In this document: positions 1 to 32,000 of the stretch, piece by piece | How the letters are laid out: each line of letters begins with the position of its first letter | Position numbering within the stretch: the first letter of the stretch is position 1 | Assembly: GCF_000196355.1 (NCBI RefSeq) | Contig: NC_007614.1 | Span: 510,001-542,000, forward strand | Length of the DNA stretch: 32,000 bases | Reading direction: 5' to 3' | Origin: Nitrosospira multiformis ATCC 25196 | Lineage (GTDB): Bacteria > Pseudomonadota > Gammaproteobacteria > Burkholderiales > Nitrosomonadaceae | Position numbers and translations under genes: made by a program | Notes under the pieces: generated by a model | The model's database searches: none | Seen by the model: the letters and a program-made list of their open reading frames with translations, nothing else | What the model was told of the DNA's origin: nothing

Positions 1-805
1 ATGGCTGACCGTTATTTGCGACATCAAAAAAATGCGCGCCTATCTGGCGATCAAGCCACAACAGAAAGAACGCGAGGCTGACGGCGGGGATTGCGAACAG
101 GTTGGCCACGGACGCGGTGAGCGTTCCCCACACCAGGATGGGAACGCGGTTTATGGTCATGCCCGGCGCCCGCATCCTGAACAGCGTAACCACGAAATTA
201 ACCGACCCTACCGTTGTGGAAATTCCGAGCAACACCATGCCGAGCGCAAAGACGTCGATATTGGGTCCGGTGTTGTATACCGGGCCCGAGAAAGGCACAT
301 AATTGAACCAGCCCGCATTCGGCGCCTGCCCCAGAGGGAAGCTGATGTACATGAAGAGGCCGGCGAACAGAAAAATCCAGTAGGAGAGTGCATTGAGGCG
401 CGGAAAGGCCATATCCCTGGAACCGAGCAAAAGCGGCCAGAGGTAGTTGGAGAAACCGGACAGAACCGGCAATGCATAGAGGAAAATCATGGTCACGCCA
501 TGCATCGTGAAAAGCTGGTTGTATTGCTCCGGTGTCAGAAACGCCATATCCGGCCCGGCAAGCTGGATGCGCAGGAACAGCGCTTCGATTCCGCCGATCA
601 CGAGGAAAAGAAAGGCCGTGACGAGATATCGTACTCCGATCGTTTTATGGTCTACTGTGGAGAGCCATCCGCGCCAACCTGGCGCCGTCTCCCAGATCTT
701 CTCCAGACGCGCTTCGATTGGGGACCCCGCGGGAATACGTCCCACTTCCGGGATCCGTTCGAGAGGGGGGTCGATGCGATGCCGGGTGGCGTCGATAGCA
801 GCCAT
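1..805 (-). CDS. coxA: cytochrome c oxidase subunit I (heme-copper oxidase), N-terminal 268 codons; the 3' end lies beyond the left edge of the window
   Basis: Not in the ORF track because it has no stop in the window. Manual reverse-strand translation from ATG (complement of 803-805) gives MAAIDATRHRIDPP...WLSTVDHKTIGVRYLVTAFLF...LFTMHGVTMIFLYALPVLSGF...MAFPRLNALSYWIF...NYVPFSG, the conserved subunit-I N-terminus. It starts 9 nt after the coxB stop. The + strand ORF 32..850 is its antisense shadow. Confidence 0.9.
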   Translation of the reverse strand, partial: MAAIDATRHRIDPPLERIPEVGRIPAGSPIEARLEKIWETAPGWRGWLSTVDHKTIGVRYLVTAFLFLVIGGIEALFLRIQLAGPDMAFLTPEQYNQLFTMHGVTMIFLYALPVLSGFSNYLWPLLLGSRDMAFPRLNALSYWIFLFAGLFMYISFPLGQAPNAGWFNYVPFSGPVYNTGPNIDVFALGMVLLGISTTVGSVNFVVTLFRMRAPGMTINRVPILVWGTLTASVANLFAIPAVSLAFFLLWLDRQIGAHFFDVANNGQP

Positions 806-814
806 ACTCTAGTT

Positions 815-1876
815 CTAGTCCAGTGTCGAAAGATAGGAGGCCAGTGCTGAAGCTTCACTGTCCGATAATGCAATACTTGGCATGCGTGCTCCCGGCTTGA
901 AGTATTGTGCGCGGGTAATCCACTCCATCAGGTGATCCGGTGTATTGGTCAACAGTCCGGCAGCAATGCGACCGCGCGAGTTCAGATGCGTGAGATCAGG
1001 ACCGTGCAGGCCTTCCGCTTCCGTTCCACGCACCGCGTGGCATCCCCCGCAGCGATCCATGAACAGCTTGTATCCATGCTCATTGTGTTCTGACACTGGG
1101 AAAGCCGTGCGGCGCTGGGCCTCTTGCCATTTCTCGAAATCCCGATCGCTTTCTGCAATCACTTCCAGATTCATATGGGCGTGGGCCGCTCCACAAAATT
1201 GTGCGCATTGACCGGCATAAATGCCGGGGACGTCTGCCTGAATCCACTTCTGATTGACCAGGCCCGGAATCATTTGAGTTTTTCCGGCGAGTACAGGTAC
1301 CCAGAACGCATGAATGACGTCCGCGCTTTTCAACTTGAGCAGCACCGGTCTGCCTACAGGTATATGAATTTCATTGGCGGTCACAAAACGTTTCGCCGGA
1401 TCGCCATGCTCGTATTCAATGTTCCACCACCAGTCGTAACCCGTTACGGTCAGGGTGAGGACTGGAGTTTCGGTGGGCTTGGCAACCGCATTGAGCACGG
1501 TCAGGAAATGAACGGTGAGCCCCGCCAATATGAAGGTGGAAATCCCTGTACCGATATAAACCCATTTGAGTCCTCCGCTCTCGGCCCCGATCATGCCGGA
1601 GTCGGCAGAGCTGCGCTTGCGAACTATGGCGATTACCAGTAGCAGTATGACGATAAGGGTAATGGCGGAGAGCAAAGCCGTCATCAGCCACCCCAGATGC
1701 ATTACGGGCGTGGCGGCAGGGCCGTAGCTGTGCAGGAAATAGTTTAAAGGGGTGCTGAGCGTGTCTGCTGCTTCGGATGGTCTTGCAGCGACCATGGATG
1801 GCGCCAGAAGCGTTATCCGGAAACGTAGGTTTTTTATTGCCGGCCTGGAATCGAAACCTGACTTGGAAGCTTTCAT
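815..1876 (-). CDS. coxB: cytochrome c oxidase subunit II with a fused C-terminal mono-heme cytochrome c domain
   Basis: Two N-terminal TM segments. CuA site ...HAFWVP...CAQFCGAAHAHM. C-terminal CGGCH heme-c motif (DRCGGCHAVRG) with a distal Met (ARMPS). Lies immediately upstream of coxA. Confidence 0.9.
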   Translation of the reverse strand: MKASKSGFDSRPAIKNLRFRITLLAPSMVAARPSEAADTLSTPLNYFLHSYGPAATPVMHLGWLMTALLSAITLIVILLLVIAIVRKRSSADSGMIGAESGGLKWVYIGTGISTFILAGLTVHFLTVLNAVAKPTETPVLTLTVTGYDWWWNIEYEHGDPAKRFVTANEIHIPVGRPVLLKLKSADVIHAFWVPVLAGKTQMIPGLVNQKWIQADVPGIYAGQCAQFCGAAHAHMNLEVIAESDRDFEKWQEAQRRTAFPVSEHNEHGYKLFMDRCGGCHAVRGTEAEGLHGPDLTHLNSRGRIAAGLLTNTPDHLMEWITRAQYFKPGARMPSIALSDSEASALASYLSTLD

Positions 1877-2113
1877 GGCTTAACCAACTCCAGTGTACGC
1901 AGAGATGCAGCGATAAGCGCGATTCCGACTGCGACGGAGTGACCAAAGGCCGAACGGACTGCAAGAGAATATCGAGGTCCGTTAACCTGTGCTGGCGTGC
2001 GGTCAGGATACACTTTCCAGCATTCAGGGACCGACGATATCGCAGTGTTTTCAAAGATTCTACGCTGCTCCCTCCATGCTTCTGTGCGCTAGCGTACGTA
2101 GAGTTTCAAAAGA

Positions 2114-2145
2114 CCCCTGAACAGGTCAGCACTCCTGTTCAGGGG
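2114..2145 (-). terminator. rho-independent terminator candidate downstream of the first carbonic anhydrase gene
   Basis: Perfect 12-bp stem CCCCTGAACAGG / CCTGTTCAGGGG with an 8-nt loop. On the minus strand it is followed by TCTTTTGAAAC. It lies about 100 nt after the stop at 2247. Confidence 0.55.
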
Positions 2146-2246
2146 GATGGTCCCTAATGCTCTTCCAGTTTGCGGTTTGGAGGGAGGCCGGAAAACAGGC
2201 GCTACATTGCCGGAACCGACCGGAAACACGGGACCTGAAATGCGAT

Positions 2247-3188
2247 TCAGGTTGCTCCAGCGAGTCTTGACCCACGCTTGAGGCCAATAAAACTGATTAC
2301 CGCGAGCCCGGCGAGGAGCATGCCATAGGATGACGGTTCGGGAACGCTCGTCGCGAGTTTGGATAAGTCGGCCGTGACAGAAACGCTTGCTTCCAGGCCA
2401 GGGATCAGTGTGCCCAGGAGATTGGGATCGGAGTCATCATGGATGCTGACGAAGCCCGGCACGTCGGTAAGCACGATGCGACCGTTCAAATCCTGAATCT
2501 CGCGCGAATTGCCTTCCGGAAACAGGGACTTGAAGGCATTGATCTGGCTCCCGGATAGATATAGCGGAGAAGCCAGTTCAACCCAGCTTACTCCTTCTGT
2601 AAAAGGCGGCGTCGTCAGAGAACCGGAGTAGCGGAAAGAACCGAGATAATCCGGCAGAAGATTGTTCAGGTTGAAGTGCTCGATATTCAGTGTTTCCTCA
2701 GTAGTTTTCGGCAAATCGGAGAAAATGGGAGCGAGTGCCTGGTTCTTGAAGAGACCTTGCTCGATATCCCGGCCGACCACGAGTAGATTGTTCGCAGCAT
2801 CGCTGAAGACGAGGTGCATTTCCATGGGACTGGCTCGACCGTTTATCAAATGTTCCGAGGGGGTGTGAAAGTGGAATTGAGCAAGGTTCCATTGATGTCC
2901 TGACAACATCAAGGTTCCTCCGCCGGGACTGACATTAGCCCTGATAGTACTTTCGTGATCAGGGGAGCCGTTATTGATCACGGTAAGCGCGGTATCGGAA
3001 TTGAGGTTGAAGTTCAACTTGGGCAAATTTCCGTAATAGGTGCTATTCGAGCGAATATCGATCGGACTTTGTGCTTCCATCAATTCCAGATTGCTCGCCA
3101 GCGTACTCGCATATGCGGTATTGAAGCCCAGCAAGAAAAGGACCGCGGCAAGGACGGCCACCCTCAGGGATCGAGATGTTTCATTCAT
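2247..3188 (-). CDS. secreted alpha-class carbonic anhydrase domain with a C-terminal PEP-CTERM sorting signal (copy 1)
   Basis: Signal peptide MNETSRSLRVAVLAAVLFLLGFNTAYA. Alpha-CA signatures: QSPIDI, AQFHFHTPSEH (two Zn His plus Glu), MEMHLVF (third Zn His), YSGSLTTPP, LNGRIV. C-terminus VPEPSSYGMLLAGLAVISFIGLKRGSR is PEP, then a TM helix, then basic residues. RBS GAGG lies 7 nt before the ATG. Confidence 0.8.
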   Translation of the reverse strand: MNETSRSLRVAVLAAVLFLLGFNTAYASTLASNLELMEAQSPIDIRSNSTYYGNLPKLNFNLNSDTALTVINNGSPDHESTIRANVSPGGGTLMLSGHQWNLAQFHFHTPSEHLINGRASPMEMHLVFSDAANNLLVVGRDIEQGLFKNQALAPIFSDLPKTTEETLNIEHFNLNNLLPDYLGSFRYSGSLTTPPFTEGVSWVELASPLYLSGSQINAFKSLFPEGNSREIQDLNGRIVLTDVPGFVSIHDDSDPNLLGTLIPGLEASVSVTADLSKLATSVPEPSSYGMLLAGLAVISFIGLKRGSRLAGAT

Positions 3189-3570
3189 AAAATGACCTCG
3201 CGAAAATAGATGTTCATAGGGTTTATAGGATGAAAATTCTAAAAGCTTGAGAAATTCCGAATGATCGGTTCCAGCGCTCGTCAGACGGGAGAGCAGCCGG
3301 TTGGAACAGACGGGGAAGATGAGCTGGTGCTTGGCCAGTCGCTGTTGTTATGAGCCACCGAAGCCGGCAGCCGCTCCACGCACGAAACCTGCTGTGGACT
3401 CGAAACCTTGCGAAGAACGACACCCGGATGGTGACGGAAGGGCCCTTTTCATGCAGCCGGTGATGTTACGAACCGTACAGGGCCGAATGGCCTGCTTTGT
3501 CAGACTTTCGGTCAGCCTTCTATTGCAGACTCTTGTTCAAATGGAAGTTGATACACTTCTTCACGTTCGA

Positions 3571-3622
3571 CTCGTCCGTTATGAGTCCCTCCACTTGCAT
3601 GGAGGGACTCATAACGGACGAG
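3571..3622 (-). terminator. 23-bp perfect inverted repeat, 4 nt downstream of the porin stop (3' hairpin; no U-tract)
   Basis: CTCGTCCGTTATGAGTCCCTCCA (3571-3593), loop CTTGCA, then the exact reverse complement (3600-3622). No T-run follows on either strand, so it is not a textbook intrinsic terminator. Confidence 0.45.
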
Positions 3623-3626
3623 ACTG

Positions 3627-5219
3627 TCAGAAGGCAATCTGATACTGCAGGACGAATTGATTCCTGTTTGAAATTTTGTATCCGGCTGAGTTGAATATGG
3701 GCCGGTTCTGGATATCGAAAGTCAGCTTGCTGTTATGTCCCTTGATCAGCCAGTTTATCCCGCCATTGAATACATTCATCTGATCATGCAGACGGTCAAA
3801 ATCCGCGCTGATGAAAGAGAAGTAAGGCATCAACTGGCCATTGTTTCCGCCGAGCAGATCCTTGGGCAGCAGATATCCTATCTGCCCGTACCATTGATTG
3901 CCTGTGCCAAACATGGGAAAGGCATTGCCGCCGGTACTGGCCGGGTTCACCCCGTTGCCGTTCATGCGCAGATAGTTGGGGCCATAATCGGTATTGAAGT
4001 AACCGATATAAGCGGAAATAGCAGTTTCCTTCACCTTGTCTACCGGGGCATCCAGATAAGCTGCAACCGACCACAAATTCATATCGTGAAACTGGGCTGC
4101 TGCCTCCGTAAGGCCGGTCCAGGTCGCATTTTTTTGGGTAATGAAACCTCCTTCCAGGTTCAGGATGCTTTTCTTGCCCAGGTAGGTACCCTGCATGTAT
4201 GGATTGGTCATCGGCTCCTTATCCCAGAAATTCCACATGAAAAACCCCTGGTATTGTTTCCTGTGGCCGGTTCGAGCAAATTGGGCATTTACCGGGGAAA
4301 TGATTTCAGGAGGAAGCCCGGCAGTATTGATGGGGAACGGGTCACTTGCCGTAAAGCGATAATTGAGGGGACCAATCTGCCCTCTGAGGTAGACGCTCAG
4401 CTTACGGTTGAATTGGTCAGTACGATCAGCAGTTGCCTGAGCCACCAGTGGCACATCCATCGTCATGATCGTGCTCACGCTGGGGCTGCTGAAGCGGGAA
4501 AGACCATTGGCCATGACAAGGCCGCCCCCCACGATCATCTGATGTCCCTGGGTCAGCCGTAATTCTCCAAAGGCATCGTGAAAGAAGGATTGAAGTTTTC
4601 TGTTATCGGCGTTCTGACTCAGGAAATTAAAATTGTTCATCCCGTACTGGGTATAAAAATATACCCGGTCAGTCAATTGCCCCTGTAATACAAAACGCGT
4701 ACGGCGCAGGCTGATGTCAGTGACATCGTCCACTGACTCACCCAGCACAGTGGAGCCGGGGTTGGTTTGTTCATACCGCGCCCATACCTGATTCAGGAAG
4801 CCGAATTTGATGTATTGGCTTCCATCCGGATTCAGGTTGAACTTGAACGGGTCCTTCTCTTTCCAGTTCGCGTATCCATATCCTCCCTGTGATTTTTCCT
4901 GGGATTTTTCCACGGATTTCGGGACGTCGCGCACCAGCACGCCCCCCTCGCCCTTTGCCTTGCCGTCAGCAACGACCCCATCCTGGCTCGAGGTGGCCAC
5001 AGGTTTTGCCGGCTTCTCCGGAACTTTTTCAAAGGACCCCATGCGGACACGTCCTTCTCCAGGCTCGGCATAAATCTGTTTTGTTTTGGTATCGACATAG
5101 AGGTCGATGACGTAAGACGCTGCGGTATCGGGCTCTGAAGACGCTGGTTTTTCTTCGGCATACAGCGGAGCTGCAAGCAGGCAACCCGATAACAACACAA
5201 GCGAAGGTTTATATTTCAT
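3627..5219 (-). CDS. outer-membrane beta-barrel porin, probably the phosphate-selective porin O/P-like family
   Basis: Signal peptide MKYKPSLVLLSGCLLAAPLYA/EE. Alternating beta-strand pattern. C-terminal ...FVLQYQIAF (terminal aromatic residue, typical of OMPs). The motif ISLRRTRFVLQGQL resembles the RRARL motif of porin O/P proteins. RBS AGGGAG precedes the ATG. Confidence 0.7.
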   Translation of the reverse strand: MKYKPSLVLLSGCLLAAPLYAEEKPASSEPDTAASYVIDLYVDTKTKQIYAEPGEGRVRMGSFEKVPEKPAKPVATSSQDGVVADGKAKGEGGVLVRDVPKSVEKSQEKSQGGYGYANWKEKDPFKFNLNPDGSQYIKFGFLNQVWARYEQTNPGSTVLGESVDDVTDISLRRTRFVLQGQLTDRVYFYTQYGMNNFNFLSQNADNRKLQSFFHDAFGELRLTQGHQMIVGGGLVMANGLSRFSSPSVSTIMTMDVPLVAQATADRTDQFNRKLSVYLRGQIGPLNYRFTASDPFPINTAGLPPEIISPVNAQFARTGHRKQYQGFFMWNFWDKEPMTNPYMQGTYLGKKSILNLEGGFITQKNATWTGLTEAAAQFHDMNLWSVAAYLDAPVDKVKETAISAYIGYFNTDYGPNYLRMNGNGVNPASTGGNAFPMFGTGNQWYGQIGYLLPKDLLGGNNGQLMPYFSFISADFDRLHDQMNVFNGGINWLIKGHNSKLTFDIQNRPIFNSAGYKISNRNQFVLQYQIAF

Positions 5220-5261
5220 TTGACGCTCCCTTTCTGGTTATGCCAAGTGCTTAATTACCCA

Positions 5262-5338
5262 CATTCAAAAGTGGTAAAGGCTGAGGTTAGGGGGGAAAAA
5301 TAACATGGCATATGTCAAGAAAATGTCATTCAAAAGTG
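5262..5338. repeat. two exact copies of the 12-mer CATTCAAAAGTG in the porin upstream region
   Basis: Copies at 5262-5273 and 5327-5338. A third partial copy, TTCAAAAGTGAAG, lies at 6842-6854 in another intergenic region of the same cluster. Confidence 0.5.
5312..5328. promoter_or_regulatory. tandem direct repeat ATGTCA-N5-ATGTCA (11-bp period) upstream of the porin gene; candidate response-regulator site
   Basis: ATGTCAAGAAAATGTCAT lies 92 nt or more upstream of the porin ATG. The same TGTCA-N6-TGTCA architecture occurs at 7866-7885. Confidence 0.4.
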
Positions 5339-5724
5339 AAGAAATAGTGAATTTCCTACGAAAAAGCAGGAGAATAAGCAAAATGAAATACAGTATATAC
5401 ACGGCGGAATCCGTATGCAAAACGTCTATGACAAGGTATTTTTGGAAAAGTCGGGTCTCTTGGGGTAAAGAATTACATTGGAAAATTGCAACGAATCCTG
5501 GGGTAAACTGATCCGTTTCGTTGGAAATGAGCGAACAGCTGAAGGCTCTGGCGGGGAAAACAGAAGGGCGAGCTGCCGGATTCTGAGGGGGGATGGGACG
5601 TAACGACGCGAAACCAGACGCTGGGGAATGAGGGGGAGCATCCCAAAAGCCAAAAGCGGGAATGAGTCCTCGCTCCGCACCCGTCAACAGTAGAAAACAG
5701 GCGTTCGGGCCCGATTCCGGCCTC

Positions 5725-6123
5725 TCAACCGCCGCCCGCACCCCCCGCTGAAATATTGGTATCTACGTCCGGGTTTGGAGGACTGGGGGCAGGCGCCACA
5801 AAGAAGCGGAGAATTCTATGCAGGAGGTCTTTCCGAGGCTCGATATCCTGCGGACAGGGAGCGGTACTTTTTTCTGCGGCCTGTCCCTCTTCTGGCGCAT
5901 TCTCGTGCCCGGCTGCCGCTTTCCCATTCGGAGAGACGGCATTTCCAGAGGTCGCTTCCTGACAGTCGACCTGCACAGCGTTCTGATGAGATGCAATCAG
6001 TGTCTGGAAAGCGGATGGAGAGGGGCGTTCATCCCCGGGCATATCGGCAGCGATAGGAGGGGACAGGACAGCGGCCGAAAAAAACAGCAACCCACCGAAG
6101 AGGATGGAACGGAAAATGCTCAT
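5725..6123 (-). CDS. small secreted protein of unknown function with the C-terminal NISAGGAGGG module (paralog A)
   Basis: Start chosen at MSIFRSILFGGLLFFSAAVLSPPIAA (signal peptide), with AAGGAGG about 9-11 nt upstream. The track start at 6159 has no RBS. The C-terminal ~43 aa is homologous to the neighbouring ORF. Confidence 0.55.
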   Translation of the reverse strand: MSIFRSILFGGLLFFSAAVLSPPIAADMPGDERPSPSAFQTLIASHQNAVQVDCQEATSGNAVSPNGKAAAGHENAPEEGQAAEKSTAPCPQDIEPRKDLLHRILRFFVAPAPSPPNPDVDTNISAGGAGGG

Positions 6124-6177
6124 CAAGCTCAACCCCTCCTTGGTTGGAGCAGGCGCCATCTGCTGCTTAAAACGGAA

Positions 6178-6663
6178 TCAGCCTCCCGCGCCGCCCACGG
6201 AAATATTCTCGTCCATCTCTCGATTGGGTCCACGGGGCGTATCAGGTCCATATAGGATACGCACCATTTTGCAGAGAAAATCCTCCTGCTCGGGCGACGC
6301 ATACTTGCATGAACCGGAGCCCGACTCGGAACCCTGCGCAGGCGCCTCCCATCCCCCGGGAGCATTTGCCCGGTCTGTTGCCTGATCTGTTTGCTGGGGC
6401 ACAGCAGCTTTATCACTCTCTCCCTTTTCAGTCCTGTTTCCCTTTTCTTCATGGGTCCCCGGGGGAAGCTCCCAACCCAGCGCATCCTTTTCCAGCGATT
6501 GATTCCGCTGGTTCGTATCGACAAATATATCCTGTACCCATCTGTTTGCGCGATCTGGCAGATCCGATTGCGCGTGCGACATTCCTGCAGCACCCGAAAT
6601 CATGATGCCGGCAAATAATGCAGTCTGCATCTTCCGCATTGTCAGTATCCGTGGACGTTTCAT
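6178..6663 (-). CDS. small secreted protein of unknown function with the C-terminal NISVGGAGG module (paralog B)
   Basis: Signal peptide ...MRKMQTALFAGIMISGAAGMSHA/QS. The middle is low-complexity and acidic or polar. The C-terminus CKYASPEQEDFLCKMVRILYGPDTPRGPNREMDENISVGGAGG aligns with paralog A. The exact start is uncertain (6663, 6639 or 6630). Confidence 0.55.
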   Translation of the reverse strand: MKRPRILTMRKMQTALFAGIMISGAAGMSHAQSDLPDRANRWVQDIFVDTNQRNQSLEKDALGWELPPGTHEEKGNRTEKGESDKAAVPQQTDQATDRANAPGGWEAPAQGSESGSGSCKYASPEQEDFLCKMVRILYGPDTPRGPNREMDENISVGGAGG

Positions 6664-6737
6664 GGCCTGCCTTCGTTCGAATGAGGGATAGAGCGCATGG
6701 TGCGCGCTTGAGGGTGCGCGGTCAAGGCAGATTTTGC

Positions 6738-6753
6738 GGATTTGTCGAAATCC
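6738..6753. promoter_or_regulatory. palindrome GGATTT-GTCG-AAATCC upstream of the small-protein gene pair; candidate operator
   Basis: Perfect 6-bp arms with a 4-bp spacer, about 75-90 nt upstream of the start at 6663 and downstream of the CA2 hairpin. Confidence 0.3.
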
Positions 6754-6794
6754 TCAAAACTCCGGGGGGAAGGGGGCAAACAAGACTGTTTGAA

Positions 6795-6827
6795 GTGGAT
6801 GAGTACCTACCTTAGGTACTCATCCAC
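6795..6827 (-). terminator. 15-bp perfect hairpin downstream of the second carbonic anhydrase gene
   Basis: GTGGATGAGTACCTA, loop CCT, TAGGTACTCATCCAC. It lies 60 nt after the stop at 6887. On the minus strand it is followed by TTCAAACAGTCTTGTTTG. Confidence 0.5.
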
Positions 6828-6886
6828 GTTGCTTCACGATTTTCAAAAGTGAAGGTTACACGGATCCGAACACGATACAGCCTGCC

Positions 6887-7753
6887 TCATGCAACAGAAC
6901 CGGCGGGTACATCACTGGTTAACGGCCTGCTTTTACCCCTGGCAACAAATGCCATGAGGCATAATCCTGCCAGCATCATCGCGTAAGTTTCAGGTTCGGG
7001 AACGGCGGTGACGAATCCAGGCACATCCGTGAGGACGATGCGTCCGTTGAGATCCTGGATTCCGCGTGCATCCCCTTCGGGAAACAGCGAGCTGAACGCA
7101 TTGATTTGCTCCGAGGACATGAATAGCGGCTGCGATAACATCACCCAGTTGACACCTTCAGAAAACGGCGGTGTGGTGAGCGAACCCGAATAGCGGAAGG
7201 ATTCCAGGTTGGAGGGAATGAGTGTATTGAGGTTGAAGTGGTCGATATGGAGTGTCTCGGAAGTGTTCTGCGGAATCTGGGAGAAAATCGGATCGAGGTC
7301 GCTGTTGAATGCGCCTGCCTGAACCCAGCGGCCAACCACGAGAAGATCCTTATTGCTGTCGCTGAAGACGAGATGCATTTCCATTGGAAATGCCACGCCA
7401 TTCAACAAATGCTCGGAAGGGGTATGAAAGTGAAACTGGGCAAGCTCCCAGTCATGGCCGGAAAGCGTGAGAGAACCTGCACCAGGATTGACATTACCTC
7501 GTACTGCGGTTTTTTCTGGGTCGGGGGAACCGTTGTTGATGACATCAAGTGACGTGTCGGAACTCAGGTTGAAGTTGAGCGCCGGCAGACGACCGAAATA
7601 GGTGCTATCCGAGCGAAAGTCGATGGGGCTTTGCGACTTCATCGCCGCCTGTGCCGATGGAGTGACTTCCGCGTGTGACGTTGACATTCCAAACACCAGA
7701 AGGGCTGAAAAGAGTGCGGTTTGACGCGATAAGCGTAACAGTGACATATTCAT
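6887..7753 (-). CDS. secreted alpha-class carbonic anhydrase domain with a C-terminal PEP-CTERM sorting signal (copy 2)
   Basis: Start moved to MNMSLLRLSRQTALFSALLVFGMSTSHA (signal peptide), with GGAG 5 nt upstream. Same alpha-CA motifs as copy 1: QSPIDF, AQFHFHTPSEH, MEMHLVF, YSGSLTTPP, LNGRIV. C-terminus AVPEPETYAMMLAGLCLMAFVARGKSR. Confidence 0.8.
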   Translation of the reverse strand: MNMSLLRLSRQTALFSALLVFGMSTSHAEVTPSAQAAMKSQSPIDFRSDSTYFGRLPALNFNLSSDTSLDVINNGSPDPEKTAVRGNVNPGAGSLTLSGHDWELAQFHFHTPSEHLLNGVAFPMEMHLVFSDSNKDLLVVGRWVQAGAFNSDLDPIFSQIPQNTSETLHIDHFNLNTLIPSNLESFRYSGSLTTPPFSEGVNWVMLSQPLFMSSEQINAFSSLFPEGDARGIQDLNGRIVLTDVPGFVTAVPEPETYAMMLAGLCLMAFVARGKSRPLTSDVPAGSVA

Positions 7754-7865
7754 CAAGTCTCCAGAATTATGACGCGCATTAGGTGCGCGCCGGGTTATGA
7801 ATAATGAATAAGATGTTGTTGCCACTTTAAACTAGCACAGCAGTTGTGAACTTAATGTCCCTGAA

Positions 7866-7885
7866 TTGTCAGGATTTTGTCAGGA
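7866..7885. promoter_or_regulatory. tandem direct repeat TTGTCAGGA-TT-TTGTCAGGA (11-bp period) upstream of CA copy 2
   Basis: Exact 9-mers at 7866-7874 and 7877-7885, 112 nt or more upstream of the ATG at 7753. Same TGTCA-N6-TGTCA core and same strand as the site at 5312-5328. Confidence 0.4.
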
Positions 7886-8218
7886 GCTTTTAACATCACA
7901 AGGGCAGGAAGGTTCTGAAAAGGATGACCGGATATGTAAAATGCATTTTTCATGAGGATCGGGGGTGGGGAAACGCCAGGAATCCCTTGCCGCCCTTCGG
8001 CACTCTCAGAGCGAACGGAGATCAGGGGTTTGGGTGAACGGGAGATGGAGAAATCGGAGCCAAACTATTAATTCGGGGAGCAAACAGTACAAACGTCATA
8101 CCGTGGGAGACCTGTATCCCATGACGTTCAAAGTACAGCATCATGGGTTCGGGCTGGATTCCGGATCAAGCCTGAAATACGAAATTCATGGGATTTTATG
8201 GTCGGATCAACAGGGCCC

Positions 8219-8256
8219 GTCAATACTCGTTTCACACCGTCGAAACAAGTATTGAC
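8219..8256 (-). terminator. hairpin downstream of zwf
   Basis: 15-bp stem with one mismatch (GTCAATACTCGTTTC / GAAACAAGTATTGAC) and an 8-nt loop, 14 nt after the zwf stop. There is no clear U-tract. Confidence 0.4.
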
Positions 8257-8269
8257 AGGCTAGGGACGC

Positions 8270-9664
8270 CTATCCCGGATTGTGCCAGCAGCCATCCGCC
8301 TCGATCAGCGCGTCGGCTGCGGCGGGGCCCCAACTGCCGCGCTCGTAGGGCAGAACGTGAGGATATGTCTTGAGCACAGGATCGAGTGCTGTCCAGGATG
8401 CCTCCACCGCTTCCCTCTTGGTAAACAGGGTGTCGTCACCAATCATTGCATCATGCAGGAGACGTTCATAAGGCGATTCGCGCCCGAAGTGCTCCTCGAC
8501 CAGGCACAACTCCTGCTGATCGCCTTTGAACTCTTTTCCGGGATGCTTGACTCTCGCTGCAATGGCAACCGCTGAGACGGGAGAAAGGCGGAACCTGAGA
8601 TAATTGGCATCACATGCGGCGCTTGCCGAATCGGCAAAAAGCTTTTGCGGCGGCGGCTTCAGCTGGACAAGGACCTCCGCAGCAGTCTTGGCCAGACACT
8701 TGCCGGAACGCAGATACCAGGGGACCCCTTCCCAGCGCCAGGAGTCGATGAAAAGCCGCAGGGCGCAGAATGTCTCGACATCGGAGTCCTCCGCCACACC
8801 CGGTTCCTGACGGTAGCCCACATATTGTCCCCGCACCAGGTCCTCGGGTACAAGGGGGCGCATGGCGTGAAATATGTTGATTTTTTCGCTTTGGACCGTT
8901 CCGAGACCGCGATAAGCGGGAGGTTCCATGGCCAGCAGCGCAACAATCTGGAAAAGATGATTCTGGATCACGTCGCGCAGGCAGCCGGCGGATTCGTAAA
9001 ATGCGCCTCGTTCTTCAACCCCGAATTCCTCAGCCAATGTGATCTGCACGCTGGCTACATAATTACGATTCCATATCGGTTCCAGAAATGAATTGGCGAA
9101 TCTGAAATAAAGAATATTCATGATCGCCTCTTTTCCGAGAAAATGGTCGATACGGAATATCGCTTCCTCGGGGAACACGGAGCGTGCAATACGGTTCAGT
9201 TCACGTGCTGACTCAAGATCCCGTCCAAAAGGTTTTTCCACAATGACGCGCGCGCCTGCGGCCAGATCGAGCGCACCAAGACCTCTTATGACATTCTCGA
9301 AAAGAAGAGGGGGGATGGCGAGATAGTGCACGGGATGACGTGCATCTCCCAGAGCCTGTTTGAGTGCCTTGAACGTATCGAGGTTGTTGTAGTCTCCACG
9401 CACATATCGCAGCAGGGAAAGGAGGTGATCCAGCGCCCGTTTGTCATCAATCTTTCCGGAGTCGCTGATGGACTGGGTCGCCCGTTCCTTGAGTTGATCG
9501 AGACTCCAGGGTGTCGAGGCGACACCGACCAGCGGCACATCGAGCATGCCCTTTTTGATCATCGCGTACAGCGCCGGAAAGATCTTTTTATAAGCGAGGT
9601 CACCCGTTATCCCAAACAGCACCAGTGCATCGGATGGCTTGGTGTAGTCATTGGTTTTTCGCAT
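8270..9664 (-). CDS. zwf: glucose-6-phosphate 1-dehydrogenase
   Basis: N-terminal dinucleotide fold [20 protein letters not shown]. Active-site motif RIDHFLGKE. Strong RBS GGGAGGAG upstream of the ATG. Confidence 0.9.
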
Positions 9665-9868
9665 TTCGTCACTCCTCCCTTCCTGCAGTAAAAGACGAAA
9701 CCTGTTCAGGAGCTGTCGATTGACCGGCTACAGCGGGAATGCCGGTATAAAAACTCTAACTTGCTGAACGACTTTCGGCAGGGGATACCCTGCATGGTCG
9801 CCAGAAATTCGAGGAGGTGATCGTTCTACCTCCCAAAAGAAAAAGACGGAGCATCAAACAAGACTTAT

Positions 9869-11530
9869 TCAGGGGCCGCCCGTGCGGGGCCCTGCGAATG
9901 CGTCCTCGACGATTGTTTGAGCTTCCGCCACAATGCAGCGCAGGTGATCTTTTCCCAAAAAGCTTTCAGCATAAATTTTGTAGATATCTTCCGTGCCGGA
10001 AGGGCGCGCCGCAAACCATCCGTTATCGGCGATGACCTTGATACCACCGATGGAAGCATTGTTGCCGGACGCGCGAGTGAGAATAGTACGAATTGCCTCG
10101 CCTGCTATTTCAGTATGCCTTATCTGATCCGGCGACAGCTTGCTCAAAGTTTTCTTCTGCTCGGGGGTGGCCGGAGCGTCGATACGCTGGAACTCGGATC
10201 GCCCGTATTCGCGTTCAAAACCGCTGTATATCTCGCCTGGATCGCGCTCCGTACGCGCCAGTATTTCACCGGAGAGCAGTGCTGCCGCGATGCCATCCTT
10301 ATCGGTTGTCCAGGTCTTGCCATTGATGCGCAGGAACGAGGCTCCGGCACTTTCTTCTCCGCAAAAACCAAGTGACCTGTTGCCCAAACCCTCCACAAAC
10401 CACTTGAAGCCGACCGGTACTTCATAGAGCCTGCGATCGAGCGCGGCAGTCACGCGGTCAATCATCTGGCTGCTTACCACTGTTTTGCCGACTGCGGTAT
10501 TCGAAGCCCACTCATGGCGGGACTGGAAGAGGTAGTGGACAGCAACAGAAAGATAATGATCCGCAGGAAGTAAACCGCTGCTCCGGGTAACGATTCCATG
10601 CCGGTCATGATCGGTATCACATGCGAAAGCAATGTCGAAGCGGTCTTTCATATTCAGCATGCCGCGCATCGCATACCGGGAAGACGGATCCATGCGAATT
10701 TTGCCGTCCCAATCCAGTGTCATAAAACGGAAAGTCGGATCTACCTGATTGTTGACCACGGTCATGTTCAGCTTGTAGCGCTCCGCGATTGCGCTCCAGT
10801 AGTGAACGCCCGCGCCGCCGAGCGGGTCAACACCCATGTGGATCTTCGAATCAGATATGACTTTCGTATCCACAACGTTCTGCAGATCGGCAACGTAACT
10901 GTTGAGGAAGTCGTGCCGGTGGGTGGTATCCGCATGCAACGCCTTCTCGAAAGACATTCTCTTTACATCTGACAAATTCCTTTCGAGGAAGGTGTTGGAT
11001 CTGGATTCGATCCAGGAGGTGACCTCGACTCCAGCCGGTCCCCCATGTGGCGGATTGTATTTGAAGCCCCCGCTCTCAGGAGGGTTGTGGGAAGGTGTGA
11101 TGACAATCCCATCTGCCAGCCCGTGCGTGCGGCCCTCGTTGTAAGTCAGTATGGCATGGGAAACTGCCGGAGTGGGGGTATACTCGTCGTTCGCGGCAAG
11201 CATGACTTCCACGTCATTGGCAGCCAGCACTTCCAGAGCGCTTGCATAGGCGGGTTCCGACAATGCATGAGTATCGATTCCGAGGAACAGGGGACCGTCG
11301 ATATCGTGTTGTTTGCGGTATTGGCAGATCGCTTGCGTAATGGCGAGAATGTGCCATTCATTGAAACTGCCCTCCAATGACGAACCACGATGCCCCGAAG
11401 TCCCGAACACAACCCGCTCCCCAGGCAGGTTCGAGTCGGGGATACGGGTATAATAGGCGGTGACAAGCCGGGGCACATTCACCAGCATCTCGGGTTGGGC
11501 GGGGTTTCCGGCGTTAGGATTTATTTTCAT
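9869..11530 (-). CDS. pgm: phosphoglucomutase (alpha-D-phosphohexomutase superfamily)
   Basis: 553 aa. Active-site loop VITPSHNPPESGGFKYN. Mg site FACDTDHDRHG. The N-terminus MKINPNAGNPAQPEMLVNVPRLVTAYY is collinear with enterobacterial Pgm. Confidence 0.9.
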   Translation of the reverse strand: MKINPNAGNPAQPEMLVNVPRLVTAYYTRIPDSNLPGERVVFGTSGHRGSSLEGSFNEWHILAITQAICQYRKQHDIDGPLFLGIDTHALSEPAYASALEVLAANDVEVMLAANDEYTPTPAVSHAILTYNEGRTHGLADGIVITPSHNPPESGGFKYNPPHGGPAGVEVTSWIESRSNTFLERNLSDVKRMSFEKALHADTTHRHDFLNSYVADLQNVVDTKVISDSKIHMGVDPLGGAGVHYWSAIAERYKLNMTVVNNQVDPTFRFMTLDWDGKIRMDPSSRYAMRGMLNMKDRFDIAFACDTDHDRHGIVTRSSGLLPADHYLSVAVHYLFQSRHEWASNTAVGKTVVSSQMIDRVTAALDRRLYEVPVGFKWFVEGLGNRSLGFCGEESAGASFLRINGKTWTTDKDGIAAALLSGEILARTERDPGEIYSGFEREYGRSEFQRIDAPATPEQKKTLSKLSPDQIRHTEIAGEAIRTILTRASGNNASIGGIKVIADNGWFAARPSGTEDIYKIYAESFLGKDHLRCIVAEAQTIVEDAFAGPRTGGP

Positions 11531-11611
11531 GTTGTTTTTTTAAGCAGCAGACTTTTCTCATCCAGTTGGCCACTGGCAGCGAGCTCCGGCGGGAGCGCGA
11601 GCATGCGAAGC

Positions 11612-13735
11612 TCAGCGGGCTTTTTCGCTCTCGCTTTTCGTACTCTTCGTATTGTGCCGGGCAATCTGCTCCTTGGCGGCTGCGGCTATGTGTCCGGGTT
11701 CGAATCCGAAGCGTCGCGCAACAACTTTTGCCGGCGCCGATAGACCGAAGCAATGCATGGCAATGATGCAGCCGCCTGCACCTGTATAGCGCTCCCATCC
11801 GAAGCTCGATGCCTCCTCGACCGCCACACGCGCCAATATTCCCGGGGGCAAAATTTCGTCCCGATATTCCTGGCCTTGATGTTCGAAAACTTCCCATGAT
11901 GGCATGCTCACCACGCGTGATGATATTCCTTCTTTCTTGAGCTGTTCGTGGGCAGCCACACAAAGCGCGACCTCGCTTCCAGTCGCCAGCAGCAGCACGG
12001 CCGGCCTCCCGTCTTCGGCGTCGGCCAATACGTAGGCGCCGCGCGCCAGGCCGTTCGCGGCCGCATAACGGGTCCGGTCGAGAGTCGGCACTGCTTGCCG
12101 CGTCAATATCAGGCAAACGGGCCGGTCAGTGAGTTGCATGATGAGCCGCCATGCTTCCACCACTTCATTCGCATCCGCCGGCCGCAGAACAATCAGACCG
12201 GGGATGGCGCGCAGGGAAGCCAGATGCGCTATGGGCTGATGCGTGGGACCGTCCTCTCCCAGGCTGATGGAATCGTGGGTCCAGATGTAGATGATGGGAA
12301 TCTCCATCATTGCGCTCAGCCGGAGCGCGGCTCGCCCGTAGTCGCTGAATACGAGGAAGCTTGCCGCATAGGGACGCAATTTCGATAGACTCATTCCGTT
12401 GGCAATGGCGCACATGGCATGCTCACGCAAGCCGAAGTGAAAATTGCGTCCGCGGTAGTTGCCCTTTGCGTTTTCGTACTGGTCAGGCGGCTGAAACTGT
12501 CCGTAGAAATCCCCTTTCAGTTCTGTTTTTGTGGAAGGCGCGAGATCGGCGGCTCCGCCCAGCAACCAGGCAATTTTCCCTGCAATGGCATTCAGTACCT
12601 TGCCGGATGACTCCCTGGTGGCCATGCCCTTCTCATCCGCAGGGAAGATCGGTAATTCGCTATCCCAGCCTGCCGGCAAGCCGCGTTGTTGCATGCGGTC
12701 GATCTGCTCCGCCAGGTCCGGATATTGCTTCCGGTAGGCATCATACTGTACGCGCCAGCCTGCGTGTGCAGCTCTGCCGCGCTCACCGAACCCTGTCTGA
12801 AAGTATTCCCGGACTCCATCCGGTACATAAAACTGCTTGTCGGGGTCGCACCCGTAGAATTCCTTGGCGAGGCGAGATTCTTCAGGGCCCAGCGGTTCAC
12901 CGTGCGCTTCCCGCGAGTCATGCTTGTGCGGCGCCCCATAACCGATATGGCTATGCACGATAATCAGCGTGGGACGATTATCGGTGTGCAGGAACGTCTC
13001 GTAAGCTTCCGTCAGGAGCGATAATCCGTTTGCATCATCCACGTGGGCGACACTCCACCCGTATGCGGAAAACCGTGCGGCTACATCTTCCGTGAAGGTG
13101 AGATCGGTCGATCCTTCGATTGTGATGCGGTTATCGTCATATATCCAGCACAGGTTTCCAAGCTTGAGATGCCCGGCCAGGGATGCCGCCTCGCTGCTGA
13201 CACCTTCCATCATGTCGCCGTCACTGCACAAGGCATAAACGTTGTGGTTGAACAATTCGAAACCGGGCCGGTTGTAAGTGGCCGCAAGCCATTGCCCGGC
13301 GATCGCCATGCCGACGCTGTCTCCCACACCCTGGCCCAGCGGTCCCGTCGTCGTTTCCACTCCCGAAGTCCATCCATATTCCGGATGGCCGGTGCAACGG
13401 CTGCCTGCCTGGCGAAACGTCTTGAGGTCCTCCATCGTTACGGCCAACCGGTCTTCACCCTCGTAAGAGGGACTGGTTCCCTTTATTCCTGTCAGATGGA
13501 GGAGACTGTAGAGCAGCGCTGAAGCGTGACCGGCAGAAAGTACGAAACGGTCGCGATTGGGCCAGTCCGGATTATCCGGATCGTAACGCAGAAAGCGCTG
13601 CCAGAGACAAAAGGCTGTAGGAGCTGCACCCATCGGGGTACCGGGGTGACCGGAGTGGGCTTTTTCCACCTGGTCGATGGAGAGGCTGCGAAGCGTGTTG
13701 ATACAGGTTTGGTCCAGATCGGTCTGTTCGCTCAT
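11612..13735 (-). CDS. tkt: transketolase
   Basis: 707 aa. N-terminal ThDP motif AHSGHPGTPMGAAP. GDGDMMEG-type motif (CSDGDMMEGVSSEA). Transketolase pyrimidine-binding and C-terminal domains. Confidence 0.9.
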   Translation of the reverse strand: MSEQTDLDQTCINTLRSLSIDQVEKAHSGHPGTPMGAAPTAFCLWQRFLRYDPDNPDWPNRDRFVLSAGHASALLYSLLHLTGIKGTSPSYEGEDRLAVTMEDLKTFRQAGSRCTGHPEYGWTSGVETTTGPLGQGVGDSVGMAIAGQWLAATYNRPGFELFNHNVYALCSDGDMMEGVSSEAASLAGHLKLGNLCWIYDDNRITIEGSTDLTFTEDVAARFSAYGWSVAHVDDANGLSLLTEAYETFLHTDNRPTLIIVHSHIGYGAPHKHDSREAHGEPLGPEESRLAKEFYGCDPDKQFYVPDGVREYFQTGFGERGRAAHAGWRVQYDAYRKQYPDLAEQIDRMQQRGLPAGWDSELPIFPADEKGMATRESSGKVLNAIAGKIAWLLGGAADLAPSTKTELKGDFYGQFQPPDQYENAKGNYRGRNFHFGLREHAMCAIANGMSLSKLRPYAASFLVFSDYGRAALRLSAMMEIPIIYIWTHDSISLGEDGPTHQPIAHLASLRAIPGLIVLRPADANEVVEAWRLIMQLTDRPVCLILTRQAVPTLDRTRYAAANGLARGAYVLADAEDGRPAVLLLATGSEVALCVAAHEQLKKEGISSRVVSMPSWEVFEHQGQEYRDEILPPGILARVAVEEASSFGWERYTGAGGCIIAMHCFGLSAPAKVVARRFGFEPGHIAAAAKEQIARHNTKSTKSESEKAR

Positions 13736-13945
13736 GAGAGTGCTCCCGTAAAAGCGACCTTACGCGAATTACAGAAACCCGTTAATGGGATTCCATGGGG
13801 CTGTGAGCAATGCGCTTTTCGTCTTCCGTCAATATATAAAGTACAAATATTACGGATTTCCCCACCCGTCGCAGCGGAGCCGGCGCCCAGGGGAAGTTGT
13901 AGAAAACCATACTTTTCGACTCCTGACAGGAGCCAATGTTCACAG

Positions 13946-15586
13946 CTATTTTTGTTTCAGCCTGTTGTACCGCTGTATCAGGGCGTTGGTGGAGCTATCA
14001 TGTTTCAGGGACTTGCCGTTTTCATCCTCCAGTTCCTGCCCGATGCGGTGTGCCAGCACTTTGCCGAGTTCGACGCCCCATTGATCGAACGAATCGATCT
14101 GCCAGATTGTCCCCTGTGTAAAAACACTCTGCTCATAAAGAGCGACAAGGGCACCGAGGGTGTGGGGTGTGAGGCGCTCGGCAAGTATCGTATTGGTGGG
14201 GCGATTCCCCTCAAAACTGCGATGCGGGCAAAGCCAGTCCGGGACACCTTCAGCTTTGACTTCATCTTCCGTTTTTCCGAAAGCAAGCGCCTCGGTCTGG
14301 GCAAACAGATTCGCCATGAGGAGGTCATGGTGATCGCCCAAGGGGTTCAGGGTTTGGCAGAAGCCGATAAAATCACAGGGAATCAATCGGGTTCCCTGAT
14401 GGATGAGCTGGTAAAACGAATGTTGTCCGTTGGTGCCGGGTTCTCCCCACACGATAGGTGAGGTCTGGTAGTCAACCTGGGAGCCATTCAGTGTAATGTG
14501 CTTTCCATTGCTCTCCATTGTCAGTTGCTGGAGGTAAGCCGGAAAGCGCTTCAAATATTGCTCGTAGGGCAGTACGGCGAGTGTCTGCGCGCCAAAGAAA
14601 TTGTTATACCAGAGCGACAGCAATCCCATCAGGACAGGAAGATTCCTGTCGAACGGAGCGGAATAGAAGTGCTGGTCCATTGCATGGAAGCCGGCAAGCA
14701 TCTCACGGAAATTCTCTGGGCCGACGGCAATCATGGTTGAGAGTCCGATCGCGGAGTCCATGGAATAGCGTCCACCTACCCAGTCCCAGAATTCGAACAT
14801 GTTGGCGGTATCGATGCCGAATCTGGCTACTTCCTCCGCATTGGTGGAAACAGCGACGAAGTGCTTGCGCACCCCCTCCAGGTCCTTTATCTGTCGCAGC
14901 ATCCACCGCCGGGCGGTGTGGGCATTGGCCAGCGTTTCCGTTGTCGTGAATGTCTTGGAGCAGATAATGAACAGGGTTTCTTCGGGATCAAGACCTCGTG
15001 TAGCCTCCACGAAATCCGTGCCATCAACATTGGAGATGAAACGAAAGCTGAGATTGTGCAGACTGTAGTGGCGCAGCGCTTCATACGCCATCACCGGGCC
15101 CAGATCGGAGCCGCCGATACCGATATTGATGATATTGCGAATTCGCTTGCCAGTATGCCCCTGCCAGTCCCCGCTGCGTATCTTGTCGGAGAAATCCGCC
15201 ATACGGTCGAGCACGGCATGCACCCCGGGCACAACGTCATTTCCGTCGACGAGGATTTTTTCATTACGAGGCGCGCGCAAGGCGATGTGGAGTACAGCAC
15301 GCTGTTCTGTCACATTGATGGCGTCACCCCTGAACATGGCTTCAATGCGCTCGCGCAGGCCGCATTCTTCGGCAAGCTGCACCAGTAGATGAAGCGTTTC
15401 ATCAGTGATGCGATTTTTCGAATAATCCAGGTACAGGCCGACGGCCTCGGCCGTAAATCGCTCACCCCGCTTCGGATCGTCAGCGAAGAGCTGACGCAAA
15501 TGCATGCCTTTGATCGTCTGGTAGTGCGCTTCCAGTGCCTTCCAGGCAGGCCTTTGCGTCAGGGGCGTGATCATGGGTTTCGTCAT
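13946..15586 (-). CDS. pgi: glucose-6-phosphate isomerase
   Basis: Start moved from the track start at 15853 to [22 protein letters not shown] (typical Pgi N-terminus, 546 aa). Its ATG overlaps the pssA TGA (ATGA at 15583-15586). PGI signatures: [28 protein letters not shown]. Confidence 0.9.
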
Positions 15587-16359
15587 GCTTGTTGCCCCTC
15601 GACCATCTTTCGTTTTCTTTTGGCCAGCCGCCGCCAGGTCCACATGGCATAACCCGACAAGGCGTACAGAAAAAACAGGCTGAACAGCACGACCGGTGGA
15701 TGACTCGGAATCAATGCAAAAAAGAACAGCGCCAACAACAGGGCAGTGATGAAGGGTACCGACTTGTGCAGATTGATTTCCTTGCCGCTGTAGTAGGGAA
15801 TATCGCTCACCATAGTCAGGCCTGCGAACAGGGTAATGCACCAGGCCAGCCACCGTACATCTGTGCCCGCTATGTCAAAATCCAGCATGAGCCATATAAG
15901 CCCGGCAATGAGGGCAGCCGCTGCGGGACTGGGCAGGCCCTGAAAATAGCGCTTGTCCACAACTCCAATATTCGTATTGAAACGGGCGAGGCGCAGGGCA
16001 GCGCAGACGCAATAGATAAAAGCAGCGATCCAGCCCCATTTGCCCATCCCTTTCAGGGCCCATTCGTATATTACGAGCGCAGGTGCGGCGCCAAACGAAA
16101 CCATATCGGAAAGACTGTCGTATTCCGCGCCAAATTCGCTTTGCGTGTGGGTGAGGCGGGCGACGCGCCCATCGAGCCCATCCAATACCATTGCGATAAA
16201 AATCGCCACGGCGGAGTGCTCGAAGCGCCCATTCATTGCCTGGACAATGGCATAGAACCCCGCAAACAGGGCACCGGTGGTGAAGAGATTAGGCAGCAGA
16301 TAAATGCCCCGCCGGCGCAGCTTGGCTTCGAAAACAGGGCGCGACTGAGATTCCTGCAT
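15583..16359 (-). CDS. pssA: CDP-diacylglycerol--serine O-phosphatidyltransferase
   Basis: CDP-alcohol phosphatidyltransferase motif [28 protein letters not shown], with multiple TM helices. Confidence 0.85.
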
Positions 16360-16522
16360 CTTGATGCAATCCCGAAGGAAGATGGATGCATGTTAAACGG
16401 TTATCAGGCCGGGGTAAACACCACCAGGTTGGCCTCAGAAATATGACCGGCAAAATGCCGGTCCTTGACGGGAATGATCCGTCGGGTTTTCAGGGCCATT
16501 CCGAGAGTCAGTTTCGGCGCTG

Positions 16523-16790
16523 TTAAATCGAAACAGGTCTTGGAACGCTCGCCCTGTTTGCAAATTCAGCCGGTATCAGATCATTGAGAGTCGAGTGAAG
16601 CGCTCTCGTTGTACCCCCACCAGTCCTCGACGATTGCTTTGATTTCTGCCAGCGTTCCAAACCAGTGCAAGTTAAAACACCCGTGCCGGAATGAAGCGCT
16701 ACTTCAACAATGCGTATTCAGTAGTCCGTCTGGACTATTGTCCAGCCCTGGCTGGAGGTCTATTTTGCTTGAAGTGGGTATAGGAATAAC
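16523..16790 (-). pseudogene. decayed C-terminal fragment of an IS3-family (IS2/IS407-like OrfB, DDE/rve) transposase
   Basis: Manual minus-strand translation gives KIDLQPGLDNSPDGLLNTHC*SSASFRHGCFNLHWFGTLAEIKAIVEDWWGYNES, then after a frameshift ALHSTLNDLIPAEFANRAS. This matches the conserved transposase tail ...PGKP.QNa.iESFNg.lRDEcLN.hWF.sL.eA...IE.WR.dYN..RPHSsLg.LTP.EFA. It contains an in-frame TGA and one frameshift, and no upstream catalytic region. Confidence 0.6.
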
Positions 16791-16808
16791 AAAGATTAGG
16801 AACTGAAT

Positions 16809-17534
16809 ATGAATCCCAAGCTTTTGAGACGGTTATCCAGCCTGGCAATAATAGCCACATCCCTTGCTTTTACCGTTCCCGCGGCTGCATATACTTTTCG
16901 GGATGATCCCTCTTCTACCTGGGGCGGCGACTCATTAACCGCAGCCCATACCAATGGGAACGTCTACACGGTCGAAAATCTTTTGGTCCAAAACACCACC
17001 GCGAATTCCCTGCCAGAATTGAACTTCACGATTCCTTTCGCATGGCAGAAGGTCGGCGAGACTTACTTGCCCATGGAATGGCGCAATGACCTGAACGGGT
17101 GGTACACCAGCAATTTCAACGATACTGGAACCAGCCTGACTGTTAAATTAACAAGTCCGGTTGCGGACACCGTAGCCATGGGGGAACTTGCGGATTTGAG
17201 CGGAAGCCGGCAACTCCCGTTGACGGAGCCATGTTTCTCCGGCTCGCCCAGTTGTCAGAGTGGAGTAGGCCGGCCGCCCGAAACCGGTAATACAACGGAT
17301 CTTATCCCTGTTTTTTCATTAGGTTCATTTGCACCAAACGAGGCAAAACGTTTTGATGTCTCGTTCACCTATACTTTCGGGGATAATAGGGCTGGGACCG
17401 ACGGCGCAACAACTTCGTTTTTTGGCTATACCGTTTCTCCCATTCCAGAACCGGGAACCTACGCCATGTTTCTAGTCGGTCTGGGCATGGTGGTTTTTAT
17501 GGCGCGCCCCAGGAAAGCTGGGATGGGTTCATAG
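16809..17534 (+). CDS. PEP-CTERM-sorted secreted protein of unknown function
   Basis: Signal peptide MNPKLLRRLSSLAIIATSLAFTVPAAA. C-terminus SPIPEPGTYAMFLVGLGMVVFMARPRKAG is PEP, then a TM helix, then basic residues. I do not recognise any domain in the ~180-aa body. Confidence 0.75.
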   Translation: MNPKLLRRLSSLAIIATSLAFTVPAAAYTFRDDPSSTWGGDSLTAAHTNGNVYTVENLLVQNTTANSLPELNFTIPFAWQKVGETYLPMEWRNDLNGWYTSNFNDTGTSLTVKLTSPVADTVAMGELADLSGSRQLPLTEPCFSGSPSCQSGVGRPPETGNTTDLIPVFSLGSFAPNEAKRFDVSFTYTFGDNRAGTDGATTSFFGYTVSPIPEPGTYAMFLVGLGMVVFMARPRKAGMGS

Positions 17535-17549
17535 GCGCATTCGGTTCCG

Positions 17550-17584
17550 CATGCAAACCCACGCTTGGACGTGGGGTTTGCATG
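17550..17584. terminator. hairpin between the convergent PEP-CTERM gene and ilvC
   Basis: CATGCAAACCCACG, loop CTTGGA, CGTGGGGTTTGCATG (14 bp with a one-base bulge), 15 nt after the stop at 17534. Confidence 0.45.
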
Positions 17585-17768
17585 TCAAGTCATTTGAAAC
17601 CCTTTTTCAAAATTCCCGCGATGAGGAAGAGGGAGACGTTTTTGCCCGTCAATACGCGACACTCCCATAGGTATTCAATCTATTTCCACTTCTGGGAGAG
17701 AACGGTATCATCTCTTATGGAATGAGGGGCAGCGGAACAACAGCATTAATACCCCTCCCAATGGCTTC

Positions 17769-18818
<1,050 letters not shown>

Positions 18819-18875
18819 TTAAACGCCAAGCCCGCAAGGCTCGGCTCTTCCCGGCGCAACTGTTGCTGGATTTCG

Positions 18876-19367
18876 TTAAACCTTCAATATCCGTTCGCCG
18901 CGACCGATGCCGGATGCACCGGTGCGTACCGTTTCCAGAATGGTCGTGTGATTCATGGCTTGGATGAATGCATCGAGCTTGGAACCGGTACCCGTCAATT
19001 CGATCGTGTACGATTTGTCGGTGACATCGATGATGCGCCCGCGAAAAATATCGGCCATGCGCTTTATCTCTTCGCGATCCTGGTCAACCGCCCGTACCTT
19101 GATCAGCATCAGTTCGCGCTCGATGTGATTGCCCTCACTCAAGTCAACCACCTTGACCACTTCAATGAGCTTGTTCAGTTGCTTCGTGATCTGCTCGATC
19201 ACGTCATCCGACCCGGTAGTGACCAGCGTCATGCGAGACAGGGTGGAATCTTCAGTAGCGGCGACCGTAAGCGATTCGATATTGTAGCCACGTGAGGAAA
19301 ACAGGCCGGCGACGCGAGACAGGGCACCTGCTTCGTTTTCCATCAAAAGTGAAATGATATGCCGCAT
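18876..19367 (-). CDS. ilvH: acetolactate synthase small (regulatory) subunit
   Basis: 163 aa. ACT-domain N-terminus MRHIISLLMENEAGALSRVAGLFSSRGYNIESLTVA. Starts 8 nt after the large-subunit stop. Confidence 0.9.
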   Translation of the reverse strand: MRHIISLLMENEAGALSRVAGLFSSRGYNIESLTVAATEDSTLSRMTLVTTGSDDVIEQITKQLNKLIEVVKVVDLSEGNHIERELMLIKVRAVDQDREEIKRMADIFRGRIIDVTDKSYTIELTGTGSKLDAFIQAMNHTTILETVRTGASGIGRGERILKV

Positions 19368-19375
19368 ATTTGTTT

Positions 19376-21079
19376 TTATACCAGAATCATTTCAGACAGA
19401 CCCTTGCCGCCCGGCACCATCGGGAATACGTTTTCGGTCTGGTCGGTGACGAAATCCATGAACACGAGCCTGTCCTTGAGCTTGAATGCTTCCTGCAAGG
19501 CGGCTTCGACATCGCCGGGCTGTTCGATCCGCATGCCGACATGGCCATAACTCTCCGCCAGCTTCACGAAATCGGGCAGCGCGTCCATGTAGGACTCCGC
19601 ATAGCGGTTGCCATGGAAGAATTCCTGCCACTGCCGCACCATTCCCATATAGCGGTTATTCAGGTTGATGATCTTGAGCGGAAGGTGATATTGCTTGCAG
19701 GTCGACAGCTCCTGGATGCACATCTGGATGCTGGCTTCGCCGGTAATGCAGGCCACGTTCGCACCTGGATTAGCCATCTGGACACCCATCGCCGAAGGCA
19801 GGCCGAAACCCATCGTTCCAAGCCCTCCGGAATTGATCCATCGCCGCGGCAGGTCGAATTTGTAAAATTGCGCTGCCCACATCTGGTGCTGACCGACATC
19901 CGAGGTAATGAAGGCATCGCCATTCGTTACCTTGTAGAGCGTTTCCACCACCCTCTGCGGCTTGATGATCGCGCTTGTGCGGTCATACCTGAGACAGTCG
20001 CGCTCCCGCCATGAATCGATCTGGCTCCACCAGGCGTCAAGAGCGGTCTGATCGGGTTTTTCCTTGCGCAGTTCAAGCAGTTTTATGAGTTCATCCAGCA
20101 CATCGGGGACATTGCCGACGATAGGAACGTCCACCTTGACACGCTTCGAAATGGAGGAAGGATCGATATCGATGTGAATGATCTTCCGGTCCGGATTATA
20201 GAAATGCTTCGGATTGCCGATGACACGATCATCGAAACGGGCACCTACAGCCACCAGCACGTCGCAATGCTGCATCGCCATGTTGGCCTCGTAAGTGCCA
20301 TGCATGCCCAGCATGCCCACAAACTGGGGGTCCGTTGCCGGATAACCCCCCAGGCCCATCAACGTGTTGGTGCAGGGAAAGCGCAGCAGGCGGACGAGTT
20401 CCGTCAACCGGGTAGCGGCGTCGCTGAGGATGACTCCCCCGCCGGTGTAGATCATCGGACGCCTGGCTTCCAGGATCAGTTGAACGGCTTTTTTGATCTG
20501 GCCGGCGTGCCCCCGGATGTTCGGATTATAGGAGCGCATTGTGACACGCTCGGGATAAACGAATTTTGTTTTCTGCTGACTCACGTCCTTCGGGATGTCG
20601 ACCAGCACCGGACCGGGACGCCCTGTCGAAGCGATATAGAACGCTTTCTTGATGGTGACGGCAAGCTCTGCGATATCCTTCACCAGAAAATTATGCTTCA
20701 CGCAGGGACGCGTGATGCCTACGGTATCGACTTCCTGGAACGCGTCCAAGCCGATGGCATGGGTGGGGACCTGCCCGCTGATGATGACGAGGGGAATCGA
20801 ATCCATATAGGCAGTGGCGATGCCGGTCACGGCGTTGGTCACACCCGGCCCGGAAGTGACCAGTGCCACCCCTACCTTGTTGCTGGAGCGGGCATAGCCG
20901 TCCGCGGCATGTACCGCGGCCTGTTCGTGCCGCACCAGGATATGCCTGACCTTATCCTGCTTGAACAATTCGTCATACAGGAACAGCACAGCGCCCCCGG
21001 GATAGCCGAAAATATGTTCTACCCCTTCCTCTTGTAAGCAACGCACCGTAATTTCGGCGCCCGTCAAATCCGCGCTCAT
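19376..21079 (-). CDS. ilvI: acetolactate synthase large (catalytic) subunit
   Basis: Start moved to MSADLTGAEI... (AGGAA RBS; 567 aa). ThDP-enzyme motifs: GYPGGAVL, GGLGTMGFGLPSAMG, GDGSF-like ITGEASIQM. Confidence 0.9.
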   Translation of the reverse strand: MSADLTGAEITVRCLQEEGVEHIFGYPGGAVLFLYDELFKQDKVRHILVRHEQAAVHAADGYARSSNKVGVALVTSGPGVTNAVTGIATAYMDSIPLVIISGQVPTHAIGLDAFQEVDTVGITRPCVKHNFLVKDIAELAVTIKKAFYIASTGRPGPVLVDIPKDVSQQKTKFVYPERVTMRSYNPNIRGHAGQIKKAVQLILEARRPMIYTGGGVILSDAATRLTELVRLLRFPCTNTLMGLGGYPATDPQFVGMLGMHGTYEANMAMQHCDVLVAVGARFDDRVIGNPKHFYNPDRKIIHIDIDPSSISKRVKVDVPIVGNVPDVLDELIKLLELRKEKPDQTALDAWWSQIDSWRERDCLRYDRTSAIIKPQRVVETLYKVTNGDAFITSDVGQHQMWAAQFYKFDLPRRWINSGGLGTMGFGLPSAMGVQMANPGANVACITGEASIQMCIQELSTCKQYHLPLKIINLNNRYMGMVRQWQEFFHGNRYAESYMDALPDFVKLAESYGHVGMRIEQPGDVEAALQEAFKLKDRLVFMDFVTDQTENVFPMVPGGKGLSEMILV

Positions 21080-21289
21080 GCTTTCCTGCGTTTCAAGATG
21101 TTGAATATCGGCAATATATGTTGGATTAAACATTAAACAGTAACGGTTAGGTGACTTTTGGTCAACAGTTCGAGTATGGAATCGACAGGTAGACAGGTAT
21201 ACGGGGCAATTTCAAATGCGCTAAAACCTTATCCGCCGCGTAATTCGCAAGCAGCTCAGGAATGACAGATCAGGAAGCCATGAATCAGA

Positions 21290-21313
21290 GCAGGGCGGGT
21301 CTCAAGACCCTGC
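21290..21313 (-). terminator. weak hairpin downstream of fur
   Basis: GCAGGG, 12-nt loop, CCCTGC (an alternative inner stem is GGGTC/GACCC). On the minus strand it is followed by TCTGATTC. Not canonical. Confidence 0.3.
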
Positions 21314-21399
21314 TTCTGAAGAACATGCGCATACAATCGCCGTACCGGGCCATAAATGTCACGATACTTGACTCTGCGCTCCATGAAGGGATGAAAAGC

Positions 21400-21849
21400 T
21401 TAACTTTTACTATCCTTTTCATCCCCTTTTCGATATGGACATGAGGGCTTGATGCAATCCGCGTAAAGTGAAAGCGAGTGCTCGTGTATGGCAAATCCGC
21501 GTTCACGGGCAATTTTAATCTGACGCTTCTCGATTTCGGCGTCATAAAATTCTTCCACCCTGCCGCATTGCAGGCAGACCAGATGGTCATGATGGGCGTC
21601 GCTGGCAAGCTCAAACACTGCCTTGCCGCCTTCAAAATGGTGGCGCTCGAGCAACCCGGCCTGTTCAAACTGGGTCAGTACCCGGTAGACCGTGGCCAGA
21701 CCGATATCATCGCCTTCGCTGATGAGCGTTCTGTAAACATCCTCCGCAGAGAGATGCCGGACAGGACTGCTTTCGAACAGACTCAGTATTCTAAGGCGCG
21801 GCAGCGTAGCCTTCAAGCCCATGGTCTTAAGATTGCTCGGATTACTCAT
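21400..21849 (-). CDS. fur: ferric uptake regulator family transcriptional repressor
   Basis: [14 protein letters not shown]...HLSAEDVYR (winged helix), [16 protein letters not shown] (metal sites). The track start at 21867 is a TTG, so the ATG at 21849 (MSNPSNLK) is preferred. Divergent from bamE, as in many proteobacteria. Confidence 0.85.
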
Positions 21850-21922
21850 AGTGCATCCAATCGTCAAGTTATTTGCTGTATCATATAACGTTAAGTTTGC
21901 TTTGGAAACCTACGTCGCCGCG

Positions 21923-23475
<1,553 letters not shown>

Positions 23476-23739
23476 GCGGCGGCCTCGGTGCTCGCATTCG
23501 TTCTCGCTTCCAGTGCATTTTCTTCCGAATCCTCCGATCCTCGGGAAGTACATTAGGGGATTGATCGCACGGATGCAGCGGCGAGGATCTGACGGAGATT
23601 TTCGATTTGTGAGAGGCGAATACGACAGCCCGGCTCGGGAAGGTCTCCATAGGAGCAGGTAGCTTGTTCCTCATTCCTTGTTCCCTTACTGCTCCATTCC
23701 CGCTTCGCGAGAGATTCACTGTGCTGCGCTGCCGGTTCA

Positions 23740-23768
23740 TTGAAGCATTGTCCTTTTGGACGTATAAT
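23740..23768 (+). promoter_or_regulatory. sigma70-type promoter for carAB
   Basis: TTGAAG (23740-23745), 17-bp spacer, TATAAT (23763-23768), about 70 nt upstream of the carA GTG. Confidence 0.55.
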
Positions 23769-23839
23769 TTCCGTATTTGAAGCGGCGCAAAGGGAACCTC
23801 GCGCCGTTTCTGCCTTGTCCCAATTCCCAGGAGTCTTCC

Positions 23840-24991
23840 GTGCCACAACATTCGTATGCCGTCCTCGCGCTTGCTGACGGCACAGTTTTTCGCGGCATGT
23901 CCATCGGCGCGGAAGGCATCAGCACAGGGGAGGTGGTCTTCAACACCTCGATGACGGGATATCAGGAAATTCTCACGGATCCCTCCTACTGTCGCCAGAT
24001 CGTTACCCTCACTTATCCCCATATAGGCAATACAGGCACCAATCCGGATGACGTGGAGTCCGGCAATATCGACCGGGTATATGCCGCCGGGTTGGTGATA
24101 AGAGATCTGCCGTTGGCTTCCAGCAACTGGCGCGAAACGCAGACGTTGCCAGAGTATCTCAGGCAGCAGGGGGTGGTCGCCATCGCCGACATCGATACCC
24201 GCAAGCTCACACGCATTCTGCGGGAAAAGGGCGCTCAGGCAGGCTGCATCATTGCGGGTCAGCCGGATGAAACGGAGGCGCTGAAGCTGGCCAGGGAATT
24301 TCCGGGTCTTGCCGGAATGGACCTGGCCAAAGTGGTAAGCTGCCTGCAGCCTTATGAGTGGAACGAAGGGGAATGGCGGCTGGGGCAGGGTTACCCGGTT
24401 CAATCTCATCCCCGTTTTCATGTTGCAGCGATGGATTTCGGAATAAAACGAAACATTCTGCGCAAGCTTGCACAGCGCGGCTGCCAAATCACCGTATTCC
24501 CCGCGCAGACAACCGCGGACGAGATTCTGGCATCGCAACCTGACGGAATATTCCTTTCGAATGGACCGGGTGATCCCGAGCCTTGCGACTACGCTATCGA
24601 GACAACCAGAAGACTGCTGGAAAAGGAAATACCGGTTTTCGGCGTGTGCATGGGTCACCAGTTGCTAGGGCTGGCAACAGGCGCCAGAACCATAAAAATG
24701 AAATTTGGCCATCACGGCGCCAACCATCCGGTTCAGGATCTGGGGACGGGAAAAGTGATCATAACCAGTCAGAATCACGGGTTTGCGGTGGATACGGCCA
24801 CTTTGCCGGCAAATGCAAGAGTTACGCATTTATCTTTATTCGATGGCAGCTTGCAAGGATTTGAGTTGGCGGGAAAGCCTGTATTCTGCTTTCAGGGGCA
24901 TCCCGAAGCGAGTCCGGGTCCGCATGACCTGGACTATCTGTTCGATAAATTTGCGGGATTGATGGAGAGAAAACGGACGAAAGCGATATGA
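23840..24991 (+). CDS. carA: carbamoyl-phosphate synthase small (glutamine amidotransferase) subunit
   Basis: GTG start, with AGGAG 6 nt upstream. The resulting N-terminus [19 protein letters not shown] matches the CarA consensus. Triad motif GVCMGHQLL. The track start at 23777 is a 5' over-extension. Confidence 0.9.
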
Positions 24992-25036
24992 AGCCGGAAA
25001 GCCATCCGCTCTTTCCCATTATCGTCCCTCCCACTT

Positions 25037-28000
25037 ATGCCTAAACGTAACGACATCAAGTCCATCCTTATCATTGGCGCCGGTCCCATCATCATAGGCC
25101 AGGCGTGCGAGTTTGATTATTCAGGTGCCCAGGCGTGCAAAGCGCTGAGGGAAGAGGGTTACCGGACCATTCTGGTGAATTCCAATCCGGCAACGATCAT
25201 GACGGATCCGGAAACGGCCGATGTGACCTACATCGAGCCTATCATCTGGCCGATGGTCGAAAAAATCATTGCCATCGAACGCCCGGATGCGCTCCTGCCC
25301 ACCATGGGAGGGCAGACAGCATTGAACTGCGCGCTGGACCTGGCAAAGAACGGTGTACTGGACAAATACGGAGTCGAATTGATCGGCGCCTCGCGCGAAG
25401 CAATCGACAAGGCCGAGGATCGCGAAAAATTCAAGCAGGCCATGACCCGTATCGGCCTCGGTTCCGCGCGTTCCGCCATTGCCCATAGCCTGGAGGAAGC
25501 ATTGCAGGTCCAGGCAATGGTGGGTTATCCCGCCATTATTCGCCCATCATTCACGCTGGGAGGGAGTGGCGGCGGTATCGCCTATAACCGCGAGGAGTTT
25601 CTCGAAATCTGCGAGCGCGGACTGGAAGCCTCTCCGACGAAGGAACTGCTGATCGAGGAATCGGTTATCGGCTGGAAAGAGTTCGAGATGGAAGTCATAC
25701 GCGACAGGAACGACAACTGCATTATTGTCTGCGCCATCGAAAACGTCGATCCCATGGGGGTTCACACAGGCGACTCCATCACGGTTGCGCCCGCGCAAAC
25801 GCTGACCGACAAGGAATATCAGATCATGCGCGATGCCTCCATAGCGGTCTTGCGCGAAATCGGGGTTGAAACTGGCGGTTCCAATGTGCAGTTTGCCATC
25901 AATCCGGAGGATGGGCGCATGCTCGTGATTGAAATGAATCCCCGGGTTTCACGCTCATCCGCACTGGCTTCAAAAGCCACCGGCTTTCCCATTGCCAAGG
26001 TGGCAGCCAAGCTTGCCGTAGGCTACACCCTGGACGAACTCAGGAACGATATTTCGGGCGGCGCAATGCCGGCATCTTTCGAGCCGTCCATAGATTACGT
26101 CGTCACCAAGATACCGCGCTTTGCTTTCGAAAAATTTCCCCAGGCCAACGCTCGCCTCACCACCCAGATGAAATCGGTAGGGGAAGTCATGGCCATCGGA
26201 CGGACATTTCAGGAATCTCTGCAGAAAGCGTTGCGCGGACTGGAAATCGGGGTTGATGGACTGGATGAGAAAACGACCGATATTGAAACTGTCGCGGCCG
26301 AACTCGCATATCCTGGTCCCGAACGAATCTGGTATGTCGCGGACGCCTTTCGCTGCGGCATGGCATTTGATGAGATACATGCGCACACCCACATCGATCC
26401 CTGGTTTCTGACGCAGATAGAAGATTTGATACGGCAGGAACGGTCGATTACGGGAACGCCGCTGGAGGCGCTTGATTTTTCCACGTTCCGCAAGCTGAAA
26501 CGCAGCGGCTTTTCCGACCGGCGGCTTGCCCGGCTGATGAGCGTGACACCCGAGGCAGTCCGCTCAAGACGTCATCAGCTCGATCTTCGTCCGGTTTACA
26601 AGCGTGTCGATACCTGCGCGGCCGAATTCGCGACATATACGGCTTACATGTATTCCACTTACGAAGAAGAATGCGAGGCGCTGCCAAGCGATAATAAGAA
26701 AATCATGGTGCTCGGCGGGGGACCCAACCGCATAGGCCAGGGTATCGAGTTCGACTACTGCTGTGTCCACGCCGCCCTGGCTTTGCGCGAGGATGGTTTC
26801 GAGACCATCATGGTCAACTGCAACCCTGAAACGGTTTCGACCGATTACGATACGTCCGACCGCCTTTATTTCGAACCCTTGACACTGGAGGACGTGCTCG
26901 AAATAGTAGCCGTCGAGAAGCCTGCAGGCGTCATCGTGCAATTCGGGGGCCAGACTCCGCTGAAACTTGCGCGCGATCTCGAGGCGAATGGCGTGCCGAT
27001 CATCGGCACCAGTCCGGACATGATCGATTGCGCCGAGGATAGGGAACGTTTTCAGAAAATGCTGCACCAGCTTGGGCTGAAACAGCCGCCCAACCGTACT
27101 GCGCGCACGGCGGAGGAGGCATTCGCTGCGGCGGAAGAGATCGGTTATCCGCTGGTGGTACGCCCGAGCTATGTATTGGGCGGGCGGGCCATGGAAATCG
27201 TCCATGAGCAGACGCACCTGGAGCGTTACATGAAAGAGGCGGTAAAGGTCTCGCACGATTCCCCGGTGCTGCTGGATCATTTTCTGAACGATGCGGTGGA
27301 AGTGGACGTGGATGCGGTTTCGGACGGAGAGAACGTCCTGATCGGGGGCATCATGGAGCACATCGAACAGGCAGGCGTGCATTCGGGCGACTCCGCCTGT
27401 TCGCTGCCTCCCTACAGCTTATCTGCCCGGCTGCAGGACGAGTTGCGCCGCCAGACGGCGGCAATGGCGCGCGCGCTCAACGTGGTGGGGCTGATGAACG
27501 TGCAATTCGCCATCCAGAACGATATCGTCTACGTACTGGAAGTCAATCCAAGAGCGTCCCGGACCGTGCCGTTCGTCTCCAAGGCTACCGGCATCCCCTT
27601 GGCAAAAATATCCGCCCGTTGCATGACAGGGGTGAGCCTGGTTCATCAGGACAGGGTTCGTGAGGTAATTCCGGACTACTATTCAGTCAAGGAGGCTGTC
27701 TTCCCTTTTATCAAGTTTCCCGGCGTGGACACCATACTCGGGCCCGAAATGAAATCGACCGGTGAAGTGATGGGAGTAGGGCAGACATTTGCAGAAGCCT
27801 TCGTCAAGTCCCAGTTGGCAGCGGGAGTGAAACTTCCGCGGAGCGGGAAGGTCTTCATAAGCGTACGCCAGGCGGACAAACCGCGCGTGGTTGAAATCGC
27901 CCGCAATCTTGCTCAGCTAGGGTTTACGCTTTATGCTACCCGTGGCACCGCCGCGGTTCTGAGTGCGGCAGGGCTGTCCGTGACGCCGGTAAACAAGATG

Positions 28001-28264
28001 TCGGAAGGACGTCCCCATATCGTAGACATGATCAAGAACGGGGAGATGGACCTGATCATCAATACAGTGGAAGACAAGCGGAGCGTCCATGACTCCTACT
28101 CGATTCGGCATGCGGTACTGCAAGCGCGGGTAACATACTATACTACGTTAGCCGGGGCGCGGGCCGCCTGCGTAGGCATGGCAAACATGCAGGAATTGCA
28201 TGCCTACGGGTTGCAGCAACTCCACGAATCGCGGGAGGCAGCCTCTCTGAACCCCGCTTCCTGA
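25037..28264 (+). CDS. carB: carbamoyl-phosphate synthase large subunit
   Basis: 1075 aa. Duplicated ATP-grasp halves ([30 protein letters not shown]..., ...[22 protein letters not shown]) and a C-terminal MGS-like allosteric domain. Confidence 0.95.
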
Positions 28265-28371
28265 AGCGAGAACTTTGAACTTAAATTTTGAATTGCCCAA
28301 GGAGGCCGTGCTCCGGTATAGCAATATCGAACAACAGGCACACCGATCCAAAACAGGTAGCAGAAGAGACT

Positions 28372-28848
28372 ATGAGTACAATTCCCTTGACAGTGACAGG
28401 CGCGGGAAAACTGCGCGCCGAATTGCATGAGATGAAAACGGTTCAGCGACCCGCCGTGATTGCGGCCATTGCGGAAGCTCGATCCCATGGTGATCTTTCC
28501 GAAAACGCCGAATACGAGGCGGCCAAGGAACGTCAGGGTTTTATCGAAGGACGTATTGCTGAACTTGAGAGCAAGCTCTCCAATGCCCAGATCATCGATC
28601 CTGCGACGCTGGATGCGGATGGAGCTTGCGTATTCGGTGCAACCATCGATCTGGAGGATGTCGAATCTGCCACAACCGTTACTTATCAGATTGTCGGGGA
28701 TGATGAGGCGGATATCAAGGAGGGAAAGATTTCCATCAGTTCCCCTATCTCTCGCGCTCTGATAGGCAAATATCCGGGGGATGTGGCTGAGGTGATGGCG
28801 CCGGGCGGGGTGCGGGAGTATGAAATTCTCGACGTGAGATACATTTGA
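28372..28848 (+). CDS. greA: transcription elongation factor GreA
   Basis: Start moved to [22 protein letters not shown] (158 aa). Motifs: [31 protein letters not shown]. Confidence 0.9.
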
Positions 28849-28890
28849 GGAGGTTCCCAGGCGCGGGAACCGGGAACTCCTGCTCTTTTT
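28849..28890 (+). terminator. rho-independent terminator of greA
   Basis: GGAG(G)TTCCC pairs with GGGAACTCC (9 bp, one bulge; an alternative inner stem is GGTTCCC/GGGAACC). It is followed by TGCTCTTTTT. Confidence 0.6.
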
Positions 28891-29057
28891 CACGTTGAAT
28901 AGCTTGAATTATATAGGTCCTGTCCGAATGTGTTCTCGGCGGGATGCGTTCCTCCCGGATTCGGATATGGGAATCCATATTAGCCCACGATCGGAGCAGC
29001 CAAGGCCAATGAGCACTTCGACTGCTTCATTGCCAGTGGCCCCATCCCCGGTTTGCT

Positions 29058-29345
29058 TCAGCTGTTCGTTTTTTCGGGTTCAGGACGGTAAATCACCAGC
29101 ATCTTGCCGATGTGCTGCACGGGCGCAGCGTTGAGGCGCCCGCAGATTTTCTCCAGTAACGCGTTTCGTATTTCCCAGTCGGCGCTCGCCACTTTGATTT
29201 TGATCAGTTCGTGGCTTTTAAGTCGCTGATCCAGTTCGTTCACCACATTGTCCGATAAACCCGCTGCCCCTATCCAGACGACCGGCTTGAGGGCATGTGC
29301 GCGCGCCTTGAGCCCGCGTCTGAAATCTGGAGTAAGTGCTAACAT
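29058..29345 (-). CDS. yhbY: ribosome assembly RNA-binding protein YhbY (CRM domain)
   Basis: MLALTPDFRRGLKARAHALKPVVWIGAAGLSDNVVNELDQRLKSHELIKIKV... matches the YhbY consensus. Divergent from rlmE. The start could be 29366. Confidence 0.8.
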   Translation of the reverse strand: MLALTPDFRRGLKARAHALKPVVWIGAAGLSDNVVNELDQRLKSHELIKIKVASADWEIRNALLEKICGRLNAAPVQHIGKMLVIYRPEPEKTNS

Positions 29346-29374
29346 ATCTTCTTTCACGACGATCATTTTACGCG

Positions 29375-29995
29375 ATGAAGCGAACCAAAACCAGCAAGGC
29401 CTGGATGAAGGAGCATGTGAATGACTTTTTTGTCAGGCAGGCAAAAAAGGAAGGCTACCGCTCACGCGCGGCCTATAAGCTGATGGAGATCGCCGAACGC
29501 GATCACTTGTTCAAGCCGGGCATGACGGTAGTAGATCTTGGCGCTGCTCCCGGCGGGTGGTCGCAGGTAGCAGCGGAGAAGCTCAAGGGCAAGGGTAGAG
29601 CGGTTGCCTTGGATATCCTGGAAATGGCGCCCATATCCGGCGTAACCTTCATTCAGGGAGATTTCCGCGAAGCGTCTGTCCTGGCCGAATTGAAGGAACA
29701 ATTGAAGGATTTGCCCGTTGACCTTGTAATTTGCGATATGTCACCTAATATAACGGGCATACGGGTAATTGATCAAACGCGGGGCATGCACCTGGCGGAG
29801 CTGGCTCTCGAGTTTTGTACCGAGCAGTTGAACTCTGGCGGCAACTTCCTCGTCAAAGTATTTCAAGGTTCTGGTTTTGACGAGTTTTTTCGCGCGATGC
29901 GCGCTACATTCCATCGGGTGGTAACACGTAAACCCTTGGCATCACGGGGTCGGAGCAGTGAAATCTATTTGCTGGGGCTGGGAAAGCGGGATTAG
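29375..29995 (+). CDS. rlmE: 23S rRNA (uridine2552-2'-O)-methyltransferase
   Basis: Start moved to MKRTKTSKAWMKEHVNDFFV (206 aa). SAM motif VVDLGAAPGGWSQV. Catalytic DMSPNITG and KVFQG. Confidence 0.9.
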   Translation: MKRTKTSKAWMKEHVNDFFVRQAKKEGYRSRAAYKLMEIAERDHLFKPGMTVVDLGAAPGGWSQVAAEKLKGKGRAVALDILEMAPISGVTFIQGDFREASVLAELKEQLKDLPVDLVICDMSPNITGIRVIDQTRGMHLAELALEFCTEQLNSGGNFLVKVFQGSGFDEFFRAMRATFHRVVTRKPLASRGRSSEIYLLGLGKRD

Positions 29996-30159
29996 ACATT
30001 GCGGGTTCGCATGCCAATACAGTGAATATAGGGCTGGGAGGCTGCAGATCTCCACGCGAACCGGGAGGCTGGTAGCAGGGATAACGGCTATTCTAAATCT
30101 AGAAATGGGTTTAGAATGAAACATTCGAGTATTTTGACGGCGCAAGCCAAGGAGCTACT

Positions 30160-32000
30160 TTGAACAATCTCATTAAAAACATGGCCATCTGGCTGGTGAT
30201 TGCTCTTGTGCTGATGACGGTGTTCAATCAGTTCAGTACACGGCAGTCGGGGCAGGCACCGATGGAATATTCCCAGTTCATCGACGAGGTGAAGCAGGGC
30301 AGGATCGCCAAAGTAACTATAGAAGGCCGCACGCTGAAGGGTACCAAAACCGATGGCAGACGTTTTACGACGTACACGCCCTCGGACCCATGGATGGTGA
30401 GCGACCTGCTTAAGGCAGGCGTCATCATAGATGCCAAGCCGGAGGAAGAACCTTCCCTCCTGATGAATATCTTCGTTTCCTGGTTCCCCATGCTTCTGCT
30501 GATCGGGGTATGGATTTTCTTCATGCGGCAGATGCAGGGGGGGGGTCGGGGCGGCGGCGCCTTTTCGTTCGGGAAAAGCAAGGCGCGCATGCTCGACGAA
30601 TCCACTAACCAGGTGACGTTTGCCGATGTTGCAGGTTGTGAAGAAGCCAAGGAGGAGGTTTCCGAACTGGTGGAATTCCTGCGCGATCCCAGCAAGTTCC
30701 AGAAACTGGGAGGACGTATCCCGCGCGGCGTGTTGATGGTGGGAAATCCGGGTACGGGTAAGACGCTCCTGGCGCGTGCTATTGCCGGTGAAGCCAAGGT
30801 ACCCTTCTTCAGTATCTCCGGCTCCGATTTTGTGGAAATGTTTGTGGGGGTAGGTGCAGCCAGAGTGCGCGATATGTTCGAGCAAGCGAAGAAGCATGCT
30901 CCCTGCATTATTTTCATCGACGAGATCGACGCGGTCGGGCGTCAGCGTGGCGCGGGTCTCGGTGGTGGAAACGATGAACGCGAACAGACGCTCAATCAGT
31001 TGCTGGTGGAAATGGATGGTTTCGAAGGCACTGCGGGTGTGATTGTCATCGCAGCTACCAACCGTCCGGATGTGCTCGACCCTGCGCTGTTGCGTCCCGG
31101 CCGTTTCGACCGGCAGGTGACGGTGCCGCTCCCCGATATCCGTGGCCGTGAGCAGATATTGCATGTCCATATGCGCAAAGTGCCGATCGCGCCCGATGTG
31201 CATGCCGAAACCCTCGCCCGCGGAACCCCGGGGATGTCCGGAGCCGACCTCGCCAATCTGGTGAATGAGGCGGCCCTGTTTGCTGCGCGCAGCAACAAGC
31301 GGCTCGTCGACATGGAGGATTTCGAGCGGGCCAAGGACAAGATCTTCATGGGTGCAGAACGCAAATCCGTTCTGATGCCGGAGCGTGAGCGGCGCAACAC
31401 TGCCTATCATGAATCCGGGCACGCGGTGGTTGCCCAATTGCTACCCAAGACCGATCCGGTGCACAAGGTTTCCATTATCCCGCGGGGGCGGGCACTGGGT
31501 GTGACCATGCAACTGCCGACCGAAGACCGTTTCAGTATGGACCGTGAGGAAATCCTGCAGAATATTGCGGTTCTGTTCGGGGGGCGTATCGCGGAGGAAG
31601 TCTTCATGGGCCAGATGACGACTGGCGCATCCAATGATTTCGAGCGTGCGACAGAGATGGCGAGACGCATGGTCACCCAATGGGGCATGTCTGATTCGCT
31701 TGGCCCGATGGTTTATGGCGAGAACGAGGGAGAAGTGTTTCTGGGCCGTTCCGTCACAACCCACAAGAATGTCAGTGAAGCGACCATGCAGAAGGTGGAT
31801 ATAGAAATTCGCCGCATCATCGACACGCAGTACAGCCTGGCGCGCAAGCTGATCGAAGAAAACCGCGACAAGATCGAGGTTATGGCCAAAGCGTTGCTGG
31901 AATGGGAAACCATAGACGCGGAGCAAATCGGCGATATCATGGAAGGCCGTACGCCCCGGCCTCCCAAGCCAAGCAGGACTGCTCCAACGCCGCCCAAGGA
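30160..32000 (+). CDS. ftsH: ATP-dependent zinc metalloprotease FtsH, 613 codons; the 3' end lies beyond the right edge of the window
   Basis: Not in the ORF track because it has no stop in the window. Manual translation from TTG (AAGGAG 5 nt upstream) gives (M)[21 protein letters not shown]...; Walker A GNPGTGKT; Walker B IIFIDEID; [22 protein letters not shown]; zinc site HESGHAV. The long minus-strand ORFs here (30088..31437 etc.) are antisense shadows. Confidence 0.9.

Follow-up and report, generated by a model that had tools for sequence, protein, structure and literature searches.

Five consecutive genes for exported proteins occupy the minus strand at positions 2247–7825 of the window from the soil nitrifier Nitrosospira multiformis (the whole 32-kb stretch of DNA analysed), with cox on one flank and zwf/pgm on the other. 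They raise the question of whether two carbonic anhydrases (CAs), a porin and two small secreted proteins act together. The best reading, to which we give a probability of about 0.45, is an envelope module under common regulation that supplies bicarbonate/CO2 and buffers acid, favoured because the sorting-tagged CAs flank a porin whose closest relatives lie in bicarbonate-uptake islands. The features concerned are the following:

2114–2145, minus strand: 12-bp GC-rich hairpin with a U-run, resembling an intrinsic terminator, 3' of CA1 (-23.7 kcal/mol, z -2.6)
2247–3188, minus strand: CA1, second alpha-CA with PEP-CTERM (PF00194 and PF07589 matches)
3571–3622, minus strand: perfect 23–24-bp hairpin directly 3' of the porin stop codon (-49.1 kcal/mol, z -9.5)
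3627–5219, minus strand: outer-membrane porin, 530 aa (16-strand AF2 model; OprO/OprP structural matches)
5297–5340, minus strand: porin promoter element, TTCAC-N7-TGACA-N6-TGACA, 10 nt, TATTTT on the gene strand (conserved spacer block)
5725–6123, minus strand: small secreted protein A, 132 aa from MSIFRS, paralogue of small B
6178–6663, minus strand: small secreted protein B, 161 aa (ORF with signal peptide, disordered middle and conserved C-terminal module)
6795–6827, minus strand: terminator-like perfect 15-bp hairpin, 3' of the CA2 stop (-25.6 kcal/mol, z -5.7)
6887–7753, minus strand: CA2, alpha-CA with signal peptide and C-terminal PEP-CTERM (PF00194 1.3e-32; PF07589 31.2 bits)
7856–7882, minus strand: putative CA2 operator, three direct repeats TGACA-N6-TGACA-N6-GGACA in 11-bp phase on the gene strand

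An ORF check recovered all five genes where the sequence-only reading had placed them, and by inspection each of the proteins carries a Sec-type signal peptide. The AT-rich spacers of that reading were borne out by measurement, GC being 0.39–0.42 at 5101–5550 and 0.44 at 7651–7950 against about 0.55 elsewhere, and so were its strong hairpins, found 3' of the porin, CA2 and CA1. Because each of these three genes ends in a hairpin of its own, the five are not one operon; the AT-rich spacers and hairpins would split the cluster into about four transcription units. The module is thus a conserved neighbourhood, and the separation of its genes by strong hairpins and 220–500 bp spacers is a point against it. 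The same separation favours a different account, coincidental synteny, in which the genes are neighbours by descent, the CAs are general exported enzymes and the solute of the porin is unconnected with them (for example urea or short-chain amides, as for FmdC, or else sulfonates or other anions), with no functional unit. We consider this account unlikely, and return to it below as the evidence arises.

The CA2 reading frame is open to a GTG at 7825, and translation probably begins at the ATG at 7753 (MNMSLL), which the gene callers also choose and which has a GGAG ribosome-binding site at 7759–7762. CA1 is 56% identical to CA2 and has a 32-aa linker ahead of its sorting signal. Profile searches upheld the assignment of both proteins as PEP-CTERM-tagged alpha-CAs: PF00194 matches each with E about 1e-33, PF07589 scores 27.0 and 31.2 bits (cutoff 20.7) and TIGR02595 21.0 and 17.8 bits (cutoff 16). 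With scores above curated cutoffs, the sorting signal of both is real. The nearest solved structures are the bacterial alpha-CAs 4x5s, 4g7a and 1kop, and the zinc-binding histidines 106, 108 and 125 are invariant across the CA family, as are Glu112 and Thr192/193, so that CA1 and CA2 look catalytically competent.

The Nitrosospira enzymes resemble the periplasmic alpha-CAs of Ralstonia eutropha (Caa), Thiomicrospira (Tcr1545), Neisseria and Helicobacter in Pfam family, signal peptide, zinc triad, Thr/Glu gate and compact bacterial form, and also in a role, proposed for Nitrosospira, in envelope CO2/bicarbonate equilibration or pH buffering. They differ in carrying a PEP-CTERM exosortase signal, in lacking the conserved disulfide cysteines (PPF for PPC) and in having genes that adjoin a dedicated porin. 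In addition, the usual proton-shuttle histidine is replaced throughout the family by serine, with a five-residue insert at the site; turnover may drop as a result, which is a point against the module. The tag itself is conventional, with VPEP, hydrophobic helix and basic tail on proteins that have a signal peptide, in a genome that encodes the exosortase EpsH (Nmul_A2521; Haft 2006, PMC1569441). What differs from known PEP-CTERM/EpsH sorting is the cargo, an enzyme of known activity: no CA family is among the curated PEP-CTERM families of NCBIfam, and every named one scored below its cutoff.

Behind its signal peptide the porin has an N-terminal DLYVDTKTKQIYAEPG module, followed by about 70–100 aa of low-complexity linker and, in the AF2 model, a 16-strand barrel. 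It had been labelled a Porin_O_P protein, a label that survives for the fold and fails for the family: no Pfam model, Porin_O_P included, matches at E<=1, while the best PDB matches of the model are OprO (4rjw) and OprP (2o4v), at E about 2e-11. These Pseudomonas aeruginosa channels, specific for phosphate and diphosphate, likewise have 16-strand barrels. The N-terminal strand of OprP reportedly locks the trimer, and the strand motif of the Nitrosospira porin may do likewise. Such likeness, together with the presence of the DLYVDTKTKQIYAEPG module in Methylobacter Porin_O_P proteins (PF07396, 1e-39 to 1e-59), invites the view that the locus is a phosphate-starvation module, an OprP/OprO-type channel under PhoB with matrix-anchored CAs co-induced, for example so that carbonic acid helps to dissolve mineral phosphate. 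We think this improbable. The porin is only 11–12% identical to OprP/OprO in sequence and has the additional linker and a different promoter half-site, there are no pst or pho genes nearby, and its barrel is 28–36% identical over about 200 residues to the Methylobacter porins, as against about 60% to porins linked to inorganic carbon.

Among curated sequence models, the nearest is that of ExtI, a Geobacter porin for selenite/tellurite uptake, which aligns over the full length (E 2e-16) but scores 59.9 bits against a cutoff of 150. ExtI is also oxyanion-related and its gene also lies beside one for a small protein of unknown function, in an otherwise unrelated gene context. According to the ExtI paper, its nearest characterised relative is FmdC, a porin for urea and short-chain amides. 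This relationship, and the name "short chain amide porin" that UniRef gives to some of the more than 1900 homologues of the window porin, lend weight to coincidental synteny, the name being a point against a bicarbonate module. The same is true of a Nitrosospira porin paralogue that adjoins a NitT/TauT-type (sulfonate/nitrate-type) ABC importer, from which it follows that substrate may vary within the porin family.

The gene neighbourhoods of the closest relatives outside Nitrosospira point elsewhere. These short-form homologues, 54–61% identical to the window porin and mostly from Bacteroidota where records name the organism, are encoded directly after a SulP transporter gene, often with a beta-CA and the DabAB pump nearby. 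Of the 33 short-form loci that extend 2.5 kb or more upstream, 32 have a SulP, beta-CA or DabA gene within 4 kb; SulP is present in 30, a beta-CA in 11 and DabA in 12. Pfam confirmed the order SulP, beta-CA, porin in Chryseolinea serpens and DabA, SulP, porin on three contigs, and one locus holds a full island of DabB-DabA, SulP, porin, beta-CA and SulP. Among more distant homologues (<54% identity) this association is lacking (4 of 20). The recurrence of SulP, DabAB and a CA of a different class speaks against coincidental synteny: adjacency to the porin persists while the architecture varies, a pattern better explained by function than by inheritance on its own.

As in the SulP-CA and DabAB loci, the Nitrosospira cluster pairs a CA with this porin family. 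SulP-CA pairs and DabAB, however, are inner-membrane systems, whereas the Nitrosospira CAs are alpha-class and exported, and the absence of SulP, beta-CA and DabA genes from the 32-kb window is a point against the module. A further point against it is that the SulP proteins near porin homologues do not reach the cutoff of any specific NCBIfam model, which leaves bicarbonate as the SulP substrate short of proven. We found no outer-membrane partner of SulP-CA pairs or DabAB in the literature searched, and the context of the porin raises the possibility that it is an outer-membrane bicarbonate channel.

Within the lineage, the neighbourhood is kept across Nitrosospira and Nitrosovibrio, with a core of CA2, small B, small A and porin in most loci from genomes and metagenomes. 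Among the 39 long-form loci with enough flank, 25 have an alpha-CA no more than 4 kb from the porin, and 11 of the remainder are the separate paralogue beside the ABC importer. CA2 is the conserved CA, its orthologue lying upstream of the small B, small A and porin genes in most Nitrosospira loci, and its type is the sole one in most species. CA1 is an additional, clade-specific copy; it occurs 3' of the porin in N. multiformis-like loci (L006–L009, L032, L033 and L091) and in no others. The bracketing of the porin by two CAs, as first described, is specific to the N. multiformis clade; in Nv4 and Nv6 both CAs are upstream. The variable position of CA1 is what coincidental synteny would lead one to expect, as is the lack of a CA at the locus in some species (loci L010 and L046). 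Small proteins and porin without an adjacent CA in N. briensis Nsp8 and Nv17 are a further point against the module. Moreover, synteny within the genus may itself persist by descent, the flanking pgm, zwf and cox genes keeping their order as well.

The small proteins accompany the porin, a tandem pair always preceding the long form. Small A, whose frame is open to 6159 with a likely true start at 6123, is 37% identical to small B over the C-terminal ~50 aa (E 4e-9). The C-terminal module of small B reads C-x11-C...RILYGPDTPRGPNRDxDxNISAGGAGG, and its AF2 model is disordered except for a short helix at 129–138.

This paralogy is one of the shared motifs anticipated from the sequence; the other is TGACA-N6-TGACA, common to the porin and CA2 promoters. 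The porin element sits 94–121 nt 5' of the ATG and is a conserved block in an alignment of eight Nitrosospira/Nitrosovibrio spacers; the CA2 repeats, about 105–130 nt 5' of the ATG, are kept at orthologous CA promoters, sometimes degenerate as TnACA. Two exact copies occur in the window (0.02 expected), upstream of the porin and CA2 only, CA1 having none, which counts against the module. Nitrosospira loci totalling 758 kb contain 26 exact copies (1.2 expected), all sense-oriented and upstream of a porin or CA, 21 of them upstream of porins. An operator-like repeat shared by these promoters and found essentially nowhere else speaks against coincidental synteny, and the CA2 repeats are a putative operator for an OmpR/PhoB-type regulator. 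Repeats followed by about 10 nt and TATTTT have the geometry typical of PhoB-family activation, their reverse complement, TGTCA-N6-TGTCA, is the Pho box core, and the promoters of the Methylobacter proteins carry textbook tandem Pho boxes, all of which a phosphate role would explain. However, the gene-strand half-site is TGACA whereas the Methylobacter relatives have TGTCA in sense; either the site in Nitrosospira is inverted or another regulator uses it.

Sequences of the Nitrosospira lineage were the only ones found to combine the long-form porin with the two small partners. This restriction, an anion-specific fold and an ammonia-oxidising host would also suit a scheme in which the porin passes a large periplasmic nitrite flux outward, leaving the CAs to deal with the protons that come with it. 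We regard it as very unlikely: its basis is purely inferential, nitrogen-oxide genes are not adjacent, and the closest porin homologues sit beside inorganic-carbon transporters in non-nitrifying Bacteroidota.

The proposal that the cluster handles inorganic carbon or anions thus holds in part, backed by the SulP/beta-CA/DabAB islands and the repeat shared by porin and CA2, while for bicarbonate as the porin substrate it is gene neighbourhood that speaks. In the bicarbonate/CO2 module, for which we infer CA location, flux direction, regulator identity and physiological trigger, CA2 and porin would probably be switched on jointly by an OmpR/PhoB-family regulator acting on the TGACA direct repeats, with CA1 a recent paralogue under its own control and the disordered small proteins lineage-specific partners of the long-form porin. 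The CAs would be exported by Sec and, after presumed processing by the exosortase, would stay at the envelope or in the exopolysaccharide matrix, there to catalyse HCO3- + H+ <-> CO2 + H2O. Precedents exist in the periplasmic alpha-CA that plays an important part in the CO2 metabolism of the autotroph R. eutropha (PMC4210718) and in that of Thiomicrospira, proposed to hold periplasmic inorganic carbon at equilibrium (PMC1635747). With the OprP/OprO-like porin as an anion channel passing bicarbonate across the outer membrane, the module would accelerate the buffering, by bicarbonate, of the periplasmic acid that arises from ammonia oxidation, and would supply CO2 that diffuses inward to cytoplasmic RubisCO.

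The sequence-only reading placed five consecutive minus-strand genes for exported proteins between the cox operon and zwf, and all five are present there. CA1 is 100% identical to an N. multiformis protein, and a 20-kb part of this DNA recurs in two N. multiformis assemblies. The layout of the five genes, in window coordinates, is as follows.

815–1876: coxB, one flank of the five-gene cluster
2247–3188, minus strand: CA1, an alpha-carbonic anhydrase (CA) with a PEP-CTERM sorting signal
3627–5219, minus strand: porin, a 530-aa outer-membrane protein
5725–6159, minus strand: small A, a small secreted protein; probable true start 6123
6178–6663, minus strand: small B, a small secreted protein
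6887–7825, minus strand: CA2, a second PEP-CTERM alpha-CA; probable true start 7753, an ATG with GGAG ahead
8270–9664: zwf, the other flank

Judged by eye, each of the five proteins begins with a typical Sec signal peptide. The AT-rich spacers and three strong hairpins described from the sequence are likewise borne out. Spacer GC content is 0.39–0.44 versus ~0.55 elsewhere, and hairpins lie 3' of the porin (3571–3622, −49.1 kcal/mol, z −9.5, a perfect 23–24-bp stem with no U-tract), of CA2 (−25.6 kcal/mol, z −5.7 against shuffled sequence) and of CA1 (with a U-run, −23.7 kcal/mol, z −2.6 against shuffled sequence). Because a consensus scan for sigma-70 promoters and terminators gave counts equal to the shuffled expectation, it was dropped as evidence in itself, and only individually strong hairpins were used. 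A single operon would be free of internal terminators, and these hairpins and the long spacers argue against one. Given the strong hairpins after CA2, the porin and CA1, the genes fall into some four transcription units rather than an operon: CA2, small B together with small A, the porin, and CA1. Small B and small A, 54 nt apart, are the only pair that look co-transcribed. An Rfam scan of 1800–8400 returned no match at E ≤ 1, and therefore no known riboswitch or small RNA lies in the cluster spacers. A further hairpin directly follows the zwf stop (8215–8260, 19–20 bp, −30.9 kcal/mol, z −5.2, no clear U-run), and a 23-nt direct repeat, 83% identical, occurs at 5698–5720, just past the small A stop, and at 8142–8164 in the zwf–CA2 spacer.

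Profile searches uphold both assignments made for the flanking enzymes, as alpha-CAs and as PEP-CTERM proteins. Their PF00194 scores, 116.8 and 113.8 bits, far exceed the curated cutoff of 27 (E ~1e-33), and among solved structures they come closest to bacterial alpha-CAs, for instance SazCA (4x5s), SspCA and the Neisseria enzyme. Catalytic competence was judged by the three zinc-binding histidines and the Glu106/Thr199 gate (human CA II numbering), all of which are present: across an alignment of 12 family members the zinc histidines, Glu112 and Thr192/193 are invariant, as are the motifs FHFH...EMH, SEH and LTTPP, which align to SazCA. The proton-shuttle His64, typical of fast alpha-CAs and not strictly defining, is absent; where NNGH is usual, these proteins have NNGS with a five-residue insert (PDHES or PDPEK), and the serine is invariant in the family. 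The disulfide cysteine of periplasmic alpha-CAs is replaced by phenylalanine in the Nitrosospira enzymes, and CA1, 56% identical to CA2, contains no cysteine at all. At the extreme C-terminus of both stand the PEP motif, transmembrane helix and basic cluster of the sorting signal (VPEPSSYGMLLAGLAVISFIGLKRGSR, VPEPETYAMMLAGLCLMAFVARGKSR), preceded in CA1 by a 32-residue linker; scores are 27.0 and 31.2 bits with PF07589 (cutoff 20.7) and 21.0 and 17.8 bits with TIGR02595 (cutoff 16). N. multiformis has an exosortase gene according to the literature, which names Nmul_A2521 as EpsH (PMC1569441). About 9 kb from the cluster, the window encodes another PEP-CTERM protein (16809–17534, plus strand, 241 aa, PF07589 32 bits), in which no further domain was recognised.

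The porin has no Pfam match at E ≤ 1, PF07396 (Porin_O_P) included, and a precomputed PF07396 match exists for only a few of its homologues. It matches the ExtI porin model NF040900 over its full length at 59.9 bits, below the equivalog cutoff of 150, and a profile search of the family against PDB sequences found nothing at E ≤ 1. An AlphaFold (AF2) model built from 36 homologues has 16 strands and a mean pLDDT of 67; values are higher, 80–91, in most of the barrel's C-terminal half and fall in the N-terminal extension. Its top Foldseek matches are OprO and OprP (E ~2e-11, target-normalised TM 0.56–0.57), both anion-specific porins, so that the predicted structure is an OprP-like 16-strand barrel. 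The porin thus resembles OprO and OprP in predicted fold but not in Pfam family model, and the label Porin O/P, proposed from the sequence, is valid for the fold only. Many Arg and Lys residues are invariant in the family.

Nitrosospira porins carry an extra N-terminal part of ~100 residues, and we call porins with this extension long-form. Within it lies a conserved module, DLYVDTKTKQIYAEPGxGRxxMGSFEKV, found near-verbatim in Porin_O_P proteins of Methylobacter/Methylococcaceae; it looks like a transferable module and possibly acts as a trimer-locking strand, by analogy with the N-terminal strand of OprP, which has that role. The module corresponds to window 5020–5130 (porin residues ~30–66) and recurs in L055–L080, where L-numbers denote homologous loci from our genome and metagenome scans with the porin; the barrels there are only ~30% identical.

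Small A and small B are paralogues by virtue of a C-terminal module of ~50 residues, comprising a short amphipathic helix and ending in DxDxNISAGGAGG. This ending is invariant throughout the family, has GPN ahead of it and finishes exactly at the stop (window 6178–6330; 5725–5880). In appearance it recalls a calcium-binding DxDxN loop or else a processing tag, both being speculative readings. Neither protein matches Pfam or NCBIfam, and the AF2 model is disordered. Across 1.84 billion proteins the family counts just 36 representatives, and in each of three contigs looked at, the pair stands in tandem upstream of a long-form porin. Kinship with the small ORFs beside Bacteroidota SulP transporters was considered and ruled out, as these are unrelated.

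The shared repeat motifs noticed in the spacers resolve into a direct repeat that reads TGACA-N6-TGACA along the gene strand and TGTCA-N6-TGTCA along the plus strand, with two exact copies in 32 kb against 0.02 expected.

94–109 nt upstream of the porin ATG, gene strand: TGACA-N6-TGACA
114–129 nt upstream of the CA2 ATG, gene strand: TGACA-N6-TGACA

Both sites have a third repeat in 11-bp phase. In the porin promoter a TATTTT stands 10 nt beyond the repeats, an arrangement characteristic of activation by OmpR/PhoB-family regulators. A count over 758 kb of Nitrosospira-lineage loci gave 26 exact copies (1.2 expected), all 26 in sense orientation, of which 21 precede porins and five precede CAs. 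Upstream of the CA2 orthologues of other species, a weaker TnACA-N6-TnACA occupies the same position. The repeat is absent upstream of small B and of CA1, which has only TGACC-N7-TGACA ~310–325 nt ahead of its start, and the 758 kb hold no exact copy at a porin paralogue linked to an ABC importer. The pattern is good evidence, from promoter sequence, that the porin and the conserved CA would be governed by one regulator.

An OmpR/PhoB-type promoter ahead of an OprP-like barrel could also belong to a Pho-regulated phosphate module, and the Methylobacter loci are instructive here. They hold SulP, beta-CA, a two-component system and a porin together, and were considered as a third independent inorganic-carbon line. 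The porins there belong to Porin_O_P proper, have nothing but the N-terminal module in common with the window porin, and carry 3–4 tandem canonical Pho boxes (CTGTCAT, 11-bp phase) ~60–90 nt upstream of the start (L057 ~9850–9895; likewise L055, L060, L072, L079, L080). They are phosphate porins, and the nearby divergent promoter of SulP/beta-CA and the response regulator has a different repeat, AACCTTTCAAnAACCTTTC; for these reasons the loci were rejected as inorganic-carbon evidence. PhoB is a possible regulator of the porin and CA2, not favoured because their half-site, TGACA, differs from the sense-strand TGTCA of the Methylobacter Pho boxes. We regard a phosphate module as improbable.

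One genome per species was scanned with the porin, and all window proteins were then mapped onto the loci found. Across Nitrosospira and Nitrosovibrio, genes are repeatedly found in the order pgm, zwf, CA2, small B, small A, porin, (CA1), cox. The neighbourhood proposed from the sequence stands for CA2 through porin, but not for CA1, whose place varies, and some loci are without any CA. Only N. multiformis-like genomes place CA1 downstream of the porin. In Nv4 and Nv6 both CAs lie upstream, and in N. briensis Nsp8 and at one Nv17 locus the small proteins and porin are retained but no CA is. The same genomes have a second porin paralogue downstream of a NitT/TauT-type ABC importer, a HEAT-repeat protein and a DUF971 protein. 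This paralogue is 62–68% identical (L083 116–11039; also L014, L021, L022, L025, L027, L034, L049), the importer's binding protein has 485 aa, a GntR regulator, flavoprotein and ferredoxin lie upstream, and at the Nsp5 locus another PEP-CTERM protein lies downstream.

Synteny within a single genus cannot prove function, because housekeeping neighbours are equally conserved, and the arrangement may be coincidental; the porin would then carry some other solute, for example urea, amides or sulfonates. The loci without a CA sit well with such coincidence; on the other side is the repeat common to porin and CA2. The 32-kb window holds no SulP, beta-CA or DabA gene, and so no inner-membrane inorganic-carbon transporter beside the porin. 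It holds no urease or amidase gene either, the kind of context looked for with an FmdC-type short-chain amide/urea porin (TCDB 1.B.16). We consider coincidental synteny unlikely, yet the most serious competitor to the inorganic-carbon reading.

The porin's relatives in another phylum bear on that reading. Its nearest relatives beyond Nitrosospira are short-form porins, lacking the extension (~444 aa, 54–61% identical), and where the organism is named they come from Bacteroidota. In Chryseolinea serpens the order is SulP, beta-CA, porin, and three further contigs have a divergent DabA, SulP and porin; DabAB is an established inorganic-carbon pump. After a metagenome scan, SulP, beta-CA and DabA queries were mapped onto the loci obtained, and those with 2.5 kb or more of sequence upstream were counted. 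At least one of the three lies within 4 kb of the short-form porin in 32 of 33 loci (SulP in 30, beta-CA in 11, DabA in 12); among homologues below 54% identity (e.g. Fibrella, Dyadobacter) the association is found in just 4 of 20. Beta-CA may be present or absent and Dab may lie on either side, but the porin keeps its place beside SulP, which matches the prediction of functional coupling. One complete island reads DabB–DabA, SulP, porin, beta-CA, SulP. The Bacteroidota loci therefore show a CA of a different class, and inorganic-carbon transporters, accompanying the porin family in an unrelated phylum. Nitrite export through the porin is very improbable in our estimation; the recurrent neighbours are of the inorganic-carbon kind. 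In PMC1635747, where it draws on Felce & Saier (2004), SulP–CA pairs appear as classic bicarbonate-transporter candidates. The islands (L129 255–12664, L085–L087, L105–L148) are on metagenome contigs, apparently of Bacteroidota; DabB–DabA is divergent from a small ORF, a 732-aa SulP and the porin, often with beta-CA and a second SulP, then MarC. No Pfam family matches the C-terminal extension, ~230 residues long, of the 732-aa SulP.

We favour, at a probability of roughly 0.45, a co-regulated envelope module for inorganic carbon. The anion porin would let bicarbonate in, and the exported CAs, after exosortase processing, would interconvert bicarbonate and CO2; the porin and CA2 would share a regulator and its signal. 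Such a module could buffer the acid from periplasmic ammonia oxidation and supply CO2 to cytoplasmic RubisCO; N. multiformis is not known to have carboxysomes. A periplasmic alpha-CA in Ralstonia eutropha (PMC4210718) and the role proposed for the Thiomicrospira alpha-CA (PMC1635747) offer precedents. More tentatively, the porin family as a whole may be the missing, bicarbonate-selective outer-membrane part of bacterial inorganic-carbon uptake, partnered in Bacteroidota by SulP, beta-CA and DabAB, and in Nitrosospira by exosortase-sorted alpha-CAs and two lineage-specific disordered proteins under one OmpR-type regulator.

Every part of the cluster is of a known class, and both CAs are already publicly annotated as 'carbonic anhydrase family protein'. 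The suggestion that the set had not been described as a unit agrees with our search of the open-access and preprint literature, which found no description of a PEP-CTERM carbonic anhydrase, the five-gene cluster, the small-protein family, the TGACA operator or a porin embedded in SulP/Dab inorganic-carbon islands, and no expression data on these N. multiformis genes.

What the analysis chiefly offers is a candidate outer-membrane bicarbonate channel that can be put to the test. Research on inorganic-carbon uptake has centred on inner-membrane pumps (BicA/SulP, SbtA, Cmp, DabAB) and carboxysomes; the passage of bicarbonate, a charged species, across the outer membrane has, as far as we know, been little studied. 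If bicarbonate selectivity is true, a porin family that travels with the inner-membrane transporters would provide the outer-membrane step. The CAs offer a concrete enzyme cargo for study of the poorly understood PEP-CTERM/exosortase pathway. Ammonia oxidisers make acid, which holds back nitrification where soils or reactors are poorly buffered; a module joining envelope CA and channel would bear both on how these organisms acquire carbon and on how they tolerate that acid.

Follow-up and report, generated by a model that had tools for sequence, protein, structure and literature searches.

The window, which is the whole 32,000-nucleotide stretch of DNA that was analysed, carries a pair of adjacent genes, A and B, whose products have export-type N-termini and share a C-terminal module of ~45 residues. 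Judged by sequence comparison, this module is the sole strongly constrained part of both proteins. The A/B family is real, undescribed and restricted to the Nitrosospira/Nitrosovibrio lineage, and the novelty lies in an orphan protein family and its motif; a new mechanism is not claimed. Our preferred reading, held tentatively at a probability of about 0.4, is that the tail may be a docking motif that includes the free C-terminus and binds an envelope partner, possibly in periplasmic bicarbonate/pH handling.

The B-A gene pair and its locus

Both of the adjacent ORFs that the original prediction had placed between 5725 and 6663 were found on the minus strand, and a Sec-type N-terminus was recognised by inspection in each, in agreement with the signal peptides claimed for them. 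The features of the locus are as follows.

2247..3188, minus strand: CA2, a second PEP-CTERM alpha-carbonic anhydrase, at this position in some species only
3627..5219, minus strand: porin of 530 aa, modelled as an OprO/OprP-type beta-barrel with an N-terminal hairpin and a disordered linker; separate transcription unit
5698..5713, minus strand: terminator-like hairpin with a T run behind it, 12 nt past the A stop
5725..6159, minus strand: gene A, an ORF of 144 aa from the first ATG; C-terminus ...PNPDVDTNISAGGAGGG-stop
5725..5865, minus strand: A tail module, the last 46 codons and the stop
6178..6663, minus strand: gene B, a 161-aa ORF, predicted exported acidic disordered protein; C-terminus ...GPNREMDENISVGGAGG-stop
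6178..6318, minus strand: B tail module, the last 46 codons and the TGA stop
6795..6827, no strand assigned: perfect palindrome with 15-nt arms between the CA1 stop and the B start, conserved in close strains
6887..7825, minus strand: CA1, an alpha-carbonic anhydrase with a PEP-CTERM sorting domain (Pfam Carb_anhydrase 1.3e-32, PEP-CTERM 2.1e-7)

Gene B has 22 orthologue clusters and a conserved reading frame, and its alternative start at M9 would give a protein of 153 aa, the same as P0012. Gene A likely starts at TTG 6126 or ATG 6123 and would then encode 133 or 132 aa, because an AAGGAGG Shine-Dalgarno sequence and the orthologues, whose N-termini begin near MSIF/MKSTF (11 orthologue clusters), favour that start. 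By inspection, the signal peptides of both proteins consist of a basic n-region, a hydrophobic core and an AxA-type cleavage site, with predicted cleavage between MSHA and QSD in B, where the signal peptide covers approximately residues 1–31 (6571-6663), and between PIAA and DMP in A. Some A-type members of the family are lipoprotein-like, for example P0066 with its LASC lipobox. The two Cys residues reported for each ORF are present in both window proteins (C66 and C102 in A by the numbering of the 144-aa ORF; C119 and C131 in B) but are not a family-wide trait, as the module of three representatives has no Cys.

The gene order PGM-G6PD-CA1-B-A-porin-(CA2)-CoxB holds across the genus Nitrosospira. 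The B-A gap is 18 nt in the window and small in most of 17 loci, the gap between A and the porin is 200-1000 nt, and hairpins are present after CA1 and after the porin. Because of the small gap, the terminator-like site after A and these flanking hairpins, A and B appear to be a bicistronic, operon-like gene pair. The hairpin at 5698..5713 would end their transcript, the palindrome at 6795..6827 is the probable terminator of CA1 and would separate it from the B-A unit, and transcription of CA1, of B-A and of the porin appears to be separate. Upstream of B, sequence conservation extends to close strains only. A common operator or promoter in front of the four genes CA1, B, porin and CA2 was also considered and rejected, as only terminator hairpins and paralogous tail DNA were found.

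The question of co-occurring genes raised in the original prediction was answered for the carbonic anhydrase and the porin, both of which accompany the pair in most loci, and no linked protease, sorting-enzyme or glycosyltransferase gene was found. CA1, which also matches NCBIfam PEP-CTERM families, keeps its place in most loci. None of the neighbours is obligatory, because strain NpAV retains B and A without an adjacent porin and strains Nsp8 and Nv17 are without an adjacent carbonic anhydrase. In strain Nsp14 the genes B, A and porin have decayed together next to an intact CA1. Conserved gene order inside one genus is a weak indication of functional linkage, since the housekeeping genes PGM, G6PD and CoxB are equally syntenic. 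A gene for a secreted TPR protein lies directly upstream of B in four loci (L003, L020, L023 and L026), and a 407-aa ORF takes the same position in L037; no TPR gene adjoins B in the window.

The AF2 model of the porin (mean pLDDT 72.6) gave OprO (4rjw) as its top Foldseek match (E 4.6e-12; identity ~10%, TM-scores 0.46/0.55). The anion-specific OprO/OprP porins are thus its best structural match, from which it differs by the extra N-terminal hairpin and the disordered linker. It has >1900 homologues with the UniRef name ‘Short chain amide porin’, some of which carry PF07396 Porin_O_P, and its match to the NCBIfam ExtI porin model (1.9e-16) is below that model's cutoff. Bacteroidota homologues of 60% identity adjoin SulP, beta-CA and DabA, and a Nitrosospira paralogue adjoins a NitT/TauT-type ABC transporter.

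For expression data, the ATCC 25196 orthologues were mapped by accession arithmetic to Nmul_A0461-0465 (Q2YBU8-Q2YBV2), an inferred mapping anchored on PGM (Nmul_A0467, Q2YBU6) and zwf (Q2YBU7) and checked on Nmul_A0398 (Q2YC15). By this mapping, A, B, CA1, CA2 and the porin were absent from the detected-protein tables of the N. multiformis ATCC 25196 shotgun proteome (PMC5960693). The highly expressed orphan pair Q2Y9X6 and Q2Y9X8 of the same study corresponds to Nmul_A1142 and Nmul_A1140 and is not A/B. No paper citing the locus tags Nmul_A0461-0465 was found in the literature searched, and the tea-soil AOB paper (PMC12475048) contained nothing on A/B.

The shared C-terminal module and its family

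The tails of A and B are 37% identical over 52 residues, and their similarity is beyond chance because the BLASTP E-value for the pair was 3e-9. Mean pairwise identity over the last 40 residues was 0.61 among A proteins, 0.71 among B proteins and 0.55 between A and B, as against 0.27-0.34 over the 70 residues before them; the shared conserved C-terminus noticed in the original prediction was thereby borne out. In B the tail runs from Cys-x11-Cys through an amphipathic helix, a GPDTPRGPN turn and D-x-N-I-S to GGAGG. The family consensus of ~45 residues usually starts with Cys, the boundary being marked by a conserved Cys or by G-W/S-G-S-C, and continues with the helix [ED]x[FL][LF]x[KR]x[IV]R[IF][FL], the turn GPDxPxGP[ND], an acidic D[VM]DxN-I-S cluster and the Gly/Ala end GGA[GA]G(G), which stands at a constant spacing from the stop codon. 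Both A and B are predicted to be mostly disordered acidic exported proteins, with variable middle regions of pI ~4.4 made up to 50-85% of G/S/P/A/Q/T. The AlphaFold (AF2) model of B is disordered (mean pLDDT 50) and has helix 129-138 as its only confident element (pLDDT ~70), which fits the succession of amphipathic helix, Pro-rich turn and Gly-rich end that had been read from the letters.

Conservation is roughly even along the tail and no position stands out. The dN/dS of the tail was 0.14 for B and 0.11 for A with synonymous sites saturated (pS ~0.68), the last 14 codons differ almost solely at third positions, and the indels in the A and B orthologue alignments are whole codons. With the reading frames conserved and the tail under purifying selection, the ORFs do not behave as the spurious frames for which the original prediction had left room.

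The profile search of 1.84 billion representatives returned 33 true members, and the module ended at the last residue in 33/33. All 28 genome loci belong to Nitrosospira or Nitrosovibrio, except one in an unclassified betaproteobacterial MAG. The matches P0053, P0063 and P0067 were summed weak repeat matches and not true members; P0067 (1875 aa), for example, matched positions 32-45 only through such summation. Neither A nor B had a match in Pfam (E <= 10), in NCBIfam (E <= 0.1) or among PDB sequences (profile, E <= 10), and the tail, which could not be assigned at first sight, is now defined as a family by the profile search. The tandem order B-then-A was seen in nearly every locus. The A-B identity was 0.55 within a genome and 0.56 between genomes, and this equality indicates that the duplication is old and was not followed by gene conversion. 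The genus has retained both paralogues from before its diversification, which makes joint action, or action on two related sites, probable.

An origin of the tail from a TPR_12 repeat, or mimicry of one, was suggested by the repeat match of P0063 and by the adjacent TPR genes. It was rejected, as the four neighbouring TPR proteins had negative bit scores in hmmsearch with the tail profile. The kinesin-light-chain-type TPR_12 repeat is a helix A/helix B pair with a ...LGPDHPxVA... loop, recognisable by profile; no TPR was found in A or B by Pfam, and the likeness of the tail helix to helix B is superficial.

Other readings of the tail

The conserved end might serve as a site of modification or attachment, either through glycosylation of D-x-N-I-S-A, N-linked on Asn (PglB-type) or O-linked on Ser (PglL-type), or through processing of the Gly-rich end or its ligation to a component of the envelope. 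Among Betaproteobacteria, O-glycosylation of the PglL type is widespread on Ser in low-complexity stretches of Ala/Gly/Pro, and the site would lie in a flexible, exposed segment of the predicted structure. The D-x-N-I-S that had been read as an extended bacterial N-glycosylation sequon is intact in A and B of the window, and D/E-x-N-x-S/T persists in ~80% of the family representatives. It is not invariant across the family, however, and is broken in otherwise well-conserved tails to DTSLS (L001, P0064 and P0065), DTSIS (P0052), NIA (P0043), NVA (L023), NIG (P0051 and L013) or NIQ (P0066). Since all tail positions are about equally conserved, the sequon is not specially preserved. Furthermore, no glycosyltransferase was found in the conserved neighbourhood and no STT3/PglB or pgl locus within the 32-kb window, and we know of no PglB-type transferases in Betaproteobacteria. 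We therefore consider a modification site unlikely.

A metal site, probably for Ca2+, was also weighed, in which N/D-x-D-x-D-x-N-x-S and the terminal carboxylate would chelate this hard cation while the acidic chain buffered cations or carbonate next to the carbonic anhydrases with low affinity. The alternating acidic and amide side chains of P-[ND]-x-D-[VM]-D-x-N-I-S are nearly invariant, the middle regions are strongly acidic, and alpha-carbonic anhydrases and an anion porin adjoin the pair; in carbonate-handling systems, alpha-CAs are typically paired with secreted proteins that are acidic and disordered. An EF-hand or RTX reading of DVDTNISAGGAGG nevertheless failed both patterns by inspection. 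The EF-hand loop is D-x-[DNS]-x-[DNS]-G-x-[ILV]-x-x-x-[DE], or DxDxDG, whereas D-V-D-T-N-I-S-A-G-G-A-G has Ile at position 6 and Gly at position 12 and is without the Gly of DxDxDG; the RTX nonapeptide is a tandem GGxGxDxUx, of which the tail holds one partial, off-register GGAGG, single-copy and with no Asp after it. No Ca-binding Pfam family matched even at E <= 10, and a metal site would leave the conserved amphipathic helix and the Pro turn unexplained, which makes this reading improbable.

The arrangement of a signal peptide, a fast-evolving middle and an invariant extreme C-terminus recalls pre-pro-peptides, in which the middle would be a pro-region and the C-terminal peptide would be cleaved off after Sec export as a diffusible signal or effector. 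The precursors of Bacillus Phr/CSF and of plant CLE, RGF and IDA have the same layout, the predicted disordered chain would be open to proteases, and a processing site could be marked by the Cys or G-W/S-G-S-C conserved where the module begins. The peptides conserved in Phr, CLE, RGF and IDA have 5-15 residues, whereas the A/B block of ~45 is far longer than typical released peptides. No gene for a dedicated protease, receptor, transporter or modification enzyme was found in any of ~30 loci, where carbonic anhydrase, TPR, porin and housekeeping genes adjoin the pair, and no precedent in Gram-negative chemolithotrophs is known to us, so that a released peptide seems quite unlikely.

A sorting role had been among the first proposals for the tail, and one form of it would be a new C-terminal signal that sends the proteins to the outer membrane or the cell surface, for instance by threading through or handover to the adjacent porin. 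The strictly C-terminal module, the neighbouring porin and PEP-CTERM-sorted proteins and the lipoprotein-like A-type members are in its favour. With PEP-CTERM/exosortase, GlyGly-CTERM/rhombosortase and LPXTG/sortase signals the tail shares its C-terminal position and Gly-richness, and PEP-CTERM proteins flank the pair. Those signals, however, are tripartite, with a motif, a transmembrane helix and a basic cluster, while A and B stop right after NIS[AV]GGAGG(G) with no hydrophobic segment or basic cluster following the motif. The PEP-CTERM models (Pfam PF07589 and NCBIfam) matched both flanking carbonic anhydrases and neither A nor B, no sorting-enzyme gene is linked to the pair, and NpAV retains the pair without the porin. 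The claim of a sorting or attachment signal is not supported by these findings, and we regard a sorting signal as very unlikely.

Lastly, the absence of peptides from one proteome and of annotated domains would fit A and B being non-functional, as chance ORFs or through conservation of a DNA/RNA element, a notion with next to no probability given that frame and stop are kept genus-wide through saturated synonymous change (dN/dS ~0.1) and whole-codon indels, that synonymous variation in the tail rules out constraint at the DNA/RNA level, and that no Rfam match was found in 5000-7200.

The proposed docking tail compared with known systems

In the docking reading that we prefer, the module would be a short linear motif that becomes structured when it engages a folded protein of the envelope and so tethers the variable acidic chain as its cargo. 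Recognition would extend to the free C-terminal carboxylate; that the free end matters is suggested by the module ending at the last residue in every true member. The partner could be the porin, one of the carbonic anhydrases or the secreted TPR protein encoded next to B in several species. A C-terminal Gly is, to our knowledge, an unusual P0 residue for the known binders of C-terminal peptides (PDZ domains and tail-specific proteases), which counts against docking. The most likely setting would be periplasmic inorganic-carbon or pH handling, because one or two PEP-CTERM alpha-carbonic anhydrases and an OprO/P-like porin adjoin the pair and homologues of the porin occur in SulP/beta-CA/DabA loci.

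In many agricultural soils the ammonia-oxidising bacteria are dominated by Nitrosospira, which drive fertiliser nitrogen loss and N2O emission. As the tail has hardly changed while its synonymous sites are saturated, and the genes are flanked by periplasmic carbonic anhydrases and an anion porin, the pair offers a testable lead to bicarbonate/proton handling in the envelope of carboxysome-less autotrophs. It is also a clean lineage marker and possibly a new type of C-terminal recognition motif. A more specific version, for which we see only a slim chance, is that A and B are periplasmic scaffolds whose docking tail organises the PEP-CTERM alpha-carbonic anhydrases at the OprO/P-like bicarbonate porin, as a Nitrosospira-specific envelope module for inorganic carbon and proton buffering. 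If true, they would be a periplasmic counterpart of the CsoS2/EPYC1 linkers and would help carboxysome-less ammonia oxidisers to tolerate self-produced acid.

Docking motifs with a free carboxylate are known in Hsp70/Hsp90 EEVD, bound by TPR clamps, in PTS1, bound by PEX5, in the YxF tails of OMPs, bound by the DegS PDZ domain, and in the C-terminal Y-acidic motif of JIP1, bound by kinesin light-chain TPR. The A/B tail is unrelated to EEVD, PTS1, JIP1 and YxF in sequence, is ~45 residues long including a helix, and has a Gly/Ala end in place of a hydrophobic or acidic one. Like these motifs, it is a conserved peptide at the end of a variable, disordered chain, at a fixed distance from the stop and with acidic residues near the end; the KLC-type secreted TPR gene adjoining B in several Nitrosospira species adds a likeness to the motifs read by TPR. 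CsoS2 and EPYC1 are cytoplasmic or plastid, basic, multi-repeat and Rubisco-binding proteins, whereas A and B are exported and acidic, carry a single C-terminal motif and have no homology to them. What A and B share with these linkers is a disordered chain with a short conserved amphipathic helix, CsoS2 and EPYC1 binding their partners via helical motifs, and genes in an inorganic-carbon-related neighbourhood of an autotroph.

Tandem genes with a constrained C-terminal tail

The two tandem ORFs of the original prediction were found on the minus strand:

6178-6663, minus strand: gene B, ORF of 161 aa
5725-6159, minus strand: gene A, ORF of 144 aa counted from the first ATG

An AAGGAGG Shine-Dalgarno sequence and the orthologue N-termini indicated that gene A likely starts at TTG 6126 or ATG 6123, giving 133 or 132 aa, and the latter agrees with the 132 aa proposed earlier. 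The expected common C-terminus was recovered as 37% identity over 52 residues (E 3e-9). Sec-type signal peptides with AxA-type sites were predicted by inspection in both B (...MSHA/QSD) and A (...PIAA/DMP), and each protein contained two Cys, as had been described.

The orthologue clusters obtained in word-indexed searches (11 for A and 22 for B) were all unnamed or 'hypothetical protein' and came from Nitrosospira multiformis or Nitrosomonadales. In the orthologue alignments of A and B, the indels were whole-codon, the signal and middle regions were divergent, and the tails were invariant. Across the genus, identity over the last 40 residues was 0.61 for A-A and 0.71 for B-B pairs, and 0.29-0.34 over the 70 residues before them. 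Codon alignments of about 30 loci showed saturated synonymous sites in the tail (pS about 0.68), with dN/dS of 0.14 for the B tail (last 30 codons) and 0.11 for the A tail (last 22 codons), and differences in the last 14 codons fell nearly all on third positions. Rfam gave no match at the tail region. The codon patterns argue that selection on the tail targets the peptide and not DNA or RNA, and the reading frames are conserved, against the refuting case of non-genes named earlier.

A 46-residue tail profile made from the tail alignment (A3) was searched with HMMER against 1.84 billion representative proteins and gave 36 matches at E <= 1e-3. Three were long repeat proteins that scored by summed weak partial matches and were not members. 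The other 33 were of 65-292 aa, mostly 100-170 aa, with the module always ending at the last residue, so the last ~45 residues do define a family, as was earlier asked. A pattern scan of one genome per species (185,579 species) returned 28 loci, all from Nitrosospira/Nitrosovibrio except one 'uncultured beta proteobacterium' MAG. A and B had no match in Pfam (to E 10), NCBIfam or a PDB sequence profile search. By these comparisons A and B form a genus-level orphan family, new both as a protein family and as a motif.

The tail consensus was (C)-x8-[ED]-x-[FL]-[LF]-x-[KR]-x-[IV]-R-[IF]-[FL]-x-G-P-D-x-P-x-G-P-[ND]-x-D-[VM]-D-x-N-I-S-A-G-G-A-[GA]-G(-G)-stop. B-type proteins end in GGAGG, mostly with C-x11-C, and A-type proteins in GGA[GA]GG. 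The module Cys was not universal, being absent from the family representatives P0046, P0050 and P0060, and some Nitrosovibrio-type A proteins were lipoprotein-like (e.g., LASC in P0066). The AlphaFold2 model from the B alignment had a mean pLDDT of 50; its sole element near pLDDT 70 was the conserved amphipathic segment (helix 129-138), and the rest was predicted to be disordered. The middle regions were acidic (pI about 4.4) and consisted of 50-85% G/S/P/A/Q/T, with recurrent short [ST]-x-G-W motifs in B-type proteins. Thus, A and B are predicted to be acidic intrinsically disordered proteins with one constrained C-terminal motif each.

Genomic neighbourhood and expression

The following features surround A and B in the window:

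6887-7825, minus strand: CA1, alpha-type ('eukaryotic-type') carbonic anhydrase with a C-terminal PEP-CTERM exosortase sorting domain
6795-6827: perfect inverted repeat with 15-nt arms directly downstream of CA1, strong candidate terminator
5713-5698, minus strand: terminator-like hairpin after A
3627-5219, minus strand: porin, full-length but sub-threshold match to the NCBIfam ExtI porin (1.9e-16)
3571-3622: perfect inverted repeat with 23-nt arms directly downstream of the porin, strong candidate terminator
2247-3188, minus strand: CA2, alpha-type carbonic anhydrase with a C-terminal PEP-CTERM exosortase sorting domain

The genus-wide order was PGM - G6PD - alpha-CA(PEP-CTERM) - B - A - porin - (second PEP-CTERM alpha-CA) - CoxB, with B followed by A in nearly every locus. 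CA1 was conserved in position in most Nitrosospira loci examined and CA2 in some only. In 16 of the 17 measured loci, B and A either overlap slightly or lie no more than 94 nt apart (305 nt in the outlier), and A is separated from the gene that follows it by 200-1000 nt. These spacings and the hairpins after A, CA1 and the porin indicate that CA1, B-A, porin and CA2 are probably each transcribed separately. Between A and the porin lies a non-coding stretch (5220-5724) of 505 bp, for which other species have 200 to 1000 bp; it contains a promoter-like site (5421-5392, minus strand) and had no Rfam match.

A-B identity was 0.55 within genomes and 0.56 between genomes, which means that the duplication is older than the genus radiation and that no gene conversion has taken place. 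Strain NpAV keeps B and A and lacks the adjacent porin, Nsp8 lacks the adjacent carbonic anhydrase, and Nv17 has one tail gene and the porin with no adjacent carbonic anhydrase. Nsp14 (L025 7686-8624) has an intact upstream CA1, but its gene B is a pseudogene, interrupted by a stop codon and ending in an altered residue (GGAGD); gene A has been lost, and of the porin only some 90 frameshifted C-terminal residues are left. Joint decay of B, A and the porin is thus suggested in this one strain.

PEP-CTERM domains are an unusual way of anchoring or sorting a periplasmic carbonic anhydrase. A third PEP-CTERM protein of the window (16809-17534, plus strand; 241 aa) has no other domain, and another follows a paralogous porin in Nitrosospira sp. 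Nsp5 (L036 8230-9039).

The porin had no Pfam match, and its more than 1900 homologues carry the UniRef name 'Short chain amide porin', a few of them with PF07396 Porin_O_P. Besides the barrel, its AF2 model (mean pLDDT 72.6) showed an N-terminal hairpin at residues 37-64 and, at 70-117, a disordered linker, and the best PDB match was OprO 4rjw (E 4.6e-12) with a modest TM of 0.46/0.55. The barrel shared about 60% identity with proteins of Bacteroidota (Cytophagales/Chryseolinea; L033 7001-8377 and L035 7001-8335), a strikingly high value between phyla, which suggests horizontal transfer; the Nitrosospira form has an additional N-terminal beta-hairpin (IDLYVDTKTKQIY...) and the disordered linker. 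The Bacteroidota homologues immediately follow genes for a SulP transporter and a beta-carbonic anhydrase, in L035 also near DabA/DabB, although the two loci are mutually syntenic and count as roughly one observation. This context points to a candidate outer-membrane channel tied to inorganic-carbon uptake. A Nitrosospira paralogue of the porin adjoins a NitT/TauT-type ABC transporter, with no tail genes there. Judged by its neighbours, the porin family is associated time and again with the uptake of anions and inorganic carbon, which would place A and B in a setting of periplasmic bicarbonate or pH handling.

A secreted KLC-type TPR (TPR_12) protein of 320-418 aa was located between the carbonic anhydrase and B in four of the loci compared (L003 701-1663; L020 6276-7532; L023 6214-7443; L026 6152-7336). 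L037 has a 407-aa ORF with no Pfam match in this position (2799-4022), and the window has no TPR gene between CA1 and B. Free C-terminal or W-acidic peptides are common ligands of TPR domains, and G-W-E motifs occur in B-type proteins, so the TPR_12 protein is a candidate partner. Homology of the tail to this protein was considered and rejected.

The ATCC 25196 orthologues were mapped by accession arithmetic anchored on PGM (Nmul_A0467 = Q2YBU6) and zwf (Q2YBU7) and checked across 69 steps against Nmul_A0398 (Q2YC15), by which B would correspond to Nmul_A0464 (Q2YBU9) and A to Nmul_A0463 (Q2YBV0). Under this mapping, Q2YBU8-Q2YBV3 (both carbonic anhydrases, B, A, porin and CoxB) were absent from the detected-protein tables of PMC5960693, a weak negative that fits a cluster silent in standard ammonia-replete or ammonia-starved culture. 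No paper citing the A or B locus tags was found in the literature searched. In the same proteome, Nmul_A1140 (Q2Y9X8; 0.69% of the proteome) and Nmul_A1142 (Q2Y9X6; 0.81%), a near-adjacent, uncharacterised orphan pair unrelated to the A/B locus, are among the most abundant N. multiformis proteins (PMC5960693).

Possible function of the tail

In the tail, a single helix is followed by a Pro/Gly turn, an acidic cluster and a Gly/Ala end whose spacing to the stop codon is constant. It would act as a short linear docking motif borne by a disordered chain that evolves fast. We favour, tentatively and with a probability of roughly 0.4, a putative partner-docking module that includes the free C-terminus, for which the porin, the carbonic anhydrases and the TPR protein are candidate partners. 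Glycosylation or attachment at the tail is unlikely; the N-glycosylation sequon read earlier in both tails is broken in several family members, and that suggestion leans negative. Ca2+ binding is just as improbable, since the tail failed the EF-hand, DxDxDG and RTX patterns. Release of a C-terminal peptide is slightly more doubtful, as linked receptor or protease genes are absent. The sorting signal originally envisaged has still less in its favour, the tail having neither a tripartite layout nor a linked sorting enzyme. That the ORFs are not genes is refuted by saturated synonymous sites with dN/dS of 0.11-0.14.

The tail pair is real, strongly constrained, undescribed and narrowly distributed in an ecologically important genus; its novelty lies in the family and the motif rather than in a mechanism, and its function is a proposed one. 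Compared with tripartite sorting signals, the EF-hand, RTX, TPR_12 and the curated HMMs tested, the tail belonged to none of them, and its closest working likeness is to the C-terminal linear docking motifs.
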